Shown here piece after piece: positions 1 through 40,708 of a DNA stretch of 40,708 bases; positions within the stretch are counted from its first letter, which is position 1, and every line of letters begins with the position of its first letter. Under the pieces are notes generated by a model. That model saw nothing but the letters and a program-made list of their open reading frames with translations. It did not search any database and was not told the origin of the DNA. Origin of the DNA: Przondovirus NAN33P2; the sequence record OZ035820.1. One strand, written 5' to 3'. The position numbers were made by a program, and so were the translations under genes.

Positions 1-26
1 ACTGGAAGAAAGCTAATAAGGAGTAA
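1..26 (+). CDS. gp17.5: 3' end of holin gene 17.5, continuing from 40531..40708 across the circular junction
   Basis: Reading frame from ATG 40531 continues through the window end into positions 1-23 (...DKII|DWKKANKE) with TAA at 24-26; C-terminus matches the recalled T7 gp17.5 ending DWKKANKE. Confidence 0.8.
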
Positions 27-29
27 CAT

Positions 30-287
30 ATGGACCTGATTAAGTTCCTCGAAATGTTAGACACTGAGATGGCTCAGCAGATGCTCATGGACCTGAAGAA
101 TCCAGAGAAGCGGACCCCTCAGCTGTACAACGCCATTGGTAAACTACTGGAGCGTCATAAGTTCCAAATCTCTAAGCTGACCCCTGACGTTAACATCTTG
201 GGCGGACTGGCTGAGGGTCTGGAGGCTTATAACTCCAAGGTGGGTGCTGATGGTCTGACAGATGACGATAAGTTCACCCTACAGTGA
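30..287 (+). CDS. gp18: Terminase small subunit (DNA maturation protein A)
   Basis: 85 aa; TAAGGAG RBS before ATG; motifs FLEMLDT, SPQLYNAI, LLERHKFQI and PDVNILGGLA match recalled T7 gp18. Confidence 0.85.
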   Translation: MDLIKFLEMLDTEMAQQMLMDLKNPEKRTPQLYNAIGKLLERHKFQISKLTPDVNILGGLAEGLEAYNSKVGADGLTDDDKFTLQ

Positions 288-290
288 TAT

Positions 291-325
291 ACTCAAGGTA
301 CTACTATATGTAGTGCCTTTATGGA
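291..325 (+). promoter_or_regulatory. RNase III-type processing hairpin (R18.5-like)
   Basis: ACTCAAGG...hairpin...CCTTTATGG element between gene 18 and 18.5; one of five copies of a conserved family; resembles recalled T7 R0.3 (ACTCAAGGG...CCCTTTATGA). Confidence 0.55.
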
Positions 326-383
326 TGTCATTGCACTACGCTAGGCGTTCCTACGTGAAATCTGAGAAACAACGGGAGGCATT

Positions 384-830
384 ATGCTGGAGTTCACAAA
401 GAGAATCGTCCCGTATCTTGTGGCTATCATGGTGTTTGCCTTCGGGTGGCACTTGGGGACACAGTCTACGGACGCCAAATGGAAGGAGGAAGTACAGAAT
501 GAGTACGTTAAGAAGCAAACGGCTAGAGCTGAAACTCAGAAAGCGATTGACGCAGTATCGGCTAAGTACCAAGCAGACCTTGAGGGGCTGGAGGGCAGCA
601 CTGATAGGATTATTGCTGATTTGCGTAGCGACAATAAGCGGCTGCGCATCAAAGTCAAACCTACCAGTGTCGCCGCAGGACCAGACGGTCGATGCCTCAT
701 TGATGGTTCCGTCGAACTACACGAAGCAACTGCTCGAAGTCTTATCGCAATAACCCAGAAGGCTGACCTCAAAGAGAAGGCCCTACAGGACACAATTCGT
801 AAGCTGCAAGGGAAAGGAGGTGAACATTGA
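384..830 (+). CDS. gp18.5: i-spanin (Rz-like lysis protein)
   Basis: 148 aa; N-terminal TM helix ([15 protein letters not shown]) then coiled-coil; strong similarity to recalled T7 gp18.5 (MLEF...DAKWK...[10 protein letters not shown]). Confidence 0.85.
499..753 (+). CDS. gp18.7: o-spanin (Rz1-like outer-membrane lipoprotein), embedded in +1 frame within 18.5
   Basis: 84-aa ORF wholly inside gene 18.5 in another frame; GGAGGAAG RBS; signal-like hydrophobic stretch ending in lipobox-like ISGC; typical embedded Rz1 architecture. Exact start uncertain. Confidence 0.6.
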   Translation: MSTLRSKRLELKLRKRLTQYRLSTKQTLRGWRAALIGLLLICVATISGCASKSNLPVSPQDQTVDASLMVPSNYTKQLLEVLSQ

Positions 831-2584
831 GTAACTCTCAGCAAGCCAAGAACGCCTTAATCATTGCGCAACTGAAGGGTGACTTTGTCGCCTTTCTCTT
901 CGTGCTCTGGAAGGCCCTGAACCTGCCGGAACCAACCAAGTGTCAAATCGACATGGCCAAGTGTCTGGCAGACCCAAAGAACAAGAAGTTTATCCTTCAG
1001 GCTTTCCGTGGTATCGGGAAGTCGTTCATCACGTGTGCGTTCGTAGTGTGGACCCTATGGCGTGACCCTCAGTTAAAGATACTGATTGTCTCAGCCTCGA
1101 AGGAACGTGCGGACGCTAACTCCATCTTCATCAAGAACATCATCGACTTGTTGCCTTTCCTGAGTGAGCTTAAGCCTCGCCCCGGTCAGCGTGACTCCGT
1201 GATTAGCTTCGATGTAGGCCCTGCCAAGCCAGACCACAGCCCGTCAGTTAAGTCTGTGGGTATTACGGGTCAGCTTACTGGTAGCCGTGCCGATATCATC
1301 ATTGCGGATGACGTGGAGATTCCCGGTAACTCTGCAACACAAGGTGCCCGAGAGAAACTCTGGACGTTGGTTCAGGAGTTCGCAGCACTGTTGAAACCTC
1401 TGCCGACTAGCCGTGTTATCTATCTGGGTACCCCTCAGACCGAGATGACGCTCTACAAGGAACTTGAGGACAACCGTGGGTACTCGACGATTATCTGGCC
1501 TGCACAGTATCCTCGCTCCAAAGAGGAAGACCTGTACTATGGCGACCGTCTGGCCCCAATGCTTCGTAGTGAGTACGATGAGGACAAAGAGGGTCTCAGC
1601 AGTCAACCTACTGACCCGGTTCGATTTGACTCCATGGACCTTCAGGAACGTGAGGTGGAATACGGCAAGGCTGGCTATACTCTCCAGTTCATGCTCAACC
1701 CGAACCTCAGTGACGCCGAGAAGTACCCGCTACGCCTCCGTGACGCTATCGTGTGCGGTCTACAGGCGGACAAGGCCCCAATGCATTACCAGTGGTTGCC
1801 GAACCGTCAGAACCGCAATGAGGAGCTTCCTAACGTGGGCATGAAGGGTGACGAGATTTACTCCTTCCATACAGCCTCCAGTAACACTGGTGCGTATCAG
1901 GGTAAGATTCTGGTCATTGACCCAAGTGGTCGCGGTAAGGATGAAACTGGCTGGTGCGTGCTGTACACCCTCAACGGTTACATCTACTTGATGGACGCTG
2001 GCGGTACCCGTGGTTACGAAGAGAAGTCCCTTGAGTTCCTCGCTAAGAAAGCCAAACAGTGGCAGGTGCAGACTGTGGTCTTCGAGAGTAACTTCGGTGA
2101 CGGTATGTTCGGTAACGTGTTCCAGCCTGTGCTCCTGAAGCATCATCCGGCACAACTCGAGGAGATTCGTGCTCGTGGCATGAAAGAGGTACGTATCTGC
2201 GATACCCTTGAGCCTGTACTGGCAAGTCACCGCTTGGTCATCCGTGATGAGGTTATCCGTCAGGACTACCAGACTGCACGCGATGCGGACGGTAAGCACG
2301 CCCTTAAGTACAGCCTGTTCTACCAGATGACCCGTATGAGTCGTGAGAAGGGCGCTGTGGCACACGATGACCGACTTGATGCACTAGCATTGGGTGTCGA
2401 GTTCCTACGTGCTACGATGCAGCAGGACGCTGTGAAGATAGAGTCTGAGGTACTTCTGGAGTTCTTGGAGCACCACATGGAGAAGCCCCTTAGTAACGTC
2501 TCCCAGTTCAAGGCCACCAGCAGCAACGGTGTGGACATCCGCTGGGAAGACGACGGGGATGATTCTATGTTCATCGCATGGTGA
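827..2584 (+). CDS. gp19: Terminase large subunit (DNA maturation protein B)
   Basis: 585 aa; near-identical in long stretches to recalled T7 gp19 ([37 protein letters not shown]). Start appears to be TTG at 827, 5 nt after GGAGGT and overlapping the 18.5 stop. Confidence 0.9.
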
Positions 2585-2664
2585 TTATGCAGGGATTGTG
2601 CATAAGGATTCATTAGGCCACGGAAGGCCACTTCAGGAAAACTTCAGGCATAACAGACACTTGG

Positions 2665-2687
2665 AATTAGGTAGCACTATAGGGAGA
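2665..2687 (+). promoter_or_regulatory. Phage RNAP promoter (phiOR-like)
   Basis: AATTAGGTAGCACTATAGGGAGA, 23-mer collinear with the T7 promoter -17..+6; position after gene 19 matches T7 phiOR. Confidence 0.75.
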
Positions 2688-2828
2688 GACCCCTAAAGAC
2701 TTACTATAAGACTACTTAAAGTTTCATTCATATAGTTATGCACTATAGGTCTCCTCTATGAGAGAGGGTAGTAATGATAATATCACCCTCTAACTATAAG
2801 ACACTAAGAGCTAACACAAGGAGGACCT

Positions 2829-2978
2829 ATGCGCTTACTGTTAACCTTACTGCGCCATAGGACTACTTGGCGGTTTCTGCTGGTACTTGCTGGTGCCCTT
2901 GGGGCTTCACTGGTTACTCAGCAACAACTCGGTGGACTGGAGACTCTCGTGTGCTCTCTACTCGCTTGTAGCGATTAG
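2829..2978 (+). CDS. Small hypothetical protein at the gene 19.5 position
   Basis: 49-aa ORF (MRLLLTLLRH...LACSD) preceded by AAGGAGG; same size and position as T7 gene 19.5; sequence homology not verified. Confidence 0.35.
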   Translation: MRLLLTLLRHRTTWRFLLVLAGALGASLVTQQQLGGLETLVCSLLACSD

Positions 2979-3161
2979 GGTCTTCCTTACGCGCTAGGGA
3001 TTCCGTAGTGATGCTTATCAGCATACACCACTCCATCCCTCTACAGTCAATACTTAAAGTTAACCTTAGGTGATTCGCTGGTCTACCTACGGGTCTATGC
3101 AATGACCTGAGGACTACCTGAGGTTACCTTTAAGAATTTTACATAAAGTTCTGAGTGTACA

Positions 3162-3342
3162 TCTCACAGTTTAAACTTTTGGTTATCCCCCCGGTACCCT
3201 CTCAGTCCACCCAAAGTAACCATGGGGCCACCCTAAACCTTCGGTTTAACCTTAGGTCGGTACCTTGGGAATCCTGAGGTGATACTATATGTTGTGGTGA
3301 GGGTGACTCAATGACGCTATATGTTGATGCCTCTGTGTCCCT
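3162..3342 (+). repeat. Terminal repeat region of the linear virion DNA (one copy in this circular assembly); boundaries approximate
   Basis: Begins with TCTCACAGT, the recalled first bases of the T7 genome, and ends at CCTCTGTGTCCCT, resembling the recalled end of the T7 terminal repeat (CTCTGTGTCCCT); flanked on both sides by short-repeat arrays. Confidence 0.45.
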
Positions 3343-3576
3343 ATCTGTTGGGCCTCTTTAAGTATACACCTGAGGTTAGACCTGAGGTCATCCATTGACG
3401 CTATGCCTTAGGTTAACCGTTTGACTAACGTTTAGCAGTGACTGTTAGTAGGTCACATAGAGTGATCAATCAAGTATCTCGTTTAGCAGTCCCTGAGACA
3501 CTGAGAGCGGGACAATATGGGTATCAGTGAGTCATTACTATAAGGGCTATCGGTGGTCAGTGTCAACACCGTAATC

Positions 3577-3599
3577 AATTAGGTATCACTATAAGGAGA
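3577..3599 (+). promoter_or_regulatory. Phage RNAP promoter variant (phiOL-like)
   Basis: AATTAGGTATCACTATAAGGAGA; carries the same TATAAGGAGA variant as recalled T7 phiOL and lies just upstream of the host-type early promoters. Confidence 0.55.
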
Positions 3600-3679
3600 C
3601 ACTCTAAGTATTACTACGAGACCATTACCAATAAGAACACTATCACTATAGGTCTAACTAAAAGTTTTAACTTTAAGTG

Positions 3680-3715
3680 TTGACATTCAGATTCCGTTAT
3701 GAGACATTAGCAACC
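3680..3715 (+). promoter_or_regulatory. Candidate host sigma70 early promoter (A1-like)
   Basis: Perfect -35 TTGACA at 3680-3685; -10 is poor (GACATT or ACATTA at 17-18 bp spacing); position about 86 bp after phiOL parallels T7 A1. Confidence 0.3.
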
Positions 3716-3812
3716 GTTGAGAGACACAACGTCACCAACGACCAGACAATACCACGAGTTATCTGGTTAGACTGAGGGTCTCAAGTAGCTATCAACCGGC
3801 ATACGAAAATGG

Positions 3813-3841
3813 TTGACTCAACGATGAACAAGTAGTAAGAT
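3813..3841 (+). promoter_or_regulatory. Host sigma70 early promoter (A2/A3-like)
   Basis: TTGACT (3813-3818), 17-bp spacer, TAAGAT (3836-3841); resembles recalled T7 A2 (-10 TAAGAT). Confidence 0.55.
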
Positions 3842-4009
3842 GCACCACAGATTCACCGCTCTTTAACAATATGGATTAGTCAAAGCTGATATGTACACCA
3901 TGACATTAGTGTTTAACTAGTGGTTACATTCAGGTCTCTGGCAAGGTACGTCCTGTCACCCTGAGAGTAGCCACCTTGATAACCACTAATCAACTGAAGG
4001 ATATACATT

Positions 4010-4477
4010 ATGATTTTCACGAAAGAACCAGCCAACAAAGTATTCGTATTCGTTACCGCATACCGTGGCCATGAGTCGCAGGAAGTAAACGAGAAGATGC
4101 TCAAGGGTCTCATTAAGACCATTCGCACCTATCCGGGTGCATACGGCAACATTCGTGACGAGAACGTGCAAGGCTGCTTTAAGGAAGATGGTATGCCTGC
4201 GGCAACACAAGAACGCACGCTCAAGGTCGAATGTACTGAGAAGCAAGCCGCAGAGTTGACATGGCTGGCCTGTAAGACCTACTCGCAGGATGCCGTGCTG
4301 GTGGTGAACTCACAGACCCATACAGCAGCTCTGTGGTCTATTGAGGATGTAGGCGAGTATCCACAGGTCTACCCACGCTTGAAAGAGGTGTCCTTAGGTG
4401 GCACGCTGCAACAAGTGGATGCACCAAAGGGAGAATGCTATTCAGTCATCAACGGGCAGTACTGGGAGGTGGTGTAA
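4010..4477 (+). CDS. gp0.3: S-adenosylmethionine lyase / SAMase (anti-restriction), T3 gene 0.3 type
   Basis: 155 aa; first early gene; N-terminus MIFTKEPAN and internal QTHTA match recalled T3 SAMase; RBS GAAGGA. Confidence 0.7.
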   Translation: MIFTKEPANKVFVFVTAYRGHESQEVNEKMLKGLIKTIRTYPGAYGNIRDENVQGCFKEDGMPAATQERTLKVECTEKQAAELTWLACKTYSQDAVLVVNSQTHTAALWSIEDVGEYPQVYPRLKEVSLGGTLQQVDAPKGECYSVINGQYWEVV

Positions 4478-4677
4478 TGGGTAAGCTGCTAGCGATATCC
4501 AAAATAACAGGGCAATGCACTGTAACACTACGGGAGTACTCACACGGTGCAATGGGGAGTACCTACACTGTGCGGCACGGTAAGCAGGTAAAACACTGGG
4601 TCAACGAGAGACTAGCTCAGGAGGATTATCAATCATGCGTCATACATCAATCAACTTGCGCTGGGTGGAATGACTGA
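4477..4677 (+). CDS. Hypothetical small early protein
   Basis: 66-aa ORF from ATG overlapping the 0.3 stop (TAATGG) after GGAGG; part of a chain of overlapping small early ORFs; no recognised homology. Confidence 0.35.
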   Translation: MGKLLAISKITGQCTVTLREYSHGAMGSTYTVRHGKQVKHWVNERLAQEDYQSCVIHQSTCAGWND

Positions 4678-4823
4678 TGAAACACTACGGACTCACTCAG
4701 GCAGACATAAGGCACTATCGCTGGTTGTTATCCTTAGGTAGACCGCACGATTACTTAATGATGCACCTCGCGCAAACTTATCGCACACATAAGGTAATGT
4801 ATGATAACCCTGTTCGTAATTAG
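4677..4823 (+). CDS. Hypothetical small early protein
   Basis: 48-aa ORF starting at ATGA overlap with the preceding ORF; basic protein; no recognised homology. Confidence 0.25.
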   Translation: MKHYGLTQADIRHYRWLLSLGRPHDYLMMHLAQTYRTHKVMYDNPVRN

Positions 4824-4998
4824 TGTGTACGCCCTGATTGTCCTGTACTTTGTGCAGGACTTTCTCAAGGGTCTCAAGGTACACAAGGCATCGTTTAGTT
4901 ACCTGAAGTGGGGCTTCTTGCCTCGCTTCACTGTACGTTTACATAATGGCCGCTTTAAGGCTAACAAAGTGGGGATATTCTATGTTGCAACGCATTAA
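4801..4998 (+). CDS. Hypothetical small membrane protein
   Basis: 65 aa with strongly hydrophobic N-terminus (ITLFVISVYALIVLYFV); position analogous to T7 0.4-0.6 small early genes. Confidence 0.35.
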   Translation: MITLFVISVYALIVLYFVQDFLKGLKVHKASFSYLKWGFLPRFTVRLHNGRFKANKVGIFYVATH

Positions 4999-5161
4999 CA
5001 ACCGAGTCTACCGGGACAAGCATGGGATCGTCATAGTGCACATCATAAGGTACGATTGCTACGTCTATGCAGACACCTGCGAATCATTGCCGTACTACCC
5101 AAGCGCTAACACTCGCAAGACGTGGGAGCGCATTGGCACTAACCTGAAGTTTACCGATTGA
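4982..5161 (+). CDS. Hypothetical small early protein
   Basis: 59-aa ORF from internal ATG of the six-frame ORF 4946..5161, overlapping the end of the preceding ORF; start uncertain. Confidence 0.25.
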   Translation: MLQRINNRVYRDKHGIVIVHIIRYDCYVYADTCESLPYYPSANTRKTWERIGTNLKFTD

Positions 5162-5196
5162 CACACTCACATCAACCACCATAAGGAAACAATCAA

Positions 5197-6210
5197 ATGA
5201 ACTACACCGACATGCAAGAACGCTTAGACGTCATCCGCAACCTACCAATCTGTGAACTCGACAAGCGCCAGCCGCTGCTGGTAGCACTCATCGCTGACAT
5301 TGTGAACTATGAGACGTCCGACGGTGACGATACGGATAGCGATTGGGGTCTGGAACGTCAGGACTATTGGCAAACCCTGAAGATTAAGGCCAAAGACGCT
5401 GGGTTCAACCTACTAGGCAATGGTCACTTCAGCGCAGCGTTTAAGCACGAGCTGCTACCGGGTAGGGTCATTAAGGTTGGCTTTAAGAAAGAGGACTCAG
5501 GGGCCGCCTACGTGGCTTTCTGCCGGATGCACCAAGGTAGGGTAGGGATTCCTAACGTCTATCACGTAGCGCGTCACGCTGGCTGCTACACGGTGGTGCT
5601 AGACGAGCTTGAGCCTTGTCAACGCTTCGACAACGAGACGCACGAGCATTACGCAGACCTTGCTAACTACTTTGTGGAGAACTCTGGTGCAGAGCTGGGC
5701 GATGTTGACGGTGCAGAGAAGGAATTACACTTCGTCGAGACGTGCCAAATGATTAACAAGTTCTTCCACGGGATTGCATCCTTTGACATGCACAGCGGTA
5801 ACATTATGTTCACCAAAGACGGCAAGCCAGTAATAACCGACCCGGTGTCATTCTCGAAGGACCGCGAACGTGAGCCTTTCTCACTGGAACCTAATGTACT
5901 GATTGCAGAGATTGAGCAGATAGCGCACGACAAGATGATTGAACGCTGTAAGCGCAACAAGGCAAAGCGTGACCCGAACGGGGAGCTGCGCATCGCACGT
6001 CGTAAGGCAAATAAGGAGCGCAGAGCACGTCGTAAGGCACACGCTATGTGGCGTAAGGAGCGCGAACGGATTAACGCCGAGGCCCTAAAGGTTGACCTTG
6101 CGAAAGTCGAGGAGCGGGTACTGGCATGGCAGGTGGGACCCGGCCTAGCGATACAGCAGGGAAAGCCTTTACCTATCGATAACTATCTTCAGGGTAGACT
6201 CATGGGCTAA
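5197..6210 (+). CDS. gp0.7: Serine/threonine protein kinase (host shut-off), gene 0.7-like
   Basis: 337 aa; immediately upstream of gene 1; kinase-like N-terminal half and basic C-terminal tail (RRKANKERRARRKAH); assignment by position and size relative to T7/T3 gp0.7. Confidence 0.65.
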   Translation: MNYTDMQERLDVIRNLPICELDKRQPLLVALIADIVNYETSDGDDTDSDWGLERQDYWQTLKIKAKDAGFNLLGNGHFSAAFKHELLPGRVIKVGFKKEDSGAAYVAFCRMHQGRVGIPNVYHVARHAGCYTVVLDELEPCQRFDNETHEHYADLANYFVENSGAELGDVDGAEKELHFVETCQMINKFFHGIASFDMHSGNIMFTKDGKPVITDPVSFSKDREREPFSLEPNVLIAEIEQIAHDKMIERCKRNKAKRDPNGELRIARRKANKERRARRKAHAMWRKERERINAEALKVDLAKVEERVLAWQVGPGLAIQQGKPLPIDNYLQGRLMG

Positions 6211-6279
6211 CAAGGTGTATCTTCGGTGTCTCTGATACGAGGCACCCATAGATAAACTTTATCCACAAAGAGGCACACA

Positions 6280-9000
6280 ATGAACGCATTAAACATTGCA
6301 CGTAATGACTTCTCAGAGATTGAACTGGCCGCTATCCCGTATAATATCCTCAGCGAGCACTATGGGGACAAGCTGGCACGCGAGCAGCTGGCACTGGAGC
6401 ATGAAGCGTACGAGCTGGGCGAGCAGCGTTTCCTGAAGATGCTGGAACGTCAGGTGAAAGCTGGTGAGTTCGCTGACAACGTGGCTGCTAAGCCGCTGGT
6501 CCTAACGTTGCACCCGCAGCTGACCAAGCGTATTGACGACTGGAAGGAGGAGCAGGCAAACGCACGCGGTAAGAAACCTCGCGCATACTACCCGATTACG
6601 CACGGTGTGTCCTCAGAGTTGGCCCTCAGTATGGGCGCTGAGGTTCTCAAAGAGAAGCGTGGAGTGTCCAGTGAGGCAATCGCACTGCTCACCATTAAGG
6701 TGGTCTTAGGGACGCTCACAGACGCCGCAAAGGCCACAATCCAGCAGGTGTCCTCACAGTTAGGCAAGGCCCTTGAGGATGAGGCCCGCTTCGGTCGTAT
6801 CCGTGAGCAGGAAGCCGCATACTTCAAGAAGAACGTAGCGGACCAGCTGGACAAGCGCGTAGGCCACGTGTACAAGAAGGCTTTCATGCAGGTCGTCGAG
6901 GCCGATATGATATCCAAAGGGATGCTGGGCGGGGACAACTGGGCGAGCTGGAAAACTGACGAGCAGATGCACGTAGGGACCAAGCTGCTGGAGCTACTTA
7001 TCGAGGGAACTGGTCTGGTGGAAATGACCAAGAACAAGATGGCCGATGGCTCCGATGATGTGACCAGTATGCAGATGGTCCAGCTGGCTCCGGCCTTTGT
7101 GGAACTCCTGAGCAAGCGAGCGGGCGCACTCGCAGGTATCAGCCCGATGCACCAACCGTGCGTAGTCCCTCCGAAACCTTGGGTGGAGACCGTAGGCGGT
7201 GGCTACTGGTCAGTCGGTCGTCGCCCGCTGGCACTGGTTCGTACCCACTCCAAGAAGGCACTGCGCCGCTACGCAGACGTGCACATGCCAGAGGTATACA
7301 AAGCGGTAAACCTCGCGCAAAACACACCGTGGAAGGTGAACAAGAAGGTGTTGGCGGTAGTCAATGAGATTGTTAACTGGAAGCACTGCCCGGTGGCTGA
7401 CGTTCCAGCGATTGAACGTGAAGAGTTACCACCGCGCCCGGACGATATCGACACCAACGAGGTGGCACGTAAGGCATGGCGCAAGGAGGCCGCGGCGGTC
7501 TACCGTAAGGACAAGGCCCGCCAGTCTCGCCGTTTGTCGATGGAGTTCATGGTCGCACAGGCCAACAAGTTCGCTAACCACAAGGCCATCTGGTTCCCGT
7601 ATAACATGGACTGGCGCGGGCGTGTGTACGCTGTGAGCATGTTCAACCCGCAGGGTAACGACATGACCAAGGGTATGCTGACGCTGGCCAAGGGTAAGCC
7701 GATTGGTCTAGACGGGTTCTACTGGCTGAAGATTCATGGTGCAAACTGTGCAGGCGTCGACAAGGTTCCCTTCCCTGAGCGCATCAAGTTCATCGAAGAG
7801 AACGAGGGCAACATTCTGGCGAGTGCAGCTGACCCGCTGAATAACACTTGGTGGACACAGCAAGATTCACCGTTCTGCTTCTTAGCGTTCTGCTTCGAGT
7901 ACGCAGGCGTTAAACACCACGGCCTGAATTACAACTGCTCGCTGCCTCTGGCGTTCGATGGATCATGCTCTGGGATTCAGCACTTCAGCGCAATGCTCCG
8001 CGATTCCATCGGTGGCCGTGCGGTAAACCTGCTGCCATCTGATACCGTGCAGGATATCTACAAGATTGTGGCCGATAAGGTCAACGAGGTGCTCCAGCAG
8101 CACGCTGTCAACGGGTCTCAAACGGTGGTCGAGCAGATTGCCGACAAGGAGACTGGTGAGTTCCGCGAGAAGGTAACGCTGGGTGAGTCCGTACTTGCTG
8201 CGCAGTGGCTGCAATATGGTGTTACCCGCAAGGTGACTAAGCGTTCGGTAATGACGTTGGCGTATGGTTCCAAAGAGTTTGGCTTCCGCCAGCAAGTTCT
8301 TGAGGATACCATTCAGCCAGCTATTGACAACGGCGAGGGCTTGATGTTTACGCACCCTAACCAAGCGGCTGGCTATATGGCTAAGCTGATTTGGGACGCT
8401 GTGACCGTGACCGTAGTGGCCGCTGTCGAGGCAATGAATTGGCTGAAGTCTGCCGCTAAACTGCTGGCCGCTGAAGTCAAGGACAAGAAGACCAAAGAGG
8501 TGCTCCGTAAGCGCTGCGCAATCCACTGGGTAACACCAGACGGCTTCCCGGTGTGGCAGGAATACCACAAGCGAGATCAAGCGCGCCTGAAGCTGACGTT
8601 CTTGGGTCAGGCCAACGTGTTCATGACGTACAACAAAGGGGAAGCCAAAGAGATTGACGCACATAAGCAGGAGTCAGGAATCGCTCCTAACTTTGTGCAC
8701 TCACAGGATGGTAGTCACCTGCGCATGACCGTAGTGCACGCCAACGAGGTCTACGGGATTGACTCCTTCGCGCTCATTCATGACTCCTTCGGGACCATTC
8801 CAGCAGACGCTGGGAATCTCTTTAAGGCAGTCCGTGAGACGATGGTCAAGACCTACGAGGATAACGATGTAATCGCTGACTTTTATGACCAGTTCGCTGA
8901 CCAGCTGCACGAGTCTCAACTGGACAAAATGCCTGCTGTCCCGGCCAAAGGTGACCTGAATCTGCGCGATATCTTAGAGTCTGACTTCGCGTTCGCCTAA
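6280..9000 (+). CDS. gp1: Single-subunit DNA-dependent RNA polymerase
   Basis: 906 aa; collinear with recalled T7 RNAP (MN..NIA.NDFS.IELAAIP, RGKKP, PFCFLAFCFEYAG, HDSFGT, final FAFA); about 20 extra residues in the N-terminal domain; length equals my recollection for K11 RNAP. Confidence 0.95.
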   Translation: MNALNIARNDFSEIELAAIPYNILSEHYGDKLAREQLALEHEAYELGEQRFLKMLERQVKAGEFADNVAAKPLVLTLHPQLTKRIDDWKEEQANARGKKPRAYYPITHGVSSELALSMGAEVLKEKRGVSSEAIALLTIKVVLGTLTDAAKATIQQVSSQLGKALEDEARFGRIREQEAAYFKKNVADQLDKRVGHVYKKAFMQVVEADMISKGMLGGDNWASWKTDEQMHVGTKLLELLIEGTGLVEMTKNKMADGSDDVTSMQMVQLAPAFVELLSKRAGALAGISPMHQPCVVPPKPWVETVGGGYWSVGRRPLALVRTHSKKALRRYADVHMPEVYKAVNLAQNTPWKVNKKVLAVVNEIVNWKHCPVADVPAIEREELPPRPDDIDTNEVARKAWRKEAAAVYRKDKARQSRRLSMEFMVAQANKFANHKAIWFPYNMDWRGRVYAVSMFNPQGNDMTKGMLTLAKGKPIGLDGFYWLKIHGANCAGVDKVPFPERIKFIEENEGNILASAADPLNNTWWTQQDSPFCFLAFCFEYAGVKHHGLNYNCSLPLAFDGSCSGIQHFSAMLRDSIGGRAVNLLPSDTVQDIYKIVADKVNEVLQQHAVNGSQTVVEQIADKETGEFREKVTLGESVLAAQWLQYGVTRKVTKRSVMTLAYGSKEFGFRQQVLEDTIQPAIDNGEGLMFTHPNQAAGYMAKLIWDAVTVTVVAAVEAMNWLKSAAKLLAAEVKDKKTKEVLRKRCAIHWVTPDGFPVWQEYHKRDQARLKLTFLGQANVFMTYNKGEAKEIDAHKQESGIAPNFVHSQDGSHLRMTVVHANEVYGIDSFALIHDSFGTIPADAGNLFKAVRETMVKTYEDNDVIADFYDQFADQLHESQLDKMPAVPAKGDLNLRDILESDFAFA

Positions 9001-9010
9001 GGTCTCAGGC

Positions 9011-9033
9011 AATTAGGTAGCACTATAGGGAAC
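9011..9033 (+). promoter_or_regulatory. Phage RNAP promoter (phi1.1A-like)
   Basis: AATTAGGTAGCACTATAGGGAAC immediately after gene 1. Confidence 0.7.
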
Positions 9034-9098
9034 CTTCGAATGGCCGAGGGTTCCATTACTTAAAGTCTTAACTTAAAGAATACTTAAAGAGGCACACC

Positions 9099-9662
9099 AT
9101 GACTTACTCAATCGTTGTAACCATCTTGTTAATCGTATTAATCATCCTGTTAGTAAGGGCCGTCACACGACTCGGTGCCTGCGAGTACGCCCTTGAGAAG
9201 CAAGCCAAGAGCAACGAGGAGTACACAGAAGGCTTGCACGATAAGGTCTACCGCCTGTTTGCCGATAAGGTATCACTCAATAAGCAGGTGCGGTGGTTAG
9301 AGAGCGAGCTTGAACACGAGAAGCAGAAGGTACGCGATGTGAACGAACTACGGGAACACCAGCGGGGCCGCATGAAGTTCCTCCGCAAGTCCCTCAAGGA
9401 AGCACAAGATGAGCTGATGATGGTCTCAGGCCTGATTCACGTTAAGTTCACCGCTGTGTTACCAGACGGTACCCACTCCAAGACGCTCTTTAAGCTAGGG
9501 CTTGGCCCGTGTGGTCTCCACGTTAAGTCCCTCCGATGGACAGAGCTGGAGGACCGCTACCTGATAGACCAGCTGTGCACCAATGGCGAGCGTAAGCAGT
9601 TCGTCTACTACAAGAGCGAAGTAGTAGGACGCATCGAGTTCCGTCACGGTAAGTCTGAATAA
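9099..9662 (+). CDS. Hypothetical membrane-anchored coiled-coil protein (no T7 counterpart recognised)
   Basis: 187-aa ORF with AAGAGG RBS; N-terminal TM helix (IVVTILLIVLIILLV), central charged coiled-coil-like region, about 70-aa C-terminal domain; sits between gene 1 and gene 1.1 and is bracketed by two phage promoters. Confidence 0.6.
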   Translation: MTYSIVVTILLIVLIILLVRAVTRLGACEYALEKQAKSNEEYTEGLHDKVYRLFADKVSLNKQVRWLESELEHEKQKVRDVNELREHQRGRMKFLRKSLKEAQDELMMVSGLIHVKFTAVLPDGTHSKTLFKLGLGPCGLHVKSLRWTELEDRYLIDQLCTNGERKQFVYYKSEVVGRIEFRHGKSE

Positions 9663-9680
9663 GGTAGCACTATAGGAACA
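9658..9680 (+). promoter_or_regulatory. Phage RNAP promoter variant (phi1.1B-like)
   Basis: AATAAGGTAGCACTATAGGAACA; weaker variant overlapping the stop of the 187-aa ORF. Confidence 0.5.
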
Positions 9681-9681
9681 T

Positions 9682-9712
9682 ACTCAAGGTCATCGTTCGG
9701 TGGCCTTCATGA
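9682..9712 (+). promoter_or_regulatory. RNase III-type processing hairpin (R1.1-like)
   Basis: ACTCAAGGTCATCGTTCGGTGGCCTTCATGA; member of the conserved hairpin family. Confidence 0.5.
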
Positions 9713-9745
9713 ATGTCCCTTACTATCACAATCAGGAGCAACACC

Positions 9746-9925
9746 ATGTATCAGAACACCATCAACTTCGAGCGCAACCGTGAACGTCAGCAGACCGAGG
9801 GCTATATCCCTAAGGGCCGCAAGTTGAACAAGACAAAGCGCGGAGGCGGTGTGAAAGGTTCTTTCCGTAACGCCAAGGGTGACAGTGTTGTTAACCAAGA
9901 GAAATACTTCGTAGGGGGGGCGTAA
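9746..9925 (+). CDS. gp1.1: Gene 1.1 protein (small basic protein)
   Basis: 59 aa from ATG after AGGAG; contains GRKLNKTKR as in recalled T7 gp1.1. Confidence 0.7.
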   Translation: MYQNTINFERNRERQQTEGYIPKGRKLNKTKRGGGVKGSFRNAKGDSVVNQEKYFVGGA

Positions 9926-9928
9926 CAA

Positions 9929-10186
9929 ATGGCTACTGAAAAAAGATGGCTTTTCGATGGGAGCACCTCACAATGGTCTCGTTTAGGGGCAGCGGAGAGT
10001 AGACTACTGGATACGACAGGCCTGCACGTGGTCATGCTTGACGACCCATTCACTAACACAGTGCTGTTCAACGTGTTCGAGCAACGCGGGTCACTTCTAA
10101 TAAGTAAGCGGTTCAGCCACTGGTCGATTGACTCAGCGTCAGACTGGCTGGCAAAACTCACAGCTGACTACTCAAGTTGGAAATGA
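9929..10186 (+). CDS. gp1.2: Gene 1.2 protein (inhibitor of host dGTP triphosphohydrolase)
   Basis: 85 aa, same length as T7 gp1.2 and ending ...SWK (T7 ...DWK); position between 1.1 and ligase. Confidence 0.65.
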   Translation: MATEKRWLFDGSTSQWSRLGAAESRLLDTTGLHVVMLDDPFTNTVLFNVFEQRGSLLISKRFSHWSIDSASDWLAKLTADYSSWK

Positions 10187-10207
10187 TTAGGTAGCACTAT
10201 AGGCAGA
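10185..10207 (+). promoter_or_regulatory. Phage RNAP promoter (phi1.3-like)
   Basis: GATTAGGTAGCACTATAGGCAGA upstream of the ligase gene. Confidence 0.6.
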
Positions 10208-10240
10208 CTCAAGGTCATCGGATTCCGGTGGCCTTTATGA
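10207..10240 (+). promoter_or_regulatory. RNase III-type processing hairpin (R1.3-like)
   Basis: ACTCAAGGTCATCGGATTCCGGTGGCCTTTATGA with a 9-bp stem (GGTCATCGG / CCGGTGGCC). Confidence 0.55.
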
Positions 10241-10286
10241 TTGCTTATTGCACACTAAATGAACACTACACTCTGGAGACATCCTC

Positions 10287-11393
10287 ATGATGAACATTAA
10301 TACCAACCCCTTTAAGGCTGTATCCTACGTACGCTCTGCTATCGAGAAGGCGCTGGAGACTTCCGGTTACCTCATCGCAGACACTAAGCACGATGGTGTG
10401 CGCGGGAACATTTGCGTAGACAACACGGCTAACTCAGCGTGGCTCAGCAGGGTCTCCAAGACCATTCCGGCCCTTGAGCACCTCAACGGTTTCGACCAGC
10501 GCTGGCAGAAGTTACTGAAAGATGACCGCTGGATTTTCCCGGACGGCTTTATGCTTGATGGAGAACTCATGGTCAAAGGTGTTGACTTCAACACCGGGTC
10601 TGGCCTGCTGCGCACCAAGTGGCTGAAGAAATATAACATGGAGTACCACAATGTCCCAGTAACACCAGACATGCTGAAGCCACGCAAGGTTGGTGTTGCT
10701 AAACGTGTTCGTACTGAGTTTAGACTATCTACCGAACATCTACGTGTTGTCCTCTACGACATCATTCCGCTTGACATTATCGAGTCCGGTGATGACTACA
10801 ACGTGATGACCCTCCTGCGCCTTGAGCACGTCAAGGTAGCCTTACCAATCCTGCAAGACCACTTCCCGGAAGTCGAGTGGTGCCTCTCGGAGTCCCATGA
10901 AGTTTACGACATGGACGAACTCGATGCGCTGTACCGACAGAAACGCGAAGAAGGTCACGAAGGTCTGGTGGTTAAGGACCCTCGCGGTATCTATAAGCGT
11001 GGTAAGAAGTCCGGCTGGTGGAAGCTGAAGCCAGAGAATGAGGCTGATGGTATCGTTGTGGGACTCAACTGGGGAACTCCCGGTCTCGCCAACGAGGGCA
11101 AAGTGATTGGCTTCGAGGTCCTCCTTGAGTCCGGTCGCGTGGTGTCCGCCAACAACATCTCTCAGGCACTTATTAGGGAGTTTACAAAGAAAGTCGGTGG
11201 GGCGAACTTTGAAGACTACGGTGACTGGTGCATGACCGACCCGTCCGATATAGAAAGACTGTGCAAGGTCAACCCATACCACGGCTGGGCGTGCCAAATC
11301 AAGTACATGGAGGAAACTCCAGACGGCTCTCTGCGTCACCCATCTTTCGACAAATGGCGCGGTACCGAGGCGGACCCTACCGTTAAGATGTAA
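10287..11393 (+). CDS. gp1.3: ATP-dependent DNA ligase
   Basis: 368 aa; adenylation motif KHDGVRG; long identical stretches to recalled T7 ligase (NICVDNTANS, WLSRVSKTIPALEHLNGFD, YMEETPDGSLRHPSF). Confidence 0.95.
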   Translation: MMNINTNPFKAVSYVRSAIEKALETSGYLIADTKHDGVRGNICVDNTANSAWLSRVSKTIPALEHLNGFDQRWQKLLKDDRWIFPDGFMLDGELMVKGVDFNTGSGLLRTKWLKKYNMEYHNVPVTPDMLKPRKVGVAKRVRTEFRLSTEHLRVVLYDIIPLDIIESGDDYNVMTLLRLEHVKVALPILQDHFPEVEWCLSESHEVYDMDELDALYRQKREEGHEGLVVKDPRGIYKRGKKSGWWKLKPENEADGIVVGLNWGTPGLANEGKVIGFEVLLESGRVVSANNISQALIREFTKKVGGANFEDYGDWCMTDPSDIERLCKVNPYHGWACQIKYMEETPDGSLRHPSFDKWRGTEADPTVKM

Positions 11394-11414
11394 TTAGGTA
11401 GCACTACAGGAGAC
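11392..11414 (+). promoter_or_regulatory. Phage RNAP promoter variant (phi1.5-like)
   Basis: AATTAGGTAGCACTACAGGAGAC (ACTACAGG variant) overlapping the ligase stop. Confidence 0.55.
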
Positions 11415-11420
11415 AACAAC

Positions 11421-11507
11421 ATGTCCATCAATCTGATTCTAATCATCGTGTTCATCCTCGCGGCTATCGTGTGGTCAATGAACGACGAGCCACCCAAAGG
11501 AGCATAA
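11421..11507 (+). CDS. Small hydrophobic peptide, gene 1.5-like
   Basis: 28-aa ORF ([28 protein letters not shown]) right after the promoter; T7 gene 1.5 is of similar size; too short for the ORF track. Confidence 0.35.
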
Positions 11508-11509
11508 CC

Positions 11510-11773
11510 ATGCGCTTACACTTCAACAAATCAAACGGTATCTTCTCGGTTCGCCGGGAGGACCGCAGCACTGTAGCGGCCTCGGAGCGCCACGGTAAGA
11601 TTCCACGTATCGGCGACACCTTCGAGCTGGCACCTCGTGTTCACATCTTGGTTACTCGCGGTCTCTACGAATTGGCTCAAACTAAGAGCCGTCCTTTCGT
11701 ACCCGTTGTGGTAACCAAGTGGCCACGCCTTCGCCTGTTCTTGGAGCGCATCAAGGAGGTGGTCAATGACTGA
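11510..11773 (+). CDS. gp1.6: Gene 1.6-like protein
   Basis: 87 aa from ATG after AAAGGAG; size and position match T7 gp1.6 (88 aa). Confidence 0.55.
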
Positions 11774-12191
11774 GCGTGAAATTCAAGTGGTGAACCTGCT
11801 TGTTGAACAAAACACTGACCGCCCAGACTCCACAACGTGCGCTGATGGTGCCTCATGCGACAAGGTATCGTGCAGCGAGTGTCCGCTAGGCGTCAAAGGT
11901 ACGACCATTGGTGAGGTCCGCACAATGAAGGACAGCAAGGCTCCGAGTGTAGAATACGACGGAGTCAAGCAGCCAAGTCACTACCAGCTGTTCGGAGGAA
12001 TCGAGGCCATTGAGGTGATTGCTCGCAGTATGACTCAGGAGATGTTCAAGGGGTACTGCCTCGGGAACATCCTCAAGTACCGCCTTCGGGCCGGGAAGAA
12101 GTCAGAGCTGGCCACCTTAGAGAAAGACATGGCTAAGGCCGCTTTCTATCTGGAACTATACGAGAAACACAAGGGGTTGTGTCATGATTGA
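11766..12191 (+). CDS. gp1.7: Gene 1.7-like protein (nucleotide kinase family homologue)
   Basis: 141 aa; start overlaps the 1.6 stop (ATGACTGA); cysteine-rich N-terminus and conserved C-terminal block ([18 protein letters not shown]...[11 protein letters not shown]); shorter than T7 gp1.7. Confidence 0.5.
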
Positions 12192-12321
12192 GTTAACACC
12201 GAGTCGTATTGAAATCCTGAAGTATTGGGCGAAGGACTTCCTCAGAATCTACCAGACTGAGGACTTCACCAAGGAGGAGCTTGAGTTCATAGAGGAGATT
12301 CTCAGTAATGAACCCGAGTGA
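12184..12321 (+). CDS. Gene 1.8-like small acidic protein
   Basis: 45-aa ORF overlapping the 1.7 stop; similar in size to T7 gp1.8 (48 aa). Confidence 0.35.
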   Translation: MIELTPSRIEILKYWAKDFLRIYQTEDFTKEELEFIEEILSNEPE

Positions 12322-12398
12322 CTGGTGCCGAGCGATGTACGAGAAGACGCTCGACCCTGCGTACATCACCCTGTATAACATGTGGAAGGAGCGAGAAG

Positions 12399-12563
12399 AT
12401 GCAAAAGTTTGTCGTAACGGTCGAGACAGCTAACGCATCGTACGAACTCCCGGTACACGCTGGGTCTCTTGAGGAGGCCCTAGAAGTTGCCGAGGCGGAG
12501 TACGAAGAGTTAGGCCAAGTGACCCGGGTACGACCGGATACTAATTTCGGGTTCGACCTGTAG
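12399..12563 (+). CDS. gp2: Inhibitor of host RNA polymerase (Gp2-like)
   Basis: 54 aa from ATG after GGAAGGAG; ...EEALEVAEAEY...VTRVRP resembles recalled T7 Gp2 (DEALELAEWQY...VTRVRP). The six-frame ORF begins upstream at 12318; the RBS-supported ATG was chosen. Confidence 0.65.
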   Translation: MQKFVVTVETANASYELPVHAGSLEEALEVAEAEYEELGQVTRVRPDTNFGFDL

Positions 12564-12564
12564 T

Positions 12565-12587
12565 CATTAGGTAGCACTATAGGGACA
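12565..12587 (+). promoter_or_regulatory. Phage RNAP promoter (phi2.5-like)
   Basis: CATTAGGTAGCACTATAGGGACA followed by a short hairpin (GGGACACAGGTTGTCCC). Confidence 0.65.
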
Positions 12588-12628
12588 CAGGTTGTCCCTC
12601 TTACTGTTTAAACTTAAGGAGATTCATC

Positions 12629-13324
12629 ATGGCATTCGCTAAGAAGAAAATTTACACCACCAAGATTGGTACCTGTGAGCCGTACGCTTACTTCAACAAG
12701 CCGGACTATGGCGGTGAGGGTTTTGAGAACCCACGCGGTACCTACAAGGGTTCCGTAACGTTCAAGAACGAAGACTGTCAGGAGCTGGTAGATCTCATCG
12801 TTAAGACCCATGAGGAAAACTACGCGGCCCGTCTGGAAGCGCACGAAGCGAACCAGCCGAAGGTTCAGAAGGGTAAGAAACCTCTGAAGCCGTACGAAGG
12901 CGACATGCCGTTCTTCGACAACGGTGATGGTACAACCACGTTCAACTTCAAGTGCTACGGTTCGTACGAGGACAAGAAGACTGGCGAGACCAAGAAGATT
13001 GTTCTGGGCGTAGTAGACGCGAAGGGCAAGCGCATCCAAGACGTTCCGATTATCGGCGGCGGGTCCAAAGTGAAGATTCGCTTCTCGCTGGTACCGTACG
13101 GCTGGTCTGCGGTAGCTGGCGCTTCCGTTAAGTTGCAGCTGGAAGGCGTGATGCTGGTCGAACTGGCTACCTTTGGTGGTGGCGAAGACGACTGGGCTGA
13201 CGAAGCCGTAGAAGGCGGTTACGAAGCTGACGAACCTCGCAGCCGTAAACCTCAGGAAGACCCGGAAGACTGGTCTGGTGAGGAAGCTGACGAGGGCGAA
13301 GCCGAAGAAGACGATGACTTCTAA
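12629..13324 (+). CDS. gp2.5: Single-stranded DNA-binding protein
   Basis: 231 aa; acidic C-terminal tail ending ...EEDDDF as in T7 gp2.5; TTAAGGAG RBS. Confidence 0.9.
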   Translation: MAFAKKKIYTTKIGTCEPYAYFNKPDYGGEGFENPRGTYKGSVTFKNEDCQELVDLIVKTHEENYAARLEAHEANQPKVQKGKKPLKPYEGDMPFFDNGDGTTTFNFKCYGSYEDKKTGETKKIVLGVVDAKGKRIQDVPIIGGGSKVKIRFSLVPYGWSAVAGASVKLQLEGVMLVELATFGGGEDDWADEAVEGGYEADEPRSRKPQEDPEDWSGEEADEGEAEEDDDF

Positions 13325-13773
13325 TGGCGGGCTATGGGGCCAAAGGGATTCGGAAGGTGGGTGCCTTCCGGTCTGGCCTTGAGGACAAGGTGTCCAAGCA
13401 GTTAGAATCAAAGGGCGTCACGTTCGACTACGAATTGTGGCGCATCCCTTACGTTATTCCTGCGAGTGACCACCTTTACACTCCAGACTTCTTGCTACCT
13501 AACGGCATCTTCGTGGAGACTAAGGGTCTCTGGGAAGCCGAGGACCGCAAGAAGCACCTACTGATTCGTGAGCAATACCCGGAGTTAGACATCCGGTTAG
13601 TGTTCTCATCGAGTCGCACTAAGATTTACAAAGGGTCACCAACCAGTTACGCTGAGTGGTGCGAGAAGCATAACATCTTGTTTGCCGACAAATTGATTCC
13701 CGTAGACTGGCTGAAGGAGCCGAAGCGTGATGTACCGTTCGGCAAGTTCAAGCAGAAGAAAGGAGCAAAGTAA
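13324..13773 (+). CDS. gp3: Endonuclease I (Holliday junction resolvase)
   Basis: 149 aa; near-identical to recalled T7 gp3 (MAGYGAKGIRKVGAFRSGLEDKVSKQLESKG..., PDFLLPNGIFVETKGLWE). Confidence 0.95.
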   Translation: MAGYGAKGIRKVGAFRSGLEDKVSKQLESKGVTFDYELWRIPYVIPASDHLYTPDFLLPNGIFVETKGLWEAEDRKKHLLIREQYPELDIRLVFSSSRTKIYKGSPTSYAEWCEKHNILFADKLIPVDWLKEPKRDVPFGKFKQKKGAK

Positions 13774-13775
13774 GT

Positions 13776-14231
13776 ATGGCCAAGGTTCAATTCACTAAGC
13801 GACAGGAGACCTCTCAGATTTTCGTTCACTGTTCAGCCACCAAGGCAACCATGGACGTAGGTGTTCGTGAGATTCGTCAGTGGCACAAAGAGCAGGGCTG
13901 GCTGGATGTGGGGTATCACTTCATTATCCGTCGTGACGGTACCGTAGAGGCAGGCCGTGACCAAGACGCTGTAGGTTCTCATGTCAAGGGATACAACTCG
14001 ACTTCTGTCGGTGTGTGTCTGGTAGGCGGTATTGACGCCAAGGGCAACCCTGAGGCAAACTTCACGCCAGCCCAGATGCAGTCTCTTCGCTCACTGCTGG
14101 TAGAACTGAAGGCGCAATACGCTGGGGCAGTGTTGATGGCACACCACGATGTAGCACCGAAGGCTTGCCCTAGCTTCGACCTGAAGCGCTGGTGGGAGAA
14201 GAACGAATTGGTCACTTCTGACCGTGGGTAA
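13776..14231 (+). CDS. gp3.5: Lysozyme / N-acetylmuramoyl-L-alanine amidase (also RNAP inhibitor in T7)
   Basis: 151 aa, same length as T7 gp3.5; amidase_2-like motifs (HCSAT, GYHF, AHHD). Confidence 0.9.
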   Translation: MAKVQFTKRQETSQIFVHCSATKATMDVGVREIRQWHKEQGWLDVGYHFIIRRDGTVEAGRDQDAVGSHVKGYNSTSVGVCLVGGIDAKGNPEANFTPAQMQSLRSLLVELKAQYAGAVLMAHHDVAPKACPSFDLKRWWEKNELVTSDRG

Positions 14232-14232
14232 A

Positions 14233-14255
14233 CATTAAGTAGCACTACAGGGAGA
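14233..14255 (+). promoter_or_regulatory. Phage RNAP promoter variant (phi3.8-like)
   Basis: CATTAAGTAGCACTACAGGGAGA after gene 3.5. Confidence 0.55.
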
Positions 14256-14294
14256 CAATCGCGTTTCCCTGTTGTCGCTTTAGGAGATTACTTT

Positions 14295-16297
<2,003 letters not shown>

Positions 16298-16317
16298 TCA
16301 ACCTAAGGAGAACCATC

Positions 16318-16527
16318 ATGTTTAAACTTATCGAAGCATTAGGCCGTCTGGTCATCGCGCTGTACGTACGTGAAGCCAAGGCACTGGACAAAGCGTCCAA
16401 GGTGGAAGCAGAAGCAGCCGCTAAGCTGGCTAAGGCCGCCGACAAGGCACGTCAGGCATCTCTGGATGCAACCGCAGAGGCAGCGAAAGTTGCACTTAAA
16501 GCTCAGAAACTTAAGGAGTTCTTCTAA
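16318..16527 (+). CDS. gp4.3: Gene 4.3-like protein
   Basis: 69 aa from ATG after AAGGAG; MFKLIEALGRLV... and ending ...KLKEFF resemble recalled T7 gp4.3 (MFKLIKKLGQLL...; ...SKFFE). Confidence 0.6.
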   Translation: MFKLIEALGRLVIALYVREAKALDKASKVEAEAAAKLAKAADKARQASLDATAEAAKVALKAQKLKEFF

Positions 16528-16838
16528 TGACTACCAAAGCTAAATTCCCCGGCAACACCATCCAGCTGTCCGACACTGTAGACCAGTGGGGCCGCAAGGT
16601 TCACATCAACGTTCGCAACGACAAGGTGACTCTGGTCTACCGCTGGAAGGCTAAGAGCGATAACCGTGCGCACACTCAGCGTGTGACCCTCGACGACACA
16701 CAGGCAGCTCGCTTACTGGCATCCGTAGCCGTAGCCGCTACTGTAGCTGTTGGTGAGGACAAGGTCCGTGAGGCTATCCTGAGTAAAGAGGTAGGCTCAA
16801 CGGCAACTCGACTGGCCGAAGCGTCAGAAGCCAAGTGA
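16527..16838 (+). CDS. Gene 4.5-like hypothetical protein
   Basis: 103-aa ORF; ATG overlaps the 4.3 stop (TAATG); assigned by position. Confidence 0.5.
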   Translation: MTTKAKFPGNTIQLSDTVDQWGRKVHINVRNDKVTLVYRWKAKSDNRAHTQRVTLDDTQAARLLASVAVAATVAVGEDKVREAILSKEVGSTATRLAEASEAK

Positions 16839-16841
16839 TAA

Positions 16842-16877
16842 ACTCAAGGTCATTACTATATGTAGTGGCCTTTATGA
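16842..16877 (+). promoter_or_regulatory. RNase III-type processing hairpin (R4.7-like)
   Basis: ACTCAAGGTCATTACTATATGTAGTGGCCTTTATGA; nearly identical to the copy at 291-325. Confidence 0.55.
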
Positions 16878-16907
16878 TTATCATACACAACATATTGAGG
16901 AGAGGTC

Positions 16908-17360
16908 ATGAAAGTTTGTTCGAAATGTGGCAATGGTAAGCCGCTCTCTGAGTTCGGTAAAGCATCCCGCATGAAGGACGGCTTGAGGACTTGGTGTAAA
17001 GAGTGTGTGAGGAGGGACAACAACGATCGGTACCACAAACACGATGCGGAGCGAAGGGCTGAGCACAGGTGGCGGTCACGTAAGTCGCAGATAAAGAAGT
17101 ACGGTATCACAGTGGAGCAGTACGAGGCCATGTGGGAATCGCAGGGTGGGAGGTGTAAGATATGTGGAGACGCTGTAGCGGTGCACTCAGAAAACCGTCA
17201 CGAAGTCGCGTGTATTGACCATTGTCACGAGACCTTAAAGGTTAGAGGTCTTTTGTGCTGGCACTGTAACATCGGGCTTGGTAAGTTCTTTGATAACACA
17301 GAGCGCCTTAAGGCTGCTATAGAATATCTGGAGGTACACAGTGTTAGTGATGGACATTGA
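16908..17360 (+). CDS. HNH endonuclease, Endonuclease VII-like
   Basis: 150 aa; N-terminal CxxC...CxxC zinc knuckle (CSKCGNGKP...CKEC) and C-terminal HNH core (CIDHCHETLKVRGLLCWHCNIGLG); GAGGAG RBS; 3' end overlaps the gene 5 start. Confidence 0.7.
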   Translation: MKVCSKCGNGKPLSEFGKASRMKDGLRTWCKECVRRDNNDRYHKHDAERRAEHRWRSRKSQIKKYGITVEQYEAMWESQGGRCKICGDAVAVHSENRHEVACIDHCHETLKVRGLLCWHCNIGLGKFFDNTERLKAAIEYLEVHSVSDGH

Positions 17361-19455
17361 AGCAAACAACCTTTTAGAGAACGCTACGCAGTTTCACTGT
17401 GGCGTGCTTTATGATTACGCAACAGGTGACTACACATCTTATAGACCTTGGGACTTCTCTGCGTACTTGGACGCCATGGAGGATGAAGTCGCCCGTGGAG
17501 GCCTTATCGTGGGGCACAACATCACCAAGTATGATGCCCCAGTGTTAACCAAGCTGGCCAAGCTCCAGTTAAACCGAGAGTTCCACCTGCCGCGTGAGAA
17601 CGTAGTGGACACGTTGGTGCTCAGTCGTTTGCTGTTTGCGAACATTAAGGACACCGACATGACCCTGCTGCGCTCCGGGAAGTTACCCGGTAAGCGCTTC
17701 GGGTCTCACGCTCTGGAGGCGTGGGGTTACCGCTTAGGCGAGATGAAGGGTGAGTACAAGGACGACTTCAAGAAGCTCCTTGAGGAACAGGGAGAGGATT
17801 ACGTCGATGGTGCTGAGTGGATTAGCTTCAACGAGCCGATGATGGCGTATAACGTTCAGGACGTTGTGGTGACCAAGGCTCTCCTTGAGAAGCTGCTGAG
17901 CGACAAGCACTACTTCCCAGCTGGTATAGACTTCACGGATGTCGGCGAGACAACCTTCTGGTCAGAGTCCTGCGAGGCCGTCTGGTTGGAACACCGAGCC
18001 GCTTGGTTACTCGCTAAGCAGGAGCGTAACGGATTCCCGTTCAACACCAAGGCCATCGAGGAACTCTACGTTGAACTCGCTGGTCGTCGTTCTGAACTCC
18101 TTCAGACACTCACCGACACTTTCGGAACTTGGTATCAGCCTAAGGGTGGCACTGAGTTATTCCTGCACCCGCGAACTGGGAAGCCTCTGGGGAAATACCC
18201 GCGAGTGAAGTACCCGAAGCAGGGTGCCATCTACAAGAAACCCAAGAACAAAGCTCAGCGTGAGGGTCGTGAACCATGCGAGCTGGACACTCGGGATTAC
18301 GTAGAGGGCGCTCCATATACACCAGTAGAGCACGTTGTGTTCAACCCTAGTAGCCGAGACCACATTGCGCTCAAGCTGAAGGAAGCCGGATGGGTACCGA
18401 CAGAGTTCACCGATAAAGGTGCACCTAAGGTAGACGACGAGGTCCTTGAGCATGTGCGTGTGGAAGACCCTGAGAAGCAGCGCTGCATTGACCTCATCAA
18501 AGAGTACCTGATGATACAGAAGCGTATCGGTCAGGCGGCTGAGGGCGACAAAGCGTGGCTACGTTACGTTCAAGAGGATGGTAAAATCCATGGTTCAGTC
18601 AATCCTAATGGTGCCGTTACGGGCCGAGCGACTCACAGCTTCCCGAACCTCGGACAAGTGCCGGGTGTTCGAAGTCCTTACGGCGAGCCTTGCAGGGCTG
18701 CTTTTGGTGCTGAGCATCACCTTGACGGCCTCACTGGTTTACCTTGGGTACAAGCTGGTATCGACGCCTCCGGTCTGGAACTGCGGTGTCTCGCACACTT
18801 CATGTCCAAGTACGACGGGGGAGCTTATGCAGACGTTATTCTTAACGGGGACATCCACACGGTAAACCAGCAGGCCGCTGAGTTGCCGACTCGTGACAAC
18901 GCGAAGACCTTTATCTACGGATTCCTTTACGGAGCAGGCGACGAGAAGATTGGACAAATCGTCGGAGCAGGTAAGGAACGCGGAAAGGAACTCAAGAAGA
19001 AATTCCTTGAGAACACCCCAGCAATCGCAGCGTTGCGTGAAGGAATCCAGCAGACCCTCGTCGAGTCATCCAGATGGGTCGCAGGAGAGCAGAAGGTCAA
19101 GTGGAAACGACGCTGGATTAAGGGACTGGATGGAAGAAAGGTACACGTTCGGTCACCACATGCCGCGCTCAACACGTTGCTTCAATCAGCGGGTGCGCTC
19201 ATTTGTAAGCTGTGGATTGTCGAGACTGAAGAGTTGCTCCTCAAGGCTGGCTTGAAGCACGGCTGGGATGGTGACTTTGCGTACATGGCGTGGGTCCACG
19301 ATGAAATCCAAGTGGCCTGCCGGACACCTGAGATTGCACAGCAGGTGATTGACATTGCGCAACAAGCTATGCGCAACGTTGGGGAACACTTCAAGTTCCG
19401 TTGCCGTCTGGATACAGAAGGTAAGATGGGTCCGAACTGGGCCGTATGTCACTAA
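17341..19455 (+). CDS. gp5: DNA polymerase (family A) with 3'-5' exonuclease
   Basis: 704 aa, same length as T7 gp5 and collinear with it (DIEANNLLE, FHCGV.YDY, thioredoxin-binding region, C-terminal KMGPNWA.CH); start is GTG 17341, 6 nt after GGAGG. Confidence 0.95.
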   Translation: MLVMDIEANNLLENATQFHCGVLYDYATGDYTSYRPWDFSAYLDAMEDEVARGGLIVGHNITKYDAPVLTKLAKLQLNREFHLPRENVVDTLVLSRLLFANIKDTDMTLLRSGKLPGKRFGSHALEAWGYRLGEMKGEYKDDFKKLLEEQGEDYVDGAEWISFNEPMMAYNVQDVVVTKALLEKLLSDKHYFPAGIDFTDVGETTFWSESCEAVWLEHRAAWLLAKQERNGFPFNTKAIEELYVELAGRRSELLQTLTDTFGTWYQPKGGTELFLHPRTGKPLGKYPRVKYPKQGAIYKKPKNKAQREGREPCELDTRDYVEGAPYTPVEHVVFNPSSRDHIALKLKEAGWVPTEFTDKGAPKVDDEVLEHVRVEDPEKQRCIDLIKEYLMIQKRIGQAAEGDKAWLRYVQEDGKIHGSVNPNGAVTGRATHSFPNLGQVPGVRSPYGEPCRAAFGAEHHLDGLTGLPWVQAGIDASGLELRCLAHFMSKYDGGAYADVILNGDIHTVNQQAAELPTRDNAKTFIYGFLYGAGDEKIGQIVGAGKERGKELKKKFLENTPAIAALREGIQQTLVESSRWVAGEQKVKWKRRWIKGLDGRKVHVRSPHAALNTLLQSAGALICKLWIVETEELLLKAGLKHGWDGDFAYMAWVHDEIQVACRTPEIAQQVIDIAQQAMRNVGEHFKFRCRLDTEGKMGPNWAVCH

Positions 19456-19473
19456 TAATACAGGAGATTTATC

Positions 19474-19761
19474 ATGGCTATTACCAAGCGTGTATGCGTA
19501 AGTTTTGATGCTAAGTTGGTACTGTCTACAGAAGATGTCGAGAAGATTACTAAAGACCTAGTGGTAGCCTCCAAGGGTTTCCTTGAGGGTAAGCCGACAG
19601 ATGGTCGCAAGCTGGCTGGTATCGAGGCCGCTGTAACTGATGGGCCGGAAGCAGCAATCGAGCTGGCACTGAAGGGCATCATCACCAAAGAGCTTAAGGC
19701 TTTGCTGAACGAGATGAAGTTCAACTCCTTCGGTAACTTCCGAGTGGGGTTCAAGCAATGA
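19474..19761 (+). CDS. gp5.5: Gene 5.5-like protein
   Basis: 95-aa ORF with GGAG RBS directly after gene 5; assigned by position and size (T7 gp5.5 is 99 aa). Confidence 0.5.
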   Translation: MAITKRVCVSFDAKLVLSTEDVEKITKDLVVASKGFLEGKPTDGRKLAGIEAAVTDGPEAAIELALKGIITKELKALLNEMKFNSFGNFRVGFKQ

Positions 19762-19967
19762 GCGAGTACCTCAAAGTTCTGGCGGCCCTCAAGGGCTGCC
19801 CTAAGTCCTTCCAGTCGAACTACGTGCGTAACAACGCTGCGTTAGTCGCTGAGGCTGCGAGCCGTGGTCACATTTCGTGCCTGACCATGAGTGGTCGTAA
19901 TGGTGGCGCTTGGGAAATTACCAGTGCCGGAGTGAAATTCCTTAAGACCCATGGAGGTTGCCTGTGA
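19758..19967 (+). CDS. gp5.7: Gene 5.7 protein
   Basis: 69 aa; close to recalled T7 gp5.7 (MS.YLKVL...CPK.FQSNYVRNNA.LVAEAASRGHISCLT.SGRNGGAWEIT). Confidence 0.8.
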   Translation: MSEYLKVLAALKGCPKSFQSNYVRNNAALVAEAASRGHISCLTMSGRNGGAWEITSAGVKFLKTHGGCL

Positions 19968-20869
19968 GTAAGCACACATTGTTATCCTTCAGCGACTACC
20001 GGGCAACCCAGAAGATTGCCAAAGGCGTCCTTGTGATGGATGGTGACTGGCTGGTATTCCAAGCCATGAGTGCCGCTGAGTTCGATGCCTCGTGGGAGGA
20101 GGAGATTTGGCACCGTTGCTGTGACCACGCCAAGGCCCGAGAGATTCTGGAGAACTCCATCGAGTCCTACAAGGGCCGCAAGAAGGCATGGAAGAATGCT
20201 GACGTTGTCCTAGCGTTCACCGACCGTGTCAACTGGCGCAAGCTGCTGGTGGACCCAACGTACAAAGAGAACCGTGCAGTCGTCAAGAAACCTGTGGGTT
20301 ACTTCGAGTTCCTTGAGTACGTCTTCGAGACCTACACGTGCGTCCTTGAGCCTCAGCTCGAAGGCGATGACGTTATGGGCATCATCGGGTCTAACCCTCT
20401 CGTATACAACTACGAGAAGGCCGTACTGGTCTCCTGTGACAAGGACTTTAAGACCATCCCGGATTGTGACTTCCTGTGGTGTACGACTGGTAACATCCTC
20501 GTGCAGACTCAGGAGACAGCCGACTACTGGCATCTCTTCCAGACTATCAAGGGTGACATCACCGATGGTTACGGTGGGATTCCCGGATGGGGTGATACCG
20601 CTGAGGACTTCCTCAAGGAACCCTTCATTGTGGAGCCTGTAACGTCCGTCCTGAAGTCCGGTAAGAACAAGGGCCAAGAGGTAACCAAGTGGGTGAAACG
20701 CGCTCCTGAGCCGGGAGAGACGCTCTGGGACTGCATTAAGTCCATTGGTGCCAAAGCAGGGATGACAGAAGAGGAAGTAATCAAGCAGGGACAGATGGCT
20801 CGCATCCTCCGCTCTGATGAGTACAACATCGAGACTGGGGAGATTACTCTATGGCAACCGGGCAGCTGA
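19964..20869 (+). CDS. gp6: 5'-3' exonuclease
   Basis: About 301 aa; long identical runs to recalled T7 gp6 (VMDGDWLVFQAMSAAEFDASWEEEIWHRCCDHAKAR). Start placed at GTG 19964 (5 nt after GGAGG); the six-frame ORF lists TTG 19958. Confidence 0.9.
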   Translation: MSKHTLLSFSDYRATQKIAKGVLVMDGDWLVFQAMSAAEFDASWEEEIWHRCCDHAKAREILENSIESYKGRKKAWKNADVVLAFTDRVNWRKLLVDPTYKENRAVVKKPVGYFEFLEYVFETYTCVLEPQLEGDDVMGIIGSNPLVYNYEKAVLVSCDKDFKTIPDCDFLWCTTGNILVQTQETADYWHLFQTIKGDITDGYGGIPGWGDTAEDFLKEPFIVEPVTSVLKSGKNKGQEVTKWVKRAPEPGETLWDCIKSIGAKAGMTEEEVIKQGQMARILRSDEYNIETGEITLWQPGS

Positions 20870-20961
20870 TTCTTATCGTCCTGACCATGGGCTTAATCGC
20901 TCGTGGTCTCTGGATGTTGGCCTTGATTATCAAGCAGATAGTCGAGCACAAAGCAGAGTGA
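20851..20961 (+). CDS. Small hydrophobic protein, gene 6.3-like
   Basis: 36-aa ORF (MATGQLILIVLTMGLIARGLWMLALIIKQIVEHKAE) overlapping the gene 6 stop in another frame; T7 gene 6.3 is 37 aa. Confidence 0.3.
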   Translation: MATGQLILIVLTMGLIARGLWMLALIIKQIVEHKAE

Positions 20962-20964
20962 TAA

Positions 20965-21012
20965 ACTCATGGGCACTAATTAGGTAGCACTATAGGGAAG
21001 TGCCCATTATGA
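20965..21012 (+). promoter_or_regulatory. RNase III-type hairpin (R6.5-like) enclosing a promoter
   Basis: 9-bp stem ATGGGCACT / AGTGCCCAT flanked by the family's ACTCA and TTATGA, with the promoter in the loop. Confidence 0.5.
20978..21000 (+). promoter_or_regulatory. Phage RNAP promoter (phi6.5-like)
   Basis: AATTAGGTAGCACTATAGGGAAG. Confidence 0.7.
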
Positions 21013-21047
21013 TTATTACTTAAAGATTACTTAAAGAGGAGACTCAA

Positions 21048-21293
21048 ATGTTAAAACCTATAGAGCACATCCTTAACAATCCTAATGACCTTCCTGACGT
21101 ACCGCGAGCTGTCAAGGAGTACCTACAGTCTCGCTACAATGCTGACTTCCTGTATCAGTCAGAGGTCCGTAAGCTGCGTGAGGCTGGCCACAGCGAGGAG
21201 TTCATCTCCGGGGTACTGTATGGTCACTACATGGCTTCTCGTGTCCTAGACGAGATGGAGGGACGCCAGCGTGCACTCAAAGAAGGAGATTGA
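21048..21293 (+). CDS. gp6.5: Gene 6.5-like protein
   Basis: 81-aa ORF with AAGAGGAG RBS; position and size match T7 gp6.5. Confidence 0.6.
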   Translation: MLKPIEHILNNPNDLPDVPRAVKEYLQSRYNADFLYQSEVRKLREAGHSEEFISGVLYGHYMASRVLDEMEGRQRALKEGD

Positions 21294-21295
21294 TT

Positions 21296-21517
21296 ATGTG
21301 TTTCTCACCTAAGATGAAAGCACCTAAGGTCGACACGACGACTGTCCCTGAGCCAGCTCCACTAACCGAGGAACCTAAGGGTGTCCAGTACGGTGGAGAC
21401 GAGGACTCAAACAGCACCACTCCCGAGGTGTCAGGTCGTAAGTCACTCAAGGTGACCAAGACGACAGAGCCTACAGGGTCCGTCAGTAAAATCCGTAAGT
21501 CAGCTTTAGGAGGCTAA
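21296..21517 (+). CDS. gp6.7: Gene 6.7 virion protein
   Basis: MCFSPKMK...EPAPLT...VSGRK.LKV...IRKSA.GG matches recalled T7 gp6.7; start at the second ATG (better RBS spacing). Confidence 0.75.
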   Translation: MCFSPKMKAPKVDTTTVPEPAPLTEEPKGVQYGGDEDSNSTTPEVSGRKSLKVTKTTEPTGSVSKIRKSALGG

Positions 21518-21518
21518 C

Positions 21519-21779
21519 ATGGGACTGTTCAAGAAAATCAAGAAGGCTATCTCCAAGGTAGTCAAAGCGCCACTCAAGGCAGTTGGTCTGGCAGCAGATG
21601 CACCTAACGTGCAGACAGCCGCTGAGACACCTGTGGCAGCACCTCAGGAAGCACCGAAAGAGGTCGTGGAGGACGTTGAATCTTCAGCAGACACTGAGTC
21701 TGGTAAGAAGAAAACTCGCGCCTCCGGTAAGAAGTCCCTCTCAGTTTCCCGCAGCTCTGGCGGTGGGATTAACTTATGA
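21519..21779 (+). CDS. gp7.3: Gene 7.3 tail protein
   Basis: 86 aa; C-terminus GKKSLSVSRSSGGGINL matches recalled T7 gp7.3 (GKKSLSVARSSGGGINI). Confidence 0.75.
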   Translation: MGLFKKIKKAISKVVKAPLKAVGLAADAPNVQTAAETPVAAPQEAPKEVVEDVESSADTESGKKKTRASGKKSLSVSRSSGGGINL

Positions 21780-21802
21780 TTGGTTACGGGGAGGGCTAAC
21801 AA

Positions 21803-23410
21803 ATGGCAGAAGTTAAACTTGAAGGCTTCGCAGAGGAGGGAGCCAAGGCGGTATACGACCGTCTGAAGAACGACCGACAGCCTTACGAGACACGAGCAGA
21901 GTCCTGTGCGCAGTACACGATTCCCTCACTGTTCCCTAAGGACTCCGATAACGCATCAACCGATTACACGACTCCGTGGCAATCCGTAGGTGCTCGCGGG
22001 CTGAACAACCTAGCGTCCAAGCTGATGCTGGCCCTGTTCCCGATGCAATCATGGATGAAGTTGACCATTAGCGAATACGAAGCGAAGAACCTTCTGGGTG
22101 ACGCCGAGGGTCTCGCTAAGGTCGATGAGGGCCTCTCAATGGTAGAGCGCATCATCATGAACTACATCGAGTCCAACAGTTATCGAGTGACTCTCTTTGA
22201 GTGCTTGAAGCAACTGTGTGTGGCTGGCAACGCGCTGCTTTACTTACCGGAGCCTGAGGGTTATACCCCGATGAAGCTCTATCGGCTGAACTCGTATGTG
22301 GTCCAGCGAGACGCTTTCGGTAACGTGCTCCAGATTGTCACACTCGACAAGATTGCGTTCAATGCGCTCCCTGAAGACGTTCGTGGTCAGGTGGAAGCGG
22401 CTCAAGGTGAGCAGAAGGAAGACGCTGAGATTGACGTCTACACCCACGTGTACCTGAACGAAGCCGGGGATGGCTACTCGAAGTACGAAGAGGTTGCCGA
22501 AGAGGTAGTTCCGGGCAGTGAGGCCGAGTACCCGCTCGAAGAGTGTCCGTACATTCCGGTCCGCATGGTCCGCATCGACGGTGAATCCTATGGTCGTTCC
22601 TACGTGGAAGAGTATCTGGGTGACCTCAAGTCCCTAGAGAACCTCCAAGAGTCCATCGTGAAGATGGCCATGATTACCGCTAAGGTTATCGGTCTGGTAG
22701 ACCCGGCAGGTATCACTCAGGTTCGCCGACTCACGGCAGCACAGTCTGGTGCGTTCGTACCGGGCCGTAAGCAGGACATTGAGTTCCTCCAACTGGAGAA
22801 GTCCGGTGACTTTACCGTAGCGAAGAACGTAAGCGACACCATTGAGGCGCGCCTCTCGTATGCCTTTATGCTCAACAGTGCGGTACAACGTACAGGCGAG
22901 CGAGTCACAGCCGAAGAGATTCGGTACGTGGCGTCAGAGCTGGAAGATACCCTTGGCGGTGTCTACTCGATTCTCTCGCAGGAACTCCAGCTGCCTCTGG
23001 TAAGAGTGCTCTTGAAGCAACTACAAGCCACGCAGCAAATCCCGGAGTTACCTAAAGAGGCCGTCGAGCCAACTATCAGCACTGGCCTTGAGGCTATCGG
23101 ACGTGGGCAGGACCTTGACAAGCTGGAGCGATGCATTGCCGCATGGTCAGCTCTTAAGGCCCTCGAAGGCGATGATGACCTCAACTTGGCTAACCTCAAG
23201 TTACGCATCGCTAACGCTATCGGACTCGACACTGCTGGTATGCTTCTCACTCAGGAGCAGAAGAATGCCCTTATGGCACAGCAAGGCGCTCAGATTGCTA
23301 CACAGCAAGGGGCCGCAGCGTTGGGTCAGGGGGTGGCCGCACAGGCTACTGCAAGTCCTGAAGCGATGGCCGCTGCGGCTGATTCAGTCGGTATGCAACC
23401 GGGCATGTAA
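21803..23410 (+). CDS. gp8: Portal (head-to-tail connector) protein
   Basis: 535 aa (T7 gp8 is 536 aa); position before scaffold and capsid genes. Confidence 0.9.
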   Translation: MAEVKLEGFAEEGAKAVYDRLKNDRQPYETRAESCAQYTIPSLFPKDSDNASTDYTTPWQSVGARGLNNLASKLMLALFPMQSWMKLTISEYEAKNLLGDAEGLAKVDEGLSMVERIIMNYIESNSYRVTLFECLKQLCVAGNALLYLPEPEGYTPMKLYRLNSYVVQRDAFGNVLQIVTLDKIAFNALPEDVRGQVEAAQGEQKEDAEIDVYTHVYLNEAGDGYSKYEEVAEEVVPGSEAEYPLEECPYIPVRMVRIDGESYGRSYVEEYLGDLKSLENLQESIVKMAMITAKVIGLVDPAGITQVRRLTAAQSGAFVPGRKQDIEFLQLEKSGDFTVAKNVSDTIEARLSYAFMLNSAVQRTGERVTAEEIRYVASELEDTLGGVYSILSQELQLPLVRVLLKQLQATQQIPELPKEAVEPTISTGLEAIGRGQDLDKLERCIAAWSALKALEGDDDLNLANLKLRIANAIGLDTAGMLLTQEQKNALMAQQGAQIATQQGAAALGQGVAAQATASPEAMAAAADSVGMQPGM

Positions 23411-23431
23411 TTAGGTAGCACTATAGGGAGA
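23409..23431 (+). promoter_or_regulatory. Phage RNAP promoter (phi9-like)
   Basis: AATTAGGTAGCACTATAGGGAGA, perfect consensus copy. Confidence 0.8.
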
Positions 23432-23524
23432 CCGAACGTAAGACCACTCAAGCCGACCTTAGGTAGCCGTTGAGTGAACACTGCTAGTAAGTCTCCGCTT
23501 AGTCTTAACTTTAAGGAGATTGAA

Positions 23525-24484
23525 ATGGCTGGCGAATCTAACGCAGACGTATACGCATCCTTCGGTGTCAACAGTGCTGTACTGACTGGTAGTACACCTG
23601 AGGAGCACCAAGAAAACATGTTGGCTCTTGATGTTGCTGCCCGTGATGGCGATGATGCAATCGAGCTGAACACCAACAGTGATGACCCGTATGGCTCCGA
23701 TGTGGACCCGTTCGGTGAACCTGAAGAGGGCCGTATGCAGGTCCGCATCTCCGCTGATGGTTCAGACGAAGAGTCTACCGAAGGTGAAGAGGGTTCTGAA
23801 GAAGAACAGCACGGCGACGAAGAGAGTCAGCCGGAGGAAGTAACCGACGATGGTGAACCTGAAGAGTTCAAACCTATTGGTGAAACTCCGGCTGACATCA
23901 ACGAAGCCTCTCAGCAGCTGGAAGAACACGAAGCTGGCTTTAACGACATGGTTGCTACTGCAATCGAACGCGGTCTCTCACAGGATGCTGTGACCCGTAT
24001 TCAGCAGGAGTACCAGAACGAAGACAGTCTGTCCGAGGAGTCTTACCGCGAGTTGGCCGAGGCTGGCTACAGTAAGGCGTTCGTCGATGCGTACATTCGT
24101 GGTCAGGAAGCTCTGGTCAACCAGTACGTCGAGAAAGTGATGGACTTCGTGGGTGGCCGCGAGCGGTTCCAGCAGGTCTACGGCCACATGAAGACCAATA
24201 ACCCTGAGGGTGCCGAGGCGCTCATCAAGGCTTTTGAGTCTCGTGATGTAGCCACCATGAAGACGATTCTGAACCTAGCGGGACAGTCTCGTGATAAAAC
24301 CTTTGGTAAGAAAGCTGAGCGCTCTATTGCCAAGCGTGCAACCCCAGCGAAACCTGTGGCCCGCAAGGCTGTAGGCTTCGAGTCTCAAGCTGAGATGATT
24401 AAGGCGATGTCCGACCAGCGCTACCGCACCGACTCTAAGTACCGTCGTGAAGTGGAACAGAAGGTTATCGACTCTAAGTTTTAA
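23525..24484 (+). CDS. gp9: Capsid assembly (scaffolding) protein
   Basis: 319 aa from ATG after TAAGGAG; highly acidic; position between portal and capsid. The six-frame ORF begins upstream at 23474 inside the promoter region. Confidence 0.85.
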   Translation: MAGESNADVYASFGVNSAVLTGSTPEEHQENMLALDVAARDGDDAIELNTNSDDPYGSDVDPFGEPEEGRMQVRISADGSDEESTEGEEGSEEEQHGDEESQPEEVTDDGEPEEFKPIGETPADINEASQQLEEHEAGFNDMVATAIERGLSQDAVTRIQQEYQNEDSLSEESYRELAEAGYSKAFVDAYIRGQEALVNQYVEKVMDFVGGRERFQQVYGHMKTNNPEGAEALIKAFESRDVATMKTILNLAGQSRDKTFGKKAERSIAKRATPAKPVARKAVGFESQAEMIKAMSDQRYRTDSKYRREVEQKVIDSKF

Positions 24485-24505
24485 TTAGGTAGCACTATAG
24501 GGAGA
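24483..24505 (+). promoter_or_regulatory. Phage RNAP promoter (phi10-like)
   Basis: AATTAGGTAGCACTATAGGGAGA followed by hairpin CCCCAGC...GCTGGGG. Confidence 0.8.
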
Positions 24506-24659
24506 CCCCAGCGACGATGCAAGGCTGGGGCTTCTCCCTTCGAGTTACACAATGAGTATCACCTCGTTTCAAGTAGTACCTCAATAGCTTGGCAACGATA
24601 GGCCCGTTTGGTCAGCGTAATGGCTAACTCTATTCTTAAACAACATAAGGAGATTCAAC

Positions 24660-25691
24660 ATGGCTAACATGCAAGGTGGACAGCAGCTCGGTACCAACCA
24701 AGGTAAAGGTCAATCCGCAGCAGACAAGCTGGCGCTATTCCTGAAAGTATTCGGCGGTGAAGTCCTGACCGCATTCGCTCGTACCTCTGTGACCACCAAC
24801 CGTCACATGCAGCGTCAAATCAGCTCCGGTAAGTCCGCACAGTTCCCTGTGATTGGCCGCACCAAGGCTGCTTACCTACAACCGGGCGAGTCTCTGGACG
24901 ACAAACGCAAAGACATCAAGCACACCGAGAAGACCATTAACATTGATGGCCTGCTGACTGCGGACGTGCTGATTTATGACATCGAAGACGCGATGAACCA
25001 CTATGACGTGCGCTCCGAGTACACCTCTCAGATTGGTGAGTCTCTGGCGATGGCAGCTGATGGTGCGGTACTGGCTGCGCTGGCTGAGCTGGCTAACCTC
25101 GCGGATTCCGTCAACGAGAACATCGCTGGTCTGGGCAAACCGTCCCTGCTGGAAGTTGGCGCTAAGGCTGACCTGACCGACCCGGTCAAACTGGGCCAAG
25201 CGGTTATCGCACAGCTGACCATCGCTCGTGCAGCTCTGACCAAGAACTACGTCCCGGCGAACGACCGTACGTTCTACACCACCCCGGACGTGTACTCTGC
25301 GATTCTGGCGGCTCTGATGCCTAACGCTGCGAACTATGCGGCCCTGATCGACCCTGAGCGCGGTTCTATCCGTAACGTGATGGGCTTCGAGGTCGTCGAG
25401 GTTCCGCACCTGACCGCTGGTGGTGCTGGTGATGACCGCCCGGACGAAGGCGCAGAAGCGACCAACCAGAAGCACGCCTTCCCGGCAACTGGTGGTAAAG
25501 TCAACAAAGAGAACGTTGTTGGCCTGTTCCAGCACCGTTCCGCTGTTGGTACCGTTAAGCTGAAAGACCTCGCTCTGGAGCGTGCTCGCCGCGCTGAGTA
25601 TCAGGCTGACCAGATTATCGCTAAGTACGCGATGGGCCATGGTGGTCTGCGTCCAGAATCTGCTGGTGCACTGGTTTTCACAGCAGCCTAA
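24660..25691 (+). CDS. gp10A: Major capsid protein (10A)
   Basis: 343 aa; near-identical runs to recalled T7 gp10A (GTNQGKG, DKLALFLKVFGGEVLTAFARTSVTT, IAKYAMGHGGLRPE). Confidence 0.95.
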   Translation: MANMQGGQQLGTNQGKGQSAADKLALFLKVFGGEVLTAFARTSVTTNRHMQRQISSGKSAQFPVIGRTKAAYLQPGESLDDKRKDIKHTEKTINIDGLLTADVLIYDIEDAMNHYDVRSEYTSQIGESLAMAADGAVLAALAELANLADSVNENIAGLGKPSLLEVGAKADLTDPVKLGQAVIAQLTIARAALTKNYVPANDRTFYTTPDVYSAILAALMPNAANYAALIDPERGSIRNVMGFEVVEVPHLTAGGAGDDRPDEGAEATNQKHAFPATGGKVNKENVVGLFQHRSAVGTVKLKDLALERARRAEYQADQIIAKYAMGHGGLRPESAGALVFTAA

Positions 25692-25969
25692 GCGTAAATA
25701 CCTTTAGTGCTCGGACGGTAACTCCGTCTGAGTACGAGGTACAGACTGTGGCCATTGCTGGTGATTCACTTAAGGTGACACTTGATGGGCTGGAGGGAGT
25801 AACGGACTGGTCAACCCTTGAGGTAACTTACGGTACTTCCGGGATTGCCAGCCATACTCGCCGGACCAACACGCTGTACTTCAAAGGAATCGCTGTAGGC
25901 GAAACTCTAGTGACTGTCAGCTTTGACGGGTCTGAAAGGAAGTCCTTTAAGCTGGTCGTGACTAATTAA
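24660..25969 (+). CDS. gp10B: Minor capsid protein (10B) made by -1 frameshift near 25673-25679
   Basis: The -1 frame is open from the slip site to TAA at 25967-25969, giving a product of about 436 aa with a 96-aa extension. Confidence 0.6.
25673..25679 (+). other. -1 programmed ribosomal frameshift site (G GTT TTC)
   Basis: Heptamer GGTTTTC in the 10A frame four codons before the 10A stop; matches my recollection of the T7 gene 10 shift site. Confidence 0.5.
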
Positions 25970-25981
25970 AACTAAGCCAAA

Positions 25982-26019
25982 CCCCTTGGGGACCACTCAC
26001 GGTCTCTGAGGGGTTTTTT
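25982..26019 (+). terminator. Phage RNAP terminator (Tphi-like)
   Basis: CCCCTTGGGGACC...GGTCTCTGAGGGG hairpin followed by TTTTTT; closely resembles recalled T7 Tphi. Confidence 0.8.
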
Positions 26020-26036
26020 CGTTAGGAGCTTACATT

Positions 26037-26615
26037 ATGAACATGCAAGATGCTTACTTTGGGTCTGCCGCTGAGCTGGATGCTGTCAACGAGATGCTCG
26101 CAGCTATCGGTGAATCCCCGGTGACAACCCTTGACGAAGATGGTAGTGCAGACGTGGCGAACGCTCGTCGTATCCTCAACAGGATTAACCGCCAGATTCA
26201 GTCTAAAGGTTGGGCCTTCAACATCAACGAGTCGGCCACACTGACCCCGGACGCCAGCACTGGGCTTATCCCATTCCGCCCTGCCTACCTGTCCATACTT
26301 GGTGGCCAGTACGTTAACCGTGGTGGCTGGGTGTACGATAAGTCCACAGGGACGGACACCTTCTCTGGACCAATCACCGTGACCCTGATTACCCTTCAGG
26401 ACTACGACGAGATGCCTGAGTGTTTCCGCCAGTGGATTGTCACCAAGGCCAGCCGCCAGTTCAACTCTCGGTTCTTCGGAGCGGAGGACGTAGAGAACTC
26501 TCTGGCACAGGAAGAGATGGAAGCACGGATGGCGTGCAACGAGTACGAGATGGACTTCGGACAGTACAACATGCTCGACGGTGACGCATACGTTCAGGGT
26601 CTCATCGGTCGTTAA
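26037..26615 (+). CDS. gp11: Tail tubular protein A
   Basis: 192 aa; matches recalled T7 gp11 ([47 protein letters not shown]). Confidence 0.9.
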
Positions 26616-26637
26616 TCAGAAACTTAAGGAGGACCAA

Positions 26638-29013
26638 ATGGCTCTCGTATCACAATCAATCAAGAACCTCAAGGGAGGCATTAGCCAACAGCCTGAAATC
26701 CTACGGTACCCAGAGCAGGGTTCACTTCAGGTCAACGGTTGGTCCTCCGAGACTGAGGGCCTCCAGAAGCGACCACCTATGGTGTTCATCAAGTCCTTAG
26801 GAGGCCGTGGGTATCTTGGGGAAGACCCCTACATCCACCTCATCAACCGTGACGAATACGAGCAGTATTACGCTGTGTTCACAGGGAATGACGTTCGGGT
26901 ATTCGACCTGTCCGGCTATGAGTATCAGGTCCGAGGTGACCGCTCATACGTTACCGTCAATAACCCTAAGGATAACTTGCGGATGGTCACAGTGGCTGAC
27001 TACACGTTCATCGTGAACCGCACCAGACAGGTCCGAGAGAGTAAGAACTTGACCAACGGTGGTACATTCAGGGATAACGTGGACGCCCTCATTAACGTTC
27101 GCGGTGGTCAGTATGGGCGAAAGCTCGAAGTGAACATTAACGGCGTGTGGGTAAGCCACCAACTGCCTCCGGGTGACAACGCTAAGGAGGACCCACCAAA
27201 GGTCGACGCACAGGCTATCGCTGAGGCCCTAGCGACTCTTCTCAGAACGGCACACCCTACGTGGACGTTCAACGTTGGAACAGGGTTCATTCATTGTATA
27301 GCTCCGGCAGACACCACACTTGACATATTCGAGACAAAGGATGGGTATGCAGACCAGCTAATCAATCCGGTCACCCATTACGTCCAGAGCTTCTCTAAGT
27401 TGCCTCTGAACGCCCCAGATGGGTACATGGTGAAGATTGTCGGAGATACGTCAAAGACCGCCGACCAGTATTACGTTAAGTACGACAAGAGTCAGAAGGT
27501 CTGGAAGGAAACTGTTGGATGGAACATCTCGATAGGACTGGATTACACCACTATGCCTTGGACACTGGTTCGCGCAGCTGACGGTAACTTCGACCTCGGG
27601 TATCACGATTGGAAGGACCGACGTGCTGGCGACGAGGATACCAACCCTCAGCCATCCTTTGTGAGCTCGACGATAACTGATGTGTTCTTCTTCAGGAACC
27701 GCTTAGGGTTCATCTCTGGGGAGAACATCGTGATGTCACGTACCAGTAAATACTTTGAGTTCTACCCGCCGTCAGTGGCCAACTACACGGATGATGACCC
27801 ACTGGATGTTGCTGTGAGCCATAACCGAGTGTCTGTCCTGAAGTATGCTGTGAGCTTCGCTGAGGAGCTTCTACTGTGGTCTGATGAGGCACAGTTCGTC
27901 CTGTCGGCCAACGGTGTGTTATCCGCTAAGACCGCACAACTTGACCTGACCACCCAGTTCGACGTGTCAGACCGTGCGCGTCCTTACGGTATCGGCAGGA
28001 ACATCTACTATGCGTCTCCTCGCAGCTCCTTTACGTCCATCATGCGCTACTACGCGGTACAGGATGTAAGCTCTGTGAAGAACGCAGAGGACATGACGGC
28101 TCATGTACCGAACTACATCCCGAACGGTGTGTATAGCATCAACGGGTCTGGTACGGAGAACTTCGCGTGTGTACTGACCAAGGGCGCTCCCAGCAAGGTG
28201 TTCATCTACAAGTTCCTCTACATGGATGAGAACATCCGGCAGCAGTCGTGGTCCCACTGGGACTTCGGGGACGGTGTGGAGGTGATGGCCGCAAACTGTA
28301 TCAACTCGACGATGTACATGCTGATGCGGAATGCCTACAACGTGTGGATAGCTGCGGTGGACTTTAAGAAGAACTCTACGGACTTTCCGTTCGAGCCTTA
28401 CCGATTCCACGTGGACGCCAAGCGTTCATACCACATCTCAGAGACTGCGTACGACATTGAGACGAACCAGACGGTAGTGAACGTCAAGGATATCTACGGT
28501 GCGTCGTTCTCTAAGGGTACCGTGGCAATCTGCGAGAGTGATGGTAAAATCACCGAGTACGAGCCTACGGGTTCCTCTTGGGATTCAACCCCGGACATCC
28601 GCATTAGCGGTGACATTTCCGGTAAGGACATTGCCATCGGGTTCCTGTACGACTTCCAGTATGTGTTCAGTCGGTTCCTCATCAAGCAGGAGCAGAATGA
28701 TGGGACAACGTCGACGATCGACTCTGGTCGTCTACAGCTGCGCAGGGCTTGGGTGAACTATCAGGACACCGGAGCGTTCACTGTGAGTGTTGATAACGGT
28801 AACCGTGAGTTCAACTATCTGGTCAACGCCAGAGTCGGTTCTACAGGTCTGCGCCTTGGACAAAAGGCCACGACCACGGGTCAGTATCGTTTCCCGGTGA
28901 CAGGTAACGCCCTGTATCAGAAGGTGTCTCTAAGTTCCTTCAATGCTTCCCCGGTGTCAATCATCGGGTGTGGCTGGGAAGGTAACTATACCAACCGCGC
29001 TAACGGTATTTAA
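26638..29013 (+). CDS. gp12: Tail tubular protein B
   Basis: About 791 aa from ATG after AAGGAGG (six-frame ORF begins at 26581 within the gene 11 terminus); size and position match T7 gp12. Confidence 0.9.
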   Translation: MALVSQSIKNLKGGISQQPEILRYPEQGSLQVNGWSSETEGLQKRPPMVFIKSLGGRGYLGEDPYIHLINRDEYEQYYAVFTGNDVRVFDLSGYEYQVRGDRSYVTVNNPKDNLRMVTVADYTFIVNRTRQVRESKNLTNGGTFRDNVDALINVRGGQYGRKLEVNINGVWVSHQLPPGDNAKEDPPKVDAQAIAEALATLLRTAHPTWTFNVGTGFIHCIAPADTTLDIFETKDGYADQLINPVTHYVQSFSKLPLNAPDGYMVKIVGDTSKTADQYYVKYDKSQKVWKETVGWNISIGLDYTTMPWTLVRAADGNFDLGYHDWKDRRAGDEDTNPQPSFVSSTITDVFFFRNRLGFISGENIVMSRTSKYFEFYPPSVANYTDDDPLDVAVSHNRVSVLKYAVSFAEELLLWSDEAQFVLSANGVLSAKTAQLDLTTQFDVSDRARPYGIGRNIYYASPRSSFTSIMRYYAVQDVSSVKNAEDMTAHVPNYIPNGVYSINGSGTENFACVLTKGAPSKVFIYKFLYMDENIRQQSWSHWDFGDGVEVMAANCINSTMYMLMRNAYNVWIAAVDFKKNSTDFPFEPYRFHVDAKRSYHISETAYDIETNQTVVNVKDIYGASFSKGTVAICESDGKITEYEPTGSSWDSTPDIRISGDISGKDIAIGFLYDFQYVFSRFLIKQEQNDGTTSTIDSGRLQLRRAWVNYQDTGAFTVSVDNGNREFNYLVNARVGSTGLRLGQKATTTGQYRFPVTGNALYQKVSLSSFNASPVSIIGCGWEGNYTNRANGI

Positions 29014-29039
29014 CCGAACGTCTCCCTGTGGTGTTGCTC

Positions 29040-29062
29040 AATTAGGTAGCACTATAGGGAGA
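29040..29062 (+). promoter_or_regulatory. Phage RNAP promoter (phi13-like)
   Basis: AATTAGGTAGCACTATAGGGAGA. Confidence 0.8.
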
Positions 29063-29086
29063 CCACACTAAGAGGGGACTTAAAGC

Positions 29087-29497
29087 ATGTACATAAGAAA
29101 TACTGTAAGTAATGACTTTGATTTGTTCGTCCCGGCCTACCATGACGTACTTGAGGCGCAGGCCATGGGTATAGAACCATCGTTCCCAGCGGTTACTGAG
29201 TGTGTCACGTTAGACCACGATGGTTTTCCTTTGGCTATAGGTGGACATTGCGGAGACCAGTGCTGGTTCGTCACGAGTGACCAAGTGTGGAGACTCGACA
29301 GGGCTGGCAAGCTGGAGTTCCGTGAGAGAATCATGGAGTACAGGGACATGTTATTAAATGTTTATCCATCCCTGTGGAACTTCGTGTGGGTCGGCAACGG
29401 TCCCCACAAGCGGTTCCTTAAGTCCATCGGTGCTGTATTCCACGAGGAGTACACTAAGGGTGGGAAGTTCCAACTGTTCACCATAACTAGGAGGTAA
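29087..29497 (+). CDS. gp13: Internal virion protein A
   Basis: 136 aa (T7 gp13 is 138 aa); assigned by position and size. Confidence 0.7.
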   Translation: MYIRNTVSNDFDLFVPAYHDVLEAQAMGIEPSFPAVTECVTLDHDGFPLAIGGHCGDQCWFVTSDQVWRLDRAGKLEFRERIMEYRDMLLNVYPSLWNFVWVGNGPHKRFLKSIGAVFHEEYTKGGKFQLFTITRR

Positions 29498-29499
29498 CT

Positions 29500-30090
29500 A
29501 TGTGTTGGGTGGCCGCAATACCAATCGCAATGACAGCAGTACAAGCCATCGGTCAGTCACGCAATGAAGCCAAGATGATTGGCCTTCAGAATGACCAGAT
29601 GCGCCGACAGTCTGCCCAGATGATTAAAGAGTCAAACATTCAGAACGCTAACGCCAGCCTTGAGCAGAAGCAGAAGCTGGAAGAAGCCAGTGCGGACCTG
29701 ACCGCTAAGAATCTCGATAAGGTTCAAGCCATGGGTACAATCCGTGCAGCAATCGGAGAGGGAAACCTTGAGGGAGCCAGTATGGACCGTATCAGTCGAA
29801 TCGAGGAGGGCAAGTTCATTCGGGAGGCCAACGCGGTCACCGATAACTACCGCCGAGACTATGCGTCACTGTTCGCTCAGCAGCTAGGTAACTCTGAGTC
29901 TACTATCGACCAAGTTAAGTCCATGCAGAAAGCTGAAGGCAAGGGTAAGTCTAAGCTGGAGCAGGTACTAGACCCGCTGGCGCTGATGACCTCACAGGGT
30001 GCATCCGCATATTCGTCGGGTGCGTTCGACAGCAAGGGAACCAAGGCGCCAATTAGTCAGGCCCAAGGTACTAAGGTAGGAGGTAAATAA
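29500..30090 (+). CDS. gp14: Internal virion protein B
   Basis: 196 aa; N-terminus MCWVAAIPIA and core (QAMGTIRAAIGE, ENYRRDYA.LFAQQLG) match recalled T7 gp14. Confidence 0.9.
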   Translation: MCWVAAIPIAMTAVQAIGQSRNEAKMIGLQNDQMRRQSAQMIKESNIQNANASLEQKQKLEEASADLTAKNLDKVQAMGTIRAAIGEGNLEGASMDRISRIEEGKFIREANAVTDNYRRDYASLFAQQLGNSESTIDQVKSMQKAEGKGKSKLEQVLDPLALMTSQGASAYSSGAFDSKGTKAPISQAQGTKVGGK

Positions 30091-32345
30091 TGGCCAGTAA
30101 ATTAGAACAAGCATTAAGCCAACTGCCGCAGGCCGGGTCTACCCGCATCCGTGGTGGCTCAGCGTCCATGCAGTATCGCCCAGTAACCATTCAGCAGGAG
30201 GGGTACAGACAGTCCAACCTAGTGCAGTCCTTGGCGAAGTTTGGTACTGCGGTGGGTGAGGCAGCGGATGCCTACGACAAGCGCCAACGGGACAAGGCCG
30301 ATGAGCGGTCCGATGAGATTATCCGTAAGTTGACCCCAGAGCAGCGCCGCGAGGCAATCAAGAATGGGACCCTACTGTATCAGGATGACCCGTACGCTAT
30401 GGAGGCCCTACGGTTCAAGACTGGACGTAACGCAGCGTTCCTCATTGACGACGAAGTGGCACAGCGTGTCCAGAACGGTGAGTTCCGTACTCGTGCTGAG
30501 ATGGAAGAGTATCGCCACAAACGGTTGACCGAAGGTGCCAATGAGTTCGCCGAACAGTTCATGATTAACCCTGAGGACTCTGAGTTCCAGAGAGGGTTCA
30601 ACGCGAACATCACTGAGCGCAACATCTCGCTGTACGGTAAGCACGATACGTTCCTTAGTGAGCAAGCCCAGAAGGGCGCCATACTGGCCTCGAAGGTTGA
30701 GCTGTCAGGCGTACTCAAAGACCCAGCCGTTCTGGCGCGTCCAGAGTCCGGTGAGTTCTTCCAGCGCTACATCGACAACGCGATTAAGACCGGGAGTATC
30801 CCTAGCGATGCCCAAGCGCAGCAGGTAATCATTGGGTCACTTAACGACGTCATTCAGCGTCCGGGTGCCACCAACTTCCTCCAGAGCCTTGCAGACCGTC
30901 CGGTGACCCTCAACGGGAAGACCTCGACCTATAAGGAGCTGATGGGAGAGGAGCAGTGGAACGCCCTGATGGTCAAGGCCCAGTCGACTCAGTTCGACAA
31001 TGACGCTAAGTTGTCTGAAGGTTTCCGCCTTGGGATTACCAGCGCGTTGAACCAAGACGACACCAGCAAGGGCTGGGAGATGCTTCAGGGTGCCAAAGCG
31101 GAACTTGACCGTCTACAACCCGGTGAGCAGATGACCCCAGAGCGTGAGCGTTTGATTCAGGCTGAGGAGCAGATGCAGGCACGTTTCCGTCAGGAGGCTC
31201 AAGCAGCAGCCAAGGAGATGGACAAGCGGCAGAAGACCATCAACAAGAATCAGGTCATCGACCAGCAGTTCACCAAGCGTATCAACGGTCAGTACGTGTC
31301 CACCAGCTACAAGGATATGCCGACCAACGAGAACACCGGAGAGTTCACTCACAGTGACATGGTGAATTACGCTAACGGTAAGCTGGCTGAGATTGACCAG
31401 ATGCAGCTCACGGAGCAACAGAAGGACCGCATGAAGCTGAGCTACCTACGGGCAGACTCAGAGGGTGGAGCCTTCCGTACCGTTGTGGGCCAGCTGGTAA
31501 CCGACGCTGGGTCTGAATGGTCTGCCGCTGTGATTAACGGTAAGTTACCAGAGGACACCACGGCGCTGAACAAGCTGCGCACCATGCGTAACACCGACCC
31601 GGACCTATTCGCCGCGCTGTACCCAGACAAGGCTGAGCTGTTCCTAACGCTTGACATGATGGATAAGCAGGGGATTGACCCCCAGATTCTCATCGACGCT
31701 GACCGTTCTCGTCGCAGCCTAACCAAAGAGATGCAGTACGAGGATGACAAAGCGTGGGCGGCACTGAAGAACAACTCCCAGTCCCCAGAACTGTCCCGCA
31801 TTCCAGCCAGCCTTGATGGTATGGCCAGAAAGATGTACGACAGTGTTAAGTACCGCACAGGCAACAGTGACATGGCCATGGAGCAGGTCGATAAGTTCCT
31901 CAAGGAATCCACTGTGACTTTCAAGGGTGACGACGTGGATGGTGATACCATTGGTATTATCCCGAAGAACATCCTACAGGTCAGCGATGACCCTAAGAGC
32001 TGGGAGCAGGGCCGAGACATCCTCGAAGAAGCCCGTAAGGGAATCATCGCGGCTAACCCTTGGGTGACCAACAAGCAGTTGACGATGTACCAGCAGGGTG
32101 ACTCTATCTACATGATGGACACCACTGGTACCGTACGCATCCGCTACGACAAGGAGCTACTGACTCAAACCTATCAGGAACAGCAGCAGCGACTGGCTAA
32201 GGAAGCCGAAGAGAAGGCACTGAAGGAAGCAACCAAGCGTGCACCTATATCCGCAGCCACTCAGGCTCGTAAGGCAGCAGGTGAGCGTGTCCGTGCGAAA
32301 CGTAAGGCCACTCCGAAGTTCATCTATGGAGGTGGCGATGAGTAA
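30090..32345 (+). CDS. gp15: Internal virion protein C
   Basis: 751 aa (T7 gp15 is 747 aa); position between 14 and 16. Confidence 0.85.
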   Translation: MASKLEQALSQLPQAGSTRIRGGSASMQYRPVTIQQEGYRQSNLVQSLAKFGTAVGEAADAYDKRQRDKADERSDEIIRKLTPEQRREAIKNGTLLYQDDPYAMEALRFKTGRNAAFLIDDEVAQRVQNGEFRTRAEMEEYRHKRLTEGANEFAEQFMINPEDSEFQRGFNANITERNISLYGKHDTFLSEQAQKGAILASKVELSGVLKDPAVLARPESGEFFQRYIDNAIKTGSIPSDAQAQQVIIGSLNDVIQRPGATNFLQSLADRPVTLNGKTSTYKELMGEEQWNALMVKAQSTQFDNDAKLSEGFRLGITSALNQDDTSKGWEMLQGAKAELDRLQPGEQMTPERERLIQAEEQMQARFRQEAQAAAKEMDKRQKTINKNQVIDQQFTKRINGQYVSTSYKDMPTNENTGEFTHSDMVNYANGKLAEIDQMQLTEQQKDRMKLSYLRADSEGGAFRTVVGQLVTDAGSEWSAAVINGKLPEDTTALNKLRTMRNTDPDLFAALYPDKAELFLTLDMMDKQGIDPQILIDADRSRRSLTKEMQYEDDKAWAALKNNSQSPELSRIPASLDGMARKMYDSVKYRTGNSDMAMEQVDKFLKESTVTFKGDDVDGDTIGIIPKNILQVSDDPKSWEQGRDILEEARKGIIAANPWVTNKQLTMYQQGDSIYMMDTTGTVRIRYDKELLTQTYQEQQQRLAKEAEEKALKEATKRAPISAATQARKAAGERVRAKRKATPKFIYGGGDE

Positions 32346-32361
32346 ACAATAAGGAGACAAC

Positions 32362-35300
32362 ATGAGCTACGACAAGTCCAGACCTAGTGACTACGACGGT
32401 ATCTTCCAGAAGGCAGCAGACTCTCACGGAGTTAGCTATGACCTGCTGCGTAAACTGTCCTTCAACGAATCATCCTTCAACCCTAAGGCCGTCTCTAAGA
32501 CTGGACCTAAGGGCATCATGCAGTTCACCCGCAACACGGCCCGAGCGATGGGACTTAACGTTACCGATGGTGACGACGATGGGCGCTACAACCCTGAGTT
32601 AGCCATTGACGCTGGCGCTAAGCTGCTTGCGAGCCTCGTTAAGAAGTACAATGGGGATGAGCTTAAAGCGGCCCTAGCGTACAACCAAGGGGAAGGCCCA
32701 GCGGGTGCTCCCCAGCTTCAAGCGTACGACAAGGGAGACTTCGGGTCTATCTCGGAGGAAGGTCGTAACTACATGCGCAAGCTGCTGGACGTGGCCAAGA
32801 GTCCGAACTCAGGAGCACTGGAGGCGTTCGGGGGCATAACCCCAAAGGGTAAAGGGATTCCCGCAGAGGATGCCTTCAAGGGCATCTCCAAGGCTGGCAA
32901 GGTAGGTACCGAACTGCCGGAGTCCCATGGGTTCGACGTTGAAGGTGTAGCGCAGGAAGCGCCCAACACACCATACGCTAAGGACTTCTGGGAGAAGACC
33001 GGGACGACTCTCGATGAGTATAACGCTCGGTCAACCTTCTTCGGTTTCGGTGATGCTGCTGAGGCTCAGATTCAGAACTCAACACTAGGTGTTGCCTTCC
33101 GTGCTGCGCGTGCTGACGATGGGTACGATGTGTTCAAGGACACAATGACCCCGACTCGCTGGAACTCTTACGTCCCCTCCAAGGAAGACTTACAGAAGCT
33201 GCGAGACTCCGGGTTGCCGCCAAGTTACTACGGTGTGGTGACTGGTGGTGACGGTGAGAACTGGGATGCGCTCATCAAGCTGGCCAAGGATAACTTCGAG
33301 GCTGACCAAAGGGCCGCTGAGGCTGGTACTGGGGCGAAACTAGCTGCTGGTATCGTTGGTGCTGGTGTAGACCCACTCAGCTATGTACCTCTGGTCGGTG
33401 TGACCGGGAAGGGACTCAAGGTGGTCAATAAGGCCTTGCGAGTAGGTGTGCAGGCTGGAGCACTCAGTGTTGCCTCTGAAGGTATCCGTACGTCAGTCGC
33501 TGGTGGTGAAGCTCACTACGCTGATGCGGCACTTGGTGGGTTACTGTTCGGTGCTGGTATGTCAGCCCTTAGTGACGCGGTGGCCGCTGGTATCCGCAAG
33601 GCTCGTGGAGTAGACTCCGTGAATGAGTTTGCTGGACCAGCACTCCGTATGGAAGCGCGAGAGACTGCCATCAACACTGGTGGTCACGACACCTCGACAC
33701 TACCTCCAGAGAACTTCTCGTTCGAGCAGGACCACAGAGGTGTTCCGTTTGCCGACCACCCGACCGAAGAGGGAGCAGTGGTTCTTGCCAATGGTTCCAT
33801 CCTGAGTGACACCAACCCGCTCAACCCAAGGACTCAACGTGACTTCGCAGAGATTGACCCAGAGCGTGCAGCTCCCGGTATCAAACTCGGTGGGTTCACT
33901 GAGATTGGTCTGAAGACCTTAGGGTCCAAGGATGCTGGCGTTCGTGCAATCGCTCAGGACCTCGTCCGTTCTCCTACAGGTATGCAATCAGGGTCTAGTG
34001 GTAAGTTCGGTGCGACCGCTTCGGACATCCATGAGCGTCTCCATTCGACTGACCAGAGGATGTATAACCAACTGTATGACGCTGTTGACCGCGCTATGAA
34101 GGACCCAGAGTTCTCCGTAGGCGAGCAGAAGATGTCACGCAGAGCCATCCGTCAGGAAGTCTACAAGCGTGCCGCCTTGGCGATTGAACGCCCAGAGTTA
34201 CAGGCTGATTTGACCAAAGGTGAACGTGAGGTGATGGACCTGCTGAAAGAGCACTTCGACACCAAGCGTGAACTGATGGAACAGCCGGGTATCTTCGGTA
34301 ACGCTAACGCCGTGAGCATCTTCCCCGGTAGTCGCCACAAAGGTACCTACGTGCCTAACGTGTACGACAGGGCTGCTAAGCAGTTAATGACGCAGAAGCT
34401 GGGCGGACCTGAAGGACTCCAACAGGCAATCGCTCAGAGCTGGCTCACCAGTTACCGAGTGCGGCCTGAGGTCAAGGCACGTGTCGACGAGTACCTGATG
34501 GAACTTAACGGCTACAAGTCGGTAGACCAAGTGACACCTGAGGTGGTCCAGAAGCACGCCATGGATAAGGCGTACGGTATCAGTCACACAGAGGACTTCA
34601 CAGCGTCCAGCATCATTGACGACAACATCACAGGTCTGGTCGGTATCGAGAACAACTCGTTCCTTGAAGCCCGTAACATGTTCGACAGTGACCTCCCGGT
34701 TACCTTACCTGACGGGTCAACCTTCAGCGTCAACGACCTGCGGGACTTTGACATGGCACGGATTATCCCAGCGTACGACCGTCGAGTTAACGGTGATATC
34801 TCCATCATGGGAGGTAGCGGTAAGACCACTAAGCAGCTCAAGGACGAAATCATGGCGTTAGACAAGCGGGCCGAACGCAAGGGACAACTGAAGGGCGAAG
34901 TGGAAGCACTGAAGGATACCGTTAAGATTCTCACTGGTCGTGCTCGCCGTAACAACGATACAGCCTTTGAGACTGCTATGCGCTCCCTGAATGACCTAGC
35001 GTTCTTCGCTAAGAACTTCTACATGGGTCCGCAGAACCTCACAGAAATCTCTGGGATGTTGGCTAAGGGTAACGTCAAGGCAATGCTTCATGGTATCCCA
35101 ACGTTGCGGGACCTAGCGACTAGAACCTCTCCGGTGTCCGGTAGTGAACTCCGTGAACTCCATGGGGCGCTGTTCGGTAAGGAACTCGACCAGTTAATCC
35201 GTCCGGGGCGTGAGGACATCGTACAGCGAATCCGCGAGGCGTCCGATACCAGTGGAGCCATGGCTTCTGTCATTGGTACCATTAAGTTCGGTACTCAGGA

Positions 35301-36327
35301 GCTGTCTGCTCGTTCTCCTTGGACAAAGATGCTGAATGGTACGGCTAACTACATTCTGGACACTGCCCGTCAGGGTGTGCTCGGTGATGTGGCTGGTGCG
35401 GCCCTAGGCGGCAAGGGTTCAAAGTTTGGCAAAGAGAACTTCCTCAAAGCTGCCTCTATCAGTCCTGAGCAGTGGAAGGGCATCAAGCAACTCTTTGTAG
35501 ACCACGCGACTCGTGACACTAACGGTCAGTTCACCATCAAGGACAAGAAGGCTTTCAGTCAGGACCCGAGAGCGATGGACCTGTGGCGTCTTGCCGATAA
35601 GGTTGCCGACGAGACCATGCTGCGACCCCACAAGGTATCTCTTCAGGATTCCAAGGCGTACGGTGCTGGTGTCAAGATGGCTATGCAGTTCAAGAACTTC
35701 ACCATCAAGTCGCTCAACGCTAAGTTCATTAGGTCCTTCTATGAGGGCTACAAGAACAACCGCGCTATCGACATGGCGTTGACCCACATCCTGTCACTTG
35801 GTATCGCCGGGACTTACTATGCGATGCAGGCCAACGTGAAGGCTTACGGTCTCCAAGAGTCTCAACGTAAGGACTACCTGAAGAAAGCCCTGAACCCGAC
35901 CATGCTGGCCTATGCAGCGTTGACTCGAAGTTCCCACACTGGTGCCCCGCTGTCCATCGTCTCGATGATTGCAGGTGCCGCTGGGTTCCAAGATGCAAAT
36001 ATGCTGCGCTCCACCATCTTACCTAAGGAGGAACAGTTCCAGAAGAAAGAAGGAGCATCCAAAGGTCGTGCCGAGTCGGGCAACCTTGTGGGTAACTTGG
36101 GGTCTCAGGTCCCGGCTCTTGGTTACGTAGGGAACGTCATTGCAACCGCTAAGAACGCCTACGGTGTTGTTACAGCACCCAATAAGCCGACTGAGCGCGA
36201 CTACATGACTGGCCTGATGAACTCCACTAAGGAGCTTGTGCCGAACGACCCGCTGACCCAACAGCTCATCATGAAAATCTATGAGGCTAACGGAGTAACC
36301 ATCAAACAGCAGCCTAAACCCAACTAA
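32362..36327 (+). CDS. gp16: Internal virion protein D with N-terminal lytic transglycosylase domain
   Basis: 1321 aa; N-terminal SLT-like domain (GVSYDLLRK, TGPKGIMQFT, ALAYNQGEG) and long collinear similarity to recalled T7 gp16. Confidence 0.95.
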   Translation: MSYDKSRPSDYDGIFQKAADSHGVSYDLLRKLSFNESSFNPKAVSKTGPKGIMQFTRNTARAMGLNVTDGDDDGRYNPELAIDAGAKLLASLVKKYNGDELKAALAYNQGEGPAGAPQLQAYDKGDFGSISEEGRNYMRKLLDVAKSPNSGALEAFGGITPKGKGIPAEDAFKGISKAGKVGTELPESHGFDVEGVAQEAPNTPYAKDFWEKTGTTLDEYNARSTFFGFGDAAEAQIQNSTLGVAFRAARADDGYDVFKDTMTPTRWNSYVPSKEDLQKLRDSGLPPSYYGVVTGGDGENWDALIKLAKDNFEADQRAAEAGTGAKLAAGIVGAGVDPLSYVPLVGVTGKGLKVVNKALRVGVQAGALSVASEGIRTSVAGGEAHYADAALGGLLFGAGMSALSDAVAAGIRKARGVDSVNEFAGPALRMEARETAINTGGHDTSTLPPENFSFEQDHRGVPFADHPTEEGAVVLANGSILSDTNPLNPRTQRDFAEIDPERAAPGIKLGGFTEIGLKTLGSKDAGVRAIAQDLVRSPTGMQSGSSGKFGATASDIHERLHSTDQRMYNQLYDAVDRAMKDPEFSVGEQKMSRRAIRQEVYKRAALAIERPELQADLTKGEREVMDLLKEHFDTKRELMEQPGIFGNANAVSIFPGSRHKGTYVPNVYDRAAKQLMTQKLGGPEGLQQAIAQSWLTSYRVRPEVKARVDEYLMELNGYKSVDQVTPEVVQKHAMDKAYGISHTEDFTASSIIDDNITGLVGIENNSFLEARNMFDSDLPVTLPDGSTFSVNDLRDFDMARIIPAYDRRVNGDISIMGGSGKTTKQLKDEIMALDKRAERKGQLKGEVEALKDTVKILTGRARRNNDTAFETAMRSLNDLAFFAKNFYMGPQNLTEISGMLAKGNVKAMLHGIPTLRDLATRTSPVSGSELRELHGALFGKELDQLIRPGREDIVQRIREASDTSGAMASVIGTIKFGTQELSARSPWTKMLNGTANYILDTARQGVLGDVAGAALGGKGSKFGKENFLKAASISPEQWKGIKQLFVDHATRDTNGQFTIKDKKAFSQDPRAMDLWRLADKVADETMLRPHKVSLQDSKAYGAGVKMAMQFKNFTIKSLNAKFIRSFYEGYKNNRAIDMALTHILSLGIAGTYYAMQANVKAYGLQESQRKDYLKKALNPTMLAYAALTRSSHTGAPLSIVSMIAGAAGFQDANMLRSTILPKEEQFQKKEGASKGRAESGNLVGNLGSQVPALGYVGNVIATAKNAYGVVTAPNKPTERDYMTGLMNSTKELVPNDPLTQQLIMKIYEANGVTIKQQPKPN

Positions 36328-36348
36328 TTAGGTAGCACTATAGGGAGA
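36326..36348 (+). promoter_or_regulatory. Phage RNAP promoter (phi17-like)
   Basis: AATTAGGTAGCACTATAGGGAGA. Confidence 0.8.
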
Positions 36349-36389
36349 CCAGCACGGTTTCCCTTCTCATTCAACTTAAGGAGGTCACG

Positions 36390-38921
36390 ATGGACCAAGA
36401 AATTAAAACAGTCATCCAGTACCCCACAGGGTCCACTGAGTTCGACATCCCGTTCGACTACCTGTCCCGTCGCTTCGTCAGAGTGTCTCTGGTCTCTGAG
36501 GATTCCAGAAGACTGCTGAGTAACATCACGGAGTACCGCTACGTCTCCAAGACCAGAATCAAACTACTGGTTTCTACTGAAGGTTTCGACCGTGTTGAGA
36601 TTCGTCGGTTTACCTCAGCCTCTGAGCGAATTGTTGACTTCAATGATGGCTCTGTGCTGCGAGCAACAGACCTTAACGTATCACAGCTACAGTCGGCGCA
36701 TATTGCTGAAGAAGCCCGTGACGCAGCCCTGCTGGCCATGCCTCAGGACGACGCAGGTAACCTCGATGCACGCAGTCGCCGTATCGTTAACTTGGCTCCC
36801 GGTATTGACGGCACTGACGCTATCAATAAGGACCAGTTAGATTCAACGCTGGGTGAGGCTGGTGGTATCCTTTCTGATATGAAAGAAGTACAGAAGGAAA
36901 CCTATGACTACATCGAGAAGCTCGGTGACGACACTTCGATTGTCCGTGGGGTAACTTGGGTGTACAACCAAGGGTCTGCCGTTGGTGGAGAGACTACGGT
37001 CCTCGTCGATAAACCTACCCGCACACTTGCCGTTCCTTACATTGAGATTAACGGTAGTCGCCAAGAGGTTGGGTATCACTTCTCGTTTGACATTGCCACC
37101 CAGATGATTACCTTGACGGAACCACTGGTTGCCGGGGATTTCCTGATGGCAATGACCACAGAGTCCAGTGTACCTCTGGAAGACCTTCTGGCCAACCCTA
37201 CTGGTGCCTCGGCTATTGGTACCTCCGATGGTCGAAACGTTCAGGCAAACATCGACGAGCTTCGCTCCGAGTTAGACTTCCTGAAAGACACGACGGTACT
37301 TGACGTTAGACGCTTTGGTGCTGTTGGTGATGGTATTGCAGATGATTACCCAGCGTTTCAGAAAGCGTGCATAGCCGCTAGTCAACTTGGTGGGGCAATA
37401 GTCCACGTACCGACTCCAAAGGTAAAATGGAAGATTGGATTCCCGGTTTACTTGTTCGACCGCACTTGGGTCCGTGGGACAGGCATCAACTGTATTGTCG
37501 AGTTCACTGACCCGCTGTATGCTCGCAAGTCCCGCTCTGGGTTCGTCATTGGGTCTGGCTACGAGCAGAACCGCGACAAGGCTATTCAATGTCTTAACGA
37601 TGGCACTTGGGCCACTACTGGTTCGGTGGTAGATAGGAACTTCGTTGAGTTGGACCGAGGTCAGTACGTTCGCGACAATCCGAGCAAGGTACAGTCGAGA
37701 CTGTGCCGAGTGTCCGGGATGTACCTGAAGGCTTCATATCCGAATGGTGCTACCCTGAAGGGTGGTTACGCAGTGTCTGGTGCCAACGCAGTAGACTCAG
37801 AGGTATTTGATATCTGGGGCGAAGGTTGGACTGAGATTATCAACTTCGGGTCTGACGTACCACCAGCTACACCAAGCTGTCACAACCTCCATGCGTACGA
37901 CATCACGTGTGTTGCACCTAACGACTACGAGACGTACTACAGTGCAGGATTCATTGCGAACTCTACAAGTTGCTCTATTGGCCGCTTCAAGCAGCTCAGG
38001 GCAATAGCTGACGGTTCTCCTCATGGTTCCTGTGGTTCCACGAACTACACCGAGTTCTGTTCGTTCTATGACATTGATGTGCCCAATCTTGGTCGTACTG
38101 CATCTTCTGAGGGTATCCTCGTGAACAACTCTAAGGGCGCGGTGACTCGTAACATCCGTATCGGGAACGCTAAGACGTGCGTGGCTGAATACTACACCAC
38201 TGGTGCGGGTATCTTCTACGACCGTAACCATCCGAACGTGTTCGACGGTATTCACGCTAACAACTGTGACAACGCGGTAGCTCTCCGCTCCAAGTTCTCA
38301 GTTTGGAAGAACGTGACGCAGACCAACTGTACCTATCACGTCTACTTCGGGACGACCAACGCACAAGCCTGTGTGGTCAAGTTCGTACCGGACACAATCG
38401 GTGGTGGTAATAACGTAGACATTCTGGACAGGCTCCGCGATAACGTTGTGACTGGCTGGCGTGTGCGCTCGCTCCACATCCGCCCCATCGCCTACCTACT
38501 GAACGACAAGTCAGTGTTGCGTAGCTGGGATGCTGGTAAGAACATCAAGGCTGAGAACGGTGTGGGATTCCAGTGGTTATTCCCTGTACCATCTACCATG
38601 CGTGCAATCACTCAGGTCAGCCAATGGTTTACCTTCGAGGTGGGTGCAGCGTCGGCCGGGACAGAGGTCAAGGTTCAGGTTCGCCGTATGTCAGCGTACA
38701 ACGGAGACGCCAACGAGCAGCCTGTAATCCTCTTTGAGAACAGCCGCAAGGCCTCTCTGGATACCGTACAGGCTACTAACATTGTGGCCAACTCCCCGGG
38801 TCTGGTCCTGACGTCCCCTACGGATGGACTGGCTAACGCTGTGGATGTCCTCGTGAGTGTTACGGCACCGACCGTTAACTTCAACATGAAAGAAGCTCGC
38901 ATCACGTATCTGGGCGACTAA
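36390..38921 (+). CDS. gp17: Tail fiber / tailspike: T7-gp17-like N-terminal anchor fused to a right-handed beta-helix depolymerase-like domain
   Basis: 843 aa; first 150 aa resemble the recalled T7 gp17 anchor (IKTV..Y, F.IPF.YL.R.FV.V.L, RLVDF.DGS.LRA.DLNV); the C-terminal part has a pectate-lyase-type signature ([20 protein letters not shown]) and a Gly/Asn/Thr-rich repetitive composition. Confidence 0.85.
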
Positions 38922-38934
38922 CTAAGGAGACAGT

Positions 38935-40521
38935 ATGTTAAACAAATTGAATCAACCTAAAGGCTCTACAATCGGTGTGCTCAAGGATGGGCGCACCATC
39001 CAAGAGGCAATCGACGAGCTGGAGAAGATTAAGACCCGCAACGTTGACCCTGAGCGCTTCCGTGAGACGTTGACGTCAAGTGACGATGAGGTATTCGAGA
39101 AGCTGTTCGCGTGGTTGGCTACTCAGTCAGACGTTGTGGGAACCTCAAGTTCTTCCTATATCACAGCCTTACCTCGCATGATTGAGCTTAGCGGTCGTAC
39201 CTATACGTTGACTAAGCGTCACGTGCTGGACGGCAACTTCGGCATTCAGAACGGCACCATCCTGATGTCAGGTGAGGGTGAGATTATCATGGGGCTCGAC
39301 GCTGGCACTAAGACTCGGCGGCACTTCCTTAAGTATGCACACTTCGAGTACATCGGGGAAACAGACCGTAGCACCTCTCTGGTCACCATGGCGCGGTGCT
39401 TCAACTCTGTGGTTCTGTTCTGTAACTTCATAGCTGGTGGCGATGCCGCTCGCAACAGGGCTCCACGTACACGTTACGGCCTGTTCGCAGGGTCCACCAG
39501 ATGCTGGGGCTTCCAGTTAATCGGTGGTGAGTATTATGGTGGCGACTGTGCGTTGCGTGTTGGACGCGCTAACGACCACACTGGGTTGACCATTCGTCCC
39601 GGTACTGTTCACCATTCTCGCGTTATCAATATGCTATTATGTAACCCAGCGGGTGCTGAGGTGTCTGGTTGTAACATTGAACACGCAGACAATGGTGCCA
39701 TCGGCCTAGGGATTACCTCCGGTACCAATACCTCAGGTAACGCAGCCCATGGGGTTCGCATCAATGGTGTGTACTTATACAACAACGGTAACGGCTCCAG
39801 CGGCTCAAACGTAGCACCTGCGAATATTCTCATTGGTAAGGACATTCCGGGCACCGAAGGTTGGGACCGCCCGGGCGAGTTGATTACGTCAAGCCGAAAC
39901 ACCGCGCACAGTATTACTGTGTCAGAGTGCTACATTGTAAGCCCAAACACAGAGAATGCCTGGCAGGTGAACGCCCTGTACGGTGTGTCCTTCGTGGACA
40001 ACAAAGTAGGCCTCAAAGGTGACGCTACGATTCACGGTGTGTACGACGGTACGTGTGCTAACTGCTGGGCTGTTGGAAACCGAGATCAAGGCGGTAAGGT
40101 ATTCCAGTTCTCCTCTACAGCAACCAACGCGATTCTGACTACCCGCAAAGGTAAGTGGACTCCGAAGATTATCGGTGAGGGTATGGCAGGTAACACTACA
40201 CTGAGTGCTTCTGGCGGCGCATACTCTCTGGATAATGGAATGGTAACCGTATCGTGCTTCGCAGTGGTAGACACTAAGGATCCTAACATGGCTGGGAACC
40301 TGAACATCAAACTCCCGGTAGCCTGTGAGGACCAGCAGCGAGGTGGTAACGGAATTTCTCTGACTAACATCCCCGGCGTATCGAGTCCTAACGGGAGTGT
40401 TATAATCATTGGGGATACCGCTCGAATCATGCTAGGGTCTGCGAGATTGCAGCCCGAGAACATCACAACAGGCACTGCTATCCACTTCTCAGTGTCATAC
40501 CCAGCCGATGTTAAGGTATAA
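38935..40521 (+). CDS. Second tailspike / putative depolymerase lacking the T7-type anchor
   Basis: 528-aa ORF with TAAGGAG RBS between gene 17 and holin 17.5; repetitive beta-helix-like composition (GNFGIQNGTILMSGEGEI, NGAIGLGITSGTNTSGNAAHGVRINGVYLYNNGNG); no gp17-like N-terminus. Confidence 0.65.
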   Translation: MLNKLNQPKGSTIGVLKDGRTIQEAIDELEKIKTRNVDPERFRETLTSSDDEVFEKLFAWLATQSDVVGTSSSSYITALPRMIELSGRTYTLTKRHVLDGNFGIQNGTILMSGEGEIIMGLDAGTKTRRHFLKYAHFEYIGETDRSTSLVTMARCFNSVVLFCNFIAGGDAARNRAPRTRYGLFAGSTRCWGFQLIGGEYYGGDCALRVGRANDHTGLTIRPGTVHHSRVINMLLCNPAGAEVSGCNIEHADNGAIGLGITSGTNTSGNAAHGVRINGVYLYNNGNGSSGSNVAPANILIGKDIPGTEGWDRPGELITSSRNTAHSITVSECYIVSPNTENAWQVNALYGVSFVDNKVGLKGDATIHGVYDGTCANCWAVGNRDQGGKVFQFSSTATNAILTTRKGKWTPKIIGEGMAGNTTLSASGGAYSLDNGMVTVSCFAVVDTKDPNMAGNLNIKLPVACEDQQRGGNGISLTNIPGVSSPNGSVIIIGDTARIMLGSARLQPENITTGTAIHFSVSYPADVKV

Positions 40522-40530
40522 GGAGGTATC

Positions 40531-40708
40531 ATGTTGTCCCTAGACTTCAACAACGAAGTTATCAAGGCGGCTCCCATTGCGGGGGTCGCTGGGGCCGATG
40601 GCGTAGCGAGGCTCTTCTGGGGCCTCTCACTCAACGAGTGGTTCTACGTCGCGGCAATCGCCTACACAGTGGTTCAGATTGGTGCCAAGGTAGTCGATAA
40701 AATCATTG
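40531..40708 (+). CDS. gp17.5: Holin (class II), 5' portion; continues at 1..26
   Basis: MLSLDFNNE.IKAAPI...RLF.GLSLNEWFYVAAIAYTVVQIGAKVVDK matches recalled T7 gp17.5; TAAGGAGG RBS; joined product is 67 aa. Confidence 0.85.
   Translation, partial: MLSLDFNNEVIKAAPIAGVAGADGVARLFWGLSLNEWFYVAAIAYTVVQIGAKVVDKII

What the first reader, a model, noticed from the sequence alone, without database searches (positions are those of the whole stretch)
16908..17360. Endo VII-type HNH endonuclease gene overlapping the DNA polymerase start
The ORF combines a zinc knuckle with a canonical HNH core (DHCH...N...CWHCN) and ends 20 nt inside gene 5, whose GTG start at 17341 has its own RBS within the HNH coding sequence. 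T7 has an unrelated gene 4.7 here, and its HNH-like genes (3.8, 5.3, 7.7) lie elsewhere and are absent from this genome. It could be a homing endonuclease or a packaging-associated nuclease.
Basis: partly seen in the sequence, partly recalled or inferred. Interest (0 to 1): 0.5.

Follow-up and report, generated by a model that had tools for sequence, protein, structure and literature searches.

The report
Mobile homing endonuclease beside phage polymerase

Summary
The ORF at 16908-17360 (+) is real. It encodes a 150-aa protein with an N-terminal four-cysteine zinc ribbon and a C-terminal Endo VII-type HNH domain (Pfam PF02945, E=2.9e-22), with every catalytic and zinc residue intact. The window is a circularly permuted Przondovirus genome. 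An identical protein is already annotated "endonuclease VII" in Klebsiella phage RAD13.

The gene is optional. About 2% of related Klebsiella phage records carry it; the rest have a T7 gene 4.7 homologue at that locus.

The gene travels with the first ~196 nt of the polymerase gene. This 630-nt block is identical to RAD13, while the surrounding genome is closest to a phage that lacks the gene.

In three genera, carriers have polymerase GHN(I/F)TK(Y/F)D where non-carriers have FHNGHKYD (Exo II motif). This is the most conserved stretch of the gene's 5' end, and the divergent tract ends just after it.

Best reading: a free-standing homing endonuclease of the F-CphI/DHHRN family that probably cuts the polymerase gene of phages lacking it. 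The resolvase and packaging-nuclease readings are rejected. It is a new member of a known kind, of modest interest. Cleavage and the target site are inferred, not shown.

The parts
16846..16872 (+). Conserved RNA hairpin in the gp4.5-endonuclease intergenic region. It probably corresponds to the T7 RNase III site R4.7. It marks the invariant left flank of the cassette.
   Evidence: An 11-bp stem, AAGGUCAUUAC/GUAGUGGCCUU, is predicted; the 75-nt region folds at -18.9 kcal/mol, z=-2.5. The sequence CTCAAGGTC...GTGGCCTT(C/T)ATGA is shared with T7 13866-13893, just upstream of T7 promoter phi4.7. Positions 16833-16899 are invariant in four phages, with or without the endonuclease gene. The RNase III assignment rests on my recollection of the T7 map and was not tested.
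16897..16905 (+). Shine-Dalgarno sequence of the endonuclease gene. The left breakpoint of the cassette is at about 16899/16900.
   Evidence: GAGGAGAGG lies upstream of the ATG at 16908. Alignment with K11 and Whistle diverges immediately after ...CATATTGAG.
16908..17360 (+). Free-standing homing endonuclease gene (150 aa), Endo VII-motif / DHHRN family.
   Evidence: ORF. PF02945 E=2.9e-22. PHROG 2633 E=3.8e-44. 100% identical to RAD13 protein XNL97987.1. AF2 mean pLDDT 93.8. dN/dS 0.03-0.04.
16917..17006 (+). N-terminal four-cysteine zinc ribbon (C4, C7, C30, C33), the presumed DNA-binding module.
   Evidence: C30 and C33 are invariant and C4 and C7 at least 90% conserved across 51 homologues. 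AF2 predicts strands 16-18 and 26-30 followed by a helix. There are weak hits to Stc1 and to Lar-like zinc modules.
17091..17333 (+). Endo VII / beta-beta-alpha-Me nuclease domain (residues 62-142). Zinc ligands are C83, C86, C117 and C120; active-site residues are D104, H105, H107, R113 and N121.
   Evidence: Pfam match covers residues 62-142. Residue-by-residue alignment to T4 Endo VII and Hpy99I. Invariant columns in the 51-sequence alignment. Foldseek top hits are Hpy99I 3fc3 and T4 Endo VII 1en7.
17330..17335 (+). Shine-Dalgarno sequence (GGAGGT) of gene 5, embedded in the endonuclease codons for L-E-V.
   Evidence: It lies 5 nt upstream of the GTG at 17341. The geometry matches K11's GGAGAC-CACT-ATG.
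17341..19455 (+). Gene 5, T7-type DNA polymerase (704 aa, GTG start).
   Evidence: tblastn with T7 gp5 residues 1-704 aligns to 17341-19452 at 84.9% identity. ORF.
17341..17536 (+). Tract of gene 5 linked to the endonuclease gene (co-converted): the first ~196 nt.
   Evidence: There are no mismatches to RAD13 between 16905 and 17534. Against NAN33P6, the nearest genome overall, there are 57 mismatches in 17341-17536 and then baseline divergence. Among more than 500 phage records, this 220-nt haplotype is above 80% identical only in carriers of the endonuclease gene. The same boundary at about nt 200 is seen in 8 carrier genomes of 3 genera.
17506..17531 (+). Predicted resistant version of the endonuclease target, lying in the Exo II motif of the polymerase. 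The window reads ATCGTGGGGCACAACATCACCAAGTA; genomes without the endonuclease read ATCGTATTCCACAACGGTCACAAGTA.
   Evidence: This is the most conserved 24-26-nt stretch in the first 330 nt of gene 5 among 69 unique sequences lacking the endonuclease gene (mean column conservation 0.958). Every carrier allele has clustered changes here, giving F58G, G61I/F and H62T. That this is the target is an inference, not a demonstration.

Best explanation
The ORF is a free-standing homing endonuclease gene (HEG). I call genomes that carry it HEG+ and genomes that lack it HEG-.

The protein has an N-terminal four-cysteine zinc ribbon, which probably reads the DNA sequence. It is joined by two helices to a C-terminal Endo VII-type beta-beta-alpha-metal nuclease domain. 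This is the architecture of the F-CphI/DHHRN homing endonuclease family. The gene is transcribed within the class II (DNA metabolism) operon from the phage promoter at 14235 and has no promoter of its own.

Proposed mechanism: during mixed infection with a related T7-like phage that lacks the gene, the enzyme cuts or nicks that phage's DNA polymerase gene. The cut falls at or near nt 166-191 of gene 5, the stretch encoding the Exo II proofreading motif FHNGHKYD. The break is resected and repaired using the HEG+ genome as template. Repair copies the resistant polymerase allele (GHN(I/F)TKYD), the first ~196 nt of gene 5, and the HEG. The recipient's gene 4.7 is lost because the donor has no equivalent of it.

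What is shown:
- domain identity and intact catalytic residues;
- sporadic distribution;
- a 630-nt cassette identical between mosaic genomes;
- strict linkage of the HEG to the variant Exo II motif across three genera, with a common tract boundary;
- strong purifying selection on the HEG;
- degenerate copies in other genomes.

What is inferred:
- that the protein cleaves DNA;
- that the target is the Exo II-coding stretch;
- that transfer goes through double-strand-break repair.
For: Family: PF02945 E=2.9e-22 and PHROG 2633. D104, H105, H107, R113, N121 and both CxxC pairs align to the catalytic and zinc residues of T4 Endo VII and are invariant or at least 90% conserved in 51 homologues. AF2 pLDDT is 93.8, and Foldseek finds Hpy99I and T4 Endo VII.

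Published context: PMC6083498 defines the DHHRN family. It places T7-like podovirus proteins that have a C-terminal Endo VII motif, in phages that also encode endonuclease I, in the "endonuclease clade".

Optional distribution: 9 of about 405-418 Klebsiella phage records (7 phages) carry the gene. The others have a gp4.7 homologue at the locus.

Mobility: the window is closest overall to HEG- phage NAN33P6 (95.8%). Yet positions 16905-17534 are identical to RAD13, which differs from the window by roughly 2-10 or more mismatches per 100 nt elsewhere. Two HEG allele groups in Przondovirus differ by dS 1.3-1.7, while the surrounding genomes differ by about 5%. dN/dS is 0.03-0.04.

Target: all 14 HEG+ or HEG-remnant genomes examined (Przondovirus, Teseptimavirus and relatives, Berlinvirus) have GHN(I/F)TK(Y/F)D. 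In contrast, 74 of 74 FHNGHKYD loci in an unselected sample of 80 IMG/VR loci lack the HEG, as do K11, Whistle, NAN33P6 and T7. My hypergeometric calculation from the counts gives p of about 5e-5, ignoring shared ancestry. The variant cluster sits on the most conserved stretch of the gene's 5' end. The divergent tract ends just after it in independent lineages. In RN5i1 only nt 0-50 and nt 150-200 are divergent.

Life cycle: three IMG/VR contigs from the DNAP sample show later stages. L053 carries an HEG with a 46-aa internal deletion. L116 retains only a 36-codon remnant. L124 has the resistant allele without an HEG.

Precedent: free-standing HEGs cut hundreds of bp from their own gene and co-convert the flanks (PMC2988022).
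Against: There are no biochemical or genetic data for this protein or any close relative, so cleavage, strand specificity and target are all unproven.

The link between the HEG and the Exo II variant could partly reflect common descent of one cassette (hitch-hiking) rather than selection for immunity. The real cut site could lie elsewhere in the first ~200 nt of gene 5.

L124 carries the variant motif without an HEG, and L131 has an intermediate motif (FHNGTKYD). The variant is therefore not exclusive to HEG carriers.

More distant homologues (47-53% identity) in the same position sit next to polymerases with other motifs (FHNGIRYD, LHNGVNYD). The inferred specificity applies only to the close clade.

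How gene 4.7 was first replaced is not explained.
Confidence: 0.8

Rival explanations
1. The gene is a genuine Endo VII-type Holliday junction resolvase, used to debranch DNA before packaging, as its database name "endonuclease VII" suggests.
For: It matches PF02945. The catalytic residues shared with T4 Endo VII are conserved. Foldseek hits 1en7.
Against: The phage already encodes T7-type endonuclease I (gene 3, 13324-13770, 81% identical to T7 gp3). The similarity covers only T4 residues 10-86, and nothing corresponds to the C-terminal dimerisation and junction-binding domain of T4. The motif is C-terminal with an added N-terminal zinc ribbon, which PMC6083498 assigns to the endonuclease clade, not the resolvase clade. 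The gene is absent from about 98% of close relatives.
Confidence: 0.04
2. The gene is a packaging-associated HNH nuclease that assists terminase, as HK97 gp74 does.
For: It has an HNH-type fold, and such helper proteins are known in some phages (from my own knowledge). No result obtained here supports this reading.
Against: The gene is not next to the terminase genes: gp18 is at 36-284 and gp19 at 833-2581, about 14 kb away with more than ten genes between. It lies in the DNA metabolism operon. Nearly all Przondoviruses lack it and still package DNA. It does not match PF01844. T7-like phages package concatemers with direct terminal repeats using gp18 and gp19 alone (established T7 biology).
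Confidence: 0.02
3. The gene is an active site-specific nuclease, but its target is not the Exo II stretch of gene 5. The target could be the gene 4.7 or intergenic region, another part of the gene 5 5' end, or host or competitor DNA acting as an exclusion or anti-defence weapon. On this reading the linked polymerase variant is a hitch-hiker.
For: The whole first ~196 nt of gene 5 differs between carriers and non-carriers, not only the motif. L124 has the variant motif without the HEG. Free-standing HEG targets can be far from the gene (PMC2988022).
Against: In RN5i1, gene 4.7 is retained and the HEG is simply inserted between genes 4.7 and 5. Differences in the Exo I region do not separate carriers from non-carriers across genera: T7, which lacks the HEG, shares GAC...GAA with carriers. 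The Exo II changes do separate them. The tract boundary coincides just past the motif in independent lineages, and RN5i1 shows an isolated divergent patch at nt 150-200.
Confidence: 0.12
4. The gene is a decaying, inactive relic with no current function.
For: Truncated or deleted versions exist in other genomes (L053, L116, P0008, P0009).
Against: In the window the ORF is full length with every catalytic and zinc residue intact. dN/dS is 0.03-0.04 across alleles with saturated synonymous divergence. The 630-nt cassette identical to RAD13 points to a recent transfer.
Confidence: 0.02

Closest known systems
F-CphI (cyanophage S-PM2 ORF177) and the DHHRN homing endonuclease family (Fang et al. 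2018, PMC6083498)
   Same: Both have a C-terminal Endo VII catalytic motif (CxxC...DHxH...R...CxxCN) and an unrelated N-terminal region. Both are free-standing genes next to the conserved gene they are thought to target. Both occur in phages that have a separate resolvase. The paper's "endonuclease clade" explicitly includes proteins from T7-like podoviruses.
   Different: F-CphI targets psbA and is protected by a group I intron ("collaborative homing"). Here the neighbour is the DNA polymerase gene, and protection would come from point substitutions in the Exo II motif. I did not compare the two sequences directly, and activity is shown only for F-CphI.
T3 gene 5.3 and the intron-encoded I-TslI of T7-like phages (Bonocora & Shub 2009, Curr Biol 19:223). 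This paper is not held in the library. I cite it from memory and from the reference lists seen.
   Same: It is a free-standing HEG next to gene 5 of a T7-like phage. It cuts the polymerase gene of relatives that lack it and spreads by intronless homing.
   Different: That gene lies downstream of gene 5, belongs to a different HNH lineage, and cuts in the polymerase domain at an intron insertion site. The gene here lies upstream and appears to target the exonuclease Exo II region.
T4 endonuclease VII (gp49; PDB 1en7, 1e7d, 2qnc)
   Same: It shares the zinc-bound beta-beta-alpha-metal catalytic core. T4 residues D40, H41, H43, R54 and N62 correspond to D104, H105, H107, R113 and N121 here.
   Different: T4 Endo VII has the motif at its N-terminus, followed by a C-terminal helical domain that forms a domain-swapped dimer on four-way junctions. 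That domain is absent here, an N-terminal zinc ribbon is present, and the phage has its own endonuclease I. The database name "endonuclease VII" therefore describes the fold, not the function.
Hpy99I restriction endonuclease (PDB 3fc3)
   Same: It is the best sequence match (E=1.5e-4) and the best structural match (E=1.9e-4). It shares the DHxH...CxxCNxGLGxF signature. It is a sequence-specific cutter of duplex DNA.
   Different: Hpy99I is a bacterial restriction enzyme paired with a methylase. No methylase is present here.
T4 free-standing HEGs: SegG, SegF, MobE, and SegH/Hef (review PMC2988022)
   Same: They are optional genes between conserved genes and cut at a distance from their own gene. 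They co-convert flanking markers (marker exclusion). SegH and Hef replace other genes (mobC, mobE) at the same locus, as this gene replaces 4.7.
   Different: They belong to different nuclease families (GIY-YIG or classical HNH) and a different phage group.

Membership tests
Endo VII-motif (DHHRN / F-CphI-type) homing endonucleases; Pfam PF02945 | The CxxC ... D-H-x-H ... R ... CxxC-N catalytic and zinc motif is intact. | tested here: met
   C83, C86, D104, H105, H107, R113, C117, C120 and N121 are all present. PF02945 scores 78.8 bits against a cut-off of 23.6. The residues align to T4 Endo VII and are invariant or at least 90% conserved in 51 homologues.
Endo VII-motif (DHHRN / F-CphI-type) homing endonucleases; Pfam PF02945 | The motif lies in the C-terminal part of the protein, with a separate N-terminal region (endonuclease-clade architecture, not resolvase-clade). 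| tested here: met
   The motif spans residues 62-142 of 150, and the N-terminal 60 residues form a zinc ribbon plus helices. The criterion comes from PMC6083498.
Endo VII-motif (DHHRN / F-CphI-type) homing endonucleases; Pfam PF02945 | The host phage has a separate junction resolvase. | tested here: met
   A T7 gp3 (endonuclease I) homologue lies at 13324-13770, 81% identical.
Endo VII-motif (DHHRN / F-CphI-type) homing endonucleases; Pfam PF02945 | The fold is beta-beta-alpha-metal. | tested here: met
   The AF2 model has pLDDT 93.8, with strands 102-105 and 112-116 followed by helix 118-126. Foldseek finds Hpy99I and T4 Endo VII.
Homing endonuclease genes in general (free-standing, intronless homing) | Distribution among close relatives is sporadic and optional. 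| tested here: met
   The gene is present in 9 of about 405-418 Klebsiella phage records. In the sample of 80 IMG/VR loci, 3 carry it or a remnant.
Homing endonuclease genes in general (free-standing, intronless homing) | Flanking sequence is co-converted with the gene, and the gene sits at a recombination boundary. | tested here: met
   A 630-nt block is identical to RAD13 within a genome otherwise closest to NAN33P6. A divergent ~200-nt tract of gene 5 is seen in 8 carrier genomes.
Homing endonuclease genes in general (free-standing, intronless homing) | The carrier genome has a variant (resistant) version of a conserved site that is intact in genomes lacking the gene. | tested here: inconclusive
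   A strictly linked variant of the Exo II stretch exists. Whether that stretch is the recognition site was not, and could not be, tested.
Homing endonuclease genes in general (free-standing, intronless homing) | The enzyme cleaves the allele lacking the gene site-specifically, and inheritance in crosses is super-Mendelian. | not testable with these tools
   This needs protein expression, cleavage assays and phage crosses.
T4 Endo VII-type Holliday junction resolvases | An N-terminal catalytic motif is followed by a C-terminal helical dimerisation and junction-binding domain (homology along the whole length to gp49). | tested here: not met
   Only T4 residues 10-86 align, and Foldseek aligns about 90 columns of 157. 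Only about 25 residues follow the motif.
T4 Endo VII-type Holliday junction resolvases | It is conserved as the phage's resolvase across relatives. | tested here: not met
   It is absent from about 98% of relatives, and endonuclease I is present.
Packaging-associated HNH nucleases (HK97 gp74-like) | The gene is adjacent to the terminase or portal genes. | tested here: not met
   The terminase genes are at 36-284 and 833-2581 and the portal gene at 21803-23407. The nuclease gene at 16908 lies between genes 4.5 and 5.
Packaging-associated HNH nucleases (HK97 gp74-like) | It is a classical HNH domain (PF01844) conserved among relatives that share the packaging system. | tested here: not met
   Only PF02945 is matched, and most relatives lack the gene.

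The most novel reading that the evidence does not exclude
The endonuclease gene, the first ~196 nt of gene 5 and a rewritten Exo II proofreading motif (F58G, G61I/F, H62T) form one mobile cassette. This cassette would cross genus boundaries within the Studiervirinae (Przondovirus, Teseptimavirus, Berlinvirus). It would spread by cutting the most conserved stretch of the polymerase exonuclease domain in competitors. If so, a selfish element dictates the sequence of a catalytic motif of an essential replication enzyme and may alter proofreading. It would also cause marker exclusion between Klebsiella phages that are mixed in therapeutic cocktails.
Probability: 0.45. Interest if true: 0.45.

Novelty: new member of a known kind. 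Interest (0 to 1): 0.3.

Why it matters
The gene is an example of a well-understood class, free-standing phage homing endonucleases. An identical protein is already in GenBank, labelled by its fold as "endonuclease VII", so the discovery value is limited. The analysis adds three things:

- **Annotation.** The label "endonuclease VII / recombination endonuclease" is functionally misleading in T7-like phages, which use endonuclease I as their resolvase.
- **A testable target.** The predicted site is 26 bp in the Exo II-coding stretch of gene 5, with a 9-nt resistant variant. This would give the DHHRN family a second characterised target.
- **A practical point.** Przondoviruses are widely used in Klebsiella phage therapy cocktails. 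A carrier phage could destroy or convert the polymerase gene of co-infecting cocktail partners.

Tried and rejected
- **IMG/VR search with the endonuclease protein.** It returned only two close relatives (IL33 itself and L016, the same contig as L053), plus distant homologues in unrelated contexts. It was not useful for testing the association. I replaced it with a search seeded on conserved polymerase peptides.
- **A promoter for the gene.** Searches with the K11 consensus and with the window's own consensus TTAGGTAGCACTATAGGGA found 13 sites. None lies between 14253 and 20980. The sigma-70 scan found only chance-level hits on the opposite strand. There is therefore no equivalent of T7 promoter phi4.7.
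- **Paralogues in the window.** tblastn with the protein itself, with T7 gp2.8, gp3.8, gp5.3 and gp7.7, and with the RAD13 HNH from the gene 3.8 position found none.
- **Literature.** Bonocora & Shub 2009 could not be retrieved. A search for I-TslI and T3 gene 5.3 found nothing. Searches on Przondovirus or KP32 with homing endonuclease found only passing mentions of variable endonuclease genes, and nothing on this gene or its target.
- **Extending the Exo II association to more distant homologues.** PSV6, T7-Ah and vB_EcoP-R1 carry 47-53% identical homologues upstream of gene 5. Their polymerases have different motifs, so the association is claimed only for the close clade.
- **Rejected readings.** Resolvase, packaging nuclease and dead relic; see the rival explanations.
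Full report
**1. What is there**

The window is a complete, circularly permuted genome of a T7-like Klebsiella phage of the genus Przondovirus. T7 proteins map in T7 order, from gp18 at 36-284 through gp17.5 at 40531-40707. The closest database genome is Przondovirus NAN33P6, at 95.8% identity over 98% of a 24-kb query.

It runs from the ATG at 16908 to the TGA at 17358-17360 on the + strand and encodes 150 aa. The sequence GAGGAGAGG lies just upstream.

The ORF sits between the gp4.5 homologue (16527-16838) and gene 5. T7 gp5 aligns from residue 1 at the GTG at 17341 through residue 704, at 84.9% identity. Related phages have ATG at that same position. GGAGGT lies 5 nt upstream, inside the endonuclease ORF. 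The 20-nt overlap is therefore the best reading. An in-frame ATG at 17350, which several GenBank annotations use, would give an 11-nt overlap.

**2. What the protein is**

- Pfam gives PF02945 (Endonuclease_7) at E=2.9e-22 over residues 62-142.
- PHROGs gives "endonuclease VII" families, with phrog_2633 at E=3.8e-44.
- Among solved structures, the best sequence matches are the restriction enzyme Hpy99I (E=1.5e-4) and T4 endonuclease VII (E=7e-3).
- The residue-by-residue alignment pairs C83/C86/C117/C120 with the T4 zinc ligands C23/C26/C58/C61. It pairs D104/H105/H107/R113/N121 with T4 D40/H41/H43/R54/N62.
- In an alignment of 51 homologues from a 5.8-billion-protein search, these residues are invariant or at least 90% conserved. 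So are the four N-terminal cysteines C4/C7/C30/C33.
- An AlphaFold2 model is confident (mean pLDDT 93.8). It shows an N-terminal zinc ribbon, two long helices, and a beta-beta-alpha nuclease core.
- Foldseek against the PDB again finds Hpy99I and T4 Endo VII first.

**3. Why it is not a resolvase or a packaging nuclease**

The similarity to T4 Endo VII covers only its catalytic N-terminal half (residues 10-86). Nothing matches the C-terminal dimerisation domain. The phage has its own T7-type endonuclease I at 13324-13770, 81% identical to T7 gp3.

Fang et al. 2018 (PMC6083498) showed that proteins with a C-terminal Endo VII motif form an "endonuclease clade". This clade contains the proven homing endonuclease F-CphI, Hpy99I, and proteins of T7-like podoviruses that also encode endonuclease I. 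The authors named it the DHHRN family. The present protein meets every sequence criterion of that family.

The terminase genes lie about 14 kb away, and almost all relatives lack the gene. A packaging role is therefore excluded.

**4. Distribution**

I call genomes that carry this homing endonuclease gene HEG+ and genomes that lack it HEG-.

A 2.4-kb query around the locus matches 418 Klebsiella phage records. Only nine records, representing seven phages, carry the gene: RAD13, Rappa3, vB_VIPKPNMC04 (MC04 below), IL33, BIS33, 71Y and HZJ31. RAD13 encodes a 100% identical protein annotated "endonuclease VII".

The other records have an unrelated 128-134-aa ORF of similar size at the locus. It is 41-52% identical to T7 gp4.7. 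The window has no gp4.7 homologue and none of T7 gp2.8, gp3.8, gp5.3 or gp7.7.

The replacement is precise:
- The left junction falls in the Shine-Dalgarno region at about 16899/16900, just after an invariant intergenic hairpin.
- The right junction falls at the Shine-Dalgarno sequence of gene 5.

Orthologues that are 78-82% identical occupy the same position upstream of gene 5 in other genera:
- Teseptimavirus AV103 and KFSA9;
- Yersinia phage WX1;
- Berlinvirus RN5i1, where gene 4.7 is retained and the endonuclease is simply inserted between genes 4.7 and 5.

**5. Evidence of mobility**

A 100-nt sliding comparison gives a clear mosaic. The window is nearly identical to HEG- phage NAN33P6 on both sides. 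From 16905 to 17534 it has no mismatches to RAD13. Elsewhere RAD13 differs from the window by roughly 2-10 mismatches per 100 nt, with patches of 20-60.

Against NAN33P6, mismatches are dense from 17341 to 17536: 57 in 196 nt. They then fall to baseline. The endonuclease gene and the first ~196 nt of gene 5 therefore behave as one transferred block.

A search with nt 21-240 of gene 5 shows the same linkage. Among 514 matching records, only the nine HEG+ records exceed 80% identity. All the others are at or below 80%, in genomes that are otherwise about 94% identical.

The Przondovirus endonuclease alleles fall into two groups that differ at dS=1.3-1.7 but dN/dS=0.03-0.04. These are old, independently acquired alleles under strong purifying selection, not decaying relics.

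**6. Where it probably cuts**

Aligning the 5' end of gene 5 shows a shared signature. Every HEG+ genome, in all three genera, encodes LIV-G-HN-(I/F)T-K(Y/F)D. HEG- genomes, including T7, encode LIV-F-HN-GH-KYD.

This is the Exo II motif (N-x3-Y-D) of the 3'-5' exonuclease. That assignment comes from general knowledge of family A polymerases. Residues N60, K63 and D65 are invariant in alignment A2.

I tested the association on an unselected sample of 80 T7-like loci from IMG/VR. The loci were retrieved with the conserved peptides HALEAWG and YRLGEMK, which lie outside the region of interest. Results:
- 74 loci have FHNGHKYD, and none of them has the endonuclease gene upstream.
- 4 loci have the variant motif. 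L052 is IL33 with a full gene. L053 has a gene with an in-frame 46-aa internal deletion. L116 retains only the last 36 codons. L124 has no endonuclease gene and keeps gene 4.7.

From these counts I calculate a hypergeometric p of about 5e-5. This ignores shared ancestry.

Among 69 unique HEG- sequences, the most conserved 24-26-nt stretch in the first 330 nt of gene 5 is nt 166-191, ATCGTATTCCACAACGGTCACAAGTA. That is exactly where all HEG+ alleles carry clustered substitutions. In the window these fall at 17511-17514 and 17521-17525.

Each of eight HEG+ genomes was then compared with its nearest HEG- relative. In six of them the divergent tract covers the first ~200 nt of gene 5 and drops sharply to baseline at nt 200. 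In KFSA9 the drop comes at nt 250. RN5i1 is patchy: only nt 0-50 and nt 150-200 are divergent.

Differences in the Exo I region do not separate HEG+ from HEG- across genera, because T7 shares the HEG+ codons there. The Exo II changes do separate them.

This pattern is what a free-standing homing endonuclease would produce if it recognises a highly conserved, functionally constrained site some 150-190 bp from its own gene. It matches the published behaviour of free-standing endonucleases in T4 (PMC2988022).

**7. Expression context**

The phage promoter consensus TTAGGTAGCACTATAGGGA occurs at 13 sites. The nearest ones are at 14235 and 20980, and none lies in front of the endonuclease gene. T7, by contrast, has phi4.7 in front of gene 4.7.

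The invariant hairpin at 16846-16872 is homologous to the T7 hairpin just upstream of phi4.7. I recall that hairpin as RNase III site R4.7, but I did not test this.

The endonuclease is therefore made from the class II polycistronic transcript. Its last codons supply the Shine-Dalgarno sequence for the essential gene 5. The same is true in other genera, with a different sequence (AAGGAG).

**8. Limits**

Nothing here shows cleavage. The target assignment rests on comparative patterns. These could partly reflect descent of one cassette that has carried its flank across genera.

L124 (variant motif, no endonuclease gene) and L131 (FHNGTKYD) show that the variant is not exclusive to carriers. They could represent loss of the gene after fixation, or naturally resistant lineages.

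More distant homologues (47-53% identity) also sit upstream of gene 5 in Pifdecavirus, Kayfunavirus and Aeromonas phage T7-Ah. Their polymerases have other motifs, so their specificity may differ.

**9. Verdict**

The gene is a free-standing homing endonuclease of the Endo VII-motif (DHHRN) family.

It is a new, uncharacterised member of a known kind. Identical or near-identical genes are already deposited and annotated by fold. No paper found here describes its mobility or its target.

Interest is modest. The useful outputs are the correction of a misleading annotation and a sharp, testable prediction of the target and the immunity site in the polymerase Exo II motif.

Noticed in passing
window 1-300 and 40531-40708: The window is a circularly permuted assembly of a whole T7-like genome. 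It starts inside the gene 17.5/18 region (gp18 at 36-284) and ends in gene 17.5. The physical ends and terminal repeats must lie somewhere around 3000-5000, between gp19.5 and gp0.7.
   Followed up: partly
window 16697-16832 (3' end of the gp4.5 homologue): This is a second, independent mosaic patch. The window matches K11 here but differs from NAN33P6 at about 33 positions. RAD13 and Whistle share another haplotype. The patch is not linked to the endonuclease gene.
   Followed up: partly
window 18601-18900 and 17901-18000 (inside gene 5): Gene 5 contains further recombinant patches. At 18601-18900 there are about 20 mismatches per 100 nt to NAN33P6, RAD13 and MC04, but only 3-10 to Rappa3 and IL33. 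At 17901-18000 there are 27-36 mismatches to five HEG+ phages (HEG = the homing endonuclease gene under study), but only 4-6 to NAN33P6 and RAD13.
   Followed up: no
L053 1206-1517 (IMGVR_UViG_3300033068_000001): This Przondovirus-like contig has an endonuclease gene with an in-frame deletion of residues 37-82. The zinc ribbon is fused directly to the nuclease core. The contig still carries the variant Exo II motif. The gene product is probably a degenerating or minimised form (protein P0008).
   Followed up: partly
L116 1382-1489 (IMGVR_UViG_651703085_000001): Only the last 36 codons of the endonuclease gene survive, between gp4.5 and gene 5. Gene 4.7 is absent and the polymerase has GHNFTKFD. 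This looks like a late stage of the homing cycle.
   Followed up: partly
L124 1092-1700 (IMGVR_UViG_3300034358_000001): This locus has gene 4.7 and no endonuclease gene, yet its polymerase starts MLVMDIE and has GHNITKYD, like carriers of the gene. It is either a lineage that lost the gene or a naturally resistant source allele. This is unresolved.
   Followed up: partly
L008 1167-1532 (RAD13) and L013 1167-1532 (HZJ31), compared with window 14232-14520: RAD13 and HZJ31 carry a second optional HNH or homing endonuclease gene at the T7 gene 3.8 position, overlapping the primase start. The window lacks it.
   Followed up: partly
Many Przondovirus and Yersinia phage records (hits H59-H90): Paralogues 47-50% identical to this endonuclease, about 126 aa long, sit at a second hot-spot next to the internal virion protein or scaffold genes in dozens of Klebsiella phages. 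The window has none.
   Followed up: no
window 14235-14253 and 12 other sites: The phage RNA polymerase promoter consensus in this genome is TTAGGTAGCACTATAGGGA. It has 8 perfect copies and differs from the K11 consensus I recalled, GGGCACACTATAGGGA. Equivalents of T7 promoters phi4.3 and phi4.7 are absent.
   Followed up: partly
window 14332-16224: The mechanical ORF list gives a 630-aa TTG-initiated ORF for the primase/helicase gene. Homology to T7 gp4A starts only at about 14527, so the long N-terminal extension is an artefact of ORF calling.
   Followed up: no

What the first reader, a model, noticed from the sequence alone, without database searches (positions are those of the whole stretch)
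25673..25969. Capsid -1 frameshift appends a 96-aa Ig-like domain
The 10A frame ends four codons after the heptamer G GTT TTC, and the -1 frame is open for 96 more codons. The extension (…VTLDGLEGVTDWSTLEVTYGTSGIASHTRRTNTLYFKGIAVGETLVTVSFDGSERKSFKLVVTN) has the alternating beta-strand pattern of a bacterial Ig-like (Big_2-type) domain, a module phages often attach to capsids by frameshifting. It is longer than the 53-aa T7 10B extension.
Basis: partly seen in the sequence, partly recalled or inferred. Interest (0 to 1): 0.6.

Follow-up and report, generated by a model that had tools for sequence, protein, structure and literature searches.

The report
Capsid frameshift adds an Ig-like domain
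This Klebsiella T7-like phage very probably makes a second, longer capsid protein by a ribosome slip at the same site as in T7, and the extra 96 residues are predicted to fold as an immunoglobulin-like domain; this is a new example of a known phage trick, usually mis-annotated as a separate small gene.

Summary
The window is a Przondovirus (Klebsiella phage K11/KP32 group). Capsid gene 10A (24660-25691) carries G GTT TTC at 25673-25679, in the register of the T7 10A/10B slip site. The -1 frame stays open for 96 codons, to TAA 25967-25969, giving a 436-aa, 46.4-kDa 10B.

Comparison shows the extension is translated by entry from gene 10. NGTTTTC is present in all 57 distinct relatives. The linker has five lengths, always keeping the domain in the -1 frame. 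Substitutions look like coding sequence in that frame upstream of any possible start. No start codon is conserved.

The "Ig-like" call holds at fold level only. AlphaFold gives seven strands (pLDDT about 80). The best solved match is the lambda gpV Ig-like domain. The "Big_2" label fails Pfam's test (no hit at E<=10, whereas the T3 extension scores 4.7e-10), although the family profile weakly matches Big_2 repeats elsewhere.

T7 has this site, T3 has an Ig-like extension reached from another site, and the KP32 GenBank note already mentions the shift. I rate it a new member of a known kind. No proteomic evidence was found.

Extra finding: a conserved RNA hairpin (25699-25741) with compensatory changes lies 20 nt past the slip site. 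Its role is unknown.

The parts
24660..25691 (+). Major capsid gene 10A (343 aa, 36.4 kDa), 0 frame
   Evidence: ORF list. Pfam Gp10A-like 3.4e-102. 723 bits to the capsid chain of PDB 7y23 and 553 bits to T7 10A, PDB 2xvr.
25673..25679 (+). Slippery heptamer G GTT TTC (V339-F340), the proposed -1 shift site
   Evidence: Read directly. It is identical to the T7 gene 10 heptamer and in the same capsid context. NGTTTTC is present in all 57 distinct relatives: GGTTTTC in 54, CGTTTTC in 2, AGTTTTC in 1. In many relatives a -1 frame stop 7 codons upstream leaves this as the only slippery sequence in the overlap.
25689..25697 (+). 0-frame stop TAA (25689-25691) and a second in-frame TAA (25695-25697)
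   Evidence: Sequence TAAGCGTAA. In relatives where the first TAA is CAA or TCA, 10A ends at the second TAA and is 345 aa.
25679..25744 (+). -1 frame linker, extension residues 1-22 (HSSLSVNTFSARTVTPSEYEVQ), predicted disordered
   Evidence: pLDDT is below 50 for residues 1-18. The ratio of synonymous to nonsynonymous codon differences is 1.71 in the -1 frame against 0.32 and 0.10 in the other frames. Length varies between lineages only in multiples of 3.
25745..25966 (+). -1 frame Ig-like beta-sandwich domain, extension residues 23-96, followed by TAA 25967-25969
25699..25741 (+). Conserved RNA hairpin in the linker coding region (core 12 bp, 25707-25735, loop UAACU; outer 6 bp pairs ACCUUU with GAGGU)
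   Evidence: MFE and centroid fold, z = -2.9. Across 31 distinct Przondovirus sequences 98.7% of cells are paired, and two pairs show compensatory changes (A-U to G-C in 10 sequences, C-G to U-A in 8); 0 of 500 shuffles reach this. Hairpins of unrelated sequence occupy the same relative position in Kayfunavirus lineages. Function not established.
25979..26020 (+). Intrinsic terminator-like stem-loop with T run, the counterpart of T7 Tphi and of the K11 terminator annotated phiTE; contains CCCC
   Evidence: Terminator scan. The K11 record annotates the homologous stem-loop as terminator phiTE. In T7 a CCCC in the terminator is reported to affect gene 10 frameshifting (PMC5009743).

Best explanation
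A fraction of ribosomes translating capsid gene 10 slip back one base on G GUU UUC (25673-25679), with tRNA-Val and tRNA-Phe re-pairing on GGU UUU. They miss the 10A stop three codons later and read 96 more codons in the -1 frame. The product is a 436-aa minor capsid protein 10B: the complete HK97-type capsid fold up to F340, a ~20-residue flexible linker, and a ~75-residue Ig-like beta-sandwich. By analogy with T7 10B it would co-assemble with 10A, so a minority of capsid subunits would display the domain on the outside of the head.

Shown here: the site, the open frame, selection on the frame and on the protein, and the predicted fold. Inferred: that slippage occurs and at what rate (about 10% in T7), that the product is incorporated into virions, and what the domain does. 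The most likely function, weak binding to surface glycans (capsule, mucus) as proposed for other phage Ig-like domains, is speculation. A conserved hairpin 20 nt downstream and the distal terminator are candidate modulators of the shift; neither was tested.
For: 1) The heptamer is identical to T7's and sits in the same capsid C-terminal context. T7 G_GU_UUC is an established -1 site with about 10% efficiency (PMC5009743; PMC1635266). In phage K1F the same GCACTGGTTTTCA context precedes g10b, and a GFP fusion to g10b gave fluorescent phages (PMC6277420).
2) NGTTTTC is present in all 57 distinct related sequences from Przondovirus and Kayfunavirus.
3) The distance from heptamer to domain takes five values (119, 125, 128, 131, 164 nt). 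All equal 2 mod 3, so the domain is always in the -1 frame, while the 0-frame tail varies from 9 to 21 nt. The -1 frame is open from heptamer to domain in every locus.
4) The linker upstream of any candidate start evolves as coding sequence in the -1 frame only.
5) No start codon position is conserved. The window's SD-like GAGG plus GTG at 25748 occurs in only 25 of 63 distinct sequences, and gene callers report products of 73, 76, 83, 84 or 87 aa.
6) The fold model and Ig-like structural matches.
7) The KP32 GenBank record notes that the minor capsid protein arises by a -1 frameshift.
Against: No trans-frame peptide or 46-kDa band has been shown for any phage of this group in the literature I could search. 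The solved capsid of a near-identical phage (PDB 7y23) contains only the 345-aa chain. The P-site part of the heptamer (G GUU) is only partly slippery. Three relatives have C or A at the first position. No canonical stimulator lies 5-9 nt downstream. The window does have an SD-like GAGG 8 nt before an in-frame GTG (25748), so some independent initiation cannot be excluded. pLDDT of about 80 and pTM 0.58 are moderate, and the sequence fails every Pfam Ig model.
Confidence: 0.85

Rival explanations
1. The extension ORF is a separate small gene ('gp10.1' or 'minor capsid protein', 73-84 aa). It would be translated from its own start, GTG 25748 in the window, and act as a free decoration protein.
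For: GAGG at 25736-25739 lies 8 nt before GTG 25748. Most GenBank records and gene callers annotate a separate 73-87 aa ORF. A paper on Pectobacterium phages treats it as a separate gene (PMC7693777).
Against: The start position is not conserved: SD plus GTG at that codon occurs in 25 of 63 distinct sequences, and one sequence has no ATG/GTG/TTG in the first 36 codons. The 22 codons upstream of the GTG are open, evolve as coding sequence, and keep the frame through indels. The GAGG is paired inside the conserved hairpin. The ORF is in the -1 frame relative to the heptamer in every lineage.
Confidence: 0.08
2. The -1 ORF is a non-functional remnant or a chance open frame between gene 10 and the terminator, and is not translated to useful levels.
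For: Pfam finds nothing. K11's curated record annotates only 10A. Two metagenomic relatives carry truncated or disrupted versions (L042/L091 and L110).
Against: Strong purifying selection acts in the -1 frame. Homologues at 40-50% identity retain 17-21 invariant residues. The model is a confident beta-sandwich. The chance probability of the open frame is about 0.012 even before conservation is considered.
Confidence: 0.02
3. The frame change is made at the RNA level, by transcriptional slippage of the phage RNA polymerase on the T run, rather than by the ribosome.
For: The site contains TTTT, and transcriptional slippage is a known alternative route to trans-frame products (PMC5009743).
Against: From general knowledge, a run of four T is far shorter than the runs (about 8-9) at which slippage becomes efficient. 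The homologous T7 site is documented as ribosomal. What is conserved is the heptamer register, not the run length.
Confidence: 0.03

Closest known systems
Bacteriophage T7 gene 10A/10B -1 programmed ribosomal frameshift
   Same: Homologous capsid gene, identical heptamer G GUU UUC at the homologous codons (V-F, 3-4 codons before the 10A stop), a -1 extension, and a Tphi-like terminator with CCCC downstream (PMC5009743).
   Different: The T7 extension is about 53-56 residues of low-complexity, non-Ig sequence. Here it is 96 residues with a predicted Ig-like domain and no sequence similarity to T7's. The terminator is about 300 nt from the shift site instead of about 200, and a conserved hairpin lies between them.
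Bacteriophage T3 (and phiYeO3-12) 10B: Big_2 Ig-like domain appended to the capsid by a -1 frameshift
   Same: The same biological outcome: a minority of capsid subunits carry a C-terminal Ig-like domain reached by a -1 shift at the end of gene 10. The T3 domain is reported to interact with mucins (preprint 10.64898/2026.06.25.734500).
   Different: T3 uses a different slip sequence, C CCA AAG. Its domain is a bona fide Pfam Big_2 member at 4.7e-10. There is no BLASTP similarity to the window extension at E<=100, and the window-family HMM does not hit it. The two domains look like independent acquisitions.
Escherichia phage K1F g10b (Kayfunavirus)
   Same: The same heptamer and flanking sequence. 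The frameshift product is used experimentally for capsid display (PMC6277420). Other members of the same genus carry the window-type Ig-like extension.
   Different: The K1F extension is a 48-codon T7-like tail, not the Ig-like domain.
Ig-like domains on phage structural proteins (lambda gpV C-terminal domain, Hoc, N4 decoration protein)
   Different: No sequence-level membership in any Pfam Ig family. It is classed only as PHROG 7473, 'unknown function'.

Membership tests
T7-type gene 10 -1 programmed frameshift (10A/10B) | Heptamer G GUU UUC in X XXY YYZ register near the 3' end of a T7-family major capsid gene | tested here: met
   25673-25679, codons V339-F340. Capsid homology: Pfam Gp10A-like 3.4e-102 and 553 bits to T7 10A. 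Same heptamer and position in T7.
T7-type gene 10 -1 programmed frameshift (10A/10B) | -1 frame ORF that overlaps the end of 10A, continues past its stop, and is under selection | tested here: met
   96 codons are open. The frame is kept across five linker lengths. Coding-type substitutions occur in the -1 frame only.
T7-type gene 10 -1 programmed frameshift (10A/10B) | Trans-frame protein made at a set ratio (about 10% in T7) and incorporated into capsids | not testable with these tools
   No proteomic report was found for this extension. PDB 7y23 models only the 345-aa chain.
T7-type gene 10 -1 programmed frameshift (10A/10B) | Dependence on distal 3' sequence, including CCCC of the transcription terminator | tested here: inconclusive
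   A terminator with CCCC is present at 25979-26016, but dependence is a functional property. There is no G-rich partner next to the shift site like T7's GGGGG.
Pfam Big_2 (PF02368, bacterial Ig-like domain group 2) | Score at or above the Pfam gathering threshold (22.8 bits) | tested here: not met
   No Pfam family at E<=10 for the window extension or for two Kayfunavirus homologues. The positive control, the T3 10B extension, scores 39.7 bits, 4.7e-10.
Pfam Big_2 (PF02368, bacterial Ig-like domain group 2) | Remote homology detectable by profile search | tested here: inconclusive
   The family profile hits multi-repeat lipoproteins (E 7.7e-18 to 9.5e-6, summed over 3-9 weak repeats). Pfam annotates Big_2 in four of them (P0124, P0129, P0132, P0133), and there the matched stretches overlap the Big_2 stretches. 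Each single stretch is at most 22 bits. The profile does not hit the T3 Big_2 domain or any PDB chain.
Ig-like beta-sandwich fold | Two-sheet sandwich of about 7 antiparallel strands, structurally superposable on known Ig-like domains | tested here: met
PHROG 7473 (phage protein family, unknown function) | HMM match over the whole profile | tested here: met
   2.7e-43, profile positions 1-82 of 82, extension residues 14-96. A Kayfunavirus homologue scores 3.5e-37.

The most novel reading that the evidence does not exclude
The lineage-specific but positionally conserved hairpin that starts about 20-38 nt 3' of the slip site (25699-25741 here) is the element that sets the 10A:10B ratio. It would act from a distance too long for the canonical 5-9 nt spacer. 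Together with the conserved slip site it would form a 'docking cassette' behind which different C-terminal display modules have been exchanged (Ig-like here, T7-like tail in K1F and T7). If the Ig-like module also binds Klebsiella capsule or host mucus, it would influence the behaviour of a phage genus widely used for therapy.
Probability: 0.2. Interest if true: 0.55.

Novelty: new member of a known kind. Interest (0 to 1): 0.35.

Why it matters
Przondoviruses are among the most often isolated Klebsiella phages: 528 phage records match this 441-nt region. In most of those listed, the extension is annotated as a separate hypothetical or 'minor capsid' ORF, or is left unannotated. Recognising it as a frameshift-fused, surface-displayed Ig-like domain would correct those annotations. 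It would also predict a 46-kDa virion protein. It offers a natural display site, as already exploited in T7 and K1F. It raises a testable question: does the domain help these phages adhere to capsule or mucus? It also shows that one conserved slip site serves unrelated C-terminal modules within one phage subfamily.

Tried and rejected
1) Pfam scans of the window extension and of two Kayfunavirus extensions gave no family at E<=10, so direct Big_2 membership is rejected.
2) BLASTP of the window extension against the T3 10B extension gave no alignment, and the local family HMM does not hit the T3 extension.
3) Sequence and profile searches of PDB chains gave only chance-level hits with E>0.3.
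4) Rfam at E<=1 over 25500-26100 gave nothing.
5) I looked for natural in-frame capsid-domain fusions among homologues. Every family-specific hit returned is a short stand-alone ORF call; the only long proteins hit are the multi-repeat lipoproteins. No ~430-aa fusion was seen.
6) Literature searches for virion proteomics of a Przondovirus or Kayfunavirus 10B with this domain found none. The original T7 paper (PMC209055) is not held.
7) RNAalifold across lineages recovered only a 4-bp hairpin core and a GGUU/ACC pairing without covariation. I do not rely on the latter.
8) An upstream SD-like stimulator was considered by eye (GGTG 4 nt before the heptamer). I dropped it because that sequence is not conserved as SD-like (GGCG in Kayfunavirus) and the spacing is wrong.

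Full report
**What the window is.** The 441 nt around the finding match 528 phage records. Most are Klebsiella phages of the genus Przondovirus (K11/KP32 group, Studiervirinae). The best hit is 99.3% identical (Przondovirus NAN33P6). The ORF at 24660-25691 is the T7-family major capsid protein: Pfam Gp10A-like at 3.4e-102, 723 bits to the capsid chain of PDB 7y23, and 553 bits to T7 10A. Gene 11 follows at 26037. A terminator-like stem-loop with a T run lies at 25979-26016; K11's record annotates the homologous element as terminator phiTE.

**The observation.**
- The end of 10A reads GCA CTG GTT TTC ACA GCA GCC TAA. G GTT TTC is therefore at 25673-25679, in X XXY YYZ register.
- Reading -1 from C25679 gives 96 sense codons, ending at TAA 25967-25969.
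- The fusion would be 436 aa and 46.4 kDa, against 343 aa and 36.4 kDa for 10A.
- A 96-codon open stretch has a chance probability of about 0.012 at this base composition.

The one quibble is that three sense codons, not four, follow the heptamer.

**Is the extension reached by frameshifting?** I collected about 110 related loci from IMG/VR and GenBank. Five results bear on the question.
- *The site is conserved.* NGTTTTC is present at the homologous position in all 57 distinct sequences: GGTTTTC in 54, CGTTTTC in 2, AGTTTTC in 1. It is the same heptamer, at the same capsid residues, as in T7. The T7 site is an established -1 ribosomal frameshift site, used in about 10% of translations (PMC5009743; PMC1635266).
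- *The frame is kept.* The -1 frame is open from the heptamer to the end of the domain in every locus. This includes Kayfunavirus relatives whose extension is only 40-50% identical.
- *Indels respect the frame.* The heptamer-to-domain distance takes five values (119, 125, 128, 131, 164 nt), all equal to 2 mod 3. The 0-frame tail meanwhile varies from 9 to 21 nt. Indels in the "intergenic" stretch have thus been accepted only in multiples of three.
- *The shift window is narrow.* In many relatives a -1 frame stop lies seven codons upstream of the heptamer, leaving a window of about ten codons in which the heptamer is the only slippery sequence.
- *The linker is coding.* Among 42 distinct Przondovirus extension sequences, the ratio of synonymous to nonsynonymous codon differences was measured in each frame. 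For linker codons 6-24, upstream of the window's only candidate start, it is 1.71 in the -1 frame against 0.32 and 0.10 in the other frames. For the domain it is 1.45 against 0.15 and 0.13.

**The rival: a separate small gene.** Most databases annotate the region as a separate ORF (PMC7693777). The window does have GAGG 8 nt before an in-frame GTG at 25748. That combination, however, occurs in only 25 of 63 distinct sequences. No start position is shared across the family, and one sequence has no ATG, GTG or TTG in the first 36 codons. Gene callers accordingly return products of 73, 76, 83, 84 or 87 aa. I put this rival at about 0.08.

There is also experimental support for the site in a sister genus. 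Phage K1F has the same GCACTGGTTTTCA context, and GFP fused to its g10b yields fluorescent virions (PMC6277420). The KP32 GenBank entry already notes that a minor capsid protein arises by a -1 shift.

**What the extension is.**
- *Sequence searches give no family name.* Pfam finds nothing at E<=10 for the window extension or for two Kayfunavirus homologues. The T3 10B extension, run as a positive control, hits Big_2 at 4.7e-10. The window and T3 extensions show no BLASTP similarity. PHROGs places the window extension in family 7473, "unknown function" (2.7e-43). No PDB chain matches by sequence or by profile.
- *The predicted fold is Ig-like.* An AlphaFold2 model built on a 20-sequence alignment gives a disordered linker (residues 1-18, pLDDT below 50) and seven beta-strands at residues 23-94 (pLDDT about 80, pTM 0.58).
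- *Foldseek agrees.* Its best PDB hit is lambda gpV 2l04 (E 4.3e-4, 25% identity). In BFVD the best hit is the Pectobacterium phage PP81 "minor capsid protein", followed by BIG2-domain proteins and a T7M gp10B fragment.
- *There is an indirect link to Big_2.* An exhaustive HMMER search with the family profile over 1.84 billion representatives finds only 13 proteins. Besides short phage ORFs, they include large lipoproteins carrying 3-9 weak repeats (E 7.7e-18 to 9.5e-6). Pfam annotates Big_2 in four of them (P0124, P0129, P0132, P0133), and there the stretches matched by the family profile overlap the Big_2 stretches.

My reading: an Ig-like fold is supported, though by prediction only. A distant relationship to Big_2 is plausible. 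Membership of Pfam Big_2, as that family is defined, was tested and not met.

**Mechanism.** I think the most likely course is tandem slippage of tRNA-Val and tRNA-Phe from GUU UUC to GGU UUU, bypass of the TAA at 25689-25691, and translation of linker plus domain. Termination then occurs at 25967-25969, just upstream of the terminator. The product would co-assemble with 10A as in T7, displaying the domain on a flexible tether. The steps shown here are the site, the frame, selection and the predicted fold. The steps inferred are the slippage frequency, incorporation into virions and function. A glycan or mucus adhesion role is suggested only by analogy with T3 and other phage Ig-like domains (PMC5009743).

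**A possible regulatory RNA element.** The linker coding region folds into an 18-bp interrupted hairpin at 25699-25741, with a 12-bp core at 25707-25735.
- In 31 distinct Przondovirus sequences, 98.7% of pair cells are standard pairs.
- Two adjacent pairs change on both sides: A-U to G-C in 10 sequences and C-G to U-A in 8, with G-U intermediates. None of 500 shuffles, and no slid register, reaches these values.
- The compensating substitutions change amino acids (T to V or A; S to P), so the RNA pairing rather than the peptide seems to be preserved.
- Kayfunavirus lineages have hairpins of unrelated sequence at the same relative place. Two have UUCG loops. All follow a conserved TAA-NN-ACC-YTT motif.
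- Nucleotides 25691-25714 are invariant even at synonymous positions.
- The outer stem pairs ACCUUU with the SD-like GAGGU that precedes GTG 25748.

The hairpin starts 20 nt after the heptamer, too far for a canonical stimulator. Its role (frameshift modulation, occlusion of internal initiation, or mRNA stability) is open. Rfam has no match.

**Comparison with known systems and novelty.** T7 provides the site but carries a non-Ig extension. T3 provides the Ig-like outcome, but through a different slip sequence (C CCA AAG) and an unrelated, bona fide Big_2 domain. K1F shows that within Kayfunavirus the same site precedes either a T7-like tail or the window-type domain. This points to module exchange behind a fixed slip site. 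The case is therefore a new member of a known kind. It is mainly useful for correcting widespread annotation and for predicting a displayed domain on a therapeutically popular phage genus. I found no paper describing this extension as an Ig-like frameshift fusion. A 2026 paper on a Przondovirus (PMBT12) and mucin-binding Ig-like domains applies neither term (Ig-like, minor capsid) to that phage in the passages my term search returned.

**Verdict.** Confidence that 10B is made by a -1 frameshift and carries an Ig-like domain is 0.85. Interest is 0.35.

Noticed in passing
window 25699-25741 (core 25707-25735): A conserved RNA hairpin lies inside the linker coding region. It is 18 bp, 98.7% paired across 31 distinct sequences, and has two compensatory pairs. 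Kayfunavirus lineages have hairpins of different sequence at the same relative position. It begins 20 nt after the slip site. Its function is unknown.
   Followed up: partly
window 25691-25714: AGCGTAAATACCTTTAGTGCTCGG is invariant in 31 distinct Przondovirus sequences, even at -1 frame third codon positions. This is more constraint than the protein needs. Part of it is the second 0-frame stop and part is the 5' arm of the hairpin.
   Followed up: partly
window 25689-25697: There are two in-frame 10A stops (TAA GCG TAA). Relatives with CAA or TCA at the first stop end at the second, giving 345-aa instead of 343-aa 10A. The second TAA aligns with the 10A stop of Kayfunavirus.
   Followed up: partly
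L111 (Escherichia phage K1F, NC_007456) 759-910: K1F has the same heptamer, but its 48-codon extension is T7-like (…EETLTPQQKAARTRAAN…). Other Kayfunavirus members carry the Ig-like extension. Unrelated modules have evidently been swapped behind one slip site within a genus.
   Followed up: partly
P0124, P0129, P0131, P0132, P0133 (proteins): The only non-phage relatives of the domain are large proteins with 3-9 tandem repeats. The sequences retrieved (P0124, P0131, P0132) begin with lipoprotein-type signal peptides, e.g. MKKLLGLLAATGLVATTSATVVACG in P0131 and P0132 (Mollicutes-like, my reading). Pfam annotates Big_2 in P0124, P0129, P0132 and P0133, but not in P0131.
   Followed up: partly
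L110 (IMGVR_UViG_2974604219_000001) and L042/L091 (IMGVR_UViG_3300045988_007064): Two relatives have damaged extensions. In L110 the reading frame leaves the domain after about 50 residues. L042 lacks the last strand and runs into the terminator. The domain may be dispensable, or these may be assembly errors.
   Followed up: no
L040, L045 (C GTT TTC) and L108 (A GTT TTC): The first base of the heptamer is not strictly conserved. In these phages, re-pairing of the P-site tRNA would be poorer, which suggests that slippage of the A-site tRNA-Phe is what matters.
   Followed up: no
P0018: An 82-aa partial protein, 95% identical to the extension, is attributed by NCBI to Flammeovirga agarivorans on a 562-nt contig. 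This is most likely Klebsiella-phage contamination of that assembly.
   Followed up: no
L049 (OP272493) and L050 (MN414250): These GenBank records split the major capsid gene into several short CDSs. The likely cause is sequencing frameshift errors, not biology.
   Followed up: no
L002 (MH172263, KP32 isolate 195) 2482-2940: A homing endonuclease gene is annotated between genes 11 and 12 in this relative, where KP32 and K11 annotate no gene. The window's 26581-29013 ORF spans the same interval, but I did not check it for an endonuclease.
   Followed up: no

What the first reader, a model, noticed from the sequence alone, without database searches (positions are those of the whole stretch)
36390..40521. 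Dual receptor-binding module: anchored beta-helix tailspike plus a second anchor-less tailspike
Gene 17 keeps the T7-type N-terminal tail-attachment region but carries a large depolymerase-like beta-helix C-terminus. A second 528-aa beta-helix-like protein with its own RBS sits between gene 17 and the holin, where T7 has nothing. This layout is known from KP32-type Klebsiella phages, where the second depolymerase docks on the first. It implies two glycan specificities, probably capsule types, and is the main host-range determinant.
Basis: partly seen in the sequence, partly recalled or inferred. Interest (0 to 1): 0.7.

Follow-up and report, generated by a model that had tools for sequence, protein, structure and literature searches.

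The report
Two-tailspike host-recognition module of Klebsiella phage
This is the standard two-tailspike host-recognition module of a KP32-like Klebsiella phage: the first spike almost matches a proven K57-capsule-degrading enzyme, and the second is an intact enzyme of unknown target that relatives have repeatedly cut down.

Summary
Two adjacent + strand genes, 36390-38921 (843 aa) and 38935-40521 (528 aa), lie between internal virion protein D and the class II holin. The window is a complete, circularly permuted Przondovirus genome.

RBP1 has four parts: a T7 gp17-type anchor (Pfam E 1e-36), a branching domain, a beta-helix and a C-terminal sandwich. It is 97.4% identical to KpV767 gp46, an experimentally proven K57-specific beta-galactosidase depolymerase.

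New detail: KpV767's 69-aa stub and the 155-159-aa second genes of about eight K. pneumoniae phages are in-frame deletions of this RBP2. The 157-aa forms appear to be under purifying selection.

Verdict: a new member of a well-known kind, of modest interest.

The parts
36326..36348 (+). Phage-RNAP (T7/K11-type) promoter 23-mer upstream of gene 17
   Evidence: AATTAGGTAGCACTATAGGGAGA. It is one of 9 CACTATAGGGAGA-like sites, all on the + strand, against 0.03 expected by chance.
36390..38921 (+). RBP1 / gene 17 / type A tailspike, 843 aa
   Evidence: ORF. 97.4% aa identity to KpV767 gp46 = Dep_kpv767, a K57 beta-galactosidase. phrog_14442 tail protein, E 0.
36390..36851 (+). RBP1 residues 1-154: T7 gp17-like tail anchor, ending in a trimeric coiled neck (YadA_stalk-like, 131-159)
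   Evidence: PF03906 E 1e-36 and PF05662 E 5e-7. PDB hits to T7 gp17 (7boz, 8dsp) and Kp9 gp42 (7xy1).
36882..37169 (+). RBP1 residues ~165-260: T4gp10-like branching domain, the docking site for RBP2
   Evidence: Sequence matches to Kp9 type I fibre 7xy1 (E 6e-53), 9d80/9d83, and tailspike 7rej/7rfo residues 260-329. Latka 2019 reported HHpred T4gp10 similarity at 188-256 of the 97%-identical KpV767 protein. R224 and V227 are conserved.
37188..37289 (+). RBP1 residues 267-300: connector motif [25 protein letters not shown] plus a neck helix. This is the boundary at which catalytic modules are swapped.
   Evidence: Conservation among Przondovirus RBP1s ends here. The motif resembles the RBP2 docking peptide. 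The model shows a helix at 284-299.
37296..38384 (+). RBP1 residues ~303-665: right-handed beta-helix catalytic domain (predicted K57 capsule beta-galactosidase)
   Evidence: AF2 pLDDT 90.6. Foldseek hits K2-2 TSP at 3e-11, HK620 TSP, KP32gp38 and galacturonidases. PF12708 matches the first rung.
38457..38918 (+). RBP1 residues ~690-843: C-terminal beta-sandwich domain
   Evidence: All-beta strands at model residues 421-572, which correspond to RBP1 691-842.
38935..40521 (+). RBP2 / type B tailspike, 528 aa, no anchor
   Evidence: ORF. 96% identical in PMBT12, KA1-1 and NAN33P1, and 99.4% in NAN33P6.
38935..39027 (+). RBP2 residues 1-31: conserved docking peptide MLNKLNQPKGSTIGVLKDGRTIQEAIDELEK
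   Evidence: Matches KP32gp38 (6tku) 1-35 at E 2e-9 and P560 depolymerase (7vul). 78% identical to K11 RBP2 and 71% to KP32gp38. Low pLDDT as a monomer. Its role in KP32 was shown experimentally.
39040..39168 (+). RBP2 residues 36-78: short helical cap region specific to this RBP2 type
   Evidence: Helices at 39-42, 50-61, 65-68 and 74-77 in the model. Residues 1-67 are 100% identical to the KpV767 stub.
39175..40134 (+). RBP2 residues 81-400: right-handed beta-helix, the putative polysaccharide-degrading domain (family-invariant D214, H215, H227, E249, H250)
40141..40518 (+). RBP2 residues 403-528: C-terminal beta-sandwich domain, retained in the mini-RBP2 deletion derivatives
   Evidence: Model strands 403-524. 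Kept in RCIP0018, VAC71, cp46 and the phi1_1460xx forms with dN/dS about 0.1. No Pfam or PHROG family.
40531..40708 (+). Class II holin (gene 17.5), 5' part. It continues at window bases 1-26. Its Shine-Dalgarno sequence (40519-40527) contains the RBP2 stop codon.
   Evidence: Sequence. The identical Logan contig has a 67-aa ORF with PF10746.

Best explanation
This is the branched, two-tailspike receptor-binding apparatus of a Przondovirus (KP32-like, T7-supergroup) Klebsiella phage. Both genes are transcribed together from the phage promoter at 36326-36348.

RBP1 forms trimers. Each trimer plugs into the tail through its T7 gp17-like N-terminal anchor (residues 1-154). It then presents a T4gp10-like branching domain (about 165-260). 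It ends in a beta-helix enzyme (about 303-665) plus a C-terminal sandwich that cleaves K57-type capsule as a beta-galactosidase.

RBP2 has no anchor. Its trimers dock by their conserved N-terminal peptide (residues 1-31) onto the RBP1 branching domain. This places a second beta-helix enzyme (81-400) and a distal beta-sandwich (403-528) on every tail position.

Each spike binds and digests a different surface polysaccharide so the tail can reach the outer membrane. The pair therefore sets the host range.

Shown here: the gene layout, domain homologies, folds, and near-identity of RBP1 to a characterised K57 enzyme. Inferred from experiments on KP32, K11 and Kp9: trimer stoichiometry and peptide-to-branching-domain docking. 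Unknown: the substrate and chemistry (hydrolase or lyase) of RBP2.
For: - Layout and expression signals.
- Anchor: PF03906 E 1e-36, plus T7 gp17 and Kp9 gp42 structures.
- Branching domain. R224 and V227 are conserved.
- RBP1 enzyme: 97.4% identity over all 843 residues to Dep_kpv767. That protein made halos only on K57 strains and cleaved K57 CPS hydrolytically at a beta-galactosidic bond (PMC7693772). The model is a beta-helix.
- RBP2 docking peptide: matches KP32gp38 residues 1-35 and 7vul, and is 71-78% identical to the KP32 and K11 RBP2 N-termini.
- Docking mechanism: peptide and branching domain were shown to be necessary partners in KP32 by phage engineering and ITC (PMC13352976).
- RBP2 candidate active site: a cluster of family-invariant acidic and histidine residues in the helix.
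- Same layout, annotated the same way, in PMBT12, KA1-1, K11 and KP32.
Against: - No experiment exists on this phage.
- No multimer model could be run, so docking is inferred by homology only.
- Two of the four KP32gp38 peptide residues predicted to make contacts differ here (D3N, F5L).
- RBP2 has no significant Pfam hit (Beta_helix E 0.38) and no characterised relative. Its closest homologues outside the phage group are only 35-50% identical, so enzymatic activity and substrate are unproven.
- RBP1 differs from Dep_kpv767 at 22 residues. The 73%-identical K11 RBP2 has no known host, which shows that specificity can drift within this module family.
Confidence: 0.85

Rival explanations
1. RBP2 is virion-attached and enzymatic, but its target is not a K-type capsule. 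It would be an O-antigen or another exopolysaccharide. The module would then combine capsule stripping (RBP1) with LPS recognition, rather than two capsule specificities.
For: - The best Foldseek matches are O-antigen-specific tailspikes: Det7 gp208, HK620, Sf6 and CBA120 TSP2.
- Homologous catalytic modules occur behind P22 head-binding (PF09008), Tail_spike_N (PF18668) and Ackermannviridae-type contexts such as Serratia phage IME250. These contexts often carry O-antigen tailspikes.
Against: - Fold similarity among beta-helix tailspikes does not predict the substrate. Capsule depolymerases (KP32gp38, K2-2 TSP, Depo32, K5 lyase) score nearly as well.
- Every characterised second RBP of a Przondovirus so far is capsule-specific: K21 and K2.
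Confidence: 0.2
2. RBP2 is a docked binding protein without catalytic activity, acting as an adhesin or lectin spike.
For: - No Pfam catalytic family is detected.
- Mini-RBP2 forms that lack the beta-helix are kept under purifying selection. This suggests the distal C-terminal domain has a function that does not need an enzyme.
Against: - The beta-helix carries a tight cluster of invariant D, E and H residues (D214, H215, H227, E249, H250) across homologues as low as about 26% identical. This is typical of an active site.
- The full-length gene is conserved at 88-96% across phages whose backbones have diverged.
Confidence: 0.1
3. RBP2 is not incorporated into the virion. Instead it is released at lysis as a free, soluble depolymerase that makes plaque halos and strips neighbouring cells.
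For: Soluble phage depolymerases exist in other systems (general knowledge). RBP2 has no tail anchor.
Against: - RBP2 has the conserved docking peptide.
- RBP1 has the matching branching domain.
- In KP32, deleting the peptide abolishes RBP2-dependent infection.
- Peptide and branching domain are co-inherited at 97-100% identity in KpV767, PMBT12 and the window.
Confidence: 0.05

Closest known systems
Klebsiella phage KP32 gp37/gp38 (Przondovirus 'group A' anchor-branch dual RBP system; Latka 2019, Latka 2026)
   Same: Same gene order: gp16, RBP1, RBP2, holin. RBP1 has the same T7-type anchor plus branching domain, 61% identical over residues 1-341. The RBP2 N-terminal docking peptide is the same (24 of the first 29 residues identical). 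Both proteins are beta-helix spikes.
   Different: Both catalytic modules are unrelated in sequence to those of KP32, which are K3- and K21-specific. RBP2 here has an extra helical segment (36-78) and a different C-terminal domain.
Klebsiella phage KpV767 gp46/gp47 ('group C', second RBP truncated)
   Same: RBP1 is 97.4% identical and the same length, 843 aa. gp46 is the proven K57 beta-galactosidase Dep_kpv767. The first 67 residues of RBP2 are 100% identical.
   Different: KpV767 gp47 is a 69-aa stub. It is an in-frame deletion of codons 68-526 of the window gene (1377 nt). The window phage carries the intact form.
Klebsiella phages PMBT12 (host K. oxytoca), NAN33P1, NAN33P6 and KA1-1 (host K. 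aerogenes)
   Same: Same intact RBP2 (96-99% identical). PMBT12 and the NAN33P phages also share the same RBP1.
   Different: KA1-1 has a different RBP1 catalytic part. None of these phages has a published characterisation. In GenBank, RBP2 is labelled 'hypothetical protein' or 'tail fiber protein'.
Klebsiella phage Kp9 gp42/gp43 (cryo-EM structures 7xy1/7y1c) and KP192 tspA/tspB
   Same: RBP1 residues 1-331 align to Kp9 gp42 at E 6e-141. Both follow the same type A / type B tailspike logic.
   Different: The catalytic domains differ (KL111 and K2 in Kp9/KP192).
Phage K11 (Przondovirus K11) second RBP, 570 aa
   Same: It carries a catalytic module 73% identical to the RBP1 module of the window.
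   Different: In K11 the module sits in the RBP2 position, behind a docking peptide instead of an anchor and branching domain. Its host is reported as unknown.
T7 gp17 tail fibre
   Same: Homologous N-terminal tail-attachment domain. Same genome position, before holin gene 17.5.
   Different: T7 gp17 is a non-enzymatic fibre with a coiled-coil shaft and tip. It has no branching domain, and T7 has no second RBP gene (established knowledge).
E. coli phage G7C gp66/gp63.1 and CBA120 TSP complex (T4gp10-like branched RBPs)
   Same: Same principle: one anchored spike carries T4gp10-like domains on which further spikes dock. RBP1 residues 183-254 match tailspike 7rej/7rfo residues 260-329.
   Different: These are different phage families with different docking elements. 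The Przondovirus branching domain is a shorter fragment with a single docking site.

Membership tests
Przondovirus (KP32virus) group A anchor-branch dual-RBP system | Two adjacent RBP genes interrupt synteny between internal virion protein D and the holin | tested here: met
   Gene order is gp16 (32362-36327), RBP1, RBP2, holin (40531-). KP32, K11, PMBT12 and KA1-1 have the same order.
Przondovirus (KP32virus) group A anchor-branch dual-RBP system | First RBP has a T7 gp17-like N-terminal anchor | tested here: met
   PF03906 over residues 1-154, E 1e-36, 126 bits against a cutoff of 25. PDB T7 gp17 chains match at E 1e-35.
Przondovirus (KP32virus) group A anchor-branch dual-RBP system | First RBP has a T4gp10-like branching domain after the anchor | tested here: met
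   Residues 183-260 match Kp9 gp42, 9d80/9d83 and 7rej/7rfo. Published HHpred found a T4gp10 match at 188-256 in the 97%-identical KpV767 protein. R224 and V227 are conserved.
Przondovirus (KP32virus) group A anchor-branch dual-RBP system | Second RBP lacks an anchor but starts with the conserved ~29-residue docking peptide | tested here: met
   No PF03906 hit. Residues 1-35 match KP32gp38 at E 2e-9. Alignment A4.
Przondovirus (KP32virus) group A anchor-branch dual-RBP system | Both RBPs are full length with a beta-helix (depolymerase-type) domain | tested here: met
Przondovirus (KP32virus) group A anchor-branch dual-RBP system | RBP2 physically docks on RBP1 in the virion | not testable with these tools
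   No multimer prediction or experiment was available. The claim is inferred from KP32 experiments.
Przondovirus (KP32virus) group A anchor-branch dual-RBP system | The two RBPs confer two different polysaccharide specificities | tested here: inconclusive
   The catalytic parts of RBP1 and RBP2 are unrelated in sequence. RBP1 is predicted to be K57-specific. The RBP2 substrate is unknown.
K57-specific beta-galactosidase depolymerases (Dep_kpv767 / Dep_kpv79) | High sequence identity across the catalytic central domain (Dep_kpv767 residues 309-671) | tested here: met
   97.4% identity over 843 aa, 22 substitutions. 55% identity to KpV79.
K57-specific beta-galactosidase depolymerases (Dep_kpv767 / Dep_kpv79) | Hydrolytic cleavage of K57 CPS; halos only on K57 strains | not testable with these tools
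   Shown experimentally for Dep_kpv767 only.
T7-type tail fibre (gp17) | Coiled-coil shaft and C-terminal tip domain, non-enzymatic | tested here: not met
   Only residues 1-154 are homologous to gp17. The rest is a branching domain plus a beta-helix.
Beta-helix tailspike glycanases (P22/Det7/HK620/Sf6-like) for RBP2 | Right-handed parallel beta-helix with a distal beta-sandwich | tested here: met
Beta-helix tailspike glycanases (P22/Det7/HK620/Sf6-like) for RBP2 | Identified catalytic carboxylates positioned in the substrate groove | tested here: inconclusive
   D214 and E249 (with H215, H227, H250) are family-invariant. Their geometry could not be inspected, and hydrolase versus lyase is undecided.

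The most novel reading that the evidence does not exclude
RBP2 may be the intact founder of a rare, uncharacterised depolymerase family: only about 27 clusters among 1.84 billion representatives. Its substrate could be a surface glycan of non-pneumoniae Klebsiella, Raoultella or Serratia rather than a K. pneumoniae K-type. That would make this a cross-species, dual-specificity phage. In relatives grown on K. pneumoniae, the gene has repeatedly collapsed through in-frame deletions that follow domain boundaries. Most products are a 'mini-RBP2' made of the docking peptide plus the C-terminal sandwich (the KpV767 stub keeps no C-terminal domain). This form appears to be under purifying selection, which implies that the distal domain, or occupancy of the docking site, has its own function independent of the enzyme.
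Probability: 0.3. Interest if true: 0.5.

Novelty: new member of a known kind. Interest (0 to 1): 0.3.

Why it matters
The module is the main determinant of host range, so it decides which strains this phage could be used against.

RBP1 can be assigned with good confidence to K57, a hypervirulence-associated capsule type for which near-identical enzymes protected mice. That makes the phage and the enzyme of immediate practical use.

RBP2 is an untested depolymerase type. Finding its substrate would add a new entry to the specificity catalogue for Klebsiella-group phages, and could explain isolation on K. oxytoca and K. aerogenes.

The deletion series derived from this gene is a natural experiment on which parts of a second tailspike a phage needs to keep. 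That is relevant to rational RBP swapping in engineered Przondoviruses. None of this changes the current understanding of how such modules work.

Tried and rejected
- Pfam and PHROG scans of the RBP2 C-terminal domain found no family.
- Literature searches for PMBT12, NAN33P1, NAN33P6, KA1-1, their accession numbers and the source run ERR12949719 found nothing. The hosts or K-types that would reveal the RBP2 substrate could not be obtained.
- The Kp7/Kp9 preprint did not describe the docking interface.
- Sigma-70 promoters and intrinsic terminators inside the module: none above the shuffled expectation.
- Minus-strand ORFs, for example the 182-aa ORF at 40086-40634, were rejected as shadow ORFs of a compact, all-plus-strand T7-like genome.
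- I considered that the short second-RBP genes of relatives might be a separate gene family. This was rejected because DNA alignment shows they are colinear deletion derivatives with microhomology at the junctions.
Full report
**Observation**

Each follows a strong ribosome-binding site, TAAGGAGGT at 36377-36385 and TAAGGAG at 38923-38929, and only 13 nt separate the genes.

A T7/K11-type phage promoter 23-mer, AATTAGGTAGCACTATAGGGAGA, lies at 36326-36348, directly after the stop codon of the 1321-aa internal virion protein D. Its core occurs 9 times in the window, always on the + strand, against 0.03 expected by chance. No terminator-like or sigma-70-like signal above background lies between the two genes. 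They are therefore most likely co-transcribed.

The RBP2 stop codon (40519-40521) is the first triplet of the Shine-Dalgarno sequence of the next gene. That gene starts at 40531 and runs off the window end. The window is 100% identical to a circularly permuted 40.7-kb Logan contig from run ERR12949719. In that contig this ORF is a 67-aa protein with the holin family PF10746, followed by the small terminase, Rz and the large terminase. So the window is a complete T7-supergroup phage genome, and the second gene does sit between gene 17 and the holin.

**What the phage is**

Megablast places the region in Przondovirus, the KP32-like Klebsiella podophages. Identity is 98.8% to the unannotated record Przondovirus NAN33P6 and 92% to NAN33P1 and to PMBT12 (isolated on K. 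oxytoca). Identity is 94% to KpV767 over RBP1 plus the first 200 nt of RBP2. Weaker N-terminal matches occur in about 230 Klebsiella phages.

**RBP1**

- Residues 1-154 are the T7 tail-fibre N-terminal domain (PF03906, E 1e-36). A short trimeric-stalk motif follows at 131-159.
- By sequence, residues 1-331 match the cryo-EM structure of the Kp9 type I tail fibre gp42 (7xy1/7y1c, E 6e-141). Residues 4-151 match T7 gp17.
- Residues about 183-260 match the branching modules of other branched tailspikes (9d80/9d83, and 7rej/7rfo residues 260-329).
- Latka et al. 2019 reported HHpred similarity to T4 gp10 domains at 188-256 of the KpV767 protein. That protein is 97.4% identical to this one and has the same length.
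- R224 and V227, predicted to bind the RBP2 peptide in KP32gp37, are conserved here.
- In an alignment of Przondovirus RBP1s, conservation (64-98% identity to the window RBP1) stops at about residue 290-300, after the motif [19 protein letters not shown]. This is the module-swap boundary.
- The remainder (residues 271-843) was modelled with 31 homologues, giving pLDDT 90.6 and pTM 0.84. The model shows a neck helix, a long right-handed beta-helix and a C-terminal beta-sandwich.
- Foldseek against the PDB returns Klebsiella and coliphage tailspike depolymerases and GH28-type galacturonidases: K2-2 TSP at 3e-11, then HK620, Kp7 gp52 and KP32gp38.

The whole protein differs at only 22 of 843 residues from KpV767 gp46. 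Recombinant gp46 (Dep_kpv767) gave halos only on K57 strains among the 50 K. pneumoniae strains tested (21 of them K57), blocked phage adsorption, and cleaved K57 CPS hydrolytically as a beta-galactosidase (PMC7693772). K57 specificity for the window protein is therefore a strong inference, but it has not been demonstrated.

**RBP2**

- It has no anchor domain and no significant Pfam hit.
- Its first 31-35 residues, MLNKLNQPKGSTIGVLKDGRTIQEAIDELEK, match the N-termini of KP32gp38 (6tku, the K21 depolymerase) and of the P560 depolymerase (7vul). They are 71-78% identical to the KP32 and K11 second RBPs, while the rest of the protein is unrelated to them.
- This is the 'conserved peptide' of group A KP32viruses. 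In KP32 it has been shown by phage engineering and ITC to be the docking element for the RBP1 branching domain (PMC13352976).
- An AF2 model built with 27 homologues has pLDDT 88.1 and pTM 0.81. The peptide is disordered or low-confidence in the monomer. The model then shows a small helical cap (36-78), a beta-helix (81-400) and a C-terminal beta-sandwich (403-524).
- Foldseek finds the Det7, HK620, Sf6 and CBA120 tailspikes and the Klebsiella depolymerases (best E 6e-12).
- Across the family, D214, H215, H227, E249 and H250 are invariant within the helix. I take these as the candidate active site. Hydrolase or lyase chemistry cannot be decided from this evidence.

**How rare and how characterised is RBP2?**

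Full-length close relatives exist in only four phage records: NAN33P6, NAN33P1, PMBT12 and KA1-1, the last isolated on K. aerogenes and carrying a different RBP1 enzyme. The next relative is a 38%-identical protein of Serratia phage IME250.

Searches of 5.8 billion and 1.84 billion proteins found only about 27 families with E <= 1e-10. These are mostly prophage or phage tail proteins of K. aerogenes, K. oxytoca, Raoultella and unclassified Klebsiella. The same module sits behind different adaptors: P22 head-binding, T7 anchor and Tail_spike_N.

No member has been characterised, and no paper mentions the four phages. The second specificity is therefore real in principle but unknown. A capsule of non-pneumoniae Klebsiella or an O-antigen are both possible.

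A more distant phage (large terminase 84% identical) carries the same pair of modules, with RBP1 61% and RBP2 87.5% identical. The two modules therefore travel together.

**Deletion derivatives**

KpV767 is the published example of a 'group C' phage, with a second RBP truncated to 69 aa. Its stub is an exact in-frame deletion of codons 68-526 of the window gene: 1377 nt at window 39136-40512, with a GTT junction.

About eight Przondoviruses, most recorded as isolated on K. pneumoniae (the two cp records list only sewage and river water), carry a 155-159-aa second gene: RCIP0018, VAC71, 71Y, cp43, cp46, phi1_066062, phi1_146017 and phi1_146025. This gene consists of the docking peptide fused in frame to the C-terminal domain of the window RBP2, starting at G406.

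There are three different junctions:

| Phages | Junction | Microhomology |
|---|---|---|
| RCIP0018 | KTR\|KGKW | 8 nt, ACCCGCAA |
| phi1_146017 | DEI\|LTTRKGKW | not measured (GATT by eye) |
| VAC71, cp46, phi1_146025 | VKA\|GKW | not determined |

Within the group that shares one junction, the C-terminal 116 codons show 8-14 synonymous against 4 non-synonymous differences. This gives dN/dS of 0.09-0.16, with p between 4e-6 and 3e-3 against neutrality. This suggests that the mini-protein is maintained by selection.

There are two caveats. Recombination with full-length alleles could mimic this signal. Keeping the 3' end is also forced by the holin Shine-Dalgarno sequence, which overlaps the RBP2 stop codon.

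Small stand-alone proteins with a homologous C-terminal domain also exist.

**Module shuffling**

The RBP1 catalytic module of the window occurs, at 73% identity, in the RBP2 position of K11-type phages. There it is a 570-aa protein that starts with the docking peptide. The BLASTP alignment runs into the peptide. RBP1 270-291 ([22 protein letters not shown]) aligns with RBP2 8-29 (PKGSTIGVLKDGRTIQEAIDEL). So the docking peptide resembles the connector that follows the branching domain in RBP1. This weak similarity (pairwise E 0.03) is positionally consistent and may explain why modules move easily between the two positions.

**Comparison and verdict**

Every defining feature of the KP32-type anchor-branch system that can be tested in silico is met. 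Physical docking and the second substrate are not testable here.

The finding is therefore a correct reading of a well-described architecture. RBP1 is essentially a known K57 depolymerase. RBP2 is a new, uncharacterised member. Nearly identical genomes are already public.

I rate it a new member of a known kind, with interest 0.3. The residual novelty lies in the unknown RBP2 substrate and in the selected mini-RBP2 derivatives.

Noticed in passing
window 39042-40148 and 39136-40512; L001 5046-5255, L002 4225-4704, L010-L013 301-774: The short second-RBP genes of KpV767 (69 aa) and of about eight other Przondoviruses, most isolated on K. pneumoniae (155-159 aa), are in-frame internal deletions of the window RBP2. 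There are at least four distinct junctions, at least two of them at short microhomologies. Three junctions keep the docking peptide plus exactly the C-terminal domain. Within one junction group, dN/dS is about 0.1, which suggests the mini-protein is functional.
   Followed up: yes
L006 3471-5183 (Przondovirus K11) versus window 37200-38918: K11-type phages carry the window's K57-type RBP1 catalytic module (73% identical) in the RBP2 position, behind a docking peptide. A 2026 paper states that K11 RBP2 has no known permissive host. K57-related capsule types are an obvious candidate.
   Followed up: partly
window 37188-37262 (RBP1 residues 267-291) versus 38947-39021 (RBP2 residues 5-29): The RBP2 docking peptide resembles the RBP1 connector that lies between the branching domain and the beta-helix (11 of 25 residues identical, shared pattern L..P.G(A/S)..IG...G(R)..Q..IDEL). 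This hints that RBP2 docks by mimicking RBP1's own connector, and that this motif is the recombination boundary.
   Followed up: partly
window 40141-40518: The C-terminal domain of the window RBP2 is far closer to the mini-RBP2 forms (dS 0.07-0.14) than to the full-length PMBT12 and KA1-1 genes (dS 0.87-1.1). Either there was recombination within the gene, or the window lineage is the source of the mini forms.
   Followed up: partly
window 40519-40533: The RBP2 stop codon TAA is the first triplet of the holin Shine-Dalgarno sequence (TAAGGAGGT, ATG at 40531). Any deletion in RBP2 must keep its last codons, as all observed deletions do.
   Followed up: partly
window 40531-40708 plus 1-26; whole window: The window is a complete phage genome that is circularly permuted inside the holin gene. 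It is 100% identical to Logan contig ERR12949719_2 over the overlapping 8971 bases checked. The small terminase starts at base 30 and the large terminase occupies 827-2584.
   Followed up: yes
window 2675, 3587, 10195, 12575, 14243, 23419, 24493, 29050, 36336 (+ strand): Nine CACTATAGGGAGA-like phage-RNAP promoter cores (at most 1 mismatch), all on the + strand, against 0.03 expected by chance. This looks like the phage's late and middle promoter set.
   Followed up: no
L009 1427-5590 (Logan SRR12234474 contig, 39.8 kb): A more divergent T7-like phage (large terminase 84% identical, gp16 74%) carries the same pair of catalytic modules (RBP1 61%, RBP2 87.5% identical). This suggests the two specificities are co-selected.
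   Followed up: partly
proteins P0092, P0103, P0108, P0109, P0113: These small stand-alone proteins (172-198 aa) from metagenomes carry a domain homologous to the RBP2 C-terminal sandwich (motif G.WTP..IG...AG.NTY...G.Y.KIG) behind unrelated N-termini. The domain has no Pfam family and seems to be an autonomous tail-fibre tip module.
   Followed up: partly
proteins P0090, P0091, P0094, P0097-P0101, P0110: Many short predicted proteins (45-235 aa) share only the Przondovirus RBP2 docking peptide. Truncated second RBPs may be common, though some of these may be fragments cut off at contig ends.
   Followed up: no
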